Positions 1 through 64,000 of a stretch of 64,000 nucleotides of DNA are shown here, piece by piece. The notes under the pieces are model-generated. The model saw only the letters and a program-made list of their open reading frames with translations. It did no database searches and was not told the DNA's origin. The stretch's first letter is position 1, and each line of letters begins with the position of its first letter. The stretch is from a virus: the IMG/VR virus record IMGVR_UViG_3300021963_000038, positions 32,001 through 96,000 of that record; one strand, 5' to 3'. The position numbers and the translations under genes are program-made.

Positions 1-3
1 AAC

Positions 4-336
4 GTGGCAGCATTCACAGAATTGTTAATTGAACAAGGTGCAACATTTTCAACCACAGTTAATGTAGAAGATACCGCTGGTGCTGCTATAAACTTATATG
101 GTTATTCAGCATCTTCTCAAATGCGTAAATCTTATTACGCTACATCAAACACAATAATTACTTCAACCATTACAGGCAATGCTAATGGTGAAATTACTCT
201 TTCTATGACAGCAGCTAATACTGCTAATTTGACACCTGGCCGGCAAGTTTTTGATTTGCTTATCACCTCACCATCTTCTGTAAAAACAAGAGTTGTTGAA
301 GGAATTATTGTAATATCGCCAGGAGTTACGCAATAA
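4..336 (+). CDS. putative virion structural protein
   Basis: 110 aa, Thr/Ser-rich beta-type ORF (IEQGATF...RVVEGIIVISPGVT) of a kind seen upstream of tail-fibre genes in T4-like phages; GTG start at window edge. Confidence 0.6.
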   Translation: MAAFTELLIEQGATFSTTVNVEDTAGAAINLYGYSASSQMRKSYYATSNTIITSTITGNANGEITLSMTAANTANLTPGRQVFDLLITSPSSVKTRVVEGIIVISPGVTQ

Positions 337-584
337 TGGCAGTCAATGCTAGAATAAATTCAAGTGGTACTATTGGCCAAGTAAAGTTAACTCAGCAAAC
401 TCGGTCAACGATTGCTGCACAGAATTTTGCACCTAAACCAAACGTATCATTAACTGAGTTGAATGATATTAATGTTTCTGGTGTTCAAGATAAACAAGTC
501 CTTCAATTTGATTCTGCAACAGGTAAGTTTGTAGCCAATACAGTTACCGCCACAGTAGTTTCAGTTAATGGTGGTAGTTTCTAA
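336..584 (+). CDS. small virion-associated protein ending GGSF
   Basis: Coupled TAATG start; LTELNDINV...VLQFDSATGKF motif typical of phage fibre proteins. Confidence 0.55.
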   Translation: MAVNARINSSGTIGQVKLTQQTRSTIAAQNFAPKPNVSLTELNDINVSGVQDKQVLQFDSATGKFVANTVTATVVSVNGGSF

Positions 585-649
585 TTGCCCTAAAACATAA
601 ATAGACTATAAAACGGATAGAAGCCTTACAATTAAAAGGATATTATTAA

Positions 650-2293
650 ATGGCAAATACAGTAATTCAACTAAAGTGGTCTGACGTAACATCAGCACCA
701 ACTAGCTTAAATGTCGGTGAGGCGGCATATTCAAATACCTCACATAAGTTATACATCGGTGATACTGCTGGTAATGTATTAACTATTGGTGGTAAGTATT
801 TTACAGACCAACAAGGTCTAATATTTACAAAAACCAACGTAGCATTTGATACTGCCAATAGTGCGGCTTCATATGCTAACGCAGCCTTTACTGCGGCTAA
901 TACTGGTGGTGCAGGTGCTGCATATGCAAATGCGGCTTTTGCAACTGCTAACTCAGCTGCATCTTATGGTAATTCTGGTTTTGCAGTTGCCAATAGTGCA
1001 GCTTCTTATGCCAACTCATCATTTATTTTAGCTAATGGTCATTCAGGAATTATTAATTCTGCTGCATCATATGCTAACTCTGGTTTTTCTGCTGCCAATA
1101 GTGCATCAACTTATGCAAATGCGGCTTTCTTACAGGCGAATACACCAAGTTATGTATCTAACTCAGCTGCATCATATGCTAACTCAGGATTTGCGGTAGC
1201 CAATTCTGGTTCATCTTATGCAAATAGTGCTTTCACTCGTGCTAATAATAGTATCAATGCAAACACAGGCGGTACAATTACTGCCGATTTGGTTATTACT
1301 GGTAACTTAACTGTTCAAGGTAATACAACATATGTTAATACTCAAACAATCACCACACAAGATTCGTTAATTCGTCTTGCTAATAACAATACTGTTGGTG
1401 ATACAGTTGATATTGGTATTTACGGTGCATATAATCCAGGTAGTGGTGTAAAATATACTGGTCTTGTTAGACAAGCTGGTGCGAATTATTTCTTATTCCA
1501 AAATATTACTACTGACCCAACAGCAAACGTATTAGCTCCTGGGTCATTAACTGCTGCTAACACAGGCACATTGACTGCCAATTTAACTTCATATGCCGTT
1601 TCTATTAATGGTGTTGATGTTGAAACAAATGAAAATAGAATTTTCACACAAGCAAATTCTGCATATGCAACAGCCAATAGTGCAGCCAATTATGCTAATT
1701 CCGCTTTCTTGGCTGCCAACACACCAAGTTATGTAGCAAACTCAGCTGCAAGTTATGCAAATAGTGGATTCGCAGTTGCAAATAGTTCTGCAAGTTATGC
1801 TAACTCTGCATTTGGTTTAGGCAACTCTGCATTTGCAGTTGCTAATAGTGCCGCTAGTTACGCAAATAGTGGATTTGCTGTTGCTAATAGTTCTGCTTCA
1901 TATGCTAATTCTGGATTTGCAGTTGCTAACTCGGCCGCATCTTATGCTAACTCTGGATTTGCTAAAGCAAATACGGACTTCACCAACATCAGTATTAGTG
2001 CTGCTGATTATGGTTCAGCTTCAGCAGTTGCCGCATTTAAAGTTGAAGCAAATGGTCGTATCAGTTCTGCTAACTCAACTACAATTGCAATCGCAGCTTC
2101 ACAAATTACTTCTGGTACATTAGGTGTTGCACGAGGCGGTACTGGTGCTGGTACATTTACAAACAATGGTGTTTTATTGGGTCAAGGTACTAGTGCGTTT
2201 AGTACAGCATCATCTTCAACTGAAGGTCATGTATTGACTATCAATGCTTCTGGTGTTCCGACATTCTCACATTTACAAGGTGGAACATTTTAA
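650..2293 (+). CDS. tail fibre-like protein with ANSAASYANS repeats
   Basis: N-terminal MANTVIQLKWS head, many 7/14-aa Ala/Asn/Ser repeats, GTLGVARGGTG motif, C-terminal GGTF. Confidence 0.7.
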   Translation: MANTVIQLKWSDVTSAPTSLNVGEAAYSNTSHKLYIGDTAGNVLTIGGKYFTDQQGLIFTKTNVAFDTANSAASYANAAFTAANTGGAGAAYANAAFATANSAASYGNSGFAVANSAASYANSSFILANGHSGIINSAASYANSGFSAANSASTYANAAFLQANTPSYVSNSAASYANSGFAVANSGSSYANSAFTRANNSINANTGGTITADLVITGNLTVQGNTTYVNTQTITTQDSLIRLANNNTVGDTVDIGIYGAYNPGSGVKYTGLVRQAGANYFLFQNITTDPTANVLAPGSLTAANTGTLTANLTSYAVSINGVDVETNENRIFTQANSAYATANSAANYANSAFLAANTPSYVANSAASYANSGFAVANSSASYANSAFGLGNSAFAVANSAASYANSGFAVANSSASYANSGFAVANSAASYANSGFAKANTDFTNISISAADYGSASAVAAFKVEANGRISSANSTTIAIAASQITSGTLGVARGGTGAGTFTNNGVLLGQGTSAFSTASSSTEGHVLTINASGVPTFSHLQGGTF

Positions 2294-2314
2294 TTATTAT
2301 GAAAAGGAATCGTT

Positions 2315-2800
2315 ATGAGTGTAGAATTTTCAAATGTATATCAAGAGGTTCTGCTTGAAAACTTAGATGTAATACTCAAGCAGAATTTTCTATTTCAAGC
2401 AAAATTAAAAATGTTTGAAAGAGAAATTGGTTTTCGTGCAGAGATGCAGGCAAAAATTGATGAGCTTACAGTAAAACACCAAGAGGCTTTGGAACAAATT
2501 GGCCAAACACAACATTATAAGGTACAAGCGGAAAGTAATGATGCAATAGTTCAAGAGAAATCTAGAATTCAATCTGCTTTAAATGATACCATGCGAGAGC
2601 TTGGTGTAACAAAAAATTCATTGGAATCAAAAGAAAAAGAAGTAGAAGAAATGAAATCTCGTATTTCGGAACTAGAAAAATTAATTCCACCCGCACCTAA
2701 AGTTGTCAAAAAAGTTACTGTAAAGACTGAAGAAAAGCCTGTTGAAATTTCTGCTACTGAAACCGATAAAATAAAGGTTGAGGTTGGCGGTACATTTTAA
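2315..2800 (+). CDS. coiled-coil hypothetical protein ending GGTF
   Basis: AAGGA RBS; E/K/Q-rich heptads. Confidence 0.6.
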   Translation: MSVEFSNVYQEVLLENLDVILKQNFLFQAKLKMFEREIGFRAEMQAKIDELTVKHQEALEQIGQTQHYKVQAESNDAIVQEKSRIQSALNDTMRELGVTKNSLESKEKEVEEMKSRISELEKLIPPAPKVVKKVTVKTEEKPVEISATETDKIKVEVGGTF

Positions 2801-3732
2801 TGGCAAACACAGTAATACAACTTAAACATTCAACCTTAACAGGTAATGTTCCGCCATCGCTTGCTAATGGTGAAATTTCCATTAACAGTCGTGATGGAAA
2901 GTTTTTCTATTCCACTCCCGCCGGTGCAATCATCACTCATTATCCTTATTTGGGACCAGCAGGTCTCAATAAGGAAGTTCAATTTAATGATTCGGGAACT
3001 CTTGGTAGCAGTTCAGGTTTAACTTTTGATAAAGCAACCGGATTACTATCTTCCACTTTATTAAAATCAACACAATCTTCTGGTGATGAAGGTGGACAAA
3101 TTGATTTAGCTTTAGCTGCAACAAACCAATCACTAAGTGGTGCAGTTGCTATTGATATATTTCAAAATAAATTAAGAATTTTTGAAACTACTGGCACCAA
3201 TCGTGGTGTCTATATTGATATAGCGAATGGTGCGTCTGCTGGAGTAGGAACAAACTTATTAGCACCAAATTCATCTACTGATGGTTGGGCAAGAGGTCAA
3301 GCTAACGCATCTTTTGCAACTGCTAATAGTGCAGCTAGTTATGCCAATTCAGCTTTTGCACAAGCAAACTCAGCGTCAGGTGCTGCAGCTGCATCTTCAT
3401 ACGCAAATTCCGCATTTGCAAAAGCCAATACCGCTCAATCAACCGCATCTAGTGCCGCTAGTGCGGCCGCAGCTGCTCAATCTACTGCGGATGCAGCGTA
3501 TAACACCAATGATTTTGCTTCAATATATACGCCAAATAATTCTGTTACTGTTACGGCATCTGCTAGAAATGATACGTTCACAATCGTTGGTGAATCTGGT
3601 GTTGCAGTTTGGGGTAATTCTGGGACTAAAACAATCGCAATAGCTGGTACTCCAGGTGCTCAAGGATTGACTGTTGATTATGGGTTTGTTGCGGATCCTT
3701 TATATTATGCCATTGATTACGGAACACTATAA
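2800..3732 (+). CDS. tail fibre-like protein
   Basis: MANTVIQLKHS head paralogous to 650..2293; VQFNDSG motif; ANSA repeats. Confidence 0.65.
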   Translation: MANTVIQLKHSTLTGNVPPSLANGEISINSRDGKFFYSTPAGAIITHYPYLGPAGLNKEVQFNDSGTLGSSSGLTFDKATGLLSSTLLKSTQSSGDEGGQIDLALAATNQSLSGAVAIDIFQNKLRIFETTGTNRGVYIDIANGASAGVGTNLLAPNSSTDGWARGQANASFATANSAASYANSAFAQANSASGAAAASSYANSAFAKANTAQSTASSAASAAAAAQSTADAAYNTNDFASIYTPNNSVTVTASARNDTFTIVGESGVAVWGNSGTKTIAIAGTPGAQGLTVDYGFVADPLYYAIDYGTL

Positions 3733-3735
3733 ATA
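3728..3735 (+). promoter_or_regulatory. T4-type late promoter TATAAATA
   Basis: Exact gp55 consensus just upstream of the 3742 ATG. Confidence 0.7.
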
Positions 3736-3741
3736 ACTATT

Positions 3742-5598
3742 ATGTCAACACAAGTTCAATTTAGACGGGGCAATACATCACAGACTAGCACATTCACTGG
3801 TGCTACGGCTGAGATTACTGTTGATACCGATAAGAAAACGATAGTTGTCCATGACGGAACAACTGTTGGTGGTTTTGCTTTAGCTAGAGAAAATTCAAGT
3901 AATACTGCTGGCTCATATGCCAACTCCGCATATGCAACTGCCAACTCTGCCGCTAGTTATGCTAATGCAGCTTTCGCTGTTGCTAATTCAGATACTTCAG
4001 CCGCAAATACTGGTGCTGCCTATGCCAATTCGGCATTTGCTGTATCAAATAGTGCCGCTAGTTATGCAAATAGTGGATTTGCCGTTGCTAACTCATCAGC
4101 AAGTTATGCCAATTCAGGATTCATAACTGCTAATAGTGCTGGTGTATATGCTAATAGTGCGTTTGCTGCGGCTAATGCAGCTACTGCTACCGATGCAACA
4201 CAAAATACTAATATTACAAATGCTGGTACATATGCTAATGCTGGTTTTGCAGTAGCCAATTCAGCATCATCATATGCAAATGCGGCCTTTTTGCAGGCAA
4301 ACACACCAAGCTATACTGCTAATTCAGCTGCTAGTTATGCTAATTCAGCATTTGGTATTGCAAATAATGCCTTTACTTCAAGTAATGGTGCAATTGTTTG
4401 GTCTACTGCCAACTCTGCAGCAAGTTATGCCAATTCAGGATTCATAACTGCTAATTCAGCTGCTAGTTATGCTAATGCAGCTTTTGCTTCAGCAAATTTA
4501 ATTAATGGTGTTGACTTAACACAAAATACCAACATTTCTTCTGCTGCTTCATATGCTAACTCTGCTTTCTTACAAGCAAATACTCCTAGTAATGTATCAA
4601 ATTCAGCCGCAAGTTATGCTAACTCTGCGTTCACTAGAGCTAATAATAGTATCAACGCAAATACTGGTGGCACAATTTCTGGTGATTTAAGTATTACTGG
4701 TAATTTAACTGTAACAGGTTTAACAACTTATACAAATACTACAACTGTATTGATTGCTGATAATATTATCACACTTAATGCAGCTATTAGTCAATCAGGT
4801 CAACCAGCAGTAAATGCTGGTATTGAAATTGACCGTGGCGCACAACCAAATTCTTCATTCTTATGGATTGAAACTTCAGGCAAATGGGCGGCAAACAATG
4901 GTAACAATACAATATTCATTGCAGCTGATTCAGCAGAATCATATGCTAATGCAGCTTTTGCTTCAGCAAATTTAATTAATGGTGTTGACTTAACACAAAA
5001 TACCAATATTACAAATGCAGGCACTTATGCTAACGCAGCTTTCTTACAAGCAAACACTCCATCATATGTTGCAAATAGTGCCGCTAGTTACGCCAATTCT
5101 GGATTTGCGGTAGCGAATAGTGGCAGTTCATATGCTAACTCGGCTTTCTTAGTTGCTAATAATGGTGTTGGTATTGATGTTACACAGAATACCAATATTA
5201 CAAACGCAGGCACTTATGCTAATTCGGGATTTGCTGTTGCTAATTCTGCTGCCATTTATGCTAATTCTGCTTTCTTATCAGCAAATACTCCTAGTAATGT
5301 AGCAAACTCTGCGGCTTTGTATGCTAACTCCGCTTTCGCAGCAGCAAACAATTCATCGTCTGCCGGTTCTTACGGTAACTCTGCATTTGCTGTTGCTAAT
5401 TCATCAGCATCTTATGCAAATAGTGCTTTTGCAAAAGCTAATACAGATTTTACAAATATTTCAATAACGGATGGCACATATGGTAATTCAACATATTATC
5501 CTGTTATTACTGTTTCTGCAAATGGTAGAGTTAATGTTGTAACAACTCAAGTAGTAACTGACCCAAGTGCTATCGCATTTGCCATTGCTTTAGGATAA
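3742..5598 (+). CDS. tail fibre protein with Mtd N-terminal-like domain and ANS repeats
   Basis: QVQFRRG..FTGA..EITVDTDKKTIVVHDG..GG head; repeats; ends AIAFAIALG. Confidence 0.7.
   Translation: MSTQVQFRRGNTSQTSTFTGATAEITVDTDKKTIVVHDGTTVGGFALARENSSNTAGSYANSAYATANSAASYANAAFAVANSDTSAANTGAAYANSAFAVSNSAASYANSGFAVANSSASYANSGFITANSAGVYANSAFAAANAATATDATQNTNITNAGTYANAGFAVANSASSYANAAFLQANTPSYTANSAASYANSAFGIANNAFTSSNGAIVWSTANSAASYANSGFITANSAASYANAAFASANLINGVDLTQNTNISSAASYANSAFLQANTPSNVSNSAASYANSAFTRANNSINANTGGTISGDLSITGNLTVTGLTTYTNTTTVLIADNIITLNAAISQSGQPAVNAGIEIDRGAQPNSSFLWIETSGKWAANNGNNTIFIAADSAESYANAAFASANLINGVDLTQNTNITNAGTYANAAFLQANTPSYVANSAASYANSGFAVANSGSSYANSAFLVANNGVGIDVTQNTNITNAGTYANSGFAVANSAAIYANSAFLSANTPSNVANSAALYANSAFAAANNSSSAGSYGNSAFAVANSSASYANSAFAKANTDFTNISITDGTYGNSTYYPVITVSANGRVNVVTTQVVTDPSAIAFAIALG
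4468..5006 (+). repeat. 65-bp perfect direct repeat (4468-4532 and 4942-5006) in the fibre gene
   Basis: tatgctaatgcagcttttgcttcagcaaatttaattaatggtgttgacttaacacaaaataccaa present twice; also a 38-bp repeat at 4097-4134 and 4418-4455. Confidence 0.85.
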
Positions 5599-5601
5599 AA
5601 T

Positions 5602-6558
5602 ATGTCAAAACCAGCAACAAGAGCACAATTTAAAACTTACTGTTTGAGAGAACTTGGTTTTCCTGTTATCGAAATAAATGTCGATGATGACCAAGTGGAA
5701 GACCGTATTGATGAAGCACTATCATTTTGGAATGACTATCATTTTGATGGTCAACAAAAAATGTATATGAAACATCAAATTACGGCAGAAGATATTAACC
5801 GCCGTTGGATTTATTGTCCTGATGCCGTATCTTTTGTAACTGGTATATTTCCATTTGACCAATCAAACGCATCTATCAATATGTTTGATTTGCGTTATCA
5901 ATTGCGTTTGCATGACCTTTATGACTTCACATCGGTATCGTATGTGTCATATGAAATTACCATGCAACACATTCGTACATTAAATTTATTGTTCTCTGGT
6001 ACACCACAATTTAGATTTAATCGCCATCAAAATAAAGTATTTCTTGATATTGATTGGACAAGAGATGTTCTTATTGGTCAATATGTAATTGTTGAATGTT
6101 ATCGAAAACTTGTACCAGATACAGTAACAATATCTGGCAAAATTACATATACGGCCAATTCAAATACCATTACAGGTTATGGTACAACATTTGACCAAGA
6201 ACTCATGGAAAATGATTTCATTACTTTAAATGGTGTTGACACAATTCAAATTTCTACAATCAACTCACCAACATCAATTACTGTTCGTGGTCCATTTGCA
6301 AATAGTGCGGCAAATACAACTGCAACAATTGCTGGTAACTCTGATGTTTGGAATGATAGATATCTAAAAAAATATGGTACTGCATTAATTAAAAGACAAT
6401 GGGGAGCTAATCTCAAAAAGTTTGCTGGTATACAAATGCCAGGTGGTGTAACTTTAAATGGTCAACAAATATATGATGAAGCCATTGCTGAGATTAAGGA
6501 ACTAGAAGAAGAAATGTATGTGGTTAATGCCTTGCCAACTGAGATAATGATGGGTTGA
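5602..6558 (+). CDS. gp13: neck protein gp13
   Basis: YCLRELGFPVIEINVDDDQVEDRID and QWGANLKKF..MPGGVTLNG motifs; synteny. Confidence 0.92.
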   Translation: MSKPATRAQFKTYCLRELGFPVIEINVDDDQVEDRIDEALSFWNDYHFDGQQKMYMKHQITAEDINRRWIYCPDAVSFVTGIFPFDQSNASINMFDLRYQLRLHDLYDFTSVSYVSYEITMQHIRTLNLLFSGTPQFRFNRHQNKVFLDIDWTRDVLIGQYVIVECYRKLVPDTVTISGKITYTANSNTITGYGTTFDQELMENDFITLNGVDTIQISTINSPTSITVRGPFANSAANTTATIAGNSDVWNDRYLKKYGTALIKRQWGANLKKFAGIQMPGGVTLNGQQIYDEAIAEIKELEEEMYVVNALPTEIMMG

Positions 6559-6564
6559 TAATGA

Positions 6565-7455
6565 ATGGCAACGAACTTTTACTTTAATCCTTTTCCGATA
6601 AATCAAATTACCAGCGAGCAATTGCTGGTGGAAGACCTCGTCATCGAGGCTATGGGTATTTACGGCATGGATGTTTATTATATGCCAAGGTCATCTGGTG
6701 ATGAAGTAGATTTGCTTTATGGTGAAGATACACTGAAACAATATACATCAGCATACCCACTTGAAATGTATCTTGAAGATGTTACTGGTATGGAAGGTGA
6801 AGGCGATTTTATGTCCAAATTTGGACTTGAGATTCGTGATGAAGTAACTCTGTTAGTTTCTCGCCGTAGATTTTTATATACTGTAAATCAAAGTCGACCA
6901 AATGAAGGTGATTTGGTTTACATTCCAATGTTACAGAATTTCTTTGAGATTACTTTTGTTGAACACGAAAATAATCAAGCAATGTATTACACATTAGGCC
7001 GTGGTCGTGGCGGTAATGTTTATGTGTATGCATTGAAAATGAAACAATGGGTATTCTCTAATGAACTTGTTCTTACAGGTAACGCAGAGATTGATGGTCA
7101 AATTAGAGATGCATACCCAAGAACAAAACTTTCTTTGGCTGCTGGTGGTTCAGGAACATTTGTACCTGACGAAATAGTTTATCAAGGTGCGAATGTTGCA
7201 ACAGCAACAGCTACTGCAACTGTTCATAATTATGTTTCAGGTTCTCAACTATTCATATATCGCACCACAGGAACATTTGCCTCATCTACTCAGGTTAAAG
7301 GCAATACAAGTGGTGCAGTATGGAATGTTAGTGCCACTTCCGACACATCTACAATGGATAATGCATTTGAAGATGTTATTGATAATAATCGTATTGAAAC
7401 TGAAGCCGATGCTGTTATTGACTTCACAGAACATAACCCATTTGGTGAAGCATAA
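6565..7455 (+). CDS. gp14: neck protein gp14
   Basis: EQLLVEDLVIE..YGMDVYYMPR, SKFGLEIRDE, RPNEGDLVY, DFTEHNPFGE. Confidence 0.92.
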   Translation: MATNFYFNPFPINQITSEQLLVEDLVIEAMGIYGMDVYYMPRSSGDEVDLLYGEDTLKQYTSAYPLEMYLEDVTGMEGEGDFMSKFGLEIRDEVTLLVSRRRFLYTVNQSRPNEGDLVYIPMLQNFFEITFVEHENNQAMYYTLGRGRGGNVYVYALKMKQWVFSNELVLTGNAEIDGQIRDAYPRTKLSLAAGGSGTFVPDEIVYQGANVATATATATVHNYVSGSQLFIYRTTGTFASSTQVKGNTSGAVWNVSATSDTSTMDNAFEDVIDNNRIETEADAVIDFTEHNPFGEA

Positions 7456-8459
7456 TGTTAGGTAATGCACATTTCTATAATCGTACCATTCGCAAAATTG
7501 TTGTTGCGTTTGGTTCTATGTTTAATGATATTCTTTTGACTCGTTATTCAAAAGACGGACTTACTGCACATGAAATAACCAAAGTGCCATTAAACTATGG
7601 ACCAAAAGAAAAATATTTGGTGCGTATTAATTCTGACCCAACATTAACAAAATCAATAGCCACAACCGTACCTCGTATGAGTTTTAACTTAGACGGTATG
7701 GCATACGACACAACCAGAAAACAACAAACAACATTACAGAATTTTGGGTTTAGTTCAGGAACATTTAAAACTCAATATGTTCCTATTCCATACAATTTTG
7801 ATTTTAGTTTGTCAATCTATGTTCGCAACACAGAAGATGGTACACAAATCTTAGAACAGATATTGCCATTCTTCACACCAGATTTTACGGTCACCATGGA
7901 TTTTATTGCTGACATGGACCAAGTTTACGATATGCCTGTGCTTCTGAATTCAGTAACACCTGAAATTGATTATGAGGGTGAATTGATGAACACAAGATTG
8001 ATTATTTGGAATCTTTCATTTACCGCAAAAGCATACATTTGGCCGCCAGTTAAAACACCTTCTGCGGGCAAATTAATTACACAAGCTAATGTCAACATAT
8101 ATACCGATTCAACGAATCTTGATTCACAGAAAGTTTATGTTAACTTCAATACTGGAACTGGTGTATATACAACAGGTGAAAATATAACTGTTGAAACTCG
8201 TGGAGTTACAGGTAAAGTTTTATACTTTAGTAACACATCAACTGGTGTTCTTGTCTTAACAGATTTGAATAAGAAGATTCAAGCTAACGATAAAATAACT
8301 GGTGTTTATTCAAACTCAACATTTACTGTTACCCGTATTGATACTTCTCCAACAAAAGCTGTTGCAATCGTTGTAACGCCTAATCCGCCTACTGCCAACG
8401 GAAATGGTCCGTATGGTTTTGAAGAAACATTTACAGATTGGCCACAAACTTTAATATGA
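7455..8459 (+). CDS. gp15: tail sheath stabilizer/completion protein gp15
   Basis: HFYNRTIRKIVVAFGSMFN, VPLNYGPKEK, QILEQILPFFTP. Confidence 0.92.
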   Translation: MLGNAHFYNRTIRKIVVAFGSMFNDILLTRYSKDGLTAHEITKVPLNYGPKEKYLVRINSDPTLTKSIATTVPRMSFNLDGMAYDTTRKQQTTLQNFGFSSGTFKTQYVPIPYNFDFSLSIYVRNTEDGTQILEQILPFFTPDFTVTMDFIADMDQVYDMPVLLNSVTPEIDYEGELMNTRLIIWNLSFTAKAYIWPPVKTPSAGKLITQANVNIYTDSTNLDSQKVYVNFNTGTGVYTTGENITVETRGVTGKVLYFSNTSTGVLVLTDLNKKIQANDKITGVYSNSTFTVTRIDTSPTKAVAIVVTPNPPTANGNGPYGFEETFTDWPQTLI

Positions 8460-8872
8460 GCAAGACAGATAAAAAATTATCAGAAATATTTGATGTTGAC
8501 CCAATTTCAAATGAAGTTGAGGTGGTAACACATACAGAAATTGTACCAATTCAATCTGAAGATGTAGTTGAAACAGATACCGATTATGCTCGTAAAAATA
8601 TCAGAAACTTAATTGATAAAGGTAATGTTGCAGTAGACAATCTGTTACAAGTTTCAAAAGAATCGGAACATCCAAGAGCATATGAAGTTGTTGCTGGTCT
8701 TATGAAAACAATGGCTGACTTAAATAAAGATTTGCTTGAACTACAAAAACGCAAAAAAGATTTGCAACCGCAACTAGATAGTGTATCTAATCGTGGAAGT
8801 ATTACAGTAGAGAAAGCAGTATTTGTTGGTTCAACGGCAGAATTACTTAAACAAATTAGAGATAATAAATAG
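8456..8872 (+). CDS. gp16: terminase small subunit gp16
   Basis: DYARKN..SEHPRAYEV..FVGSTAELLK; start placed at the ATGA overlap with the gp15 stop. Confidence 0.9.
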   Translation: MSKTDKKLSEIFDVDPISNEVEVVTHTEIVPIQSEDVVETDTDYARKNIRNLIDKGNVAVDNLLQVSKESEHPRAYEVVAGLMKTMADLNKDLLELQKRKKDLQPQLDSVSNRGSITVEKAVFVGSTAELLKQIRDNK

Positions 8873-8878
8873 GTTACT

Positions 8879-9316
8879 ATGGAAACATTAATTCAACAAC
8901 TAAAAGTAATTTTAGGTACAAACTTTGCGTTGTATCTAAAGAGTCATAACTATCATTGGAATATTGAAGGTTCAAATTTTCCACAATATCATTTATTTCT
9001 TGATGGTTTTTATAATGATGTTTGGGCTCAAACAGATGATATCGCTGAACATATTCGCCGTTTAGATGTTTATGCACCTGGTTCTATGCAAAGATTTTTA
9101 GAATTGTCAGATATTGAAGAAGCAGTTGATTCTATTCCATCTGCAATTATTATGATGCAACATTTAAAAGAAGATAATGACCGTTTTATTGTTCACATTC
9201 GTGCAGGTATTGTTGCAGCTAATCAAGCAGATGAACCAGCTATTTCTAATTTTTTACAAGACCTTCTTGGTGCTCATCAGAAAAAAGCGTGGATGTTGCG
9301 TAGTATTATAAAATAA
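8879..9316 (+). CDS. dps: Dps family ferritin-like DNA protection protein
   Basis: HNYHWNIEG..F..H..L...Y......DDIAEHIR ferroxidase signature and C-terminal H.K.AWML. Confidence 0.9.
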   Translation: METLIQQLKVILGTNFALYLKSHNYHWNIEGSNFPQYHLFLDGFYNDVWAQTDDIAEHIRRLDVYAPGSMQRFLELSDIEEAVDSIPSAIIMMQHLKEDNDRFIVHIRAGIVAANQADEPAISNFLQDLLGAHQKKAWMLRSIIK

Positions 9317-9322
9317 TATAAG

Positions 9323-11005
9323 ATGAATAATCATGGGTATTTGGGAAATAGTTCATTAAAAAGAACTGAGGTTCAACTTTCATACACAGAAGAACAAGTT
9401 TTAGAACTTGCCAAATGTGCGGAAGACCCTACCTATTTCATTGATAACTACTGTTACATAGTAACACTAGACCACGGTTTACAACCTTTTAAATTATACG
9501 ATTGCCAAAAAGAAAAGATAAAAGTTATACATGATAATCGAAAAGTTATTATTATGGAAGGCCGTCAACAAGGTAAAACTTCCACATCTGCCGCCTACAT
9601 TCTTTGGTACACATTATTTCAAGATTCAAAAACTGTCGCAATTCTTGCCAATAAGGCAACTACAGCTCGTGAAATTATTTCACGATATCAATTGATGTAT
9701 GAAAATCTTCCTTTGTGGATGCAACAAGGTATTAAAACTTGGAACAAAGGTGATGTGGAATTAGAAAACGGTTCAATCGTTTTTACTGCTGCAACAACTG
9801 GTGCAGGTATTCGTGGTAAATCTGTAAACTTATTGTATATTGATGAAGCCGCAATTATTCCTAATACGATTGCAGAAGCGTTTTTTACTGCTGTCTATCC
9901 TGTTATTTCTGCTGGTCAAACAACTAAGATTCTTATCACATCCACTCCACTAGGTTACAATCACTTTTGGAAGTTTTGGAATGATGCAATGAATAAAAAC
10001 AATGACTTTGTGCCATTGTTTATTCCATACAACAGAATTCCAGGTCGTGATGAGAAGTGGGCACTAGAACAGAAACGCCAACTTGGTGAGTTGAAATACA
10101 ACCAAGAGGTTCTGTGTAAGTTCCTTGGTTCATCTTTGACTTTGATTGATGCTGCAACGATTGAGTATATGTCAACATTACCGACTGTATACTCTAAAGA
10201 TGGTTTAGATTTGTATGAGTATCCAGTCAAAGCCGAAAGAGATGATGAAGAAGTTTTGGTCAAGAAACCACACACTTATGTTATCGTTGCAGATACGGCT
10301 CAAGGTGTTGGCGGAGACTATTCAGCTTTTGTAATTATTGATATCGCAGAAGTACCCTATAAGTTAGTGGGTAAATACAGAGATAATAAGATTGCACCTA
10401 TGCTATATCCTTCGGTTATACATAAGGTAGCGAAAGATTTTAACAATGCATATGTTTTACTTGAGGTTAACACAAGTGAACAGGTTGCATATATTTTACA
10501 ATCAGAATTGGAATATGAAAATATTCTATATGTCACCAAAACTGGTAAAGGTCAGAAAGTAACTGGTGGTTTTGGTGGTGCGGGTAGAACAAGTTTTGGC
10601 GTTGTTACTGACAAAAGAGTAAAACGCATTGGTTGTTTTACGTTTAAATCATTAATTGAAGAAAAGAAATTACTGATTCCTGATGCCGATGTGATATCGG
10701 AACTATCGACTTTTATTGAATATCGTGGTTCATATCAAGCGGATGATGGTTATCACGATGATTTGGTGATGCCTTTAGTCTTGTTTAGTTGGTTGACAAC
10801 TAATCCTTACTTCAAAGACTTAAACGATGTTAATATTCGTGAGGCAATGTATCAAGAGAGAATTAAACAAATAGAAGAAGATGTTATACCCTTTGGTTTT
10901 TTGAGTGATGGCCAAGATATGGAATATGAGGTGGATAGCGGAGATGCTTGGACAAAAGAAGATTCCAAGCCTTTACCACCAGGTTACTTATCTTCAAGTT
11001 TGTAA
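9323..11005 (+). CDS. gp17: terminase large subunit gp17
   Basis: Walker A GRQQGKT, LYIDEAA, ITSTPLG, RNase H-like domain ending HDDLVM. Confidence 0.96.
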   Translation: MNNHGYLGNSSLKRTEVQLSYTEEQVLELAKCAEDPTYFIDNYCYIVTLDHGLQPFKLYDCQKEKIKVIHDNRKVIIMEGRQQGKTSTSAAYILWYTLFQDSKTVAILANKATTAREIISRYQLMYENLPLWMQQGIKTWNKGDVELENGSIVFTAATTGAGIRGKSVNLLYIDEAAIIPNTIAEAFFTAVYPVISAGQTTKILITSTPLGYNHFWKFWNDAMNKNNDFVPLFIPYNRIPGRDEKWALEQKRQLGELKYNQEVLCKFLGSSLTLIDAATIEYMSTLPTVYSKDGLDLYEYPVKAERDDEEVLVKKPHTYVIVADTAQGVGGDYSAFVIIDIAEVPYKLVGKYRDNKIAPMLYPSVIHKVAKDFNNAYVLLEVNTSEQVAYILQSELEYENILYVTKTGKGQKVTGGFGGAGRTSFGVVTDKRVKRIGCFTFKSLIEEKKLLIPDADVISELSTFIEYRGSYQADDGYHDDLVMPLVLFSWLTTNPYFKDLNDVNIREAMYQERIKQIEEDVIPFGFLSDGQDMEYEVDSGDAWTKEDSKPLPPGYLSSSL

Positions 11006-11056
11006 AAAACTAAATAGTGTATAAAGAAAAATTGACCCATAACTAAGGAGAAATCC

Positions 11057-12961
11057 ATGGCATTTCAGCTATCACCTGGGGTAAATGTATCAGAAATTGA
11101 CCTGACTACAATCGTACCCTCAGTCGCTACTTCAATTGGCGGCATCGCTGGAAATTTTAACTGGGGTCCAGTTAGTGAAGTTGTTACCGTATCAGACGAG
11201 GTTCGCCTTGCCTCTGCATTTGGTAAACCTGACAATACAAATTATGAATACTGGTTCTCAGCAGCAAATTTCTTAGCTTATTCAAATAACCTAAAAGTTG
11301 TTCGTGCCGCAAACACGACTTCCACTCTTAACGCTACAGCCAATGGCTCTGGTGTTTTGATTAAAAACTCTGACGATTATATTGCTAATCGTGAAACTGC
11401 ATCTAATACTACTTACGGACCTTTTGGTGCTCGTTGTGCTGGTGCTTTAGGTAACAGTTTGCGTATTTCAATTTGCCCATCAGCACAAGCATATTCTGCC
11501 AACTTAACTGTTACAGATACTCTAAGATGTAATGCTGTTACAAGTGGTGACACCACAATCAATGTTAATGGTAATGCTAATGCTGCCGCTAACATTTTTG
11601 CTGGAGATTTAATCTCTGTTGATGGTGGAACAACATATATTCGTGTTGCCTCTGTTAACGCAACTGCAATTATTACTGCAACTGCACCAGGTACTGTCAA
11701 TGTTGGTACAGCAATTCTCCGTAGATGGCAATATGCTGACCAGTTTGGTGTTGCACCAGGCACATCATCATATACTTCTGGTTTAGGTGGTTCTGGTGAT
11801 GAAATGCACGTTATTGTTGTTGACGAAGATGGTCAATTCTCAAATGGTGTTGCTAATACAGTTCTTGAAAAATATGCGTTTGTATCTAAAGCATCTGATG
11901 CACAGAACAATGATGGTTCTTCAAACTACTATAAGACAATTATCAATAACCAATCAAGATATGTTTGGTGGTTAACACATCAACCAGGTGGTTCTAATTG
12001 GGGAACAACTGCTGTTTCTAAAACATTTACCAACATTAATACACCATTTTCTGCATCAATGAGTGCGGGTGCTGATGGTACAATTGGTAACTCAGAAATT
12101 ATTACTGCATACGGATTCTTTGCAAATGCCGATGTTGTGGATGTTTCATTGTTAATTTCTGGTCCAGGTAATGCAACTGTTGCAGCTGACTTAATTTCTA
12201 AAGTAGAAAGTCGTAAAGATACTGTTCTGTTTTTATCACCAACAAAATCTTCTGTTGTAAACAATGCTGGTTCTGAAGCAACATCTATTCTTTCATTCCG
12301 TTCAGGATTGACAAGTTCTTCATATGCATTTATGGATTCTGGTTACAAATATCAATACGACCGCTATAACGATGTGTACCGTTGGGTACCGTTGAATGGT
12401 GATATTGCTGGTATTTGTGCTCGTACAGACCAAGAACGTGACCCATGGTTCTCTCCAGGTGGTTTAAATCGTGGTATCGTTAAGAATTCAATTAAACTAG
12501 CATACAACCCAACTAAAGCAGAACGTGATAACTTGTATGTACAAGGTGTTAATCCTGTTGTTACATTTGCTGGTGAAGGTACAATTCTATTTGGTGACAA
12601 AACATTGTTAAGCAAACCATCTGTGTTTGACCGTGTCAATGTTCGCCGTCTATTCATTGTACTTGAAAAGACGATTGCTCGTGCTGCTCGTAGTTCATTG
12701 TTTGAATTTAACGACCAGTTTACTCGTGCTCAATTCGTTAACTTAGTTGAACCATTCTTGCGTGATGTTCAAGGTCGCCGTGGTCTAACTGATTACCGTG
12801 TTGTTTGCGATGAGTCTAACAACACAGCCAATGTAATTGATGCTAACCAATTTGTTGGTGACATTTACATTAAACCAGCCCGTTCAGTCAACTTCATTCA
12901 ACTTAACTTTGTGGCAGTTCGCACAGGCGTTACATTTGAAGAAATTGTTGGTCGGTTCTAA
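11057..12961 (+). CDS. gp18: tail sheath protein gp18
   Basis: MAFQLSPGVNVSEID, PWFSPGGLNRG, FDRVNVRRLF, IYIKPARSVNFI. Confidence 0.96.
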   Translation: MAFQLSPGVNVSEIDLTTIVPSVATSIGGIAGNFNWGPVSEVVTVSDEVRLASAFGKPDNTNYEYWFSAANFLAYSNNLKVVRAANTTSTLNATANGSGVLIKNSDDYIANRETASNTTYGPFGARCAGALGNSLRISICPSAQAYSANLTVTDTLRCNAVTSGDTTINVNGNANAAANIFAGDLISVDGGTTYIRVASVNATAIITATAPGTVNVGTAILRRWQYADQFGVAPGTSSYTSGLGGSGDEMHVIVVDEDGQFSNGVANTVLEKYAFVSKASDAQNNDGSSNYYKTIINNQSRYVWWLTHQPGGSNWGTTAVSKTFTNINTPFSASMSAGADGTIGNSEIITAYGFFANADVVDVSLLISGPGNATVAADLISKVESRKDTVLFLSPTKSSVVNNAGSEATSILSFRSGLTSSSYAFMDSGYKYQYDRYNDVYRWVPLNGDIAGICARTDQERDPWFSPGGLNRGIVKNSIKLAYNPTKAERDNLYVQGVNPVVTFAGEGTILFGDKTLLSKPSVFDRVNVRRLFIVLEKTIARAARSSLFEFNDQFTRAQFVNLVEPFLRDVQGRRGLTDYRVVCDESNNTANVIDANQFVGDIYIKPARSVNFIQLNFVAVRTGVTFEEIVGRF

Positions 12962-12985
12962 TAAATAGAGAGATAGGAGAAAAAA

Positions 12986-13531
12986 ATGGCATTTAATGTA
13001 AACGAATTCCGCTCTCAGATGGTAGGAGACGGTGCTCGCCCAAATTTATTTGAGGTGAGTATGCCGTTTCCTGGCTTTTCACAGCCTGGAGATGCACAGA
13101 GAAAATTAACTTTCATGTGTAAAACGGCTCAACTACCCGGTTCAACCATTGGTGTTGTACCTGTTCAATACTTTGGCCGTGAATTAAAATTTGCGGGTAA
13201 TAGAACATTCACAGATTGGACAATTACAGTTATCAATGATGAAGATTTTGTGATTCGCAATGCTTTCGAGCGTTGGATGAATGGCATCAATAGTCATAGT
13301 CTTAATATTCGTAACCCATTAGCATCAGCACCAGGTGGTTACACCGTTGATGCAGATGTAACTCAATTTGGCAAACAAGGTGATACACTAAAGAAATATC
13401 GTTTTCTTGGTTTATTTCCTCAAGATATTGCACCAATTGATGTTGATTGGGGTTCTAACGATACTATTGAAGAATTCACCATCACGCTTTCCTACCAATG
13501 GTGGGAAGCAACAGCAGACCAAGTGGCTTGA
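12986..13531 (+). CDS. gp19: tail tube protein gp19
   Basis: GARPNLFEV, FAGNRTFTDWTITVINDEDF, IEEFTITL. Confidence 0.95.
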   Translation: MAFNVNEFRSQMVGDGARPNLFEVSMPFPGFSQPGDAQRKLTFMCKTAQLPGSTIGVVPVQYFGRELKFAGNRTFTDWTITVINDEDFVIRNAFERWMNGINSHSLNIRNPLASAPGGYTVDADVTQFGKQGDTLKKYRFLGLFPQDIAPIDVDWGSNDTIEEFTITLSYQWWEATADQVA

Positions 13532-13533
13532 TG

Positions 13534-13569
13534 AAAGGGGGGTCCTACGACCTCCCTTTTTACTTTTTT
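13534..13569 (+). terminator. rho-independent terminator after gp19
   Basis: aaaggggggtc-ctac-gacctcccttt stem followed by T-tract. Confidence 0.75.
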
Positions 13570-13583
13570 AGGATGAATTTTTA

Positions 13584-15218
13584 ATGGCAATAAAACTATT
13601 CGGTTTCACACTCGGTAAAAAGGACATTGTTCAGGTTGAAAAACCTGAGCAAGCTTCTTTTGCGCTTCCGACAGAAGCAATCGATGATGGTGCAGTCACC
13701 ATCACTCAAAATGCTCATTACGGTACCTATGTTGACTTAGATGGTGCTGTTCGTAATGAGATTGAACTTATTACCCGTTATCGTGAAATGTCAAATCACC
13801 CTGAGTGTGATATGGCAATTGATGAAATTGTTAATGAAGCAATTAGTCATACAGAAAAAGGTGAAGTTTTAAAAATTGTTTTAGACAATTTAAAACAACC
13901 TGAAACAATTAAGAAAAAAATTATTGAAGAATTCAACAACATTCAAAAGATGTTGAACTTCAGTAATCTTGCCGATGATTTATTCAAGCGTTGGTACATT
14001 GATGGTCGTATCTATTATCATGTCATCGTCAATGAAAAAGACCCAAAACAAGGCATTCAAGAATTACGATATATTGACCCACGCAAGATTCGTAAAGTGC
14101 GTGAGGTTCAAAAAGAACGTGACCCAAAAACTGGTGCCAACATTATTAAATCGTTGGCTGAATACTATGTTTACAATGACCGTGGTACAACGACACAAAC
14201 ATTTAGTGCAAACGTAACACAAGGTTTGCGTATTGCACCTGAAGCAATCATTAATGTAAACTCAGGTTTGATGGATGCAAAGAATGTGTTCGTCATTTCT
14301 TATCTACACAAAGCAATTAAGGCACTTAATCAATTACGAATGATTGAAGATGCGGTAGTTATCTATCGTATATCAAGAGCACCTGAACGCCGCATATTCT
14401 ATATTGATGTTGGTAATTTACCAAAAGGTAAAGCTGAACAATATATCCGTTCTATTATGATTCAGTATCGTAACAAATTAGTTTATGATGCAAGCACTGG
14501 CGAGATTAGAGATGAGCGTAAACATATGTCTATGCTTGAAGATTTCTGGTTACCACGGCGTGAAGGTGGTAAAGGTACAGAGATTACTACACTACCAGGC
14601 GGACAAAACCTTGGTGAAATGGAAGATGTGAAATACTTCCAAAAGAAATTATTAAATGCATTAAATGTACCTGTATCTCGTTTAGAACCAAATGATGGTG
14701 GAGTTATGGGTCTTGGTCGCACAACTGAAGTTACCCGTGATGAAGTTAAGTTTGCTAAGTTTGTTAACAGACTTCGTAATAAGTTTTCACAGATTTTTGA
14801 CCATGCATTGAGAATTCAACTTGTACTAAAAGGTGTTTGTACCAGTGAAGAATGGGAAGAATTCAGAGAAGAAATCTATTATGATTTCATCAAAGATAAT
14901 AACTTTACCGAAATGCGTGATGCAGAATTGCTCCGTGAAAGAGTAAATACAGCAACAATGTTAGACCCATTCATTGGTCGTTATTATTCAGCAGCATGGG
15001 TTCGTAAGAATGTGTTGCAAATGACTGATGAAGAAATTGAACAAATGGAAAAAGAAATTGAAGAAGAAGGTCCAGTTGTACAACCAGGTGATGAACAAGC
15101 ACAACAAGGGCAAGTTCCACCAGAAGATAATACCATGGAAAGAACACCTTCTGAATCTGCAACACCAGAATTAGATGCAGAGGTAGAGAAGTCTGCACTT
15201 AATATAAATAGGAAATAA
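13584..15218 (+). CDS. gp20: portal vertex protein gp20
   Basis: YRISRAPERRIFYIDVGNLPKGKAEQY, MLEDFWLPRREGGKGTEITTLPGG. Confidence 0.97.
   Translation: MAIKLFGFTLGKKDIVQVEKPEQASFALPTEAIDDGAVTITQNAHYGTYVDLDGAVRNEIELITRYREMSNHPECDMAIDEIVNEAISHTEKGEVLKIVLDNLKQPETIKKKIIEEFNNIQKMLNFSNLADDLFKRWYIDGRIYYHVIVNEKDPKQGIQELRYIDPRKIRKVREVQKERDPKTGANIIKSLAEYYVYNDRGTTTQTFSANVTQGLRIAPEAIINVNSGLMDAKNVFVISYLHKAIKALNQLRMIEDAVVIYRISRAPERRIFYIDVGNLPKGKAEQYIRSIMIQYRNKLVYDASTGEIRDERKHMSMLEDFWLPRREGGKGTEITTLPGGQNLGEMEDVKYFQKKLLNALNVPVSRLEPNDGGVMGLGRTTEVTRDEVKFAKFVNRLRNKFSQIFDHALRIQLVLKGVCTSEEWEEFREEIYYDFIKDNNFTEMRDAELLRERVNTATMLDPFIGRYYSAAWVRKNVLQMTDEEIEQMEKEIEEEGPVVQPGDEQAQQGQVPPEDNTMERTPSESATPELDAEVEKSALNINRK
15203..15210 (+). 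promoter_or_regulatory. T4-type late promoter TATAAATA
   Basis: Exact consensus at the end of gp20. Confidence 0.7.
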
Positions 15219-15400
15219 TGGAGAACAATATGACAAGTTTTATTGACCAGATTGCAACAGGCGATGCGCTTGGTGCAAAAAACACCATGTCTGATATGTT
15301 ATCAGCCAAGGCTTTTGAAGCATTAGATGCTCGTAAACAAGAATTAGCTGCATCACTATTTGGTGGTGAGAAAAAAGAAGAAGAAACTTCAGAACAATAA
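15218..15400 (+). CDS. small prohead-region protein (gp67-like position)
   Basis: 60 aa, acidic tail, located between gp20 and the core genes. Confidence 0.55.
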   Translation: MENNMTSFIDQIATGDALGAKNTMSDMLSAKAFEALDARKQELAASLFGGEKKEEETSEQ

Positions 15401-16506
15401 TGAAATCTCTACAAGACTTTAAGACTCTTTTAGAAGAAGAAAAATCAGACTATTCTAAGTTTGATGTTTTGGTTCGTGCTGGTCTTGCCAATAAGGCACA
15501 GATGCAACGTATTCACAAAATCTTAGATAAGATGGGTGAAGAAAAACCAACATTCAACAATGCAGATAGAATGATTATTCAAAATTTGTTTAACAAGATG
15601 GTAGATGTTATTACCAATAACAAACAGATTTATCAAAAGACTCGACAAGTTGTTAGAGAAAATATTGAAGAAGAAATTGAAGAACCAATTATTCTTCAAG
15701 AAGATAAAGACCCACCATTAGTGTTGGTTATAAAGCGTAAAGCAATTCGTATGTATCCAGATGGTACAAGAATTGCTTTATATTATAATGAACGATTACA
15801 AAAATATTTTTCCGTACCTTACCAATATGGTTCAGGTATGGATGCACCAATACAATCTGAAGAAGTTGAACAGATTGATGAACTATCTTCAAATTTATTA
15901 GACCGTTACAAAGAAAAAGCAAAAAAATCTTCTGATAGTTTAGCTTCTCAAGGTAAATATAAACAAGCTAATGATAGAACATTAAATGTTATGAAAGCAA
16001 CGGGTAAGCAGATTGAAAAAACTACTGCTAATATCCGTAAACATTTAAACAAAGAAGAAGTTGAATTAGAAGAAGCTTCTAACGATCCTTGGAAAGATAA
16101 ACATTTTGGTCCAACTAAAATAATCAAACAAAAATATCATGTTAAGACTGATACTAAGTCATATAATGTTAAAGCAGATAATGAAGACCATGCACACAAA
16201 CTGGTAACTAATCATGCTCCTGGTTCTAAGATTGTTTCTATTGAGCATAAAGGTCGCATAATGGAAGAAACAATAGATGAAGCGGTAATGGACACACTAC
16301 ATAAGATAGTAGATAATAAATCGGCACAGTCTGTTAAGTTTGCATCTGGTCATACTCGTAAGGTAGACCACTTTACTGCATCTGCAATCACTCAAGTGCA
16401 TAAAGCATTGAATGATGAGAACAAGAAAAAATTTGCTGATATGGTTCATAAATCACCAGAACATTTTATGAAAGCATCTGATTTTGCTTTCAAACGTGCA
16501 AAATGA
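15400..16506 (+). CDS. putative head-internal modular protein
   Basis: CTS-like N-terminus MKSLQDFKTLLEE; modules separated by EEVEQIDE/EEVELEE/EETIDE linkers. Confidence 0.55.
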   Translation: MKSLQDFKTLLEEEKSDYSKFDVLVRAGLANKAQMQRIHKILDKMGEEKPTFNNADRMIIQNLFNKMVDVITNNKQIYQKTRQVVRENIEEEIEEPIILQEDKDPPLVLVIKRKAIRMYPDGTRIALYYNERLQKYFSVPYQYGSGMDAPIQSEEVEQIDELSSNLLDRYKEKAKKSSDSLASQGKYKQANDRTLNVMKATGKQIEKTTANIRKHLNKEEVELEEASNDPWKDKHFGPTKIIKQKYHVKTDTKSYNVKADNEDHAHKLVTNHAPGSKIVSIEHKGRIMEETIDEAVMDTLHKIVDNKSAQSVKFASGHTRKVDHFTASAITQVHKALNDENKKKFADMVHKSPEHFMKASDFAFKRAK

Positions 16507-16937
16507 AATTTGTAGAACTTATTGCAGAGAATAAACTAACAGAAGCCAAAGCATTTATATTTGAGCGTCTTGAGCAAATGATTGCTGCAAGATTAGAGGC
16601 AGAAAAAGTTGCCATAGTAAATGATACATATGAATGGGTTGAAGAAGAATTAGATGAAGCAAATGTGATGAGAATGGGTAGAATCACTAAGATTCGCCGT
16701 AGAATTAGAAGAAATGCAAAAGGTAGAATAGTTGTTCAAAAGAATGTACGAAAGTCTGCCATTAAAGGATATAAGTTGGCTGGTAACCGAGTTGTTCGTA
16801 TACCAACCATACAGAGATTACAGAAATCTAGAAAACTTAAGCGGTACTGGAAAACAAAAGGAAAAGCAAAGTTGCGTAGAACATTAATGAAGCGCAGCAT
16901 TTCTTTGAAGCGCCGCAAATCAATGGGAATAAGATAA
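16503..16937 (+). CDS. basic prohead core protein (gp68-like)
   Basis: Acidic N-terminus, very Arg/Lys-rich C-terminal half, upstream of gp21. Confidence 0.65.
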   Translation: MKFVELIAENKLTEAKAFIFERLEQMIAARLEAEKVAIVNDTYEWVEEELDEANVMRMGRITKIRRRIRRNAKGRIVVQKNVRKSAIKGYKLAGNRVVRIPTIQRLQKSRKLKRYWKTKGKAKLRRTLMKRSISLKRRKSMGIR

Positions 16938-16938
16938 C

Positions 16939-17301
16939 ATGGCATACGAAATTATAAACACTACAAGAGGCAGCTCGATTGTTCGAGTTGTGGATGCTAG
17001 CACAGCCAATCTTGCACTCACTCAATTCAGAGGTAATCCAACAACTGAAACAGTTAGTGGCCTTACTATTCGTAAATTGAATTGGTCAACTAATGGTAGT
17101 ATTGAAGTAACTCGTGATGGTGCTCAATTATTTAAATTATCAGGTTCAGGTGAGATGCGCCTTGATGATTACGGTGGCGCAGTTGCTAATACAGCATCGG
17201 GCAATCTTTCAGTCCAAATTTTTACTGGTGGATGTATTGTTATGGAAGTTTCAAAAACAGCTACATATAATGTAGACCCATATACAGGACAATCCGTATG
17301 A
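16939..17301 (+). CDS. hypothetical head-module protein
   Basis: 120 aa ORF coupled to gp21. Confidence 0.55.
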   Translation: MAYEIINTTRGSSIVRVVDASTANLALTQFRGNPTTETVSGLTIRKLNWSTNGSIEVTRDGAQLFKLSGSGEMRLDDYGGAVANTASGNLSVQIFTGGCIVMEVSKTATYNVDPYTGQSV

Positions 17302-17948
17302 AACTAATTAGAGAAAACATTGAAGAAGTAAAATTCTTAACTGAAGCCACAGAAAATGGCAAAAAGAACTTGTATATTACAGGTCCTTTTCTCGTATATG
17401 ATAAGCCAAATAAAAATAATCGTATGTACACCAAAGACATTCTAAGTAATGAAGTTAAAAGGTACAACGAAGAATATGTAAAAACTAACCGTGCGCTTGG
17501 AGAACTTGGACATCCAGACACACCATCTATTAACCTTGAAAGAGTTTCACATAAGATTGTCGAATTAACAGACAACGGGGAAGCGTTCATTGGTAAGGCG
17601 TTGATTCTTGATACACCATATGGTCAAATTGTTAAAAACTTTATGGATTCTGGTGTAAACCTTGGAGTATCTTCTCGTGGTATGGGTTCATTACAACCAA
17701 CCAAAGAAGGTTACAACATTGTTCAAGATGATTTTCGTTTAGCTACAGCTGCTGATATCGTTGCGGATCCATCTGCACCAGGAGCTTTCGTTAACGGTAT
17801 CATGGAGAATAAAGAATGGTTGTTTGTCGAAGGTCGTTTTGTTGAAGTTGATATAGATAACGCAAAAAGACAAATTAGACAAGCATCACGAAAAGATATT
17901 GAACAGGTTGCCCTCAACTTGTTTGAAAATTTCATCAGAAAACTTTAA
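17298..17948 (+). CDS. gp21: prohead core protease gp21
   Basis: ALGELGHPD, VSHKI, LGVSSRGMGS, DIVADPSAPGAFV. Confidence 0.96.
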   Translation: MKLIRENIEEVKFLTEATENGKKNLYITGPFLVYDKPNKNNRMYTKDILSNEVKRYNEEYVKTNRALGELGHPDTPSINLERVSHKIVELTDNGEAFIGKALILDTPYGQIVKNFMDSGVNLGVSSRGMGSLQPTKEGYNIVQDDFRLATAADIVADPSAPGAFVNGIMENKEWLFVEGRFVEVDIDNAKRQIRQASRKDIEQVALNLFENFIRKL

Positions 17949-17951
17949 TTT

Positions 17952-17959
17952 TATAAATA
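17952..17959 (+). promoter_or_regulatory. T4-type late promoter TATAAATA
   Basis: Exact consensus upstream of gp22, followed by a TAAGGAG RBS. Confidence 0.75.
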
Positions 17960-17981
17960 AGAAATCATAAGGAGATTCCTA

Positions 17982-19049
17982 ATGGCATCAAACAAACTAT
18001 TTGAGGCAGCCGCAGACATTCTTGCAGGAAGCAAGAAATCAGCATCAGCTATGCCTCCAGAAAAACTTCCAGGTCAAGTCGTTGACGCTGGTGGTCCAAC
18101 ACCACAGAATTATAAGAATGATGATAATTCTGCGAAAATTAATCCATCAGATGGTGCACCAGGTAATGCTCAAGCACCAACAACAAAGCCTTCAGACGCT
18201 TCTCCTGACAAGCAAGAAATGCTTGGCAAGGGCAAGACGACTATGAAAGAAGAAGAAATTGTTGAAATGCACGATGATGCAGCAGAAGATAAAGCAATGA
18301 TGAAGAAAATGAAAATGAAAGAAAAAATGAAAGAGGACATTGATGCTCTCTTTGCAGATGATTCTACCATTTCAGAAGAATTTAAAGGCAAAGTTGCCAC
18401 AATTTTTGAAGCTCGTGTTTCTGACCGAGTTGCACAAATTGAAGAAGAAACAGAAACACGTTACGCTGGTATGCTCGAAGAAGCTGTTGAATCAATTAAA
18501 AATGATTTGACAGAAAAAGTTGATGACTACCTATCGTATGTTGTTGAACAATGGATGGATGACAACCAAATTGCTATTGAATCTGGTTTGCGTTCTGAAA
18601 TTACAGAAGAATTTATTTCAGGTTTGCGTAACCTGTTTGCAGAACATTACATTGATGTTCCTGCTGAAAAAGTCGACCTTGTTGGTGAGTTAGCTGGTAA
18701 AGTTGAAGAACTTGAAGCTTCTCTCAATGAAGAAATCGAGCGTGGTATTCAAACTAAAAAAGCTTTAGTAGAAGCCCGCAAAAATGAAATCACTCATGTT
18801 GTTTGCGAAGGTCTCACAGCAACTCAAGTTGAAAAAATCAAATCACTCGCAGAGAGTGTTGAATTCTCCACAGAGGACGAATACAAAGAAAAACTTGAAA
18901 CAATTCGTGAGAACTATTTCCCATCTGGTACCAAGCGTGCTGATGAAAAACAGTTACATGAGGAATTAGGCGATGCAGAAGATAAAAAGGTGTCATCTGA
19001 CCCATTTGTCAATGCAGTCGCAAACGCAATTTCTAAAACAAAACTCTAA
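17982..19049 (+). CDS. gp22: prohead core scaffold protein gp22
   Basis: SEEFKGKVATIFEA, KVDDYLSYVVEQW, LFAEHYIDVP; synteny. Confidence 0.92.
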   Translation: MASNKLFEAAADILAGSKKSASAMPPEKLPGQVVDAGGPTPQNYKNDDNSAKINPSDGAPGNAQAPTTKPSDASPDKQEMLGKGKTTMKEEEIVEMHDDAAEDKAMMKKMKMKEKMKEDIDALFADDSTISEEFKGKVATIFEARVSDRVAQIEEETETRYAGMLEEAVESIKNDLTEKVDDYLSYVVEQWMDDNQIAIESGLRSEITEEFISGLRNLFAEHYIDVPAEKVDLVGELAGKVEELEASLNEEIERGIQTKKALVEARKNEITHVVCEGLTATQVEKIKSLAESVEFSTEDEYKEKLETIRENYFPSGTKRADEKQLHEELGDAEDKKVSSDPFVNAVANAISKTKL

Positions 19050-19066
19050 AAATTAGGAGATAGTAT

Positions 19067-20413
19067 ATGTATTTGTCCGAACAACTACAAAAGAAATGGG
19101 AAGGCGTTCTGGATCATCCAGATATGCCAGCTATTAAAGACCCATACCGTAAGGCTGTTACAGCCGTTATTCTTGAAAACCAAGCTGTTGAGATGGGTAA
19201 AGCCGCTCAATACCTTAACGAAGCCGGTTCACCAACAAACTTTGCTGGTACAGGCGGTTATGGTGGTAGTGCAGCTGCTGCAGGTCCAGTTGCCGGTTTT
19301 GACCCAATCTTAATCAGTTTGGTTCGCCGTTCACTACCTAACTTGATTGCATATGACATTGCTGGCGTTCAGCCAATGACAGGACCTACAGGTCTTATCT
19401 TTGCAATGCGTACACGTTATTCATCACAAGGCGGTACAGAAGCTTTCTACAACGAAGCAAACACTGGTTTCGCAGGCGCAAACGGTGGTGGCGCACAAGT
19501 TGCATTGTCAGTTCCAACTGATACTGCTGCTAACAACACATTTGCTGGTAACGCTGCTGCAATCGCTGCAATGACAACTGGTTCTGCTGAAGCTTTGGGT
19601 GATGGCGCTTCTGGCAACACATTCCAAGAAATGGCATTCTCTATTGAGAAAGTTACTGTTACTGCAAAGACTCGTGCTTTGAAGGCAGAATACTCAATGG
19701 AACTTGCACAAGACTTGAAAGCAGTTCACGGTCTAGATGCAGAAACAGAATTAGCAAACATTCTCTCAACAGAGATTCTTGCTGAAATCAACCGTGAAGT
19801 TATCCGTACAATCTACGGCGTTGCTAAACTAGGTTGCCAAGCAGGTACAACTACTCGTGGTACTTTCGACCTTGACACAGACTCTAACGGTCGTTGGATG
19901 GTTGAAAAGATTAAAGGTCTTGCGTTCCAAATTGAACGTGAAGCTAATACCATCGCTAAGACAACCCGTCGTGGTAAAGGTAATATCATCATCGTTTCTT
20001 CAGATGTTGCATCTGCATTTGCGATGGCTGGTATCCTTGATTACAACTCAGCATTACAAGGTCAAGTTAACTTAACAGTTGACGACACTGGTAACACATT
20101 TGCTGGTACAATGTTCGGTCGTATCAAAGTTTATATCGACCCATATGCACAAACATCTTCAACCAACGAATTCGCTGTTGTTGGTTACAAAGGTACTAAT
20201 GCATATGACGCAGGTATTTTCTACTGCCCATATGTACCATTACAAATGGTTCGTGCCGTTGACACAGGTACCTTCCAGCCAAAGATTGGTTTCAAGACTC
20301 GTTATGGTCTAGTTGCCAACCCATTCGCTGAAGGCACTACACAAGGTCTTGGCGCATTGAATGTACAAGCAAACAACTACTATCGTAGCTTCCGTATTGC
20401 TAACATCATGTAA
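19067..20413 (+). CDS. gp23: major capsid protein gp23
   Basis: GVQPMTGPTGLIFAMR, RALKAEYSMELAQDLKAVHGLDAE, FQPKIGFKTRYG. Confidence 0.98.
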   Translation: MYLSEQLQKKWEGVLDHPDMPAIKDPYRKAVTAVILENQAVEMGKAAQYLNEAGSPTNFAGTGGYGGSAAAAGPVAGFDPILISLVRRSLPNLIAYDIAGVQPMTGPTGLIFAMRTRYSSQGGTEAFYNEANTGFAGANGGGAQVALSVPTDTAANNTFAGNAAAIAAMTTGSAEALGDGASGNTFQEMAFSIEKVTVTAKTRALKAEYSMELAQDLKAVHGLDAETELANILSTEILAEINREVIRTIYGVAKLGCQAGTTTRGTFDLDTDSNGRWMVEKIKGLAFQIEREANTIAKTTRRGKGNIIIVSSDVASAFAMAGILDYNSALQGQVNLTVDDTGNTFAGTMFGRIKVYIDPYAQTSSTNEFAVVGYKGTNAYDAGIFYCPYVPLQMVRAVDTGTFQPKIGFKTRYGLVANPFAEGTTQGLGALNVQANNYYRSFRIANIM

Positions 20414-20440
20414 TTGAAACTCCGTTAAGAGAGTTATTAA

Positions 20441-20468
20441 AAGACCACCTTCGGGTGGTCTTTTTTTT
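20441..20468 (+). terminator. rho-independent terminator with C(UUCG)G loop after gp23
   Basis: aagaccacc-ttcg-ggtggtctt followed by T-tract. Confidence 0.9.
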
Positions 20469-20485
20469 CGCCTAAATAATCCATT

Positions 20486-21031
20486 ATGAGCGCACTCAAT
20501 AGAAACCCTAAAAATCCAAATTACTTACATCCTAATAAGTTTCAATTAAACTTTTCTAGGTTGCCAAACATACAGTATTTTTGTCAGACTGTAACTGTTC
20601 CTGGTATTTCTTTATCTGAGATTCCACAAAATACTCCTTTTGTAGACTTGTATAAACCAGGTGAAAAAGCAATTTACGATTTGTTGAATGTTACTTTTTT
20701 GGTTGATGAAGCTTTAAAGTCTTGGTTAGAAGTACACGATTGGATTCGTGGTATGACTTTTCCTACTGACTTTAAAGAATACCAGAATTTAGGTTTACTA
20801 AGTAAAACTGCCGGCATAAGACAATCTGTGGGATTGGCACCACAATATTCTGATGCAACACTTACCATTTTATCATCGGCAAATAATCCAACATTTACAT
20901 TTAAATTTTATGATGTATTCCCAACATCATTATCTACCTTTGTCATGTCCACTACTGATAGTCCAGACACGGCAATTACAGCTGATGCAACTTTCAGATA
21001 TTCCTATTTTGATGTTGACAAAGTAAATTAA
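20486..21031 (+). CDS. gp3: tail tube terminator/completion protein gp3
   Basis: NYLHPNKFQL..YFCQ...PGISL, SDATLTILSS, FPTSLS; CTAAATA late box upstream. Confidence 0.85.
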   Translation: MSALNRNPKNPNYLHPNKFQLNFSRLPNIQYFCQTVTVPGISLSEIPQNTPFVDLYKPGEKAIYDLLNVTFLVDEALKSWLEVHDWIRGMTFPTDFKEYQNLGLLSKTAGIRQSVGLAPQYSDATLTILSSANNPTFTFKFYDVFPTSLSTFVMSTTDSPDTAITADATFRYSYFDVDKVN

Positions 21032-21043
21032 TTCTGTTATACT
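21015..21043 (+). promoter_or_regulatory. sigma70-type early promoter of uvsY
   Basis: TTGACA-17 bp-TATACT with TG extension. Confidence 0.75.
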
Positions 21044-21062
21044 CCGTTAAGGAGGATTTGGC

Positions 21063-21497
21063 ATGACTAAACTTGATGAATTATTGAATATGTGGGCAAC
21101 CGATTCTGTTATTGATAGAACAGAACCAGGCAAAGCACTAATTAACATACCACAACTACACAGTAAGTATTTGAATATACTTTCACGGCATCGCTTGCTC
21201 GCAAAAGAAGCCGACTTTAAATATAGTAGGATGAAAAAGATTAAATGGGAATATTATACAGGTAAACTGGATGATGACCAACTTAAACACCACGGTTGGG
21301 AACCATTTCCATTTGTATTGAAATCCGAGATTAATACATACTTTGACAGTGATGAAGATTTGAACAGACTAACTGCACAAAAAATGATGCATGAAGAAAT
21401 TGTTGAAGTCTGTCAAAGCATACTCAAAGAATTGAACTCACGCACATTCCAATTGCGTGATTTTATAGCATGGGAAAGATTCATTCAAGGTGTTTGA
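21063..21497 (+). CDS. uvsY: recombination mediator UvsY
   Basis: IPQLHSKYL, KWEYYTGK, RTFQLRDFIAWERF. Confidence 0.9.
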   Translation: MTKLDELLNMWATDSVIDRTEPGKALINIPQLHSKYLNILSRHRLLAKEADFKYSRMKKIKWEYYTGKLDDDQLKHHGWEPFPFVLKSEINTYFDSDEDLNRLTAQKMMHEEIVEVCQSILKELNSRTFQLRDFIAWERFIQGV

Positions 21498-22953
21498 TAT
21501 AAGACTAGAGAAAGTTAATGAGGCATACATTCGTGTTACTTGCGAAAGAAATATATCTCAAGAACTTTCAGATTACTTCACATTTTATGTACCAGGTTAT
21601 CAATTCACACCTGCATATAAATCACGATATTGGGATGGTAAGATAAGGTTATTAGACCTAAGAACCATGCTAATATATCGTGGTCTAATTGCATACATTG
21701 AAAAGTTTTGTGAAGAAAGAAAATACACTCTTGACATTGATATAGAACTTAGAACAACTAAGATTTTCTCACTAGTTGAAGCTAAAGAATTTGTAGAGTC
21801 ATTAAATCTACCACATGAAATCAGAGAGTATCAATTAAATTCTTTTGTTCATTCTATACGAAACAAAAGGTTGATGTTGTTATCTCCAACGGCATCAGGT
21901 AAATCTCTCATATTATATTGTATCATTCGTTATTTGCAAATAGAGAATAAAAAAGGTTTGTTAATTGTTCCAACCACTTCTTTGGTTGAACAAATGTACA
22001 AAGACTTTGCAGATTATGGTTATGATTCAGAACAATATTGCCATCGACAATATTCTGGTAAAGAAAAAGTAACAAATAAATTTCTTACAATTACCACTTG
22101 GCAATCAATTTATAAAAACCCACCAGAATACTTCGAACAATTTGATTTTGTTGTCGGTGATGAGGCACATCAATTTAAAGCCAAATCACTTGCAACAATT
22201 ATGTCTGGTTGCACTAATGCAGGATATCGCATTGGGTGTACAGGTACACTTGATGGTACACAAACACATCGTTTGGTTTTAGAAGGTTTGTTTGGTCCTG
22301 TTTATCAAGCAACGACAACCAAAGAATTGATGGACAATAAACATCTTGCAGAGTTTAAAATTAAGTGTCTGATATTAAAGTATCCTGATACCGTATGTAA
22401 ACAATCTAGAGATTGGGACTACAATACGGAAGTGGATTACATCGTACTAAATAAAGCAAGAAATGAGTTTATTAAAAATCTTGTTTTATCACTTGAAGGT
22501 AATACTCTGATACTGTTTCAATTTGTAGAAAAACACGGTAAAGATTTACATTCATTGATAAAAGAACATACAAAAAATCGTCATGTGTTTTTTGTATACG
22601 GAGGAACTGATGTTGAGGTTCGTGAATCGATTCGTGCGATTACTGAAAAAGAAAGTGATGCTATCATTGTTGCTTCATATGGTACTTTCTCTACTGGCGT
22701 TAATATTCGCAATCTCCACAATATTGTATTTGCCTCACCTAGCAAGTCAAGAATACGCAATCTTCAATCAATAGGTAGAGGACTCAGAATTGGTGATAAC
22801 AAACAAGAAGCAACATTATTTGATATCGCAGATGATTTTAGAATAGGCAAACATACCAATTACACCTTGAAACATTTTGTTGAACGTGTTAAAATATACG
22901 ATGAAGAAAAGTTCAGTTACAAGTTTTATAACATAGACCTCAAAAATGGATAA
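21490..22953 (+). CDS. uvsW: UvsW SF2 helicase
   Basis: SPTASGKS, DEAH, ASYGTFSTGVNI, LQSIGRGLR. Confidence 0.95.
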   Translation: MFDIRLEKVNEAYIRVTCERNISQELSDYFTFYVPGYQFTPAYKSRYWDGKIRLLDLRTMLIYRGLIAYIEKFCEERKYTLDIDIELRTTKIFSLVEAKEFVESLNLPHEIREYQLNSFVHSIRNKRLMLLSPTASGKSLILYCIIRYLQIENKKGLLIVPTTSLVEQMYKDFADYGYDSEQYCHRQYSGKEKVTNKFLTITTWQSIYKNPPEYFEQFDFVVGDEAHQFKAKSLATIMSGCTNAGYRIGCTGTLDGTQTHRLVLEGLFGPVYQATTTKELMDNKHLAEFKIKCLILKYPDTVCKQSRDWDYNTEVDYIVLNKARNEFIKNLVLSLEGNTLILFQFVEKHGKDLHSLIKEHTKNRHVFFVYGGTDVEVRESIRAITEKESDAIIVASYGTFSTGVNIRNLHNIVFASPSKSRIRNLQSIGRGLRIGDNKQEATLFDIADDFRIGKHTNYTLKHFVERVKIYDEEKFSYKFYNIDLKNG

Positions 22954-23374
22954 CGTAAACGTAAAAATTATAAGATTACAATCGGGTGAGGACATAATTG
23001 GAAATTACAATGAAGATGAAGAATCAGGCATTGTTCATGTCAACAGGCCTATGAGTTTGTTTTTTAAACGACTGCCTACAGGTAAATCTGTTATGATGAT
23101 GGGACCTTGGTTACCAGTTGAATTGATACAAAGTAACTCCGCCTGTTTGTATGTACAAGATATCTTAACTGTTATTTCACCGAAACAAGCATTAGTTAAT
23201 TATTATAATGATGCTGCCAATCAGGCAGAACTCCTGTTGAGTGACCAAGATGAAGAAATTGAGCAATCACTTCAGAGGTCTATGAATGGTGAGGAGGAGG
23301 AAGAAGATGAAGATGATGATGGTTTTGATATATCGGAGATAATGGCAACATCTAAAGGTAGAACTATACATTGA
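22946..23374 (+). CDS. conserved hypothetical protein between uvsW and gp55
   Basis: KIIRLQSGEDIIG N-terminus, acidic tail. Confidence 0.6.
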   Translation: MDNVNVKIIRLQSGEDIIGNYNEDEESGIVHVNRPMSLFFKRLPTGKSVMMMGPWLPVELIQSNSACLYVQDILTVISPKQALVNYYNDAANQAELLLSDQDEEIEQSLQRSMNGEEEEEDEDDDGFDISEIMATSKGRTIH

Positions 23375-23388
23375 AACGGAACACCGCT

Positions 23389-23417
23389 ATGATAACACTG
23401 TCAAGTTTTACTGTCAA
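23389..23417 (-). promoter_or_regulatory. antisense sigma70-type promoter
   Basis: Minus strand reads TTGACA-17 bp-TATCAT with TG extension. Confidence 0.5.
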
Positions 23418-23448
23418 GCGTTATCTAAGGTAAATATAAAAATATACC

Positions 23449-23477
23449 TTGCTTATTTGAGGTGACTATGATAGAAT
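23449..23477 (+). promoter_or_regulatory. sigma70-type promoter of gp55
   Basis: TTGCTT-17 bp-TAGAAT with TG extension. Confidence 0.65.
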
Positions 23478-23486
23478 GGAAATATT

Positions 23487-24041
23487 ATGACAAAAAAACA
23501 TTATGTAAACAATGCTGACTTTCTTACAGCACTTATAGACTATCGTGCTAGATGCGATATTGCCAAGACGGAAGGTAAGGAAGACCCTAGAATACCAGAC
23601 TATATTGGTGAATGCTTTCTAAAGATTGCAGAACACCTATCAAGGAAGCCAAACTTCATCTCATATTCTTTCCGAGATGAAATGATTGCTGACGGCATAG
23701 AAAACTGTCTGATGTATTTCCGAAACTTTGACCCAGCAAAGTCAAAGAACCCATTCGCATACTTCACCCAAATTATTTACTTTGCCTTTCTCCGTAGGAT
23801 TATGAAAGAGAAAAAACAATTGTATGTTAAGTACAAGGCAACACAACAATTCGGTATTTTAGATGAAGGTGAAATGTATGAAGATACAGACGGCAATATG
23901 AAACAGTTTGAACTGTATGATAACATTGCTGAGTTTATTGAAACCTTTGAAGAAAACCGAGAAAAGAAAAAGAAGATTAAGGTAAAAGGACTAGAAAAGT
24001 TTATTGAACCATCTGATTTAGAAATACCCAAAGAACTATGA
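23487..24041 (+). CDS. gp55: late-transcription sigma factor gp55
   Basis: HYVNNADF, YIGECFLKIA, NFDPAKSKNPFAYFTQI. Confidence 0.95.
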   Translation: MTKKHYVNNADFLTALIDYRARCDIAKTEGKEDPRIPDYIGECFLKIAEHLSRKPNFISYSFRDEMIADGIENCLMYFRNFDPAKSKNPFAYFTQIIYFAFLRRIMKEKKQLYVKYKATQQFGILDEGEMYEDTDGNMKQFELYDNIAEFIETFEENREKKKKIKVKGLEKFIEPSDLEIPKEL

Positions 24042-25105
24042 AATTGATTATTTTAGGTGACACTCATTTTGGTATGAGAGGTGATTCTTTAGAGTTTCAC
24101 AATTATTACAAACGATTCTATCAAGAAGTATTGTTCCCATATGTTGTAAAGAATAACATCACAACTATCTTTCAGATGGGTGATTTGTTTGACCGCAGAA
24201 AGTTTATTAATTTTAATACACTATATCTCTCAAGACAATATTTCTTCAATACAATAAAAGAACTTGGTATTCAATTTCATACCATACTTGGTAACCACGA
24301 CATTTATTATAAGAATGTTCTTGAGGTTAATTCATCACAGATGTTACTTAAAGATTATGATAACATTATTGTTTATGATGAACCGAACAAAGTGGTGTTT
24401 GATGGTGTTGATGTTGATGTGATACCTTGGATTTGTGCCGACAATGAAATGGAGATTAAAAAGTTTATTGAAAACTCCACTTCACAAATTTGTTTTGGGC
24501 ACTTTGAAATTGCTGGGTTCGAAATGGACAAAGGCAATGTATGCCATGAAGGGCTTGACAAAAGCATATTAAAGAGATATGATATAGTGTTGAGTGGCCA
24601 CTTTCACCATAAATCTTCTGATGGCCAAATTACCTATGTTGGTACGCCAGGTGAAATGACATGGACTGACTACAATGACCCAAGAGGTTTTCATGTGTTT
24701 GATACCGAAACTAGAGAGATGGAGTTTATACAGAATCCATATCGTATGTTTCATAAAATATCATATGATGACACCGTATCTGACTTTGAATTTTGGAAAT
24801 CGTTTGATTACAATGCACTGAAAGAAACATATGTAAAGGTGATTGTTGTTAACAAACAAAACCCATATCTATTTGATAATGTGATTGATAACTTGTATAA
24901 GGCAGGTGTGTCAGATATATCAATCGTTGAAGATTTTACCGACAACTCGGTTGAAAACGATGATGAATTGGTCAATCAGGCAGAAGATACAATGACAATT
25001 CTTGGAAAGTATATTGATAATTTAACACTCAATGTTGATAATGATAAACTGAAAGCTTTGATGAGAGAAGTCTATGTCGAAGCATTGACAACTGAAACTG
25101 AATGA
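24038..25105 (+). CDS. gp47: recombination endonuclease subunit gp47 (Mre11-like)
   Basis: GDTHFG, GDLFD, GNHD, SGHFH metallophosphoesterase motifs. Confidence 0.93.
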   Translation: MKLIILGDTHFGMRGDSLEFHNYYKRFYQEVLFPYVVKNNITTIFQMGDLFDRRKFINFNTLYLSRQYFFNTIKELGIQFHTILGNHDIYYKNVLEVNSSQMLLKDYDNIIVYDEPNKVVFDGVDVDVIPWICADNEMEIKKFIENSTSQICFGHFEIAGFEMDKGNVCHEGLDKSILKRYDIVLSGHFHHKSSDGQITYVGTPGEMTWTDYNDPRGFHVFDTETREMEFIQNPYRMFHKISYDDTVSDFEFWKSFDYNALKETYVKVIVVNKQNPYLFDNVIDNLYKAGVSDISIVEDFTDNSVENDDELVNQAEDTMTILGKYIDNLTLNVDNDKLKALMREVYVEALTTETE

Positions 25106-26814
25106 TATTATTTCGTAAGATTAAATGGAAAAACTTTCTTTCAACAGGTAACTACTTTACTGAAATTGAGTTTGATACATCACCCAATACATTAGTTGTA
25201 GGTGAGAATGGTGCAGGCAAATCAACTATGTTGGATGCTCTGTGTTTTGTTTTGTTCAGTAAACCATTCCGTTCTGTAAATAAACCTCAACTACTCAACT
25301 CAATCAATGGCAAAGATTGTGTGGTTGAGGTCGAGTTTAATGTTGGTAATAAAGCCTATCGAATCATTCGTGGTATTAAACCAAACATATTTGAAATCTA
25401 TTGTGATGGTGAACTAGTCAATCAAGATGCTGCTGTGCGTGATTACCAGGAGTATTTGGAAAAGTTTGTTTTAAAATTAAACTATAAATCATTTACTCAA
25501 ATTGTTATTTTAGGTAGTGCATCGTTCACTCCGTTCATGCAGTTATCTGCCGCTGATAGACGGTCTATCATTGAAGAATTATTGGACATTCAGATATTCT
25601 CTGCAATGAATAATATCATCAAAGAAAAAATGTCTGTCAATAAAGAAACAATGGCAACCAGAAAACATGAGATTGAACTCACTCAGCAAAAACATGATAT
25701 GCATAAAAAACATATCGAAGAACTGAAACAAAACAACGATGATAAAGTTAGAGAATATGAGAAAGAGATTGCCAACAATCAAGTTATCATAGAAGAACTT
25801 ACTGCAAATAGTGATTTATTTCTTACAAGAGTTGGTGAGTATACCAAAGAAGTTTCTGATAAACTTGATACAGAGGCAAGACTTAAAACTATTACCAAAC
25901 TTGAATCACAAATAGAAAGCAATCTGTCGAAGTACCGAAAAGATATTAACTTCTTCCAAGATAATGATAATTGTCCTACTTGTAGACAAACTATTCAATT
26001 AGATTTTAAAGAGAAAGAAGTTGCGGCACTACACACCAAAAAAACTGAGTGTGAACACGGCTTGAAAAAGTTGGAAAGTAAACTGATACAGGAACAAACT
26101 AAACTGAATCTCATCAATGAGAAACAGAAACAAATTCAACAATTACAAATTAAGATTGCTACCAATAATACTTCTATTACTGAAACACAGAAGTACATTA
26201 AGAAATTGGAAAAGCAAATTAAAGAGTTAACGGAGAATAAATCATCAACAGAGAAAGAATCGAAACAGCTAAAAGAATTAGAGGATTGTCTGTTGAAACT
26301 ACAAGTAGAGTTAAAGCAATTAATAGAAGAAAAAACATATTACGAAGTTGCCTCTGGTTTGTTGAAAGATACAGGTATCAAGACCAAGATTATTAAACAA
26401 TATTTACCAATCATCAATAAGTTGGTGAACAAATACTTGGCATCATTTGACTTTTTTGTTAACTTTAACCTAGATGAATCATTCAAAGAAACAATTAAAT
26501 CTAGGCACCGTGATGAGTTTACATATGCCAGTTTTTCTGAAGGTGAGAAACAGAAGATTGATTTGGCACTTTTATTTAGTTGGCGTGCCGTTGCCAAATT
26601 GAAGAACTCTGCCAACACCAATCTGTTAATACTTGATGAGGTGTTTGATTCTAGTTTAGATGCCAACGGCACAGAATATTTGATGACTATACTTCAGATG
26701 CTTGAAGGCACTAATGTGTTTGTAATATCTCACAAAGGAGATATTCTACAAGATAAGTTCCGTAATGTCATTAAGTTTGAAAAGGTAAAAAACTTTAGTA
26801 GGATTATGAAATGA
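25102..26814 (+). CDS. gp46: recombination ATPase gp46 (Rad50-like)
   Basis: GENGAGKS, CPTC zinc hook, FSEGEK, LDEVFDSSLD. Confidence 0.95.
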   Translation: MILFRKIKWKNFLSTGNYFTEIEFDTSPNTLVVGENGAGKSTMLDALCFVLFSKPFRSVNKPQLLNSINGKDCVVEVEFNVGNKAYRIIRGIKPNIFEIYCDGELVNQDAAVRDYQEYLEKFVLKLNYKSFTQIVILGSASFTPFMQLSAADRRSIIEELLDIQIFSAMNNIIKEKMSVNKETMATRKHEIELTQQKHDMHKKHIEELKQNNDDKVREYEKEIANNQVIIEELTANSDLFLTRVGEYTKEVSDKLDTEARLKTITKLESQIESNLSKYRKDINFFQDNDNCPTCRQTIQLDFKEKEVAALHTKKTECEHGLKKLESKLIQEQTKLNLINEKQKQIQQLQIKIATNNTSITETQKYIKKLEKQIKELTENKSSTEKESKQLKELEDCLLKLQVELKQLIEEKTYYEVASGLLKDTGIKTKIIKQYLPIINKLVNKYLASFDFFVNFNLDESFKETIKSRHRDEFTYASFSEGEKQKIDLALLFSWRAVAKLKNSANTNLLILDEVFDSSLDANGTEYLMTILQMLEGTNVFVISHKGDILQDKFRNVIKFEKVKNFSRIMK

Positions 26815-27578
26815 ACTTTCAAGAATATCTATCACACTACAAACAGGTAATCGATAAAGAAGTCGAGGGATGGTTTTATCCCAAAGATATCATTATCACA
26901 TACGGCATACTGAAAGAGTTACAAAGACCTAAAGGTGATGTGTGTGAGATTGGTGTCGCATATGGTAAAAGTGCCATTATGATTTCACAATTCAAAGATG
27001 ATAGCAATTTTTATTTGTATGATATCTTTAGTGAAGAAGCCAGACTTGTTGCTGAAAATAACATATCAAAGTTTGGTAACAATTTGAATTTGAATTGGCG
27101 GTTACAAGATACAACACAATTAAAATATGATGATGTTGTTTTTAAAGATGATTTGAGATTTCTCCACATCGATGGTTGCCATGAACATTCTGCCGTATTG
27201 AGTGATTTAATATTGTTCAGTAGTAAGATGAGAGATGATGGTGTTATTGCGATTGATGATTTTCAAGACCAAGAATATCCAGGTGTTAATAGTGCAGCAT
27301 TTCAATTTTCATTGTCGAATGGTAATTATAAAAATTGGAGAGTATTTGCCATAGGTGACAACAAAGCATATATGTGCCAAAAGAAATACGCTGAACTATA
27401 CCAAAAATCTTTAGTTGACTATATTGTTAAGGCAAAAGAAAGATATAATGTGCCGTTTGAAATGCACTTGGGTTTGCGTGAAGTGTTAGACATGAATGTT
27501 CTTATGTGTGATTCTAGAACTTCATGGGATCCAAATGTCATTAAAGAATCTTTATTTGATAAACCAATTATAGGGTGA
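26811..27578 (+). CDS. class I SAM-dependent methyltransferase (Methyltransf_24-like)
   Basis: VCEIGVAYGKS, LHIDGCH, GVIAIDD motifs. Confidence 0.8.
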   Translation: MNFQEYLSHYKQVIDKEVEGWFYPKDIIITYGILKELQRPKGDVCEIGVAYGKSAIMISQFKDDSNFYLYDIFSEEARLVAENNISKFGNNLNLNWRLQDTTQLKYDDVVFKDDLRFLHIDGCHEHSAVLSDLILFSSKMRDDGVIAIDDFQDQEYPGVNSAAFQFSLSNGNYKNWRVFAIGDNKAYMCQKKYAELYQKSLVDYIVKAKERYNVPFEMHLGLREVLDMNVLMCDSRTSWDPNVIKESLFDKPIIG

Positions 27579-27581
27579 TTT

Positions 27582-27773
27582 ATGGGTGATTTTAAAAAAT
27601 TACATGAGTTTACCGATGGTCGAAATCGAACTGGTCAGGTATTCTATACAGGCAAAGATAACTACATGGTCTTGCTTTTTGAAGCGGACTTAGATTATAA
27701 TGAGATGAGAATCTTCACTAATGAAGAAGAATCTAAAAAATGTGCAATGAATTGGGTACCAATATATGAGTGA
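27582..27773 (+). CDS. hypothetical protein
   Basis: 63 aa ORF with RBS, coupled to the next gene. Confidence 0.5.
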   Translation: MGDFKKLHEFTDGRNRTGQVFYTGKDNYMVLLFEADLDYNEMRIFTNEEESKKCAMNWVPIYE

Positions 27774-28356
27774 AATTTTAACCATCAATACAGAAGCGGG
27801 TCTATTCAAAGAAGAAACGATTGAACCGTTGCCGTTATATAATGAACATCACCCGATGTTACAACAACCTATTCCAGAATATGACTTGAGAACTCTACCT
27901 AATCCTGTTATGACTAAATTAGTCAAACGATTAAAGATGACGATGAAGATGTATAGTGGTTTGGGACTATCAGCAAATCAATGTGGTGTATTCGAAAGAG
28001 TATTTGTGATTGGCAATGAAGATATGATTATTCCGTGTATTAATCCCAAAGTAATCAGAGTATCTGAAAAGACAGACAAAAACAACGAAGGGTGTTTATC
28101 GTTTCCTGGTTTGTTTTTGAAAATTGAAAGACCCATATCTGTTGATGTGGAATTTCATAATGAAAACGGCAAGTTGGTTAATACAACATTTGAAGGTCTT
28201 ACTGCAAGATGTTTTCTGCATGAATTAGACCACATGAATGGTATTCGTATGATTGAACACACAAAGCCATTAGCACTACAAATGGCAAGACAAAAACAAC
28301 AGAAGTTAATTAAAAAAGTGAAAAGAACTCAGAAAAATAATGGCATACTCATTTGA
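27766..28356 (+). CDS. def: peptide deformylase
   Basis: GLGLSANQ, EGCLS, HELDH motifs. Confidence 0.93.
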   Translation: MSEILTINTEAGLFKEETIEPLPLYNEHHPMLQQPIPEYDLRTLPNPVMTKLVKRLKMTMKMYSGLGLSANQCGVFERVFVIGNEDMIIPCINPKVIRVSEKTDKNNEGCLSFPGLFLKIERPISVDVEFHNENGKLVNTTFEGLTARCFLHELDHMNGIRMIEHTKPLALQMARQKQQKLIKKVKRTQKNNGILI

Positions 28357-29677
28357 CCCAAAAGATGATGTAGAAGAACAATGGCGTAAATGGCAAGAAG
28401 CCAATCCGCCAGATTCTTTTATGGATATTAATGAAGATGAGTTGCGTGAGCAAACCATCAAAGACCTTACCTATGTGTCGGCTATGGATGTCCGTGAATA
28501 TACACTATATCAGAAATGGTGTGAAATCAAAGACAAGTATCCCACATTTGTGAACAATACATTATTCGGTGAAGAAGTACAATTGGTTGACCCAAAACAA
28601 CAAGTGTTGGTAGATGAAGTTAAGAATAACATTTGGTTGCCTGAAAGTCCTGATGACTATTTGAATCTTGAACCTGTATTGATTTACACCGATGATTCTG
28701 GTTCTGTATCACGCAAAGGTGTTGATGGTACAGTTGTTGAAGATAAAATTAAACGTAGTGATTTACCTGAAAGATGGAACACGGCACGAAACTTTATCTC
28801 GACAATGAAGAACAATAGTAACATTGGTCGCAATCTTAACTTTCTTGTTGCAGACAATAAGACAGGTAAGTATCTTGGTGTTATTTGTATATCATCAGAC
28901 TTTCTTGATTTAACACCAAGAGATAATGCGATTGGTTGGCCTCGTGAGTTAAAGACACAAGGTGGTATGATTAATCATACTGCAATTGGTTCTACAATTG
29001 TTCCGTTTCAACCACTTGGTTACAACTATGTTGGTGGTAAGTTACTTGCATTGCTTTGCCTATCAGATGAAGTGCAAAGATTGTGGAAGAAACAGTATGG
29101 TGATACCTTGATTGGTGTAACAACAACATCATTGTATGGTAAAACTAAAGCAGGTGGTCTATCACAATATGATAACCTTGACCATTGGAATCCTATGGGC
29201 TTCTCCTCTGGTTCTGTATCGTTTGAACCAAATAGAGATACACGTTATAAAATTCGTGAATGGTTGAAAGCAAATCATACCCGTAAATATTTCGAATGGT
29301 ATGTTGCAAAGAAAGCAAGTGGTCAACCACATAAACGTGACCATAAGAATCGTTCTTTAAATTTCACTTACTCTAAGATGAGTATACCAAAAGAATTGAT
29401 TAAGGCAGAACATCATCGTGGCATTTATTTCAGTCCACTATACAACAACTCGTTTGAGTTCTTGCGTGGTGATATCAAAGAAACAGAATTGGTTAAATCG
29501 TTTGATACCAGTTATGAATCTTTGACAAAGATATGGAAAGAAAAACACGCTAAAGGTCGTATCGGTTTTCTAAAGAAGAAAGACAAGGTATCAACCGAAA
29601 CTTTGTTCTATGATGATTTGATATATCTTACATGGGAAGAAACAAAGGCAAAGTATCTTGGCCAAGTCGGCAGATAA
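28340..29677 (+). CDS. DUF4338/DruA-like protein (putative Mom-like GNAT fold), paralog 1
   Basis: GRNLNFLV.D, LTPRDNAIGW, PLGYNYVGGKLLA, TTTSLYG, SQYD motifs. Confidence 0.65.
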   Translation: MAYSFDPKDDVEEQWRKWQEANPPDSFMDINEDELREQTIKDLTYVSAMDVREYTLYQKWCEIKDKYPTFVNNTLFGEEVQLVDPKQQVLVDEVKNNIWLPESPDDYLNLEPVLIYTDDSGSVSRKGVDGTVVEDKIKRSDLPERWNTARNFISTMKNNSNIGRNLNFLVADNKTGKYLGVICISSDFLDLTPRDNAIGWPRELKTQGGMINHTAIGSTIVPFQPLGYNYVGGKLLALLCLSDEVQRLWKKQYGDTLIGVTTTSLYGKTKAGGLSQYDNLDHWNPMGFSSGSVSFEPNRDTRYKIREWLKANHTRKYFEWYVAKKASGQPHKRDHKNRSLNFTYSKMSIPKELIKAEHHRGIYFSPLYNNSFEFLRGDIKETELVKSFDTSYESLTKIWKEKHAKGRIGFLKKKDKVSTETLFYDDLIYLTWEETKAKYLGQVGR

Positions 29678-29689
29678 TAAAAATAGTGC

Positions 29690-29718
29690 TTGCTTTTGTG
29701 AAAAAAGTCCTATATAAT
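29690..29718 (+). promoter_or_regulatory. sigma70-type promoter of the tRNA-like RNA
   Basis: TTGCTT-17 bp-TATAAT about 20 nt upstream of the RNA 5' end. Confidence 0.7.
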
Positions 29719-29738
29719 TATAACATAGTAAAAAATAT

Positions 29739-29807
29739 GCGGTGGGTTGGATAACAAATTGAGGTACCCCCTTAATCAACTTTGTGAAACTCAAAGACAC
29801 CGCTCCA
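29739..29807 (+). tRNA. non-canonical tRNA-Gly(ACC)-like RNA
   Basis: Acceptor GCGGTG/CACCGC plus T73 and encoded CCA; anticodon arm TTGAG-GTACCCC-CTTAA; T-arm CTTTG-TGAAACT-CAAAG; miniature D-arm GTT-GGAT-AAC; 69 nt. Confidence 0.7.
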
Positions 29808-29840
29808 TCTTTCATTAAATCTCCAGTTCAATGAAACCTA

Positions 29841-29875
29841 AAACCCCTATTGCCCAAAGGTGATAGGGGTTTTTT
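29841..29875 (+). terminator. rho-independent terminator after the tRNA-like RNA
   Basis: aaacccctattgcc-caaa-ggtgataggggttt followed by T-tract. Confidence 0.8.
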
Positions 29876-29935
29876 CATTATTGCCACACAGAATTGGATT
29901 TTGTGTTATAATGACAACTTCAATAGGAGATTTTC

Positions 29936-30124
29936 ATGTGTAATGACAATGACTATTCGCATACCCTACTAGAACAGGAAGAAGAACATTTTTATTCCTG
30001 TGTTGCCGATGTTGTGGATGCCTTCAAAATTCATGGTACCGAAAACATCATGCGGGAAGTAAGTAAAAATACTTACATAAATCAAGAGCTTAGAGTGTTG
30101 TTTTCTGGCAACAAGACGGCTTGA
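29936..30124 (+). CDS. hypothetical protein
   Basis: AGGAG RBS and extended -10 (TGTTATAAT) upstream. Confidence 0.55.
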   Translation: MCNDNDYSHTLLEQEEEHFYSCVADVVDAFKIHGTENIMREVSKNTYINQELRVLFSGNKTA

Positions 30125-30149
30125 CATTTCAGACTACCTGTGTTACAAT
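30096..30149 (+). promoter_or_regulatory. TGTTG-N8-CAACA palindrome plus sigma70 promoter
   Basis: Palindrome at 30096-30113, then TTGACA(30121)-17 bp-TACAAT. Confidence 0.7.
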
Positions 30150-30178
30150 GGTCGTATTAAAAGTTAAATAGGTAAACT

Positions 30179-32440
30179 ATGCAAGATTATAGTGTCGAAT
30201 CAAAATCACAATTAGCGAAGTTGCTCGCTACTGAAAACCTGACTATTCAACACCAAAAAATCAGAACCGCAAAATTCGATACAGCGAATCGTGTTCTGTA
30301 TTGTCCAATTTGGGATAATATGACTGGTGATTTGTATGACCTTTTGTTAGGTCACGAAGTTGGTCATGCTTTATATACACCTAAAGATGGATGGCATGAT
30401 GCTGTTTGTGATAAAGGTGAAAATTACAAACGATTCCTTAATGTGATTGAAGATGCTCGCATTGAGAAAAAAGTCAAACGCAAATATCCAGGTATTCGTA
30501 AATCATTTATTAATGGTTATGCTAACCTTTTAGAACGTGATTTTTTCGGCATCAAAAATAAAAATGTAAATGATTTGGCATTTATCGACCGCTTGAACCT
30601 TTATACAAAAGGCGGTACAATGTTGGGTATTGCCTTTGATGAAAAAGAAAAAACATTGCTTGCTAAAGTTGAAGCAGTTGAAACATGGACTGATGTTTTA
30701 AATGTTTGTTCTGAAATTTTTGATTACTCAAAAGATGAACAATCGAAAAAACAAATCTTTTCACCATATGATGATTTTGAAGATTACGAAGATAATTATG
30801 GTGATGATGAAGAAATTGATGATGATTATGATGTTGAAGATTCTGATGAAGAATCAGATGATGAAAAACAAAATGTAAATTCGTCTGATGGTGATGCTGA
30901 AGAAACCGATGAAGAATTGGATGAAAAACAAAATGTCTTAAATCGTGAAAAGAATTCTAAAGCATTGGGTGAAGAAAGTGAAAAATTCGAACCCGATTGT
31001 GTTACTGATGAAGCATTTAGGCAGAATGAAGATAAATTACTTTCAGAAAAATGCCGTGATTTCCGTTACATGAATGTGCCTAAGTTGGTGAATCCCAAAT
31101 CTGTGTATACAGGTTACAAACGTGTTCACGAATTAATGGAAAAACATTTCAAAGAATACAATCCAGTAACTTATACGGATGGTACAGTTGATAAATTGGT
31201 GAAAGAATTCAAATCTCAAAATGAAAGATACATTTCATTATTGGCAAAAGAATTCGAAATGAAGAAGGCTGCAAAATCTTACTCTAAGGCCAAAATCTCC
31301 GATACTGGTGATATTGATATCAATAAACTTTACAAGTATCAAGTTGAAGATAATATCTTCCGTAAAATGACGGTTCTACCAAAAGGTAAATCTCACGGTT
31401 TGGTTTTGTTACTTGATAAATCTGGTTCGATGCGTGATAACATGAGTGGTTCTATCGAACAGATTTTGGTTCTAACCGCATTTTGCCGTAAAGTAAATAT
31501 TCCTTTTACTGTTTACGCTTTTAGTGATTATGACCATGCTCGCCGTATGGATGTAAGTGATGATGTTTTTGATAAAGAAAAAAATGTTGCGGCTTTCAGT
31601 AGAAATTCTGGTGAGATGGAACTAGGAGATGTTTATTTGCGTGAGTATTTGAATTCTACAATGAAAACTTCCGAGTATAATCGTTGTGTTAAGAATATGA
31701 TTTTGCTTGCCAATGCATACAATGTTTCATATAATACTCGCACACATTTTTCAATTCCACCATCAGAAGGTCTTGGTATGACTCCTCTGATTCAATCAAT
31801 CTTTGCAATTCAACCTGCAATCAGTAAATTCAAAGTGAAAAATAATCTTGACATTGTGAATTTAATTGTTGTGCATGATGGTGATGCCGATAGTTGTGGT
31901 TATCATTTGTATTATGATACTCAAAAAGAAAAAATGTCATGGAGTGGTTGGTCCCATGAGCGTGAAAATGTTTTCATTGCTGATAACAGTATTAAGTTTC
32001 AAATGAAATTGAATTCTGAAGTTAAGTATAGTGGTGAAGCATTGCGTGAAGCGGCATTTGAGTGGTTGAAAAAGAAAACTGGTGCTCGCATTTTTGGTTT
32101 CTTTATTACATCAAAAAATCGCCGTAGGTTGTACAATGACATTATGGTGAAATACAGAAATGAAAAAGGTGAATCAGTTAATAAAGGTTATGTTTGCCAT
32201 GAAGTAAAAATGTTGGCAACAAAAGTCAAGAAAGAAAAATTTCTAGAATCGTACAATGCTGGTTACAATCGTTTCTACCTGTTGCCTTCTGGTGAAGATT
32301 TGAAAATTGAAAATGAAGAACTTGAAGTTGATGGTAAATTTACCGCCAACAAATTGAAAAACGCTTTTATGAAATTCAATAAAAGGCGGCAAGTGAATCG
32401 TGTGTTGGTGTCAAAATTCATTGCAGGTATTGCTTCCTAG
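30179..32440 (+). CDS. HEXXH metallopeptidase-like/VWA-domain protein (CobT-like partner)
   Basis: HEVGHAL, NVIEDARIE, acidic linker, LLDKSGSM MIDAS, HDGD. Confidence 0.8.
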   Translation: MQDYSVESKSQLAKLLATENLTIQHQKIRTAKFDTANRVLYCPIWDNMTGDLYDLLLGHEVGHALYTPKDGWHDAVCDKGENYKRFLNVIEDARIEKKVKRKYPGIRKSFINGYANLLERDFFGIKNKNVNDLAFIDRLNLYTKGGTMLGIAFDEKEKTLLAKVEAVETWTDVLNVCSEIFDYSKDEQSKKQIFSPYDDFEDYEDNYGDDEEIDDDYDVEDSDEESDDEKQNVNSSDGDAEETDEELDEKQNVLNREKNSKALGEESEKFEPDCVTDEAFRQNEDKLLSEKCRDFRYMNVPKLVNPKSVYTGYKRVHELMEKHFKEYNPVTYTDGTVDKLVKEFKSQNERYISLLAKEFEMKKAAKSYSKAKISDTGDIDINKLYKYQVEDNIFRKMTVLPKGKSHGLVLLLDKSGSMRDNMSGSIEQILVLTAFCRKVNIPFTVYAFSDYDHARRMDVSDDVFDKEKNVAAFSRNSGEMELGDVYLREYLNSTMKTSEYNRCVKNMILLANAYNVSYNTRTHFSIPPSEGLGMTPLIQSIFAIQPAISKFKVKNNLDIVNLIVVHDGDADSCGYHLYYDTQKEKMSWSGWSHERENVFIADNSIKFQMKLNSEVKYSGEALREAAFEWLKKKTGARIFGFFITSKNRRRLYNDIMVKYRNEKGESVNKGYVCHEVKMLATKVKKEKFLESYNAGYNRFYLLPSGEDLKIENEELEVDGKFTANKLKNAFMKFNKRRQVNRVLVSKFIAGIAS

Positions 32441-32442
32441 TC

Positions 32443-32495
32443 TGTTGTTTTTATGCAACAGACTGGTTGACAATGTGATGGTTTTGTGTTATAAT
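32443..32495 (+). promoter_or_regulatory. TGTTG-N8-CAACA palindrome plus sigma70 promoter
   Basis: Palindrome at 32443-32460, then TTGACA(32467)-17 bp-TATAAT. Confidence 0.75.
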
Positions 32496-32530
32496 GGTGT
32501 TATCTTAGTTGAAATTGGAGTTTTTATATT

Positions 32531-33730
32531 ATGAGTAAGCGTGCCGAAGTGAAAGAAAAATTTATGTCTGCCTTGATTGCTACTGGCAAACAAAATGTTA
32601 CTTTCGAAGAAATTAAACAAATTTGTGATAAAGAAGATATTTCTCATCCTTATTGGTTTACTAATGATGTTGCAAATCGTTTGAAGCGTGGTGTATACAA
32701 AGTACCTTCAACTTCAGCCGTTTCACAATCAACAACAATCGATTTACAAGCTCAGGTGATTCAAATGCCAAAACAAGAAACAAAAACTGGTAATAGAATT
32801 ACTAGCGTCATCACACAACTCGAAACTGAAAATTTAGTTCCATCAGTTTACAAGAATTATGTTCCTTTCGGACACTATGAAGATTTGATTAAAATTATTG
32901 CATCAAATGGATTTTTTCCTATTTTCATTACAGGTAATTCTGGCAATGGCAAAACAATGTCAGTTGAACAGGCTTGTGCTAAACTGAAACGCAAATTCGT
33001 TTGTGTTTCAATGACACCTGAAACCGATGAAAGTGATTTGCTTGGCAATTATGTTTTGATTAATGGTCAAATGGAATGGCGTGATGGTCCCGTTACTGTT
33101 GCGGCTCGTCAAGGTGCTGTTTTGTGTATCGATGAAATTGATTATGGTGCTCAGAACCTTTCTTCTTTGCAACGTGTACTTGAAGGCAAACCTTTCTTGT
33201 TGAAGAAAAAGAATGAGATTGTTTATCCTACTCAAGGTTTTACAATCGTAGCTACTGCCAATACCAAAGGTAAAGGTTCAGAAGATGGTCGTTATATGTT
33301 CACCAATGTATTGAACGAAGCTTTCTTGGAACGATTCTTGAATACCTATGAACAACAATGGCCTCCAGTAAACATTGAGCGTAAAATTCTAAAGAAAGAA
33401 TTGAATGCCGTTGCCAAATCTGACGATGAATTTGCCGAGAAACTTGTTACTTGGGCTGATGTTATTCGTAAAACCTTTGATGATGGCGGTCTTGATGAAG
33501 TGATTTCTACTCGCCGTTTGGTTCACATTATCAAAACTTATGGTGTGTTTGGTGATAAAATGAAATCGATTGAGTTATGCCTGAATCGTTTCGATACCGA
33601 TACCAAAATGTCATTCTTAGATTTGTACACCAAAGTTGATGCGGGTGCAAATACCGAAACTCTGATAGCAGAAACAATGGCTACACCTGAAGTTGATGAA
33701 AAAGATGAAGAAGAAGAACTTCCTTTCTAA
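32531..33730 (+). CDS. CobS/MoxR-like AAA+ ATPase
   Basis: GNSGNGKT, IDEIDY, ATANTKGKG, NEAFLERF, ISTRRL. Confidence 0.88.
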   Translation: MSKRAEVKEKFMSALIATGKQNVTFEEIKQICDKEDISHPYWFTNDVANRLKRGVYKVPSTSAVSQSTTIDLQAQVIQMPKQETKTGNRITSVITQLETENLVPSVYKNYVPFGHYEDLIKIIASNGFFPIFITGNSGNGKTMSVEQACAKLKRKFVCVSMTPETDESDLLGNYVLINGQMEWRDGPVTVAARQGAVLCIDEIDYGAQNLSSLQRVLEGKPFLLKKKNEIVYPTQGFTIVATANTKGKGSEDGRYMFTNVLNEAFLERFLNTYEQQWPPVNIERKILKKELNAVAKSDDEFAEKLVTWADVIRKTFDDGGLDEVISTRRLVHIIKTYGVFGDKMKSIELCLNRFDTDTKMSFLDLYTKVDAGANTETLIAETMATPEVDEKDEEEELPF

Positions 33731-33751
33731 AATTTAATTTGTTCGGCACTT

Positions 33752-33779
33752 GACCCATCGGCAACGATGGGTCTTTTTT
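33752..33779 (+). terminator. rho-independent terminator (GNRA loop)
   Basis: gacccatcg-gcaa-cgatgggtc followed by T-tract. Confidence 0.85.
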
Positions 33780-33800
33780 ACTTATTTACCTGTAAAAGTG

Positions 33801-33829
33801 TTGACTTACTTGTTTCGGTAGTATATAAT
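33801..33829 (+). promoter_or_regulatory. sigma70-type promoter
   Basis: TTGACT-17 bp-TATAAT. Confidence 0.75.
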
Positions 33830-33838
33830 ATGTAAAGA

Positions 33839-33885
33839 ATCTGAGAGTTGAATCACCTCTTTGATACTATTTTAATCGTGATTCG
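33839..33885 (+). promoter_or_regulatory. predicted H-type pseudoknot in 5' UTR
   Basis: S1 33839-47/33857-65 (one mismatch); S2 GAATCAC 33850-56/GTGATTC 33878-84. Confidence 0.5.
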
Positions 33886-33911
33886 TTTTTAAAACTATGG
33901 AGTTTTTTATT

Positions 33912-34184
33912 ATGTCAGCAAAGCAAAAAATCTTATCTTACCTTTCTAAAGAAGGTTCTTACAACACTTTGACCGCAAACAAGATGCAGTCAGTTTTTGG
34001 TGTTGCAAATCCTTCCGCAACCATCAATGAGTTGCGTAACGAAGGTCATGCAATCTACTTGAACACTCGCATCAATGCGAATGGTCAGAAAGTTGCCTTC
34101 TATCGCCTTGGTACTCCTACTAAGCGTATGGTTGCAGCAGGTATTGCCGCAATCCGTTCACAAGGTGAACGTGCATTTGCCTAA
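33912..34184 (+). CDS. winged-HTH DNA-binding protein
   Basis: KQKILSYL..LT...FGVANPSATINELRNEGHAIY...YRLG; GGAG RBS before ATG 33912. Confidence 0.7.
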   Translation: MSAKQKILSYLSKEGSYNTLTANKMQSVFGVANPSATINELRNEGHAIYLNTRINANGQKVAFYRLGTPTKRMVAAGIAAIRSQGERAFA

Positions 34185-34202
34185 TTAGAGGCGAATAGTC
34201 AG

Positions 34203-34242
34203 AAAAGGAGAGATATATATTAGTATCTCTCCTTTTTTTTTA
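34203..34242 (+). terminator. rho-independent terminator
   Basis: aaaaggagagata / tatctctcctttt 13-bp stem followed by long T-tract. Confidence 0.8.
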
Positions 34243-34257
34243 TTTTATGGACACATT

Positions 34258-35073
34258 ATGGAAATTCAAGTAAACGTAGATGATTTGAAGAAACACAAAT
34301 TATTCATTGCTACACCGATGTATGGTGGTATGGCACACGGGCTTTATGTTAAATCATGCCTAGATTTGCAAACTACTATGACACGATATGGTATTGAAAC
34401 TAAATTTTCATTTCTTTTCAATGAATCATTAATTACAAGAGCTCGCAACTATCTTGTTGATGAGTTTCTCCGTACAGATTACACACACCTTTTGTTTATC
34501 GATTCTGATATTCATTACTCACCCCAAGATATTATTGCACTTCTAGCATTAGACAAAGATGTTATTGGTGGACCTTATCCTAAAAAATCAATCAACTGGA
34601 ACAACGTAGCTGAAACTGCCCGTAAACATCCAAACCTAGAACCAAGAGAACTTGAAAACTTGGTTGGTGAATATGTTTTCAACGTAGTTAAAGGTACATC
34701 ACAATTTCAAGTTTCTGAACCACTTCAAGTTATGGAAATTGGAACAGGTCATATGTTAATCAAACGCCATGTGTTCGATAAAATGGCAGAAGCTTATCCT
34801 TTGATTCGTTACAAACCAGACCATGTTGGTCAAGCTAACTTTGATGGTTCACGTTACATTCATGCTTACTTTGATACTGTCATTGACACTAAAGAAAGTA
34901 TGACTGGAGGCGGTTCTGAACGGTACCTATCAGAAGATTATATGTTCTGTCAAATGTGGCGTAAGATTGGTGGAGAAATTTATCTCTGTCCATGGATGCG
35001 TACACAACACATCGGCACATATGCATTTACTGGTAATATGCCAGCTGTAGCTCAGTATACTGGTCGTCTATGA
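34258..35073 (+). CDS. glycosyltransferase-like (GT-A fold) protein
   Basis: IATPMYGG, ESLITRARN, LFIDSDI, YLSEDYMFC. Confidence 0.7.
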   Translation: MEIQVNVDDLKKHKLFIATPMYGGMAHGLYVKSCLDLQTTMTRYGIETKFSFLFNESLITRARNYLVDEFLRTDYTHLLFIDSDIHYSPQDIIALLALDKDVIGGPYPKKSINWNNVAETARKHPNLEPRELENLVGEYVFNVVKGTSQFQVSEPLQVMEIGTGHMLIKRHVFDKMAEAYPLIRYKPDHVGQANFDGSRYIHAYFDTVIDTKESMTGGGSERYLSEDYMFCQMWRKIGGEIYLCPWMRTQHIGTYAFTGNMPAVAQYTGRL

Positions 35074-35681
35074 TTATCGGGCTGGTAGGTTTTATCGGTT
35101 CTGGTAAAGGAACAGTTGGTGACCTCCTTGAGGTTCATGGATTCACCAAAGATAGTTTTGCCAAACCTTTGAAAGATGCCTGCTCAATAATGTTTGGCTG
35201 GCCAAGAGAGTTACTAGAGGGTGATACTGAAGTTTCTCGAAAGTGGCGTGAAGAACCTGATTCTTTTTGGAGTGAAAAATTTGGTTATACTTTCACGCCA
35301 CGATTGGCATTACAGTTGATGGGTACAGAAGCTGGTAGAAATGTATTCCACCAAGATGTTTGGGTTATCTCATTATTGAATCGTGCAAAAGGTAAAGATG
35401 TTGTTGTTACCGATGTTCGATTTAAGAATGAGATAAATTACATTCAACAGAATGGTGGAATAATTGTGCGTGTTAAGCGAGGTGAAGAACCTGAATGGTA
35501 TAAACTCGCAGAAGATGCCTCTGCTGGTTTCTCATCAGCTATTATGGGAATGAAAGACAAAGGCATACACCAGTCGGAATGGGACTGGATTGGTTCTGAT
35601 TTTAATTATACCATAGACAACGATGGTACAGTTAATGAACTAGGCAATAAAGTGAAAGAGCTGTTGCAATTCATTCGTTAA
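35070..35681 (+). CDS. deoxynucleoside monophosphate kinase (gp1-like)
   Basis: GFIGSGKGT, SFAKPLK, TPRLALQLMGTE, TDVRFKNE. Confidence 0.9.
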   Translation: MIIGLVGFIGSGKGTVGDLLEVHGFTKDSFAKPLKDACSIMFGWPRELLEGDTEVSRKWREEPDSFWSEKFGYTFTPRLALQLMGTEAGRNVFHQDVWVISLLNRAKGKDVVVTDVRFKNEINYIQQNGGIIVRVKRGEEPEWYKLAEDASAGFSSAIMGMKDKGIHQSEWDWIGSDFNYTIDNDGTVNELGNKVKELLQFIR

Positions 35682-35692
35682 TGTTGTATAAT
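35664..35692 (+). promoter_or_regulatory. sigma70-type promoter of gp45
   Basis: TTGCAA-17 bp-TATAAT. Confidence 0.6.
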
Positions 35693-35721
35693 GATTTATA
35701 TTATTTTTTTGTGGAGAAATT

Positions 35722-36408
35722 ATGAAACTGTCTAATGACACCTTGAGTGTATTAAAAAACTTTGGTAACATCAATCAAGGTATCTACTTCAAGAAAGGTA
35801 AAGTCCTAAAGACTGTATCTTCTGGTAAGAATATCTTGGCCGAAGTTACCATCAATGAAGAAATTCCTGCCAACTTTGGCGTTTACAACTTAAACGAATT
35901 TCTTTCTGTTGTATCTTTACACAAAGATACTCCATCTTTTGAGTTTACTGAAAAGTCTGCTGTTATCATTGGTAACAAAGGTCGTAGTAAAACCAATTAT
36001 CGTTTCTGTGAACCAACTATGCTTACGGTTCCACCAGAGAAACAACTGCAAATGCCTACACCTGAAATCTCATTTGAGATGACTGCTGAAGATTTTGATT
36101 GGATTTTGCGTAGTGCATCTGTTCTAGGTTCACCACAAATTGCAATTGAATCTGATGGTGAAACAGTTAACATTATTACACTTGATACCTCAAATGATGC
36201 AGCTCATACTGATGCGCTTGAAATTACAAAAGGTAATGGTGATAAGTATCGTATGATTTTTAAGACTGAAAACATCACCAAAGTTTTGGCTGGTGGTTAT
36301 GATGTTCAAATTTCCTCTAAAGGTATTTCACACTTCAAAAACAAGAAAATTGCTTTACAGTATTGGATTACAACTGAGGCTGGTTCTAAGTTTGAAAAGG
36401 CAAAATGA
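35722..36408 (+). CDS. gp45: sliding clamp gp45
   Basis: MKLSNDTLSVLKNF..IN, FGVYNLNEFLS, YWI..E. Confidence 0.93.
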   Translation: MKLSNDTLSVLKNFGNINQGIYFKKGKVLKTVSSGKNILAEVTINEEIPANFGVYNLNEFLSVVSLHKDTPSFEFTEKSAVIIGNKGRSKTNYRFCEPTMLTVPPEKQLQMPTPEISFEMTAEDFDWILRSASVLGSPQIAIESDGETVNIITLDTSNDAAHTDALEITKGNGDKYRMIFKTENITKVLAGGYDVQISSKGISHFKNKKIALQYWITTEAGSKFEKAK

Positions 36409-36596
36409 TGGGTGAAGTAAGAACTTGGGTTGACAAAACAGAATATATTTCTGTATTGAAAAAAGAAATTGAAGTTTTGAAAACCAAATACAAACCACAT
36501 GAAGAAGGTACTGGTCATTTCAATACCGCAATTTCTGTCTTACAATCTCGCATAGAAGAAATTGAAAATGAATTGAACTGGCCATTTCCAAATTAA
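36405..36596 (+). CDS. hypothetical protein
   Basis: 63 aa ORF with ATGA coupling; GTGHFNTAISVL motif. Confidence 0.55.
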   Translation: MMGEVRTWVDKTEYISVLKKEIEVLKTKYKPHEEGTGHFNTAISVLQSRIEEIENELNWPFPN

Positions 36597-36632
36597 TGCG
36601 AATTATATTATATATTATGAAAGAGGTGAATT

Positions 36633-37562
36633 GTGGAACATTTATTGTGGACGGAGAAGTATCGCCCTAAAAATATTGAAGATTGTATTCTTCCTGAACG
36701 CCTAAAGAAACCGTTTCAGGAGTATGTTTCTCAGAAGAACATACCTAATCTTCTACTTACTGGCGGTGCAGGCGTTGGTAAGACTACTGTGGCGAAAGCC
36801 ATGTGTAATGAAATCGGTTGTGATTTTATGGTCATCAATGGTTCTGATGAGAACGGCATTGATATGGTCAGAAACAAAATCACCAACTATGCATCGTCTA
36901 TGTCTTTTGCTGGTGGTCGTAAAGTTATCATCATTGATGAGGCTGACTATCTATCTGCAAATGCTCAGGCGGCATTTAGAAATGCAATTGAAGAATTTGC
37001 AGTCAATTGTTCATTTATCTTCACCTGTAATTTCAAAAACAAAATCATCGAACCATTGCACAGTCGATGTGCCGTTATTGAGTTTGGCCTTAAAGCCTCT
37101 GAGAAGTCATCTATGGCAGGTCAATTCTTTAAACGAATTCAAACGATTCTGGCAACTGAAGAAATCACATATGAAACACCTGTTGTTGCTGAGTTAATCA
37201 AGAAACACTTTCCTGATTTTCGCCGTGTCATTAATGAACTACAACGATTCTCAAAATTTGGTAACATCGATACTGGTGTTCTATCACAGATTGTTGATGT
37301 ATCACTTAGTGATATTATTAAATTTATCAAAGATAAAGATTTTGGTGCAATTCGTAAATGGGTCGCAAGCAATGATGTTGACCCAGCATCACTCTATCGT
37401 AAACTATATGACAACTTGTATGAAGTATTGAAACCTCAATCCATTCCACAAGCAGTTGTTATTCTAGCCGATTATCAATACAAACAGGCATTTGTTGCAG
37501 ACCAAGAAATTAATCTTGTGGCTTGCTTGACTGAATTGATGGTGTCTTTGGAGTTTAAGTGA
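36633..37562 (+). CDS. gp44: clamp loader large subunit gp44
   Basis: WTEKYRP, GVGKTT, IIDEAD, PLHSRC. Confidence 0.95.
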   Translation: MEHLLWTEKYRPKNIEDCILPERLKKPFQEYVSQKNIPNLLLTGGAGVGKTTVAKAMCNEIGCDFMVINGSDENGIDMVRNKITNYASSMSFAGGRKVIIIDEADYLSANAQAAFRNAIEEFAVNCSFIFTCNFKNKIIEPLHSRCAVIEFGLKASEKSSMAGQFFKRIQTILATEEITYETPVVAELIKKHFPDFRRVINELQRFSKFGNIDTGVLSQIVDVSLSDIIKFIKDKDFGAIRKWVASNDVDPASLYRKLYDNLYEVLKPQSIPQAVVILADYQYKQAFVADQEINLVACLTELMVSLEFK

Positions 37563-37843
37563 TTAAAATCTTTACACCAACCATAGAATGGATTCGTAAT
37601 GACTATGCTAGTAATCGTTTTCGCTTTTGTGTTGAGTTGTTTGCTTGGTTTATATCTATCGGGTGTAGCATTACGATGGCGGCCACAGTACCACATCCAC
37701 CCCTACTTGTTCTCTATCCTATATGGATTACTGGTTGCATTTTGTACGCTTGGGCTGCTTATACTAGGAAATCTTTTGGGATGTTGGCTAACTATGTCTT
37801 GTTGACTACAATTGATACAATTGGCCTAGTGAGAATGTTATGA
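37559..37843 (+). CDS. small membrane protein
   Basis: About 3 hydrophobic segments; GTGA overlap with gp44. Confidence 0.6.
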   Translation: MIKIFTPTIEWIRNDYASNRFRFCVELFAWFISIGCSITMAATVPHPPLLVLYPIWITGCILYAWAAYTRKSFGMLANYVLLTTIDTIGLVRML

Positions 37844-38508
37844 TTATTGATGAGAGAAACCTAGATGAGAAAGCTCTATTCAATAATCCAATTTACTTGT
37901 TGACTGGTGATTTTGAAACGGCTAAGTTCTTTAGTTGTCTTGCATCAGCGTGTTGTAAATTCGGTTACTTTGTAGAGAAAGCAATCAAAGAACATTTCAA
38001 ATATACATACATTAAACAAACAGAAATAGGTGTTACAAATACAGGAAAGTTTTTGTTACAGAAACCTAAGTTTGGTGCAGAAGTGCCAGACTATGTGTTA
38101 GTTGATGAAGATACAAAAACAATCTATGTTTATGAATTGAAGATTAATCTCAGAAACATGGACTCAAAGAAGGCACATGGAGAGAAAGCCAAATATCAAA
38201 GATTGAAGTTACACTTGGAAGAAATACATCCAGAATATGAAACTAAAATCTTTGTTGTCAATTTTTTAGGTGCGTCTGGTAGAAATGTTGGTTTGTATGA
38301 AGGACTAGACTACCTAAAGATAGTATCAGGTGAACAGTTCTGTGAAATGATGGATGTATCTTTTGCCTTGGTTATGGATAAAATACATTCCTCACGAAGT
38401 GAAAATCAGCAGTTTTTATTAGACTATAAACAGAAAAAGTTGGAAGAAGTAAAAGAACCACAGTTCCAACAACAAAATACATTGGTGCAATTTTATGAAT
38501 CCGTTTGA
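37840..38508 (+). CDS. putative PD-(D/E)XK nuclease
   Basis: VPDYVLVDE...IYVYELK motif. Confidence 0.5.
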   Translation: MIIDERNLDEKALFNNPIYLLTGDFETAKFFSCLASACCKFGYFVEKAIKEHFKYTYIKQTEIGVTNTGKFLLQKPKFGAEVPDYVLVDEDTKTIYVYELKINLRNMDSKKAHGEKAKYQRLKLHLEEIHPEYETKIFVVNFLGASGRNVGLYEGLDYLKIVSGEQFCEMMDVSFALVMDKIHSSRSENQQFLLDYKQKKLEEVKEPQFQQQNTLVQFYESV

Positions 38509-38878
38509 TTATGTGAACCAGATTTTGTATGGTAAAAAGAATCTGATTGTTGATGAGGTCACAGAAAAGTCATATACACCTTTTCTGGTCAACCGGTCTT
38601 TGTCCTACCACAAAGACTGTATTGGATATGCCAATGAGATGAACCGCCGCCACCATCTGGACAAGAAGTTACAATTCGATTTTTTACTAAATACGATAAG
38701 GTCACAAAAACGACCTTTTGCAAAGTGGGTAAAATCTGAAAAAAGTGAAGATATAGAATGTATTAAAGCCGTCTATGGTTTTTCAGATATCAAAGCTCGT
38801 GAAGCTCTACGCCTACTTAGTAATGAACAAATCCAACAATTAAAAGAACAAACCGATATCGGTGGATTAGGAAAGTGA
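38495..38878 (+). CDS. gp62: clamp loader small subunit gp62
   Basis: YTPFLVNRSLS, ANEMN, LQFDFLLN. Confidence 0.9.
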   Translation: MNPFDYVNQILYGKKNLIVDEVTEKSYTPFLVNRSLSYHKDCIGYANEMNRRHHLDKKLQFDFLLNTIRSQKRPFAKWVKSEKSEDIECIKAVYGFSDIKAREALRLLSNEQIQQLKEQTDIGGLGK

Positions 38879-38879
38879 A

Positions 38880-39293
38880 ATGGTCGATTTAACCAAGTTT
38901 GTTGAGGTTACACTCAATGAACATGATGACTTTTTGAAGGTAAGAGAAACACTTACCCGAATTGGTGTATCATCTCGCAAAGAAAAAGTTCTATACCAAT
39001 CTTGTCATATCTTGCATAAGCAAGGACACTATTACTTGGTACATTTCAAAGAACTATTTGCGTTAGATGGTAAACCAACAAACATCTCTGAGAATGATAT
39101 TCAGAGAAGAAACGCAATTGCAAAATTATTGGAAGAATGGGATTTGGTAAAAATTATAAACCCCAAAGTAATCGGTGAAGATGTTGCACCGTTACACCAG
39201 ATTAAAATAATTGCTTTCAAAGAAAAAGATGAATGGGAATTAATACCAAAATATAATATTGGTAAAAAACCAAACGAAAATCATAATTATTGA
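38880..39293 (+). CDS. regA: translational repressor RegA
   Basis: DDFLKVRETLTRIGV, LYQSCHILHKQG, VHFKELFALDG. Confidence 0.96.
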   Translation: MVDLTKFVEVTLNEHDDFLKVRETLTRIGVSSRKEKVLYQSCHILHKQGHYYLVHFKELFALDGKPTNISENDIQRRNAIAKLLEEWDLVKIINPKVIGEDVAPLHQIKIIAFKEKDEWELIPKYNIGKKPNENHNY

Positions 39294-39300
39294 ATAAATA

Positions 39301-39377
39301 GGATTTGTCCGTAAGGACAAAACCAACGCCTTAGGGGTTGGTTATTTCTGTAACTCGCTTAATAGGAGAACTATATG
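39301..39377 (+). promoter_or_regulatory. structured hsp20 leader, ROSE-like thermometer candidate
   Basis: Two hairpins, then CTCGCT-taat-AGGAG pairing over the SD; AATAAATA late box at 39293-39300. Confidence 0.55.
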
Positions 39378-39845
39378 ACACTAGGACATATTTCATTTGG
39401 TCCGTTACATCATACGACACTTGGCTTTGAACGCCTGTTTAACGACATGGAAAAAATGTTGGATAATAATATTTCAAAAGCCGTATCAAACTTTCCACCA
39501 CACAACATTCTTAAACTAGACAACAATCGCTACATCGTAGAATTGGCAGTCGCTGGTTTCTCAAAGAATGAGATTGATATTACTGTTGAAGATGGTAGTT
39601 TGATTATTAAAGGTGAGAAAGAAGAAAAAGAAACTGATGTTCAATATCTACATAAAGGTATTGGCACTCGTTCTTTCACCAAAACACTCCGTATCGCCGA
39701 TACTGTTGAAGTTAGAGGTGCGGAATTTGCTGATGGTATTCTTAAAATTGGTTTAGAGAATATTGTTCCTGACCATAAGAAACCACGCAAGGTCGAAATC
39801 GGCAAACAAATTAAGTTTGCCCAACCTGAACTACTAACAGAGTAG
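39375..39845 (+). CDS. small heat shock protein Hsp20 (IbpA-like)
   Basis: NFPPHNI, ELAVAGF, YLHKGIGTRSF, GILKIGL. Confidence 0.93.
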   Translation: MTLGHISFGPLHHTTLGFERLFNDMEKMLDNNISKAVSNFPPHNILKLDNNRYIVELAVAGFSKNEIDITVEDGSLIIKGEKEEKETDVQYLHKGIGTRSFTKTLRIADTVEVRGAEFADGILKIGLENIVPDHKKPRKVEIGKQIKFAQPELLTE

Positions 39846-39853
39846 TTTGCCTG

Positions 39854-39881
39854 AAAGGTGCGGTTGTTTGCCGCACCTTTT
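39854..39881 (+). terminator. rho-independent terminator after hsp20
   Basis: aaaggtgcgg / ccgcaccttt stem. Confidence 0.7.
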
Positions 39882-39926
39882 CAAAATTTGTGTTATAATG
39901 ATTGCATCTTAGCGGAAAATTATATT

Positions 39927-40856
39927 ATGAAAATAGCACTCGCCTCAGACATTCATCTAGAGTTTGCGGATATCAATTTAAAGAATACAGAAAATGCCGA
40001 TGTATTGATACTCGGTGGTGATATCTGTGTGGCTGCTGATATTGGTAAACCAGACCCTCATGGTTTTTTAGAAGGCGCTCGTAGCAATCGTATTAACGAT
40101 TTCTTCAAGCGGTGTTCATTCCAATTTCCTCATGTAGTGTACATCATGGGTAATCACGAACACTATCATGGTGATTTTGCCACAAGTGGAAATAAAATCA
40201 AATCAATGTTAGAATCTAATATGTTGAGCAATGTGTATTTGCTTGACAAAGAATCTAAAGTGATTGATGATGTTACATTCATTGGTGGTACTTTGTGGAC
40301 CGATATGAACAGAGAAGATGATATGACTCTATTACACATTCGTGGAATGATGAATGACTTCCGTTGTGTGAAGAATTCTAACCGAACGGTCTCTCGTAAA
40401 GTTCCTCTTTACAAGAAAGATGAGAATGGACAATACATCAACGAAACAGTTGGCGGTATCAATCGTCTAGTTGAAGATGGTTACAAATTCAAAGAAGAAG
40501 TTTCTACATTTTCACCAGAAGATGCTGTTGTTGACCACAAGAAAATGCTTGGTTATATTCAAACTGTGATTGAAGGTAAGTATGACCAGAAGTTTGTTGT
40601 TGTTGGTCATCATGCACCAAGTCGTTTATCAACACATCCTCGATATGCAAGAGAAGAATTGATGAATGGTGGTTACAGTTCTTCATTAGATGAATACATC
40701 ATGGAACATCCACAAATTAAATTGTGGACTCATGGTCACACACATGAAGATTTTGATTACATGGTAGGTTCTACCCGTGTCGTTTGTAATCCAAGAGGTT
40801 ATGATGGTTACGAAGATAGAGCAGACCGCTTTGAATTGAAATACATGAATGTATGA
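39927..40856 (+). CDS. calcineurin-like metallophosphoesterase
   Basis: SDIHLE, GDI, GNHEHY, HHAPS, HGHTH, CNPRGY; start moved to ATG 39927. Confidence 0.88.
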   Translation: MKIALASDIHLEFADINLKNTENADVLILGGDICVAADIGKPDPHGFLEGARSNRINDFFKRCSFQFPHVVYIMGNHEHYHGDFATSGNKIKSMLESNMLSNVYLLDKESKVIDDVTFIGGTLWTDMNREDDMTLLHIRGMMNDFRCVKNSNRTVSRKVPLYKKDENGQYINETVGGINRLVEDGYKFKEEVSTFSPEDAVVDHKKMLGYIQTVIEGKYDQKFVVVGHHAPSRLSTHPRYAREELMNGGYSSSLDEYIMEHPQIKLWTHGHTHEDFDYMVGSTRVVCNPRGYDGYEDRADRFELKYMNV

Positions 40857-41199
40857 TATGAGTGATTACAATCCAGATAAGTGGTTGGTTGTTAAGATTA
40901 CTGGTCGTCCCAATGAAAAACCAGCATATAAAGTTTTTGCTTGTTGGTATGGAGGATACCTTGGTTCAGATTCTTGGAAACTGAATAGTGGTATCACCAA
41001 AGTAACTGAAACAACTGACTACTTCTTTTTTGATGGTCATAGTGGTTCAACTTATTCATGTCGCAAAGGTTCTTATGGTGCTAATGGATATGGTTATGGT
41101 GTTCTAGAAGATTTGATTCAAAAAGCAGAATCAAATGATATTACAATTGAAGTGTTACCCGAAGATACAAAATGGATGAAATTAAATTATGAAAACTAA
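40849..41199 (+). CDS. conserved phage hypothetical protein
   Basis: PDKW, W.GGYLGSDSWKLNSGI motif. Confidence 0.6.
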   Translation: MYDMSDYNPDKWLVVKITGRPNEKPAYKVFACWYGGYLGSDSWKLNSGITKVTETTDYFFFDGHSGSTYSCRKGSYGANGYGYGVLEDLIQKAESNDITIEVLPEDTKWMKLNYEN

Positions 41200-41347
41200 C
41201 AGCAACTTTAAACTTAACAAACAAACAAAACGATTCATGGCTACCATGATTAATGATACTGAACGAAACATCTACAAAAAATTAATGATTGGTGCTCAAG
41301 TAGATTCCGAAAAACCAGCACCAAAAGAAAAGCGTAATGAAAAATAA
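41189..41347 (+). CDS. small hypothetical protein (52 aa, not in the ORF track)
   Basis: MKTNSNFKLNKQTKRFMA... fills the gap and overlaps both neighbours. Confidence 0.5.
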   Translation: MKTNSNFKLNKQTKRFMATMINDTERNIYKKLMIGAQVDSEKPAPKEKRNEK

Positions 41348-41852
41348 ATTCAAAGATGCCTACATGAAAGTGGCGGAGACATTTGCAGAATTGTCCTCGG
41401 CTCGTAGACTTCATGTTGGTGCCATCGTAGTCAAAGATGATAGAATCATTTCAATTGGTTACAATGGTATGCCTGCTGGTTGGGATAACAACTGCGAAGA
41501 TAAAGAATACATGAGCGTAGATGCCGGAGGTTGGTTAGACCCTAATGAGATTTATGAACAATGGCCGATGCAAGAGCAACAATTACCAAAAGAAGATAAT
41601 CGTTGGCTTCGTTACAGATTAAAAACTAAACCTGAGGTACTTCATGCTGAAACAAATGCGATTGCCAAGTTGGCTAAATCTAACGAATCTGGTATGGGTG
41701 CTACTATGTTTATTACCCATGCTCCATGTTTGGACTGTGCCAAACTTATCTACCAAAGTGGTATTAGCAGTGTTCTATATCGTAACACTTATCGGTCTGA
41801 AGATGGTATCACTTTTCTACAAAAAGCAGGAGTAAGTATTGAAAAAATCTAA
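41337..41852 (+). CDS. cd: dCMP deaminase
   Basis: SIGYNG, HAETNAI, PCLDC zinc motifs. Confidence 0.92.
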   Translation: MKNKFKDAYMKVAETFAELSSARRLHVGAIVVKDDRIISIGYNGMPAGWDNNCEDKEYMSVDAGGWLDPNEIYEQWPMQEQQLPKEDNRWLRYRLKTKPEVLHAETNAIAKLAKSNESGMGATMFITHAPCLDCAKLIYQSGISSVLYRNTYRSEDGITFLQKAGVSIEKI

Positions 41853-42033
41853 AAGATACACAACTAAAGTGGTAGAAATTTGTGAGAATGGTGATGCGAT
41901 TGTTGAATTGCCTGATGAGTTAGTTAAAGAACTTGATTGGCAAATTGGCGACACACTTGATTATGAAATGAAAAACAAAGTTGTTTATATAAAAAATCTT
42001 AGTAAGGAAAAAAGAGATGCTAGTATTGCCTGA
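41839..42033 (+). CDS. AbrB/MazE-like small DNA-binding protein
   Basis: GDAIVELPDELVKELDWQIGDTL swapped-hairpin pattern; TTG start. Confidence 0.6.
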   Translation: MKKSKRYTTKVVEICENGDAIVELPDELVKELDWQIGDTLDYEMKNKVVYIKNLSKEKRDASIA

Positions 42034-42475
42034 TAATATGATAGGTAGACCAATTGGTTTTACCTGCTCAACTTTTGATTTACTTCATGCTGGTCATATT
42101 TTGATGCTTGCTGAATGTAAAACTATTTGTGATTATTTAATTGTTGCTGTTCAAAGCGACCCAACAATTGACCGACCAGACACCAAAAACAAACCTGTTC
42201 AGTCGGTTGTTGAACGATATGTACAACTTTCTGCTGTTAAATTCATTGACCAAATTATTGTTTATGATACAGAAAGAGACCTTGAAGATTTACTGATGTT
42301 CTTACCTATTAGTGTTCGTATTATTGGTGAAGAATACAAAGATAAAGAATTCACAGGTAAACAGATTTGTGAGGACCGTGGTATTAAAATTTGGTACAAC
42401 TCTCGCAATCACCGATTCAGTTCTTCTGAATTGAGAAATAGAACCTATCAGTCTGAATTGAAAAGGAAAAGTTAA
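42017..42475 (+). CDS. cytidylyltransferase (TagD-like)
   Basis: FDLLHAGH (HIGH), DYLIVAVQSD, R.HRFSSS. Confidence 0.88.
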   Translation: MLVLPDNMIGRPIGFTCSTFDLLHAGHILMLAECKTICDYLIVAVQSDPTIDRPDTKNKPVQSVVERYVQLSAVKFIDQIIVYDTERDLEDLLMFLPISVRIIGEEYKDKEFTGKQICEDRGIKIWYNSRNHRFSSSELRNRTYQSELKRKS

Positions 42476-42477
42476 TC

Positions 42478-42828
42478 ATGTCTAATATGGCACTTGATGT
42501 GAAAGTCTTTATTGAAGCGTGTGACCAAGAAATAACAGATGAAAATGCAGGTCTTTACACCAAGTTAATTATGGAAGAATATGCAGAATTTTTAGATGCA
42601 GAATCGGATGTAGAAGAACTTGATGCTTGCATGGATATGATTTGGGTTATTCTAGGTTATTGTTACATGAGAGGTTGGAATGTACATGGTGCATGGGAAG
42701 AAGTTGCTAGGTCCAATCTAGCAAAGATTGATAGAAAGACTGGTAAAGTTATTAAAAGAGAAGATGGTAAGGTGTTGAAACCTGAAGGTTGGACACCACC
42801 AGACCTCAAAAGTTTTGTTAAGAAATAA
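42478..42828 (+). CDS. MazG-like/PRA-PH NTP pyrophosphohydrolase
   Basis: LIMEEYAE..ELDACMD, EVARSNLAK, REDGKVLKPEGW. Confidence 0.85.
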   Translation: MSNMALDVKVFIEACDQEITDENAGLYTKLIMEEYAEFLDAESDVEELDACMDMIWVILGYCYMRGWNVHGAWEEVARSNLAKIDRKTGKVIKREDGKVLKPEGWTPPDLKSFVKK

Positions 42829-42838
42829 AGGAAATAAT

Positions 42839-43288
42839 ATGTCAATTACAATTAGAAACCTTGAAAGTGCATTAGCTGGAGAAAGTAAGGCACATATCAA
42901 GTATCGTTATTTTGCGAAGATTGCTCGTGAAGAAGGTTATGAGGATGTTGCAAAACATTTTGAACACACAGCAGACCAAGAGATTCTCCATGCATGGGGT
43001 CATCTTGAGTTATTGATTGGTAAACCATCAACCAAAGAATGTTTGGAGTTGGCCATTGAAGGTGAAACATATGAATACACCACAATGTATCCCGAAATGA
43101 AAGAAGATGCAATTGCAGAAGGCAATAAACAAGCAGAACTTGAAGCTTCACATCAAATTACTGAATCAAGAAATCATGCAGAAGAATTTAAAGAAGTGTT
43201 GGTGAAGGCACAGAAACGATTTGCAGCATTAGAAAAGATTGAAAAACGTCATGCTGATGCTTATAAACGTGTACTTGAAAGTGTATAA
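42839..43288 (+). CDS. rubrerythrin-family diiron protein
   Basis: NLESALAGES, FAKIAREEG, QEILHA, GETYEYTTMYP, E..H motifs. Confidence 0.9.
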   Translation: MSITIRNLESALAGESKAHIKYRYFAKIAREEGYEDVAKHFEHTADQEILHAWGHLELLIGKPSTKECLELAIEGETYEYTTMYPEMKEDAIAEGNKQAELEASHQITESRNHAEEFKEVLVKAQKRFAALEKIEKRHADAYKRVLESV

Positions 43289-43467
43289 TGGAAACGCATA
43301 AAAGGACAATAGTAAGAGCAATTAGTTGGCGAATTGTAGCAACACTAGTTACAGCAATTTGGACAGGATTAAGTGGTGCAATTGTGATTAATATCTTTAT
43401 GACAGTAGCACATTATATCCACGAAAGATTATGGTTAAAATTAGATTGGGAGAAAATTAATGAGTGA
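43288..43467 (+). CDS. DUF2061-like small membrane protein (59 aa, not in the ORF track)
   Basis: METHKRTIVRAISWRI...YIHERLW..W. Confidence 0.7.
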   Translation: METHKRTIVRAISWRIVATLVTAIWTGLSGAIVINIFMTVAHYIHERLWLKLDWEKINE

Positions 43468-43594
43468 ACAACATATATGTGTAGTTTGTGGCCATGTCCA
43501 CGATGATGAAACAGAAGGTAAATGGAACGAATTACCCGATGATTTCGTTTGCCCTGAGTGTGGTTGCGGCAAAGAAGATTATGAAGTTCTTTAA
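43460..43594 (+). CDS. rubredoxin (44 aa, not in the ORF track)
   Basis: CVVCGH...WNELPDDFVCPECG..KEDY, two CxxC motifs. Confidence 0.88.
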   Translation: MSEQHICVVCGHVHDDETEGKWNELPDDFVCPECGCGKEDYEVL

Positions 43595-43598
43595 AGTC

Positions 43599-43627
43599 TT
43601 GCCATCTAACATCAACTATGTTACAAT
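43599..43627 (+). promoter_or_regulatory. sigma70-type promoter
   Basis: TTGCCA-17 bp-TACAAT with TG extension. Confidence 0.65.
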
Positions 43628-43648
43628 ACACCATTAAATTTATTAACT

Positions 43649-43885
43649 ATGAAAGAGAATATGAATATTCGTGAACTTGCTAAGAAACTGGCAGTTGAGT
43701 ATAAACTTCCTAGAGCAGATAAGTATGACTTATATCTGCGAGAGATTGACAACAAGGTGGAGGTTCTTGGATGGGTTCAAGACCCAACACAAAGCATGAA
43801 CGACTTCCGTGGTCGTGAAATGCTTTTTCCAAAACGCTGGGTCACCATTGGCGTTTTGCCAGCGGAGACTAAGGTAAATGTATAG
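43649..43885 (+). CDS. hypothetical protein
   Basis: 78 aa ORF downstream of a promoter. Confidence 0.55.
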   Translation: MKENMNIRELAKKLAVEYKLPRADKYDLYLREIDNKVEVLGWVQDPTQSMNDFRGREMLFPKRWVTIGVLPAETKVNV

Positions 43886-44054
43886 AGTAGCATACTATCG
43901 AATAGGTGGTACGTCCGTGGATTTTAAAGATTTTGAATCTTTAACCGAAGCGGTTAATTTTTCAATTAAATTACCGATAGAATCGGTTTTAGAAATTAAA
44001 CATTATGACAGTAAAACTAATAACTTTCAAGACCAACCATACGATTCTAGGTGA
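43878..44054 (+). CDS. small hypothetical protein (58 aa, not in the ORF track)
   Basis: AAGG RBS; MYRVAYYRIGG...; fills the gap. Confidence 0.4.
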   Translation: MYRVAYYRIGGTSVDFKDFESLTEAVNFSIKLPIESVLEIKHYDSKTNNFQDQPYDSR

Positions 44055-44316
44055 AGTAACAGACTTACCTGAAAATGATTATGTACTTGTAAAAGATAGT
44101 GTTCAGGTTGTTTCAGTGCCACCCACTAGTCAAAATCCACAAGGTGGTATTTCATTTCTTCCTTTTGTTGAATATGCAAAAGAATTCAAAACAGGATTCA
44201 AAATTAAAAGGCAAGATATCTTAATGATTAATGACCCAATACTTGAGGTTGAAAATCAATACAATAAAATTTTTGGTTCTGGTATACAGATTGCCTCTGG
44301 CAACTTTAAAATCTGA
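44005..44316 (+). CDS. conserved hypothetical protein upstream of gp43
   Basis: 103 aa; VKLITF..ILGE, NQYNKIFGSGI. Confidence 0.6.
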   Translation: MTVKLITFKTNHTILGEVTDLPENDYVLVKDSVQVVSVPPTSQNPQGGISFLPFVEYAKEFKTGFKIKRQDILMINDPILEVENQYNKIFGSGIQIASGNFKI

Positions 44317-44328
44317 TATAATATATGA

Positions 44329-46875
44329 ATGAGTAAATTTTATACATCGGTTGCCAGCGTAGGCAACAACATACTTTATCGTGGCGTAGACAATGGCAGG
44401 CGAGTTAAATCTAAAATAGGTTACTCGCCTACTTTGTTTTTGTCATCCAAAAAAGATTCACCTTGGAAAACATTGAAGGGTGAAAGTCTTGAACCAATGA
44501 AATTTGACGGCATTCGTGATGCAAGAGATTTCATTAAACGATATGAAGGCGTTGAGAATTTTAAAATCTATGGCATGAATAGATTTGAATACGCTTTCAT
44601 CACCGAACAACATCGTGGCATGATTGAATGGGATATCGAACATATCTCAATCGCTGTTGTTGACATTGAGGTTGGTTCTGAGAATGGTTTCCCTGACCCA
44701 TATCTTGCAACAGAACCAATTACAGCAATTTGTGTCAAGTATTCTGATGGCACTTGTGTGGTTTTCGGTTGTGGTGATTATATAATTAAAGGCACAGAAA
44801 GATACATCAGATGCAAAGATGAATATTCTCTGTGTAAAAACTTTATAAACTACTGGCAAGAAAATTGTCCTGACGTTGTTACTGGATGGAATATCAAGTT
44901 CTTTGATATGCCTTATCTTGTTAATCGTCTGCGTAAAATCCTTGATGAAGAAGAAACCAAGAAGTTGTCACCTTGGAATATGATTACTGAACGCAAAGCC
45001 AATGTCAATGGTCGTGAGATGATTGCATATGATTTTCTCGGTGTATCTGCACTAGACTATATTGAATTATATAAATGGTATGCGCCAGGTGGTAAATCAC
45101 AAGATTCATATCGCTTGGATAATATTGCACAAGTTGAACTTGGTGAAGGTAAGATTGCATATGATGAGTATGATAATCTTCATGCTTTGTATCGTTTGAA
45201 TTATCAAAAGTTTATTGAGTATAACATTAAAGACGTTGACTTGATTTGGAAACTTGATGATAAGTTGAAGTTGCTTGAATTGGCAATTACTCTTGCCTAT
45301 GATACAAAGTCTAACTATGATGATGTGTTCGCACAAACTCGTATGTGGGATTCTCTGACATATTCATATCTGTTAGATAAAAAGATTGTTGTACCACCAA
45401 GAGTTATCAAAGATAAAACCTCAGCATTTGAAGGCGCCTATGTTAAAGACCCACAAGTTGGTCTACATGATTGGGTTGCATCATTTGACTTGAACAGTTT
45501 GTATCCTCACTTGATGATGCAATATAACATTTCACCAGAAACACTAATTGAACCATCTGATTATACGGATGATATGCGTAACATTATTATGAACGGTGTT
45601 TCTGTTGAAAAGATGTTGAATAAAGAAGTTGACACTTCTAAGATGGAAGGTGTTACTCTGACACCTAACGGACAATTCTTTCGTACCGACAAACAAGGTT
45701 TCTTACCAAAGATGATGGAAGAAATGTATGAAGATAGAAAGAAGTTTAAGAAGTTAATGTTGAAAGCAAAGCAAGATTATGAAAATGAAAAAGATAAATC
45801 TAAATTATATGAAATAGAAAAGAAAATTGCTCGATATAATAATCTACAACTAGCAAAGAAAGTTTCACTAAACTCTGCTTATGGTGCCTTGGGTTCACAA
45901 TACTTCCGATTCTATGATTTGCGACAAGCATTGGCAGTAACTCTGGCTGGCCAACTTTCCATTCGTTGGATTGAAAACAAGCTAAATGAGTATATGAATA
46001 AACTTTTAAAGACTACTGGAATAGATTATGTTATCGCCTCAGACACAGATTCGATTTATCTCCGTCTTGGTCCATTGGTTGAAAAAATCTTTGCTGCGGG
46101 AGGTAAAGTATCGCAGCCAGCACACAAAACAATCGAATTTATGGATAAGGTATGTGAAGATAAAATTCAACCGTTTATTGATGCGAGTTATAAGGAACTC
46201 GCTGAATATGTTCACGCATACAAACAAAAAATGGAAATGAAGCGAGAAGGTCTATCTGATAAAGGTATCTGGACTGCCAAGAAACGATACATTCTTAATG
46301 TGTATAACAATGAAGGTGTTCAATATAACGAACCACAAATCAAAGTGATGGGTCTTGAGATGATTAAATCATCTACACCTGCCGCTGTTCGTGATAAGAT
46401 GAAACAATCAATTGGCATTATGATGAACGGTTCAGAAGAAGATATACATAAGTTTATAGATGATTTTAAATCGGAGTTTAAGACATTACCTGTTGAAGAT
46501 ATTTCTTTCCCTAGAGGTTTGAATGGTCTGAAAACATATTCAGATAGTGTAACGATGTATAAGAAAGGCACACCCATTCATGTTAAGGGTGCAATCATAT
46601 ATAATTATCACCTGAAACAAAAAGGATTAGATAAGAAATATCCTTTCATTCAAGAAGGTGAGAAATTGAAATTTACTTATCTGAAACAACCGAATCCTTT
46701 TAAAGATTCAGTAATATCTTTTCCTCAAAGATTACCAAAAGAGTTTGATATGCAGATGTATATTGATTATGATACTCAATTTGAGAAGGCCTTCATTGAA
46801 CCAATTAAAGTGATTCTTGATTGTATGGGATGGTCTATTGAGAAAAAGACCTCATTGGAAAGTTTCTTTGGATAA
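44329..46875 (+). CDS. gp43: family B DNA polymerase gp43
   Basis: DIEV exonuclease motif, SFDLNSLYP, K..LNSAYG, DTDS; clamp-binding tail SLESFFG. Confidence 0.97.
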   Translation: MSKFYTSVASVGNNILYRGVDNGRRVKSKIGYSPTLFLSSKKDSPWKTLKGESLEPMKFDGIRDARDFIKRYEGVENFKIYGMNRFEYAFITEQHRGMIEWDIEHISIAVVDIEVGSENGFPDPYLATEPITAICVKYSDGTCVVFGCGDYIIKGTERYIRCKDEYSLCKNFINYWQENCPDVVTGWNIKFFDMPYLVNRLRKILDEEETKKLSPWNMITERKANVNGREMIAYDFLGVSALDYIELYKWYAPGGKSQDSYRLDNIAQVELGEGKIAYDEYDNLHALYRLNYQKFIEYNIKDVDLIWKLDDKLKLLELAITLAYDTKSNYDDVFAQTRMWDSLTYSYLLDKKIVVPPRVIKDKTSAFEGAYVKDPQVGLHDWVASFDLNSLYPHLMMQYNISPETLIEPSDYTDDMRNIIMNGVSVEKMLNKEVDTSKMEGVTLTPNGQFFRTDKQGFLPKMMEEMYEDRKKFKKLMLKAKQDYENEKDKSKLYEIEKKIARYNNLQLAKKVSLNSAYGALGSQYFRFYDLRQALAVTLAGQLSIRWIENKLNEYMNKLLKTTGIDYVIASDTDSIYLRLGPLVEKIFAAGGKVSQPAHKTIEFMDKVCEDKIQPFIDASYKELAEYVHAYKQKMEMKREGLSDKGIWTAKKRYILNVYNNEGVQYNEPQIKVMGLEMIKSSTPAAVRDKMKQSIGIMMNGSEEDIHKFIDDFKSEFKTLPVEDISFPRGLNGLKTYSDSVTMYKKGTPIHVKGAIIYNYHLKQKGLDKKYPFIQEGEKLKFTYLKQPNPFKDSVISFPQRLPKEFDMQMYIDYDTQFEKAFIEPIKVILDCMGWSIEKKTSLESFFG

Positions 46876-47472
46876 ATTATGAGTTATGTTTATTTTATAT
46901 TAGATGAAAAATCTAAAGCAATAAAAATTGGTAAAGCAAATAATATAGAACAACGACTTTCTGATTTACAAACTGGAAATCCTAATATTCTAAATGTAAT
47001 TCATCAAATTGAATGTAAGTCTGAGGAACATAGTTTCTTTACAGAGAAAAAATATCATAAACAACTGAAAGAATTTCACATAAATGGTGAATGGTTTCAT
47101 TATGATGAACCAACATTTGAAAAAATCTTTAGTGATGATATAAATTATAAACCAAAAGAGAAAAGAAATCCACTAAAAATAACTACATTATTTGGTGAAG
47201 AATGTATAGAGATGTTTGGTATTAAAAACAGTCCTTCATGTTATTTTTATCCAAATTTAATTGCACAAATAATGCATAATTATGAAGAATCATCGAAATT
47301 AAAAATACCATTTAGAACTATGGAATATCCAACACATGGAAAACCAATGTTATTACCTTACTCCAATAAAAAAGATATGGTTTTTATTTCAACTAAAAAA
47401 CATAAAGAAAATATGGAACTGAATAGATTTAAAAGTATTGAAATTAATTCATTGGAGAGTTTCTTTGGATAA
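46852..47472 (+). repeat. 24-bp direct repeat (46852-46875 and 47449-47472) bracketing the endonuclease gene
   Basis: tcattggaaagtttctttggataa versus tcattggagagtttctttggataa, 23/24 identical. Confidence 0.85.
46879..47472 (+). CDS. GIY-YIG (T5orf172-type) endonuclease, probable homing element
   Basis: YVYFI..IKIG....RLSDLQTGNP..GEWF; AT-richer than neighbours. Confidence 0.8.
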   Translation: MSYVYFILDEKSKAIKIGKANNIEQRLSDLQTGNPNILNVIHQIECKSEEHSFFTEKKYHKQLKEFHINGEWFHYDEPTFEKIFSDDINYKPKEKRNPLKITTLFGEECIEMFGIKNSPSCYFYPNLIAQIMHNYEESSKLKIPFRTMEYPTHGKPMLLPYSNKKDMVFISTKKHKENMELNRFKSIEINSLESFFG

Positions 47473-48013
47473 TATTCGTGTCATCAAAACAGGTATCAAT
47501 GTTTCAAAGATAATTAAACAACTGAAACAATATCCTGAAGATTGGGAAAACCAAAAGAAATTAGATGGTGCTCAATCATTGATTGACCGTGGCTTTGATG
47601 ACTTGCCTGCCGGTGTATTACAACTAGTCATTGGTGGTGTAACGAATGTAAATGATTTTGTTGGTGATAGTGAGATTTGTATTCCCACTCCTGCTTATGA
47701 TAGACACACAGAGATTATTGGTTTTCTAAAAAGACATTTTAAAAATTTCAAACGATGTGGTTTTCTATCATTAGAGGTTGGTGGTACAGTTGGTCGACAC
47801 ATAGATGAAGGCACTTATTATCTAACAAAAGATAGATATCATTTATCCATTCAAGGTCGATATAAGTATATGGTCGGAGACGAAGAAGTGATTGTTGAAC
47901 CGGGTACTTTGTTGTGGTTCAATAATAAATTATTGCATGGCACAGAAAATGTTGGTGATTGTACAAGAATCACCTTTGTCTTTGATGTACCACATTCAAA
48001 ATCAAACCCATAA
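47465..48013 (+). CDS. 2OG-Fe(II) oxygenase (Asp/Asn beta-hydroxylase-like)
   Basis: HID, RYHLSIQG, WFNNKLLH, RITFVFD; TTG start behind GGAG. Confidence 0.75.
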   Translation: MDNIRVIKTGINVSKIIKQLKQYPEDWENQKKLDGAQSLIDRGFDDLPAGVLQLVIGGVTNVNDFVGDSEICIPTPAYDRHTEIIGFLKRHFKNFKRCGFLSLEVGGTVGRHIDEGTYYLTKDRYHLSIQGRYKYMVGDEEVIVEPGTLLWFNNKLLHGTENVGDCTRITFVFDVPHSKSNP

Positions 48014-48942
48014 TGTTACAAGTTCTATTACCTTTTTTAACTGCAATTGGTCTATCAGGCATTGCAGCTTACTATTCAGTTATCGGCCTAGCACAGATAT
48101 TTCCAGGTTCATACTGGCCAATTATCATCATGGGTTCGATACTTGAAGCATCAAAATTGGTAACAGTATCTTGGTTATATAATAATTGGAATAATACTGT
48201 TAATGTGATGCGCTACTATTTTTTAGCAGCCATTATTTTATTAATGATGATTACTTCAATGGGTATTTTTGGTTTCTTGTCTAAGGCACACCTTGAACAT
48301 TCATCGGATAATGCACCACTTGTAAACAAGATTTCAATCTTAGATGAGAGAATTAAAACAGAGAGAGAGAACATTGATGCCAATCGCAAAATACTCAAAC
48401 AATATGATGAGATTGTGGACCAAACGATGGGTCGCACAACAGATGAAAAAGGTACCGACAAGGCGCAAGCGATACGCCGTACCCAACAGAAAGACCGTAG
48501 TAGAATATTACAAGATATTCAACAGTCGCAAACCACCATTGCCAAATACTCCGAGGAACGTGCGCCTCTATCTAATGAGCTTAAGAAAATCGAAGCGGAT
48601 GTTGGACCAATCAAATATATTGCCGCCTTACTCTACAATCAGGCGGTTGATGTGGATATCATTGACAAAGCGGTCAGGCTGGTAATTTTATTAATCATTG
48701 TTGTGTTTGACCCACTTGCAATTCTATTATTGATTGCCTCAAATCAAACATACCGAAAAATAAAAGAAGAAGAATCGGAACCAATTGAACCATATAAACG
48801 CAAGGTAAAGAAGAAAAAAGAGGTTGCCAAATCAACAGCACCTAGTGTAGAATTGTTCATGGAAGATACAGAAGTCATAAAGAAATCAGATATCGTAGAA
48901 ATTAAACCTCGAAAGAATACTCTTGAGGGTGGTACATTTTAA
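48013..48942 (+). CDS. membrane protein with coiled coil, ending GGTF
   Basis: Several TM segments; ITSMGIFGFLSKAH, VGPIKYIA, VFDPLA motifs. Confidence 0.7.
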   Translation: MLQVLLPFLTAIGLSGIAAYYSVIGLAQIFPGSYWPIIIMGSILEASKLVTVSWLYNNWNNTVNVMRYYFLAAIILLMMITSMGIFGFLSKAHLEHSSDNAPLVNKISILDERIKTERENIDANRKILKQYDEIVDQTMGRTTDEKGTDKAQAIRRTQQKDRSRILQDIQQSQTTIAKYSEERAPLSNELKKIEADVGPIKYIAALLYNQAVDVDIIDKAVRLVILLIIVVFDPLAILLLIASNQTYRKIKEEESEPIEPYKRKVKKKKEVAKSTAPSVELFMEDTEVIKKSDIVEIKPRKNTLEGGTF

Positions 48943-48953
48943 AAGGAAATATT

Positions 48954-50012
48954 ATGAGTTTACTAGACAAATTGAAAAAGAATTCAACAATTAAAGATAG
49001 CGCAATTCTATCCAAATCTAAATTCTTTACTGAAAAAGATATGGTACCAACAGAAGTGCCGATGATTAATGTGGCACTATCTGGTCGCCTTGATGGTGGT
49101 ATTATTCCTGGTCTTACTATGTGGGCAGGACCATCGAAACACTTTAAGACTGCCTTTAGTTTGTTGATGGCAAAGGCTTACATGGACAAATATCCAGAAT
49201 CAGTATTGTTATTCTATGATTCAGAATTTGGAACACCTGTTAAATACTTTGAAACATTTCAGATTGATATGGACAGAGTTCTACATACACCTTTAACTGA
49301 CATTGAACAGTTGAAGTTCGATATTATGCAACAGCTTCAAGATGTGAACCGTGGTGATAAACTAATTATCATCCTTGATTCTATTGGTAATCTAGCATCT
49401 AAGAAGGAAGTAGAAGATGCACTTGAAGGTAAATCTGTTGCAGATATGAGTCGTGCGAAACAAGTTAAGAGTTTGTTCCGCATGGTAACACCACACTTGA
49501 ATCTAAAAGATATTCCAATGGTGGTTGTCAATCACACATACAAAGAGATTGGTATGTTCCCGAAAGATATCGTTGGTGGTGGCACAGGTTCTTATTACTC
49601 AGCTGACAACATTTACATTCTTGGTCGTCAGCAAGAAAAAGATGGCACCGAAATTGTCGGTTACAATTTTATTATCAATGTAGAGAAATCCCGTTATGTT
49701 AAAGAAAAATCTAAAATACCTATTTCTGTATCTTTTGATGGTGGTATTAGTAAGTATAGTGGTCTACTTGACCTTGCGATTGAATCCGGCCATGTGGTCA
49801 AACCAACCAATGGTTGGTATGCAAAGGTAGACCAAAAGACTGGTGAAATCGGTGATAAGAAACGTATCGCTGACACATCAACACCAGAATTTATGGAACC
49901 GATTCTGAATGATAGTAAATTCAGAGATTTTATTAAACACAAATATGAGATTGCTTATGGGAACATTATGGGAGAAACTCCTGTTTTGGAAGAAGCCGAA
50001 GATGCTGCTTGA
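48954..50012 (+). CDS. uvsX: RecA-like recombinase UvsX
   Basis: AGPSKHFKT, FYDSEFG, DSIGNLASKKE, VGGGTG. Confidence 0.95.
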   Translation: MSLLDKLKKNSTIKDSAILSKSKFFTEKDMVPTEVPMINVALSGRLDGGIIPGLTMWAGPSKHFKTAFSLLMAKAYMDKYPESVLLFYDSEFGTPVKYFETFQIDMDRVLHTPLTDIEQLKFDIMQQLQDVNRGDKLIIILDSIGNLASKKEVEDALEGKSVADMSRAKQVKSLFRMVTPHLNLKDIPMVVVNHTYKEIGMFPKDIVGGGTGSYYSADNIYILGRQQEKDGTEIVGYNFIINVEKSRYVKEKSKIPISVSFDGGISKYSGLLDLAIESGHVVKPTNGWYAKVDQKTGEIGDKKRIADTSTPEFMEPILNDSKFRDFIKHKYEIAYGNIMGETPVLEEAEDAA

Positions 50013-50313
50013 AGGTAAAGATTACCGCTTCATAGACTTCACCAATTCCGAAATTACAGGAATTCAAATTCTTGAAGGAGAATTTGCCGGTGTAGTCTAT
50101 CATTATGGTAAAGCAAGAGTTCAAGAGGCAGGCGAATTTGCAAAACTACAATTCGGTTATACACTCGTCCACTCAGGTAAACATGACATAGATGAGTTGC
50201 AAAACAACGAAGAATTTGTTACAATAATGGGTGACATACTAACAGAGATTTTGATAAATCAACATAATGAACCGACTAGAACATTCAATACTGAAGAACC
50301 TGATTTACAATGA
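50002..50313 (+). CDS. conserved hypothetical protein (gp40-like position)
   Basis: Located between uvsX and gp41; start moved to ATG 50002. Confidence 0.55.
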   Translation: MLLEGKDYRFIDFTNSEITGIQILEGEFAGVVYHYGKARVQEAGEFAKLQFGYTLVHSGKHDIDELQNNEEFVTIMGDILTEILINQHNEPTRTFNTEEPDLQ

Positions 50314-51670
50314 TAGTTATTGCCGTAAGGTATTACCATTCATAAGTGCTGACTACTTTTCGGATGATACCGAAAAAGTAGTATTCAAAGAAGTTAATGA
50401 GTTTGTAAACAAATATAAAAATTTACCAACACATGAAGCTTTGGTGATTAACTTCACAGAAAGTAAATCTCTAACTGAAGCACAAGTTAGAACATCTATA
50501 AATCTTCTCAATGAGATTCACGAACACAGAGAAGAACCTACCGAAGAACAATGGCTTATCGAGCAGACTGAGAAGTTCTGTCAAGATAAAGCCATTTACA
50601 ATGCCATCATGGAGTCTGTTTCAATCCTTGATGACAAGAATCACAAGACATCCAAAGGTGAAATTCCAAAACTTCTAAGTGATGCTCTTGGTGTTTCTTT
50701 TGATTCACACATTGGTCACGATTATATCAACGATGCAGAAGAACGATTTGACTTCTACCATCGTGTTGAAGAACGTGTTCGTTTTGACCTTGACTTGTTT
50801 AACAAGATTACAAAAGGTGGATTACCTGTTAAGACTTTGAATATTGCTTTGGCAGGTACAGGCGTTGGCAAATCTTTGTTTATGTGTCATGTGGCTGCCG
50901 CCTGTATCAGTCAAGGTAAAAATGTTTTGTACATCACACTTGAGATGGCAGAAGAACGAATCGCTGAACGAATCGATGCAAACCTTCTTAACATTGATAT
51001 ACAAGAACTACACACAATTAGCAAACAAGATTATGACCGTAAGTTTGATGTGTTGAGAAGTAAGACACAAGGTAAACTAATCATCAAAGAATATCCAACT
51101 GCTTCTGCTTCTACATTACATTTCAGGTCTTTGTTACAAGATTTACATCTAAAGAAGAACTTCAAACCAGATATCATCTTTGTTGATTATCTGAATATTT
51201 GTTCCTCTGCTCGTATGAAACCTGGTAATAGTGTTAACAGTTACACTTACATCAAGGCGATTGCTGAAGAATTGCGAGGTCTTGCTGTTGAGTTTGCTGT
51301 GCCTATTGTTAGTGCAACACAAACAACAAGAAGTGGTTTTACAAACAGCGACCCTGGTCTTGAAGATACAAGTGAATCGTTTGGTCTGCCTGCAACTGCC
51401 GACTTTATGTTTGCTTTGATTACAACAGAAGAACTTGAACAACTTGGCCAGATTATGGTTAAGCAATTGAAGAATCGTTATTCGGATCCAAACAACTATA
51501 AACGATTCGTTATTGGTATCGATAGAGCAAAGATGAAACTATTCGATGCTGAACCTGATGCACAGAATGGCATTGTTGATAGTGGCCACGATATACCAGA
51601 TAAACCTTTAAATACTTTTGGTGACCGTGAAAGAAAATTCAATAGTAAATTTGAAGGAGTGAGAGTTTAA
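50267..51670 (+). CDS. gp41: replicative helicase gp41
   Basis: AGTGVGKS, ITLEMAEE, VDYLNI, SESFGLPATAD, QLKNRY. Confidence 0.96.
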   Translation: MNRLEHSILKNLIYNDSYCRKVLPFISADYFSDDTEKVVFKEVNEFVNKYKNLPTHEALVINFTESKSLTEAQVRTSINLLNEIHEHREEPTEEQWLIEQTEKFCQDKAIYNAIMESVSILDDKNHKTSKGEIPKLLSDALGVSFDSHIGHDYINDAEERFDFYHRVEERVRFDLDLFNKITKGGLPVKTLNIALAGTGVGKSLFMCHVAAACISQGKNVLYITLEMAEERIAERIDANLLNIDIQELHTISKQDYDRKFDVLRSKTQGKLIIKEYPTASASTLHFRSLLQDLHLKKNFKPDIIFVDYLNICSSARMKPGNSVNSYTYIKAIAEELRGLAVEFAVPIVSATQTTRSGFTNSDPGLEDTSESFGLPATADFMFALITTEELEQLGQIMVKQLKNRYSDPNNYKRFVIGIDRAKMKLFDAEPDAQNGIVDSGHDIPDKPLNTFGDRERKFNSKFEGVRV

Positions 51671-51913
51671 ATGAAGGTCGTAAATTTAAATCGTGAGTTA
51701 CCAAAAGAGAAACGTAAAAAAGATTTATTGGAAATCATCGATTCGTTTCGTCAAAGAATAGTTGATGATGAAGTTGAAGAATTTGTTATTGCTTCTATGG
51801 ATCCAAATGATGGTGAAGTTGTGATTACAGTTTGTTGCCAAGATTATGTGGGTGCAGTAGGCCTATTTGAAATTGGTAAACATATATTATTTCAAGTTAA
51901 TGAAGAACAATGA
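51671..51913 (+). CDS. hypothetical protein
   Basis: 80 aa ORF, coupled to the next gene. Confidence 0.55.
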   Translation: MKVVNLNRELPKEKRKKDLLEIIDSFRQRIVDDEVEEFVIASMDPNDGEVVITVCCQDYVGAVGLFEIGKHILFQVNEEQ

Positions 51914-53025
51914 GTTTAAATAGAGACCAAGCACTTCATTGTGCAAAAGCATTTGCAGACTATTTCGATAAGTTTTCCCGTATCGATGAGTATATGCGGG
52001 AGCAAAAACTTAATTCATTGGCTGAAAGACCTTTTGTTTTACCTGGATGTGGACCAGAAGAAGATTTATTTTCTGATTTTTCCATGTCACCAATGGATAT
52101 GGAGTTTGAAATTGTATTGATGGAACAGGAACGATGGGCTTCTTACCTTGATATTATTTCTTCACATAATAATCTTTCAAGTCCAGGTAAATCATTACGC
52201 TTTGGTGTTCTGGAAAAGAAAACAAATAAGTGGGTCGGATTCTGTCGCCTTGGGTCTCCAACGATTATGATGAAGCCTCGTAATGAGATGCTTGGTGAAG
52301 TCTTTACAAACACTCCAGAGGGTGCCAAATCGTTTAATAACACAACGATTATGGGTTTCGTTATTGTACCTGCTCAACCTTTTGGGTTTAATTACCTTGG
52401 TGGCAAGTTACTTGCGGCAATCTGTTGTTCACATGAAGTTAGAAATTTGTTGAATGACAAATACAAAATGAATACTTGTTTGTTTGAAACTACAAGTCTT
52501 TATGGTTCTTCAAAGGCAGCCTCACAATATGATGGTATGAAACCATATTTAAGATTCAAAGGTCTTACAGATTCAGATTTTCTACCAATGATGCACGGCA
52601 AACCATATGATGATATCAGAGATTATGTGGAAAAAATTAATGGTGGTCCTATTGTACCAGAAGATGCTTCAAGTCGTAAGTTGAAGATATCAAATACAAT
52701 TATTGCTATGACAAAGGCTGCATTGAAAACACATAAAGATGAATATGATGCCTTCGTTACTACTATCAATAATGCTAAGAATTTGACAGAACAAAAGAGA
52801 TACTATGCTTCAAACTATGGTTTTAAGAACTATGTTGATGTGGTACTTGGAAGAACCGATAAGTTGATACCAGATGAAAACTATGACAAGTTTCATATGG
52901 AGAAAATTGTAGATTGGTGGAAACAGAAGGCCACCAATCGGTTCGACAATCTAAAGACGGAAGGTCGTCTAAGAACAGAACAAGAAGTCTGGACTAGTGG
53001 AAAAGTGCTTGACATTATTCGTTAA
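51910..53025 (+). CDS. DUF4338/DruA-like protein (putative Mom-like GNAT fold), paralog 2
   Basis: PFGFNYLGGKLLA..C.S.EV, FETTSLYG, SQYDG shared with 28340..29677. Confidence 0.6.
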   Translation: MSLNRDQALHCAKAFADYFDKFSRIDEYMREQKLNSLAERPFVLPGCGPEEDLFSDFSMSPMDMEFEIVLMEQERWASYLDIISSHNNLSSPGKSLRFGVLEKKTNKWVGFCRLGSPTIMMKPRNEMLGEVFTNTPEGAKSFNNTTIMGFVIVPAQPFGFNYLGGKLLAAICCSHEVRNLLNDKYKMNTCLFETTSLYGSSKAASQYDGMKPYLRFKGLTDSDFLPMMHGKPYDDIRDYVEKINGGPIVPEDASSRKLKISNTIIAMTKAALKTHKDEYDAFVTTINNAKNLTEQKRYYASNYGFKNYVDVVLGRTDKLIPDENYDKFHMEKIVDWWKQKATNRFDNLKTEGRLRTEQEVWTSGKVLDIIR

Positions 53026-53064
53026 ATGCGGTAGGATAAATACTCCAAAATTGATAGGAGTATT
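53009..53064 (+). promoter_or_regulatory. promoter elements plus RBS-sequestering hairpin
   Basis: TTGACA-17 bp-TAGGAT, a GATAAATA late-like box, and hairpin aatactcc(53039-46)/ggagtatt(53057-64) covering the SD. Confidence 0.55.
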
Positions 53065-53066
53065 AA

Positions 53067-54137
53067 ATGGCAGAAGGAATATCAGGCGCAGGTGCGGAGA
53101 TAACAGCATTAGCTGAAAGTCTGCAAGCATATGCTTGTGCAACTAGACAATATCTAGGTAAAGACCTTGTTGACATATCTCAAGTTACATCCAAAACTAT
53201 TGGTGATGCCGAATGTGATAGGACATTAGACAAGTGTATGAAAACTTTGGATGAAAATTGGTTCACAAGTGTTGTCAAAACTGCAAATCAAATATTCGTA
53301 GATGTACCTGAAGCAAGAACTGGTAACAAGTATAAATTTTATCGTGGTGGTAAATTTGTAGATTCAATTTATAATGAATGGCGTAGGATGAAAAAAGATA
53401 GTGGTCTTACAGGTGATGATAAATGGAATCCTGCCGACATTTGGATGGTCAAAAAAGGTTTCACATTGAAAACAAAATGGCCAACATTAAGGGAATACAA
53501 TCGATATATGTACGATGAGTTTGCTAGAAAGAATTTGATAGGCATTTCATTAAAGAAATTGGATCCAAAAGGTTCTGCTCACTCTAAAATTTTTAATGCA
53601 GGTAAACCATTGACAGCAGAATTTACTGGTGTCAAACTTGGACCAAATATGTTGGACTCAAAAGACATTTACATAAAATTTAAGTCTGAAGGTAAAGATG
53701 GAGAAATTCAATTGAGAAACTTCTCTAGTAGACCAGTACCATCGTCATGGCAAGGAGAAATTAAAGGTAAGACAGCTGCTGGTGGTAAAATTGGTGGCGG
53801 TGTGATTTTTGAAGGTGCCATAGATACTGGAGTTAACAGAGCAAAGTTAACATTACCTAATCAAACACCAATTGATAAACCTACTGAAGCACAATTTAAA
53901 CAGTTTGCAACGATGTTTAAAGAATTGTCAAAGAGTAAAGAATCAATTCCTAATTTAATTATTCAAGCAAAAGCAGGACACAGGAAAGATAAGACTTGGT
54001 GGATGTCAAAGTATATTGGTATCGACCTTGTGTATACTATGATTAAAGAAAAGAAAATGGATCCTCTCTGTTCTTATATGTTTCAATATGCATCATCAGC
54101 CACAAAAAACAGTAGCATTTTCATAAAGTATAGTTAA
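53067..54137 (+). CDS. putative PD-(D/E)XK-like nuclease
   Basis: AES N-terminal helix, DKWNPADIW...IGISLKK motif. Confidence 0.5.
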   Translation: MAEGISGAGAEITALAESLQAYACATRQYLGKDLVDISQVTSKTIGDAECDRTLDKCMKTLDENWFTSVVKTANQIFVDVPEARTGNKYKFYRGGKFVDSIYNEWRRMKKDSGLTGDDKWNPADIWMVKKGFTLKTKWPTLREYNRYMYDEFARKNLIGISLKKLDPKGSAHSKIFNAGKPLTAEFTGVKLGPNMLDSKDIYIKFKSEGKDGEIQLRNFSSRPVPSSWQGEIKGKTAAGGKIGGGVIFEGAIDTGVNRAKLTLPNQTPIDKPTEAQFKQFATMFKELSKSKESIPNLIIQAKAGHRKDKTWWMSKYIGIDLVYTMIKEKKMDPLCSYMFQYASSATKNSSIFIKYS

Positions 54138-54138
54138 T

Positions 54139-55368
54139 ATGAAATTCAAAGAATTTTTAACGGAAGCAACAGCAACAGGTAAGAACCTACACCTCGAACA
54201 TATTGAGGATGAGATTCTTAATCGTGGTGTGCAAGGTGGTCGTGATGCAATTAATTTCTTACAGTCGTTGAGAGATATGCTTGCTGGTCATGCAAAATCT
54301 AAAGTGAACATTACCACGAAATGGGATGGTGCGCCTGCCGTATTCTGTGGTATTAATCCTGAGAATGGTAAGTTCTTTGTTGGTACTAAAGGCGTCTTTA
54401 ATAAAAATGCCAAGTTAAACTATACCGATGAAGATATTGATAACAATCACCCATCTGAAGGTCTTAATGCGAAATTAAAAGTTGCTTTGCGATACTTGCC
54501 TAAGTTAGGCATCAAAGGTATTCTGCAAGGTGATATGATGTTCTCTAAAGGTGATTTAAAGAAACAAACAATCGATGGTGAAAACTATATTACATTTCAA
54601 CCAAATACAATTGTTTATGCCATACCATCCGATTCTAAACTTGCTGCGTCTATGCAAGCTGCACAAATGGGTATTGTGTTTCATACTTCATACACAGGCA
54701 GAACTATTGAAGATATGAAAGCATCTTTTAATATTGATATCGGTAAATTATCATCAACAAAAGATGTTTGGTTCCGTGATGCATCATTTGTTGATGCTTC
54801 AGGTTCAGCCACATTTACAGAAGATGAAACAAAAGAATTGACAGGCATTTTATCACAAGCAGGTAGAATATTTCAATCGATTTCTTCTCTGACAGTTAAT
54901 CGCATTGCATCTACTGAAACTATCAGAATTCAAATTGCAACATTCAACAACACCAAAGTTCGTGCTGGTGAAAGAATCAAAGATACTCAGAAACATACAA
55001 CAGAATTAATTAAAACGATTGAAGCAAAATTAAATCAACACGTTCTTGATGCCAAGAAAGAAGATACTAGGAAGAAAAGAGTTGCTGAAAAGAATGAAGT
55101 TATGCGATTCTACCGCAGTAATGCATCTGAGTTGCGTAAAGTATTTGACTTTATGAATCTGATTGTTGATGCAAAATTAAAAATCATTCGCAAATTAGAA
55201 ACTATTCGTGATGTTGGTACTTTCATTCGTACTGATGATGGGTTTAGAATTACTGCACCAGAAGGTTTTGTTGCAGTAGATAAATTAAAAGGTAACGCAG
55301 TTAAATTGGTTGATAGGTTAGAATTTGCCCACGCCAACTTTAATGCAGCTAAGAATTGGGACAAATAA
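54139..55368 (+). CDS. DUF6267-like protein with ligase-type nucleotidyltransferase motifs
   Basis: KNLHLEHIED, TKWDG (motif I), QGD, PEGFV (motif IV), VKLV (motif V). Confidence 0.6.
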   Translation: MKFKEFLTEATATGKNLHLEHIEDEILNRGVQGGRDAINFLQSLRDMLAGHAKSKVNITTKWDGAPAVFCGINPENGKFFVGTKGVFNKNAKLNYTDEDIDNNHPSEGLNAKLKVALRYLPKLGIKGILQGDMMFSKGDLKKQTIDGENYITFQPNTIVYAIPSDSKLAASMQAAQMGIVFHTSYTGRTIEDMKASFNIDIGKLSSTKDVWFRDASFVDASGSATFTEDETKELTGILSQAGRIFQSISSLTVNRIASTETIRIQIATFNNTKVRAGERIKDTQKHTTELIKTIEAKLNQHVLDAKKEDTRKKRVAEKNEVMRFYRSNASELRKVFDFMNLIVDAKLKIIRKLETIRDVGTFIRTDDGFRITAPEGFVAVDKLKGNAVKLVDRLEFAHANFNAAKNWDK

Positions 55369-55649
55369 TGGCAGAGAAAAAATTTGATTTAAGTTCCATT
55401 ATGGCCGAATACGGCGATAATGATTTTGGTTTTACGGCAATCGATGAAGAAGAATACAATTCGATTATTGCTGAAAAAGAAGATACTGTTGAAGAATACA
55501 AAGCAAGACTACATGAAGTTGAGAAATTGATTCTTCCATTTCTAACAAAACTGTTACAGACGGCAGACCAACCTATCATTAAGTGGCCTAATCGAAAGCC
55601 TGTATTAGAATCACAGATTCAAAAAATATTAAACCTAACTAGAGGATGA
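55368..55649 (+). CDS. hypothetical protein
   Basis: DFGFTA..., ILPFL, IKWPNR; coupled TAATG start. Confidence 0.6.
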   Translation: MAEKKFDLSSIMAEYGDNDFGFTAIDEEEYNSIIAEKEDTVEEYKARLHEVEKLILPFLTKLLQTADQPIIKWPNRKPVLESQIQKILNLTRG

Positions 55650-55650
55650 T

Positions 55651-55815
55651 ATGATTGTCCGTGCTGTAAGAAAGTTAAGAGAGAAAGTAGAAAAAGATAT
55701 TCTACCAAAAGCTGGTGCAGGTCAATGGGGTACAGATGAGTTGAAAAATACTTATCTAAAAGATACACCAGGTCAAAAGATTACCAGGTTTAAAGAGTAT
55801 AGGCGACATAAGTAA
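55651..55815 (+). CDS. small hypothetical protein (54 aa, not in the ORF track)
   Basis: GAGG RBS; GTDELKNTYLKDTPGQ motif. Confidence 0.5.
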   Translation: MIVRAVRKLREKVEKDILPKAGAGQWGTDELKNTYLKDTPGQKITRFKEYRRHK

Positions 55816-55837
55816 TTATTTAACTGATTGGAATATT

Positions 55838-56686
55838 ATGAAAGATTTGATTATAGGTGCTTGCACCAACTATGATTGGGACAAATTAAAGTATTGGGTT
55901 AACTCAATAAACAGAAGTGGTTTTACTGGCGACAAGGTTATGGTTGCCTTTAATATAAGCTTTGAAACTGTTGACAGATTAACTAAAGCTGGTTTCCAAG
56001 TTATTGTTCCTGGTAAATCCGATGAGGTGAACAAACAATTCACCTATCAATCTAACTTACCAATCCATGTGGAACGATTCATCCACATTTACAACTATCT
56101 ACAAACACATGATGAATATCGGTATGTTATCACAACCGATGTGAAAGATGTTATCTTCCAACACAACCCATCTGAAGCATTAGACTTAGAACTAGGTGCA
56201 AGACAACTGTACCTATTTGCTTCCGAAAGTATGTACTACAAAGATGAACCATGGGGCAATCAAAATTTGATTGAAACATTTGGTCCTTTCTTCCACAATA
56301 TTTTCAAAGAGAATGAAATTTATAATGTGGGTGTTCTTGCTGGTCGTGGCCATGCTATTCAAGATTTGGCAGCAATGATTTTTGCCATGTCAGTCAATCG
56401 ACCAATACCAATTGTAGACCAATCAACATTTAACTTTATGATTTCACAAGAACCATATTTGTCAACAGCAAGATATTGTAAATCAGAAGATGGTTGGGCT
56501 TGTCAATTGGGTACAACTGTTGACCCAAGTAAGATAGAACAATTCAGACCTTTCTTATTAGAAGCATCACCAAAAATGATTGCAGGCAATGTTACAACAT
56601 CTAGAGGAAAAGACTTTACAATTGTGCATCAGTATGATAGAATACCAGAATGGCGCAAAATTATCGAGGAAAAATATAATGACTAA
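55838..56686 (+). CDS. putative glycosyltransferase
   Basis: TTDVKDVIFQHNP DxD-like motif, N.GV, DQ, C-terminal VHQYDR. Confidence 0.65.
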   Translation: MKDLIIGACTNYDWDKLKYWVNSINRSGFTGDKVMVAFNISFETVDRLTKAGFQVIVPGKSDEVNKQFTYQSNLPIHVERFIHIYNYLQTHDEYRYVITTDVKDVIFQHNPSEALDLELGARQLYLFASESMYYKDEPWGNQNLIETFGPFFHNIFKENEIYNVGVLAGRGHAIQDLAAMIFAMSVNRPIPIVDQSTFNFMISQEPYLSTARYCKSEDGWACQLGTTVDPSKIEQFRPFLLEASPKMIAGNVTTSRGKDFTIVHQYDRIPEWRKIIEEKYND

Positions 56687-57707
56687 ACGAGTATTAATCA
56701 CCGGCGGTGCAGGCTTTATTGCACATCATTTAATTGAAACTATTCTGGACACCACAGATTGGACAATTGTATCACTTGACCGACTAGACTTCTCTGGCAA
56801 TTTAAATCGCCTAGAAGATATTATGAAGAAATATTCACCCGAACAAAAGAAACGGGTTGAGATTGTCTTTCACGATTTGCGAGCAGAAGTTAATCCACAA
56901 ACCGCTGGTTTGATTGGTGATTGCCAACTTGTGTTACACCTTGCAGCTGGTTCTCATGTAGACCGTTCAATTGAATTTCCAATGGAATTTGTGCAAGATA
57001 ATGTTATCGGCACAGTCAACCTTTTACAATTTTCAAGAACACTAAAGAACTTGGAGAGGTTTGTATACTTCTCAACTGATGAAGTATTTGGACCTGCACC
57101 TGAAGGTGTTGACTATAAAGAGAGAGACCGATATAATGCTACGAATCCTTATTCTGCCAGCAAGGCAGCGGGTGAAGAAATGTGTGTTGCCTTTGAGAAC
57201 ACTTACAATATGCCAATTTACATTACACACACAATGAATGTGTTTGGTGAACGTCAGCATCCAGAGAAATTTATTCCTAAAGCCATTCGATATGCTCGTG
57301 ATGGTGAAACACTAACTATTCATTCAGACAGAAGTAAAACTAAAGCCGGTTCTCGGCACTATGTTCATGCAAAAGATGTTGCTGATGGTTTGATGTTTAT
57401 TCTCAATTTACCTGAAGATTATGCCAAAGTTCCTGATTTTGGTGGTGCAAAGATTCCTAAATTTAACATTGTTGGACCTGATGAAGTAGATAATTTAGAG
57501 TTGGCTAAACTTATCGCAGAAGCACAAAACAAAGAACTCAAATATGAAATGGTTGATTTCCATTCATCACGACCTGGCCATGATTTGCGTTATGCATTAT
57601 CTGGTGATTACATGGCAGCTTTAGGATGGAAACCAAAGATTTCTTTGCGTGAACGCATTAGAGATATGGTTATCTGGTCATTAGAAAATGATAAGTGGCT
57701 TAAATGA
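56679..57707 (+). CDS. NDP-glucose 4,6-dehydratase (RfbB/RmlB-like)
   Basis: GGAGFIA, HLAAGSHVDRS, STDEVFG, YSASK, RPGHDLRY; start moved to ATG 56679. Confidence 0.88.
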   Translation: MTKRVLITGGAGFIAHHLIETILDTTDWTIVSLDRLDFSGNLNRLEDIMKKYSPEQKKRVEIVFHDLRAEVNPQTAGLIGDCQLVLHLAAGSHVDRSIEFPMEFVQDNVIGTVNLLQFSRTLKNLERFVYFSTDEVFGPAPEGVDYKERDRYNATNPYSASKAAGEEMCVAFENTYNMPIYITHTMNVFGERQHPEKFIPKAIRYARDGETLTIHSDRSKTKAGSRHYVHAKDVADGLMFILNLPEDYAKVPDFGGAKIPKFNIVGPDEVDNLELAKLIAEAQNKELKYEMVDFHSSRPGHDLRYALSGDYMAALGWKPKISLRERIRDMVIWSLENDKWLK

Positions 57708-58408
57708 AAATAGCATTATGTCTATCAGGACAACCTCGTAGTGTAAAACAAGGCTATGAGTTTGTTAAACGCAACATACTAGACGGTAACGATGTTACCG
57801 TTTTTTGCCATGTTTGGGAAAATCCAGAGGTCATAGATATTGAACTTTATAAACCTGAAGCGTATATGATGGAGAAATCTTTAACTGATGACTTATCAAA
57901 ATACACAAGATTTCCACCACCACAACCAAATTGGAAAGTAAAAGATCCAGTCCGTTCAACATATAATCAATTGTATGCTATCTTAAAGTGCAACGAATTA
58001 AAACTTGTATATGAAGATGAAAACAGTATGAAGTTTGATTGGGTCATTCGTAGTCGTTTTGATTTTGCAATCAATGCTAAAATTCCATTTGAAGAATTAG
58101 ATAACAGTAAACTTCACATACCTAATTGCCGTATGGTACCAAGTCGTGATTTTGGCAATGACCAATTTGCATTTTCTTCATCTGAAAACATGGACAAATA
58201 TTCTGATACATTTAATCGTATCGATGAATTTTATGATTCAGGCACACAAATGATGTGTGAAGATTTGATGAGTGCAAATTGGAAACAGAAAGGTTTGATT
58301 GGTGAAAATCTTGTTTACTGTGATATCAATCACCCGTTTCCTCCAGGTCCATACAATGGAACTTGGCACAGTTTAATTCGTGAGGACTTTGAACAATGGC
58401 TTCGTTAG
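57704..58408 (+). CDS. putative glycosyltransferase-like protein
   Basis: MKIALCLSGQPR, FCHVW, FDWVIRSRFD, NDQFA. Confidence 0.55.
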   Translation: MKIALCLSGQPRSVKQGYEFVKRNILDGNDVTVFCHVWENPEVIDIELYKPEAYMMEKSLTDDLSKYTRFPPPQPNWKVKDPVRSTYNQLYAILKCNELKLVYEDENSMKFDWVIRSRFDFAINAKIPFEELDNSKLHIPNCRMVPSRDFGNDQFAFSSSENMDKYSDTFNRIDEFYDSGTQMMCEDLMSANWKQKGLIGENLVYCDINHPFPPGPYNGTWHSLIREDFEQWLR

Positions 58409-59121
58409 TAATTTGCATGGCTGGTTTGAATACCAGATTCCATGATGTTGGTTTTGATATACCAAAGTATTTGTTACCATGGAAAAATGAAACAATCATC
58501 CATGAGATTCTCAAACAACTAGGTAAATTTGATGAAATCCTATTGTTAGCTAATAAGCGTGATGTGTATTTCATGCCTAACTTGGTGAAAACTATTGAAC
58601 CACTTGGTCTCACTAAAGATAATATTCATTATATTGGTGACACAAGTGGTCAAGCACATACTGCTTATATTGGTGCCTCACTATTAAAGAACAGAAATAC
58701 CCTTCCCCATCCTTTCTTTGTTCATAATGCCGACACACTATTGATTGGCAGAGATTTCAAAGAAATTGAATCAACAATGTCTGATGGTTATGTTGATGTG
58801 TTTGTTGCCAACAATCCAAAATATTCTTATGTCAGGTCAAAAGATGGTCTTGTGACCGAGATTGTTGAGAAGGCTTTTATTTCTCCATTTGCAAGTTCTG
58901 GTCTTTATGGTTTTAATAATCCCAATCTATATCAAAAAATGTATGAATCTCTATCACAGGGATATATGGGAAAAGAAATGTATATTGCAAATGTGTTAGA
59001 CTATATGATAAAGAATAATATGTCGATTGGTCTAAATGAATTGAATAATGAATATGAAACAATCGTTCTTGGTAGTCCACAAGAATACGGCCTTGAATTG
59101 GCAAGAATGAGTTTAAAATGA
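58396..59121 (+). CDS. sugar-phosphate nucleotidyltransferase-like protein
   Basis: ICMAGLNTRF...PKYLL, GQAHT, HNAD, EIVEK, ASSGLY. Confidence 0.8.
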   Translation: MASLVICMAGLNTRFHDVGFDIPKYLLPWKNETIIHEILKQLGKFDEILLLANKRDVYFMPNLVKTIEPLGLTKDNIHYIGDTSGQAHTAYIGASLLKNRNTLPHPFFVHNADTLLIGRDFKEIESTMSDGYVDVFVANNPKYSYVRSKDGLVTEIVEKAFISPFASSGLYGFNNPNLYQKMYESLSQGYMGKEMYIANVLDYMIKNNMSIGLNELNNEYETIVLGSPQEYGLELARMSLK

Positions 59122-60086
59122 AAATAAAAGACTTGAAAGGTGGTTCTTTAAGTACCACAGAGTTACACGAAATTGATGGTGTTCATTATGTCAAAAAGAA
59201 AATCAATCTTGTCAAAGAAAGAGAATATGGATTTGTTCGTTGGTATTCTCAATTAAAGAAGATACAAAGATACTCTGTTGATTTTCCAAGTTTGTTTCCA
59301 AAAATTATTGATGTTTCATATGAAACAGACTATGCAGTTATGACTTTACAACACATGGAAGGTTTTAGAGATATCAAAACTATTCTATCCGAAGATAAAT
59401 TAACTGAGCAACAGATTATAAAAATAGTAGATGCTATTTGGAAATCATTTGCTTTACTACATTCTAAAACTTATCCACCAGTTATTGGTGCGCCTAAGTT
59501 ATATTATAAAGAAGAAGTGAGGCAGAAACTAAATGATGCTTTGATAAATGATGAATTTCTACAATTTTTCGGTCATGCTACAGGTGGCGTATTTGAATAC
59601 AATGGTGAAATGACTCATGGTATATTTTCTTATCTTTATGAATTAGAAAATATATTCTTTGATTTGAAACTTTCTTCTGAAGAAAACATACATGGTAATC
59701 CAACATTGGAAAATATGTTGTATTCATTTGAGGAAGATAGAGTTGTTTTTATTGACCTCTATGAAGAAAGTATGATGGACACAAAGTTTCTAGATTATGC
59801 ACAGGTGTTACAGTGTTCACGCAGTCATTATGGTTATATAAATGACCGTGATGTTGTTGTTATGGGTTCAAGTGTATCTCATAATTTAGAAATACCAAAA
59901 AACTTTGAGAAATTCAATTTCTATTTTGAATTGAAGATTCCAAACAATTGGATTAAGTTGGTAAATATATTAGAAGCCACACAATTCATTCGTATGTTGC
60001 CATTCAAATGTCGTGCTGGTGAGATTAAAAAGGCAAAGTTCTTCTATGTTCATGCCTGTAACTTATTAGGTAAGGTTTTAAATTAA
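59118..60086 (+). CDS. APH/choline kinase-like phosphotransferase
   Basis: GGSLS N-lobe, IHGNPTLENML, FID. Confidence 0.7.
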   Translation: MKIKDLKGGSLSTTELHEIDGVHYVKKKINLVKEREYGFVRWYSQLKKIQRYSVDFPSLFPKIIDVSYETDYAVMTLQHMEGFRDIKTILSEDKLTEQQIIKIVDAIWKSFALLHSKTYPPVIGAPKLYYKEEVRQKLNDALINDEFLQFFGHATGGVFEYNGEMTHGIFSYLYELENIFFDLKLSSEENIHGNPTLENMLYSFEEDRVVFIDLYEESMMDTKFLDYAQVLQCSRSHYGYINDRDVVVMGSSVSHNLEIPKNFEKFNFYFELKIPNNWIKLVNILEATQFIRMLPFKCRAGEIKKAKFFYVHACNLLGKVLN

Positions 60087-61219
60087 TGGAAAATGTATTA
60101 GTTAATTTTGACAATTTCAAAAGAACTTGGTCTGTTAAGGCAGAGTTACCTGTTTCTTTTACTGTCAAATATTCAAGTGATATTTTCAATTCATCTAACT
60201 TGGATTTGTTGTCATATAATGATTCTTATCGTAGGTTGGTTGTTATCGATAAAACAGTTTATGAAATTTACAAAGATGATTTGCATAGTTTTTTTGATAA
60301 ACATAAAGTTGAGTTGAAATTATTTGTAATTGATGCAACAGAAGAAAACAAGGATTGGAAACATACAGATGAAGTTTTAAGATTCTTTGAAGATGTTGGT
60401 GTTCTTCGTAGAGAACCAATCATTGCTATTGGTGGTGGAGTTTTACTAGACCTTGTTGGTTTCTGTTGCAGTATCTATCGCCGTGGTATTCCTTACATTA
60501 AGATACCAACAACATTATTGGCAATCGTAGATGCTTCAGTTGGTGTTAAAGTTGCCGCAAATCATTTTGATAGGCGTAATCGTATTGGTGCATACTATCC
60601 ACCAATCGCAACCTTTCTCGACAAGAAGTTTATCAAGACACAAAACGAAAGAGATATCGTTAATGGTATTGCTGAGATATTCAAACTTGCTGTTATCAAG
60701 AGTGAAGAATTGTTTGTCTTACTTGAAGAAAACTATGAACAATTAATTAATGAGAAGTTTCAATTTGGTGCGGTACCTGTTCGTGTAATCAACCTTGCAA
60801 TCACAGGTATGATTGATGAATTGGCACCAAATCTATGGGAAAAGAAATTAGACCGATGTGTTGACTTTGGTCATTCATTTGGTCCTTTGATAGAGATGAA
60901 TAACTTACCAAACCTATATCACGGTGAGGCTGTTGTGTTAGATTGTTTGTTCAGTTCTTGTATTGCAGAAGTTCGTGGGTATATCACAAGAGAACAGTTA
61001 TCGAGAATCTTTATTTGTGCTAAAAAATTAAAACTACCAACATGGCACCAAGATTTTTCTAAGGTTCGTTTACTTGAGTCTGCCTTAGAAGATACAAAGA
61101 AACACAGAAATGGTAATCAATATCTTCCTGTGCCAATTGGTATTGGACAATATACAATGTTGAATAATGTTACTGTCGATGAATTGAGAGTGGCAGCTGA
61201 TTTATTTGAGGAAATATGA
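60086..61219 (+). CDS. sedoheptulose 7-phosphate cyclase (EEVS-type)
   Basis: GGGVLLD, YRRGIPY..IPTTL...DAS.GVK, NRIGAYYPP, E..K, MIDELAPNLWE..LDR.VDFGH, HGEAV. Confidence 0.85.
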   Translation: MENVLVNFDNFKRTWSVKAELPVSFTVKYSSDIFNSSNLDLLSYNDSYRRLVVIDKTVYEIYKDDLHSFFDKHKVELKLFVIDATEENKDWKHTDEVLRFFEDVGVLRREPIIAIGGGVLLDLVGFCCSIYRRGIPYIKIPTTLLAIVDASVGVKVAANHFDRRNRIGAYYPPIATFLDKKFIKTQNERDIVNGIAEIFKLAVIKSEELFVLLEENYEQLINEKFQFGAVPVRVINLAITGMIDELAPNLWEKKLDRCVDFGHSFGPLIEMNNLPNLYHGEAVVLDCLFSSCIAEVRGYITREQLSRIFICAKKLKLPTWHQDFSKVRLLESALEDTKKHRNGNQYLPVPIGIGQYTMLNNVTVDELRVAADLFEEI

Positions 61220-61893
61220 AAACAATTTTAATTACTGGCACAACAAGTGGTCTTGGTGCTACGATTGCTCACCACTATCTCGAACAAGGTTGGAATGTAA
61301 TTGGTTTAGCTCGTAGTGATTCTATATTTTCATATTCTAACTATAAACATTATAAGACAGACATTAGTAAAATCTATACAAGTTTAAGTGATACCTTTGA
61401 CCAAATCGGAGATACTAAGATTGATATCTTGGTTAACAATGCCGCTATTTTTAAAATGAAATCTTTTTCAGAAACAAGAATTGATGATATGTGCGATATG
61501 ATTGATATCAATCTTAAAGGTCCAATGTATGTAACTAAGTTTGCATTAAAAAATATGGAAAAAGGCAGTCGTATATTTTTCATCAATTCAGTTGCTGGTT
61601 TAGAACAATTAGAAAACCAATCTGTATATTGTGCCACAAAACATGGTCTTACAGGATTTGCAGGAGTTCTTGGTAAAGAATTGCAATCAAAAGGAATCAA
61701 AGTTACCAGCATACATCCAGGTGGTATTGATACACCACTATGGAACAAAGATGTACCTTACCCATGTGGTGATGTAAGTAAGGCAATCTCACCAATAGAG
61801 GTTGTAAAATTAATTGATTTCGTGTATAATAGTAAATTCAATATTGATTATAAAACAATTAAAATGTTCCCTGATACAGAATGGCATCAATGA
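61216..61893 (+). CDS. short-chain dehydrogenase/reductase
   Basis: TGTTSGLG, LVNNAA, NS, YCATK, HPGGIDT. Confidence 0.9.
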   Translation: MKTILITGTTSGLGATIAHHYLEQGWNVIGLARSDSIFSYSNYKHYKTDISKIYTSLSDTFDQIGDTKIDILVNNAAIFKMKSFSETRIDDMCDMIDINLKGPMYVTKFALKNMEKGSRIFFINSVAGLEQLENQSVYCATKHGLTGFAGVLGKELQSKGIKVTSIHPGGIDTPLWNKDVPYPCGDVSKAISPIEVVKLIDFVYNSKFNIDYKTIKMFPDTEWHQ

Positions 61894-62612
61894 GTATTAT
61901 ACCTGACAACCACCTTTTCATAGTTACTTCTGCCCTTAATACGGGCATTGGTGTTATTGATTTTGAAACTCGTGTCAATCAAACACTTGAAACCTTGAAA
62001 GTTCTCCGTGAAAGAGTGCCTCAAGCAATTATTACTTTGACTGATGCATCATCAAGACCAGTAGATAAATCTATCATGGATGAAATGTCGAAGTACAGTA
62101 ACATAAATTTAATATTTCATAATGATAGTGACCTGTGTACACTTGCAAATGCTGGATTAAAATCACAAGCAGAAATTATACTGTTACATAAAACATTATC
62201 AATGTTCAAAATGAATGCTGATTTGTTAAAAGTCATGTCAAGTGTAAAGAGAGTTTACAAATTATCAGGTAGAACTAATTTGATTGATGGTTTTGACATT
62301 GAAAGATATAATGATAAAAACTTGTATGGTAAATATGTTTTTAAGAAACGTATGCCATCATGGATGCCTATCGATAAACAAGTTGGCACGGGTGCAGACC
62401 ACTTATTGATTACAAGAATGTATTCTATCTGTATTTCTTTATTAGATAACTACTACAATACATTACCTTTGATTTATCAATCTGTGAATGAAAACAATAT
62501 TGATACGGAACATGGACATTACAAGCACATAGATAAACAATACTTGGTTGAATTTGATAATTTGTATTGCCAAGGAACTATGGCATCAACAGGACTTACG
62601 GAAACATATTGA
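61890..62612 (+). CDS. hypothetical protein (possible glycosyltransferase-related)
   Basis: FIVTSA, R..QT..T, KLSGR motifs; ATGA coupling with the SDR. Confidence 0.5.
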   Translation: MSIIPDNHLFIVTSALNTGIGVIDFETRVNQTLETLKVLRERVPQAIITLTDASSRPVDKSIMDEMSKYSNINLIFHNDSDLCTLANAGLKSQAEIILLHKTLSMFKMNADLLKVMSSVKRVYKLSGRTNLIDGFDIERYNDKNLYGKYVFKKRMPSWMPIDKQVGTGADHLLITRMYSICISLLDNYYNTLPLIYQSVNENNIDTEHGHYKHIDKQYLVEFDNLYCQGTMASTGLTETY

Positions 62613-63895
62613 TGATTGATGATAAACTAATTGAAGAACTTGCTCGTCAAGCAAAACCAAAATATCAACAAGACTACACTAACTTTAATCCAGAAAAAGA
62701 TTATGTGATGTATTCTGGTCAGTTGTGGGACCATGACGAGTTTGCAGCTGGTCTTAAATCTTTTCTAACAGGTAAATGGTTGCCTGCTGGTGAAAGAGTT
62801 GAACAATTTCAAATGAAGTTTTCAAAGAAATATAATGTGAAGGCTTCGCACATGGTAAACTCTGGTTCATCAGCCAATTTGGTTATGATGGCCGCAGTTA
62901 AGAATCATCTACAATGGCAAGATGGTGATGAAGTTATCGTTTCACCTGTAGGATTCCCAACTACAATCGCACCATTGATGCAGAACAACCTCAAACCAGT
63001 ATTCATTGATATTGAGTTTGATACATTAAACTTTGATGTGAATCTAATCGAAGAAAAGATTACACCAAAAACAAAAGCAATCATTGTTTCTCCTGTGTTG
63101 GCAAACCCACCAGATATGGATGCGATTGTTGATATCTGCAAGAAACATAATCTTGTGTTGATTGGTGACAATTGTGATTCACTAGGCACCAAATGGGATG
63201 GTAAATTAATTACCGATTTATATTACTGTTGGTCAACATCATTCTATCCCGCACACCATATGTCAACAGGTGAAGGTGGCATGATTTCATCCAACGACAT
63301 TAAACTGATTGATGTTGCTAGGTCTATATCATGGTGGGGTCGTGATTGTTATTGTGTCGGTTCAAACAATATGTTACCATGTGGTACTTGTGGCAATCGA
63401 TTCGATAAATGGTTACCTGGTTATGATGGCATCATCGACCACAAATACATCTTTGCATATGCAGGTTATAATTTGAAACCACTTGATATGCAAGGTGCTA
63501 TTGGTATTGCACAACTAGGAAAAGTTGATTACATAGACCAGAAAAGAAAAGAACACAAAGAACGATTATCTAAACTGCTGACTAAGTATTTGAATGTTCG
63601 TATTGCAGATAAGTTAGAGAAGTCAGACCCATCATGGTTTGGTGTTCCAATTATTTGTGAATCACAAGAAGTGAAAGAAAAGTTAGTTGCCTTCTTTGAA
63701 GCAAATCGTATTCAAACAAGAAACTATTTTGCTGGTAATATATTGTTACATCCAGGTTTTAAACATCTAGATGATGCAAGTAAATATCCATTGGCAAACA
63801 AAGCACTATCTCATGTATTTTTGTTAGGTTGTCCTCCTTTTTGGAACGATGCAGTATTTGATTACATTGAAAAGGTATTAAAATCATGTCAGTAA
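62612..63895 (+). CDS. RfbH/DdhC (E1)-type PLP/[2Fe-2S] NDP-4-keto-6-deoxyhexose 3-dehydratase
   Basis: NSGSSAN, DNCDSLG, SFYPAHH (His at the usual Lys site), GRDCYC...C..C, GYNLKP; start moved to 62612. Confidence 0.85.
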   Translation: MIDDKLIEELARQAKPKYQQDYTNFNPEKDYVMYSGQLWDHDEFAAGLKSFLTGKWLPAGERVEQFQMKFSKKYNVKASHMVNSGSSANLVMMAAVKNHLQWQDGDEVIVSPVGFPTTIAPLMQNNLKPVFIDIEFDTLNFDVNLIEEKITPKTKAIIVSPVLANPPDMDAIVDICKKHNLVLIGDNCDSLGTKWDGKLITDLYYCWSTSFYPAHHMSTGEGGMISSNDIKLIDVARSISWWGRDCYCVGSNNMLPCGTCGNRFDKWLPGYDGIIDHKYIFAYAGYNLKPLDMQGAIGIAQLGKVDYIDQKRKEHKERLSKLLTKYLNVRIADKLEKSDPSWFGVPIICESQEVKEKLVAFFEANRIQTRNYFAGNILLHPGFKHLDDASKYPLANKALSHVFLLGCPPFWNDAVFDYIEKVLKSCQ

Positions 63896-64000
63896 TTATT
63901 GATAAACCACACTACAAATTAACCGTAGATAAAAATCCAGTTTTTAACCCACCAGAGTTGAAAGAATTAGTTTTTAAAAAAACTTCATACAATGAAGATG
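63886..64000 (+). CDS. partial ORF truncated by the window end
   Basis: ATG overlaps the previous stop; frame open to the edge. Confidence 0.4.
   Translation, partial: MSVIIDKPHYKLTVDKNPVFNPPELKELVFKKTSYNED

Follow-up and report, generated by a model that had tools for sequence, protein, structure and literature searches.

The window analysed here is a 64,000-nt stretch of DNA of an aquatic T4-like phage that occurs in lakes and estuaries, and the locus of interest lies in its replication and early-gene region, where a DruA-like gene is followed on the same strand by a short, tRNA-Gly-like RNA with a putative promoter ahead of it and an intrinsic terminator behind it (Table 1). Eight proteins encoded at the locus were scanned with Pfam, and they comprise an SbcC-like ATPase, a methyltransferase, a peptide deformylase, the DruA-family protein, an AAA_5 ATPase, an Anp1 protein, and two proteins without a family.

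Table 1. Features of the DruA-like gene and tRNA-like RNA locus, in window coordinates.
Feature	Position	Strand	Basis
445-aa DruA/DUF4338-family protein, candidate partner enzyme	28340..29677	+	Pfam PF14236, AlphaFold2 model
Putative promoter (-35 TTGCTT 29690-29695, 17-nt spacer, -10 TATAAT 29713-29718)	29690..29718	+	direct reading
Probable primary transcript, from leader through tRNA-like RNA and trailer hairpin to terminator	29727..29877	+	metatranscriptome contig
69-nt tRNA-Gly-like RNA	29739..29807	+	sequence reading, RNAfold, covariance model R1
RNA acceptor stem	29739-29745/29797-29803	+	sequence and fold
RNA mini D region	29746-29758	+	sequence and fold
RNA anticodon-like arm (ACC at 29766-29768)	29759-29775	+	sequence and fold
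RNA T-like arm	29780-29796	+	sequence and fold
RNA U73; CCA	29804; 29805-29807	+	sequence
Intrinsic terminator hairpin, then T run (15 pairs, 6 G-C, 4-nt loop)	29840..29873	+	scan

Read directly, the RNA begins with GCGGTGG and ends with ACACCGC-T-CCA, so that its acceptor stem comprises G1-C72, C2-G71, G3-C70, G4-C69, T5-A68, and G6-C67 with a G7/A66 mismatch, and is followed by U73 and an encoded CCA. Only 13 nt (RNA positions 8–20) precede the anticodon-like stem, which is formed by positions 21–26 and 32–37 around a UACCC loop, giving A34, C35, and C36 in tRNA numbering, and which leaves G32 and C37 if it is taken as 5 bp. The T arm reads CTTTG-TGAAACT-CAAAG. Every feature that an earlier note on this DNA had listed, including the length of 69 nt, was found in the sequence as described. 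The determinants of glycyl-tRNA synthetase (GlyRS) in bacteria are given as G1-C72, C2-G71, U73, C35, and C36 in the available parts of two sources (PMC9976931, PMC7826273), and this set, together with G3-C70, is complete in the RNA of the window. The cloverleaf is its minimum-energy fold in RNAfold (-18.5 kcal/mol), an energy that by itself lies within chance (z = -1.81; 12 of 200 shuffles fold as well or better).

The expectation that tRNA finders might miss such an RNA was borne out, with ARAGORN calling 0 genes in the whole window and Rfam returning 0 matches there at gathering scores. A permissive Rfam scan (29650–29950, E ≤ 10) produced 15 matches, all weak and none to RF00005, the model for tRNA; rliE, PyrR, Yfr10, NsiR1, and the others fall far under their gathering scores and are attributed to chance, and three alignments indicate that they were largely driven by the terminator hairpin. 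The covariance model R1, on the other hand, scores the RNA at 67.8 bits (E 7e-14). Being invisible to ARAGORN and Rfam, this RNA family is therefore missing from phage annotations.

Of 80 related phage loci, 68 were found to contain a matching RNA of 63–69 nt, which invariably lies 6–76 nt past the stop codon of the DruA-like gene, and these copies represent 34 distinct sequences from lineages whose DruA-like proteins are 63–100% identical to that of the window. In A2, an alignment fitted to the covariance model, pairing holds for 89.4% of cells, versus 41–53% with the partners slid, and the covariation score is 0.528, versus at most 0.181 when slid, a score that none of 500 shuffles reached. 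Both sides change in 14 of the 19 pairs of A2, which supports the acceptor, anticodon, and T helices in cloverleaf order, and RNAalifold likewise found compensatory change in 11 of 16 pairs of a plain MAFFT alignment. The first four base pairs (G1-C72 to G4-C69), U73, CCA, and the CC of the loop are invariant across the 34 variants, and the GlyRS identity nucleotides occur in 34 of 34, an invariance that at the acceptor end is partly built in, because the regular expression and search patterns by which members were collected demanded GCGG...CCGCTCCA, while the loop CC was not demanded.

The comparison thus shows a genuine RNA that is both conserved and structured, and its covariation and invariant glycine identity nucleotides mark it as a selected molecule and not a decaying pseudo-tRNA. 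A decaying pseudo-tRNA, or a mere transcript processing signal, would be in keeping with an RNA that is shorter than any canonical tRNA, is missed by tRNA finders, and has an unremarkable fold energy when taken alone. However, the abundance of compensatory change among homologues, which the earlier note had named as the check on this point, the fixed acceptor end and loop CC, the retention of the RNA over the entire identity range of the DruA-like proteins, and the promoter and terminator found at many copies make such an explanation hardly credible.

As regards transcription, the -35 of the putative promoter is weak (3 of 6 consensus matches), and because of this the TTGCTT/TATAAT pair was omitted by a consensus promoter scan. 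Among the distinct variants, a -10-like hexamer ends 3–25 nt ahead of G1 in 24 of 34, and a hairpin with a T run lies within 110 nt past the CCA in 22 of 34. One 151-nt contig of the metatranscriptome run X19 corresponds exactly to 29727–29877, with 8 differences, and this run has no cover at 29402–29707 or 29878–30300; the tRNA-like RNA has no cover in runs X20 and X24. The RNA runs consist solely of contigs, which carry no start, end, strand, or level, and because the evidence is at contig level and at read length, the X19 contig is only a weak hint of the predicted transcript. A minus-strand ORF of 74 aa (29591..29815) also overlaps the tRNA-like RNA, and the covariation pattern in this region is of the RNA type.

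The features that serve decoding are lost or variable among the relatives. By our own count, the triplet at positions 34–36 is ACC in 9 of the 34 variants, UCC in 13, and CCC in 12, with position 34 never being G and changing freely between close relatives. The predicted anticodon-like loops are 4–5 nt long, including a CCCA tetraloop class, their sequence is not conserved apart from the CC, and U33 or a purine at 37 is absent from many variants. T loops of relatives include TGCGAAT, AGCAAAG, and TTTAACT, among others, with TTC-R-A in none; the T-loop triplet is TGA in the window, TGC in many relatives, and TTT, TTA, or AGC in others, such that G55 is common but not universal. The D region spans 12–14 nt, with a 3-bp stem and without a conserved GG (no G18G19). 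To judge from this comparative pattern, the RNA is probably non-decoding and could be charged by GlyRS, which fits the earlier suggestion that it is chargeable but poor in translation. Like a canonical phage tRNA-Gly (RF00005), it has the acceptor end GCGG...CCGC-U and an NCC anticodon; unlike one, it lacks G18G19 and T-Psi-C, is 5–12 nt shorter, encodes its own CCA, and escapes both RF00005 and ARAGORN.

A complete relative of 168.9 kb (G006) is instructive in this regard. It carries the RNA next to its DruA-like gene, in a copy that RF00005 misses at E ≤ 0.01, and because Gly(UCC) and Gly(GCC) are among the 34 canonical tRNAs that it also has, the short RNA seems not to be needed for decoding in this phage. 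It is nonetheless conceivable that the RNA is an odd but working tRNA-Gly, one that supplements translation of the phage's glycine codons or replaces a host tRNA-Gly attacked by a defence nuclease, and that its DruA-like neighbour is historical. All members do carry a glycine anticodon, NCC; a loop of regular size (7 nt, UUACCAA) occurs in the 74-nt relatives of Pelagibacter phages and in many viral tRNA-Gly(ACC); the copy in HTVC008M is called tRNA-Gly(acc) by ARAGORN; and the short RNA sits inside tRNA clusters in some phages. Set against these points are the predicted small loops, the many members without U33 or purine 37, the non-canonical T and D loops, the failure of the tRNA covariance model and ARAGORN to recover the short form, the presence of canonical Gly(UCC) and Gly(GCC) in RNA-bearing phages, the free variation of N34 between close relatives, and a linkage to the DruA family that recurs in unrelated gene contexts, all of which render a decoding role quite unlikely.

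This linkage was assessed by blind pattern scans. A scan of viral contigs for tRNA-Gly(ACC) recovered at least 73 true tRNAs, and among the matches listed, 25 of 73 shared their locus with a DruA-like gene, 14 of them within 500 nt of it; the corresponding figures were 0 of 7 for odd-length chance matches of the same scan and 5 of 80 for a UCC control pattern. The claim that glycine anticodons with A34 are very rare in bacteria agrees with the available part of PMC6720975 but does not extend to the viral contigs, where tRNA-Gly(ACC) is common. The DruA-like genes adjacent to these tRNAs form a branch only 28–30% identical to the nearest query, they have other neighbour genes, and three of the divergent ones pass the Pfam DruA cut-off (40.8, 27.3, and 77.9 bits). 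In a blind scan for the short RNA, a DruA-like gene was found in 20 of 31 R1-positive loci versus 0 of 49 R1-negative loci, and ARAGORN called the short RNA in none of ten further loci. Since many contigs are close kin, these locus counts are not independent events. Eight short RNAs lie in tRNA clusters, away from a DruA-like gene, and for such RNAs a PF14236 gene was found in 4 of 5 whole records versus 0 of 14 control genomes; the loci of the DruA paralogues in these phages gave no R1 match. Two Pelagibacter phages carry a 74-nt relative of the RNA 4–7 kb from their DruA-like gene. The linkage of RNA and DruA-like gene recurs beyond shared synteny, in divergent lineages and gene contexts.

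Other loci carry the gene without the short RNA. In six related loci (L076–L081) the gene is present and the RNA absent, and the whole records behind five of them (L076–L080) have no R1 match, but because these are fragments, 4–16% complete, they are silent on the full genomes. Five further records with DruA-like genes, from four cyanophages and one uncultured marine virus, were also searched, and R1 matched ordinary tRNA-Gly(UCC) alone in three of them and nothing in the other two. For more distant DruA-like contexts, query P0154 led to no locus and P0129 to one (L089), in which there was no R1 match within the 6-kb flanks. Outside the window's family the adjacent tRNA-Gly(ACC) is fully canonical, with A34 recurring in the tRNA-Gly of these lineages, and such tRNAs could simply decode GGU.

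The 445-aa protein matches PF14236 (DruA) at 70.9 bits, relative to a cut-off of 27, and its AlphaFold2 model (pLDDT 93.1) has a GNAT fold at residues of about 105–395. By VIA-align, the top match of the model was Mom of phage Mu (8bv8_B; Z 9.1, rmsd 3.9, 169 aligned); generic GNATs came next at Z 8.8–7.5, so that Mom's Z lies within about 1 of those of ordinary acetyl-CoA GNATs and amounts to a tie. In total, 227 chains were matched at Z ≥ 5, and the best 50 of the 227 are all GNAT-superfamily acyltransferases or relatives by title. Foldseek returned only weak GNAT rows, none better than E 0.03, and a sequence-profile search against the Protein Data Bank yielded a single, irrelevant match (E 0.12). 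A sequence relationship to Mom was not detected: when the family profile was compared with Mu Mom in hhalign, the probability was 1.2%, and in Pfam at E ≤ 10 the phage protein matches PF14236 alone and not PF25680, which Mu Mom matches at 253 bits. The likeness to Mom is confined to the level of the fold.

Between a strand at 214–222 and a helix at 232–239, the protein keeps a Q-x-x-G ... G-G-K stretch at what we take to be the place where GNATs bind the pyrophosphate of CoA, and because this stretch is kept, acetyl-CoA stays a possible donor. A winged-helix DNA-binding domain was considered for the N-terminal 110 residues and found to be unsupported (best Z 3.6 against 48,161 chains; domain pLDDT 77.9), and so low a best Z is no proof of a new fold. 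In the available part of one comparative-genomics paper, DUF4338 is called a GNAT domain (PMC10853773). The protein is by sequence a member of the same family (PF14236) as DruA of type I Druantia; in that system DruA has DruB–DruD and the DruE helicase (DUF1998) beside it, whereas 0 of the eight proteins at the locus matched a helicase or DUF1998 family, and so no DruE-type partner is evident. No match to the Fem family was found among the same eight proteins. A search of the literature on DUF4338, DruA, and Druantia found no statement of DruA's function.

Taken together with the recurrent linkage, these observations have led us to suggest that the RNA is a phage-encoded, reduced, non-decoding tRNA-Gly mimic and acts as the dedicated glycyl donor of the DruA-like GNAT-fold enzyme, a proposal we judge somewhat likelier to be right than wrong. 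The RNA would be transcribed from its own promoter or, in some relatives, together with the upstream gene, and the transcript would be trimmed to a 5′ G1 and a 3′ CCA. Host glycyl-tRNA synthetase would then load glycine by way of G1-C72, C2-G71, G3-C70, U73, C35, and C36, while the degenerate D and T loops and the shrunken anticodon loop would keep the RNA out of translation, presumably through avoidance of EF-Tu as well as exclusion from the ribosome. The charged RNA would donate its glycyl group to the adjacent DruA/DUF4338-family enzyme, which may act as Mu Mom does on adenine N6 in DNA, or as the Fem transferases do with the non-proteogenic tRNAGly of staphylococci; by analogy, DNA adenine is the leading guess for the acceptor. 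The earlier note had offered three roles, namely glycyl donor, decoy for anticodon nucleases, and GlyRS sponge, and the first is favoured here because the RNA is repeatedly linked to a DruA-family gene with a GNAT fold and because of the precedent of Mom, in so far as the latter is documented in the available part of PMC13219725.

According to the accessible text of PMC13219725, Mom transfers glycine from Gly-tRNAGly to the N6 of DNA adenine and is selective for tRNAGly. Mom (PF25680, PDB 8bv8) and the DruA-like protein are both phage GNAT-fold enzymes, and Mom's chemistry is the one proposed here, but the two belong to different Pfam families. They would differ too in the source of glycine, as Mom uses the host's ordinary tRNA-Gly isoacceptors without a dedicated RNA, in the portion of PMC13219725 at hand, whereas here the phage would supply a shrunken carrier of its own.

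A dedicated carrier has its own parallel in the staphylococcal non-proteogenic tRNAGly NP1–NP3, which are donors for FmhB, FemA, and FemB. In the available part of PMC7826273, these tRNAs are described as carrying TGC or TGT where the T loop normally has TTC, as interacting poorly with EF-Tu and the ribosome, and as being reserved for a GNAT-fold aminoacyl-transferase, with their lineage found only in staphylococci. The phage RNA resembles them in that the GlyRS determinants are kept; its T loop is altered as well, with G55 in the UGA of the window and the UGC of many relatives, though not throughout the family. The staphylococcal tRNAs are, however, full-size cellular molecules with normal anticodon loops, in contrast to a phage RNA of 63–69 nt with a 3-bp D arm and a 4–5 nt loop, and the partner enzyme would be of the DUF4338 family instead of the Fem family.

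The GNAT-fold enzyme might alternatively use the RNA as its substrate, either by acylating the glycine on the charged RNA or by modifying one of its bases. TacT toxins acetylate Gly-tRNAGly and TmcA acetylates C34, so both activities have precedents. The linkage of gene and RNA is as compatible with a substrate as with a donor, the structural matches of the protein include TacT3 (Z 7.6), and the recurrent A34 of other lineages could mark a target base. Moreover, U73 plus G71 are recognised by TacT, as stated in the accessible part of PMC9976931, and both are invariant in the RNA family. Nevertheless, because position 34 is A, U, or C in the window's family, a base-specific change there cannot be the common function, and it is not apparent why a phage would encode a toxin-like acetylase plus an extra target for it; furthermore, the eight proteins scanned at the locus included no antitoxin-like partner. 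On balance, this explanation is considered unlikely.

Another way to account for the RNA is as a decoy or sponge with no need of an enzyme, one that soaks up a nuclease or toxin directed at tRNA-Gly, or that titrates GlyRS. The RNA does keep exactly the nucleotides that tRNA-Gly-binding proteins read, and it has its own putative promoter and terminator. Such a role would, however, not explain why the RNA is repeatedly linked to DruA-family genes and co-occurs with them at the level of genomes, the loop is not conserved beyond the CC, which would be odd for a decoy of an anticodon nuclease, and no anticodon nuclease specific for glycine is known to us from the likely hosts. This possibility is accordingly regarded as unlikely, and the dedicated glycyl donor is retained as the preferred reading.

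It is tempting to extend the glycyl donor proposal to the family at large, albeit as a doubtful and more speculative idea. All DUF4338/DruA enzymes might be glycyl-tRNA-dependent transferases acting on nucleic acid, most likely on DNA adenine, with aquatic T4-like phages having evolved a private carrier for an as yet undiscovered DNA hypermodification. Under this broader idea, the carrier would range from canonical tRNA-Gly(ACC) to minimal 63-nt forms insulated from translation, a private supply would avoid a drain on, or dependence on, the host tRNA-Gly pool, and, by extension, defence by type I Druantia would involve the use of charged tRNA-Gly by its DruA.

If true, the dedicated donor would be the first virus-encoded tRNA-like RNA devoted to a reaction other than protein synthesis, and GlyRS would have in it a natural substrate of minimal form. 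The donor role would moreover provide a function for the uncharacterised DUF4338/DruA family, which also contributes a component to type I Druantia defence. The recently described chemistry of Mom, in which DNA is modified with a charged tRNA as donor, would be extended to T4-like phages that are abundant in marine and fresh waters, among them Pelagibacter phages available in culture, of which HTVC008M and Mosig carry both the DruA-like gene and the RNA gene. A literature search covering DUF4338, Druantia, Mom, the tRNA-Gly of HTVC008M, and ACC anticodons found no description of the RNA or of its link to DUF4338. Finally, in the tRNA clusters of some phages the short RNA lies directly after tRNA-Gly(UCC), an arrangement that suggests its origin by duplication.

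Direct reading of the sequence bears out the features that the earlier note had listed for a 69-nt, tRNA-Gly-like RNA (Table). RNAfold places the minimum-energy structure of this short RNA in a cloverleaf, with an unexceptional fold energy (z = -1.81; 12 of 200 shuffles equal it), and no tRNA was called on it by ARAGORN, by Rfam at gathering scores or by Rfam at E<=10 (surrounding 301 nt). The RNA appears to occupy a small unit of its own, with a putative promoter and a terminator; the TTGCTT/TATAAT promoter was not listed by the consensus promoter scan, and a single-strand fold of 29722-29880 (159 nt) gives z = -3.77.

Features of the short RNA and its neighbourhood, with the short RNAs of tRNA clusters (L numbers are related loci on viral contigs)
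Feature	Position	Strand	Remarks
Peptide deformylase gene	27766-28356	+	3' end shares 17 nt with the start of the DruA-like gene
DruA/DUF4338-family (DruA-like) gene, 445 aa	28340-29677	+	Pfam
-10 box TATAAT, perfect	29713-29718		weak TTGCTT 17 nt upstream; our reading
Short RNA, 69 nt	29739-29807	+	tRNA-Gly-like
Acceptor stem, 7 positions			GCGGTGG/ACACCGC; G7/A66 mismatch, then U73 and encoded CCA
D-arm place			13 nt only
Anticodon-like stem, 6 bp			closes loop UACCC, ACC inside the loop
Spacer between anticodon-like and T-like arms			4 nt
T-like stem, 5 bp			loop TGAAACT
Terminator, 15 pairs	29840-29873		terminator scan
62-aa ORF	29936-30124	+	3' of the RNA unit; motif DYSHTLLEQEE..HFYSC; without Pfam family
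753-aa protein gene			downstream of the 62-aa ORF; no Pfam family match
AAA_5 ATPase gene			downstream, beyond the 753-aa gene; Pfam
Short RNAs in tRNA clusters	L433:5955-6021, L426:4137-4203, L355:5778-5844, L419:3052-3118, L442:3137-3204		not beside a DruA-like gene

A homologue search with the DruA-like protein in viral contigs returned 362 relatives, the best 80 of which (73-100% identity) were examined. At 68 of these 80, a 63-69 nt RNA that begins with GCGG and finishes with CCGCTCCA lies 6-76 nt 3' of the stop codon, and 34 distinct RNA sequences occur among the 68. Six of the other 12 loci are too short to judge, and six (L076-L081) lack the RNA; in these, the next gene's promoter directly follows the stop codon and there is no match to R1, a covariance model of the short RNA with 68 positions and 19 pairs. 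RNAalifold, applied to a plain MAFFT alignment, predicted 16 pairs and found compensatory change in 11. The R1 alignment of 37 matches is model-fitted and includes one truncated and one spurious match, able only to depress its figures; standard pairs occupy 89.4% of its cells, versus 41-53% once the 3' partners are shifted 1-3 columns, and its covariation score of 0.528 (at most 0.181 when shifted) was matched by none of 500 shuffles. Even the 3-bp mini D arm folds in most variants and covaries (e.g., GTG/CAC, GTA/TAC, GTC/GAC). Because of its conservation, its covariation and this covarying mini D arm, the element is a real, selected, structured RNA. The null tRNA calls might suggest a mere pseudo-tRNA, a rival reading that the earlier note had tied to a lack of compensatory changes in homologues; the homologues do covary, with both sides changing in 14 of the 19 R1 pairs.

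In all 34 variants, acceptor pairs one to four, U73, CCA and the two Cs of the anticodon-like loop are unchanged. The acceptor-end letters were demanded by the search regex, but the loop CC was not, and every RNA found at this position has those acceptor-end letters. On sequence comparison, the constant positions correspond to the set of bacterial glycine identity elements, described as G1-C72, C2-G71, U73, C35 and C36 (PMC9976931, PMC7826273). A decoy or sponge, another rival explanation, might be read from the same letters. A further rival, an odd decoding tRNA, might be read from the triplets at positions 34-36 (by our count, 9 variants with ACC, 13 with UCC and 12 with CCC, position 34 thus being A, U or C) and has to be weighed against decoding features that are free or lost. 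The predicted loop has 4-5 nt, and in one whole class is a CCCA tetraloop closed by U-A; many members have G or C in place of U33, and the window RNA has C at position 37. The D loop lacks GG, and none of the variants has TTC-R-A in the T loop, where G55 is frequent (TGA, TGC, AGC). G55 instead of pseudouridine also marks the non-proteogenic (NP) tRNAGly of staphylococci, which serves Fem transferases and is described as having TGC or TGT where TTC is expected (PMC7826273); among the short RNAs it is frequent but not universal.

Decoding does not depend on the short RNA. In a complete relative of 168.9 kb with terminal repeats (G006), where the short RNA adjoins the DruA-like gene (L030), there are also 34 tRNA-model matches, and ARAGORN on the tRNA-cluster loci calls both tRNA-Gly(UCC) and tRNA-Gly(GCC); the short RNA itself was not reported by the tRNA model at E<=0.01. 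In other phages, short RNAs without an ARAGORN call occur within large tRNA clusters, next to canonical tRNA-Gly(UCC). Four follow it after a gap of 6-8 nt (L433, L426, L419, L442), and that of L355 lies 193 nt before it. Because of this placement directly after tRNA-Gly(UCC), the sequences suggest that the short RNA may have originated by tRNA-Gly duplication. Two short RNAs in tandem, 6 nt apart, were also seen 59 nt 3' of a DruA-like gene (L423:287-355 and 362-430, minus; 66% identity to the window's).

Since the 68 adjacent cases come from kin phages with a shared gene order, scans blind to the protein were run; the loci they count cannot be taken as independent events. A tRNA-Gly(ACC) pattern that includes an encoded CCA matched at least 120 stretches, and 80 loci (L130-L209) were among the matches listed: 73 hold tRNAs of 74-76 nt (T loop canonical TTC in 25, G55 in 44, TTT in 4) and seven are chance matches of odd length. 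In tblastn with 13 diverse DruA-like queries, 25 of the 73 tRNAs had a homologue in their locus, versus none of the seven chance matches, and by our coordinate reading 14 of these 25 genes lie within 500 nt of the tRNA, again among the matches listed. The adjoining genes share only 28-30% identity with the nearest query, score above the Pfam DruA cut-off and have differing neighbours (HSP20, a radical SAM-SPASM protein, redoxin and a gene resembling cytidylyltransferases); the tRNA of L208 begins 6 nt past the DruA-like stop codon. Canonical tRNA-Gly(ACC) genes, too, adjoin divergent DruA-family genes, 11 of the 25 fully canonical ones among the matches listed having such a gene in the same locus. 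With tRNA-Gly(UCC) as the control pattern, 5 of 80 loci had a DruA-like gene; two of these five genes are preceded, at 43 nt, by a canonical tRNA-Gly(UCC).

Viral contigs commonly carry fully canonical tRNA-Gly(ACC) with encoded CCA (25 of the 73 true tRNAs among the matches listed; e.g., L136:1687-1761 and L131:4439-4513), while the ACC Gly anticodon has been described as "banished from nearly all organisms" (PMC6720975). In L131, a cytidylyltransferase-like gene (4007-4438; Pfam CTP_transf_like) stands between a divergent DruA-family gene and the canonical tRNA-Gly(ACC), which begins 1 nt after it.

A pattern satisfiable only by short (63-69 nt) forms gave 80 loci, 31 of them with R1 scores of at least 42 bits. 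Of these 31, 20 also have a DruA-like gene (directly upstream in 19, at 6-766 nt), versus 0 of the other 49. Among the 11 R1-positive loci that lack it, three have no 5' room; seven of the remaining eight have tRNA genes (five to 27) near the short RNA, and L401 has none. PF14236, the DruA/DUF4338 family, was nevertheless found in four of the five whole records behind such gene-less loci, with two genes in a complete 174.5-kb record, versus 0 of 14 control genomes; the only record lacking it is a fragment, 8% complete. A 74-nt relative occurs 4-7 kb from the gene in each of the two cultivated Pelagibacter myophages that have a full-length homologue (loop UUACCAA; T loops AGCGUUA or GGCAGUA), of which ARAGORN called one as tRNA-Gly(acc) and missed the other. 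The gene-RNA link recurs in unrelated gene contexts and over three or more divergent protein branches.

The DruA-like family is large (3630 proteins at E<=0.001 from 6497 candidates; 879 representatives at 50% clustering). An AlphaFold2 model from a 71-sequence alignment (pLDDT 93.1) gives residues ~105-395 a GNAT fold, and DUF4338 is named a GNAT domain in a comparative-genomics paper (PMC10853773). Using VIA-align against 48,161 chains, the top match was phage Mu Mom, a GNAT-fold DNA-modifying enzyme (8bv8_B; Z 9.1, rmsd 3.9, 169 aligned), tied within about 1 with ordinary acetyltransferases (Z 8.8-7.5), FemA (Z 7.9) and TacT3 (Z 7.6); the best Foldseek match was no better than E 0.03. As modelled, the protein is GNAT-like and outside the Mom family, membership of which was rejected on the Pfam family test and on hhalign, where no relationship between the DruA-like family and Mom was seen. 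Two phage records, G011 (C1:78137-78841 and 103330-103746) and G012 (C1:10201-10863 and 35040-35372), have two DruA-family paralogues each, one long (about 423-443 aa) and one short (about 372 aa). Cyanophage homologues of the GNAT core ("T4-LIKE GC 1216", about 350-380 aa) occur in the Synechococcus phages S-SM2, S-SSM7, S-SCSM2R and S-PRM1 (L093, L094, L091 and L092), one record annotating its homologue as "methylcarbamoylase mom". They lie directly 3' of clamp-loader gp44, with gp62 next where annotated (3 of 4 records; the next gene of S-PRM1 is unnamed), a location that fits a DNA-related role without proving one.

Mom has been reported to move glycine from Gly-tRNAGly onto N6 of adenine in dsDNA, the adduct rearranging to 6-NcmdA, and to use all tRNA-Gly isoacceptors but not Gly-tRNAAla; DUF4338, Druantia and phage-encoded tRNAs were not found in a word search of the paper's main text (PMC13219725). 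We somewhat favour a five-step pathway, each step of it and the acceptor conjectural, in which the short RNA would be the glycyl donor for the DruA-like GNAT. The RNA would be transcribed from its own promoter or together with the upstream gene, as may apply to 4 of the 34 variants, which lack a -10 box and begin 6-10 nt past the stop codon. Host tRNA-processing enzymes would trim it to G1 and CCA, host GlyRS would glycylate it, and its degenerate elbow and loop would exclude it from EF-Tu and the ribosome. Finally, the DruA-like GNAT would take the glycyl group from it, with DNA adenine, by analogy with Mom, as the leading guess for the acceptor. The recurring gene-RNA link could also be read the other way, with the short RNA as the enzyme's substrate.

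As a glycyl donor, a reading given slightly better than even chances, the RNA would by analogy be a non-proteogenic, transferase-dedicated tRNA. The proposed way of working resembles that of staphylococcal NP tRNAGly with Fem transferases and of Mom with Gly-tRNAGly, but the short RNA is no member of the NP tRNAGly family, and the enzyme is DUF4338 rather than Fem or Mom. Moreover, the RNA here is far smaller than in those systems, phage-encoded and missed by tRNA models. A literature search found no description of it or of its link to DUF4338. The RNA opens the function of DUF4338/DruA to direct testing in cultivated pairs of phage and host.

Twenty public runs contain all or part of the stretch, twelve of them at least half its sampled words; most are lake, freshwater, estuary and marine metagenomes, and two RNA runs contain a small share. 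In one metatranscriptome (X19), a single 151-nt contig spans exactly 29727-29877 in a comparison over 29300-30300, or from about the expected start (9 nt past the -10) to the terminator T run, with cover absent at 29402-29707 and 29878-30300. It has eight differences, the three listed agreeing with relatives such as L003. The length of 151 nt is probably the read length, because a contig of a second run is equally long. The contigs, which give no ends, strand, level or mature form, offer a weak hint that the RNA unit is transcribed on its own.

The source virus is a T4-like aquatic myovirus, whose closest isolates by DNA and protein are Pelagibacter phages HTVC008M and Mosig and Kyanoviridae Synechococcus phages. 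Its IMG/VR record (135.9 kb, 82% complete; the window is bases 32001-96000) holds a single copy of the short RNA (R1, 64 candidates scored) and, at its far end, 14 canonical tRNAs, none of them Gly. This cluster (G000:C1:133176-135897, outside the window) reaches to within 3 nt of the contig end, which has probably cut off the phage's tRNA set, any tRNA-Gly included. The overlap of the deformylase and DruA-like genes suggests coupled translation, and Mosig has deformylase and then DUF4338 in the same order. A coding sequence resembling the 62-aa ORF stands at the equivalent place in many related loci, and phage-record DNA matches to the 753-aa gene mostly carry the gene annotation "peptidase". 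The 753-aa gene and the AAA_5 ATPase gene each follow a sigma-70-type promoter that is close to consensus and bears an extended -10 TG (30121-30149 and 32467-32495, +).
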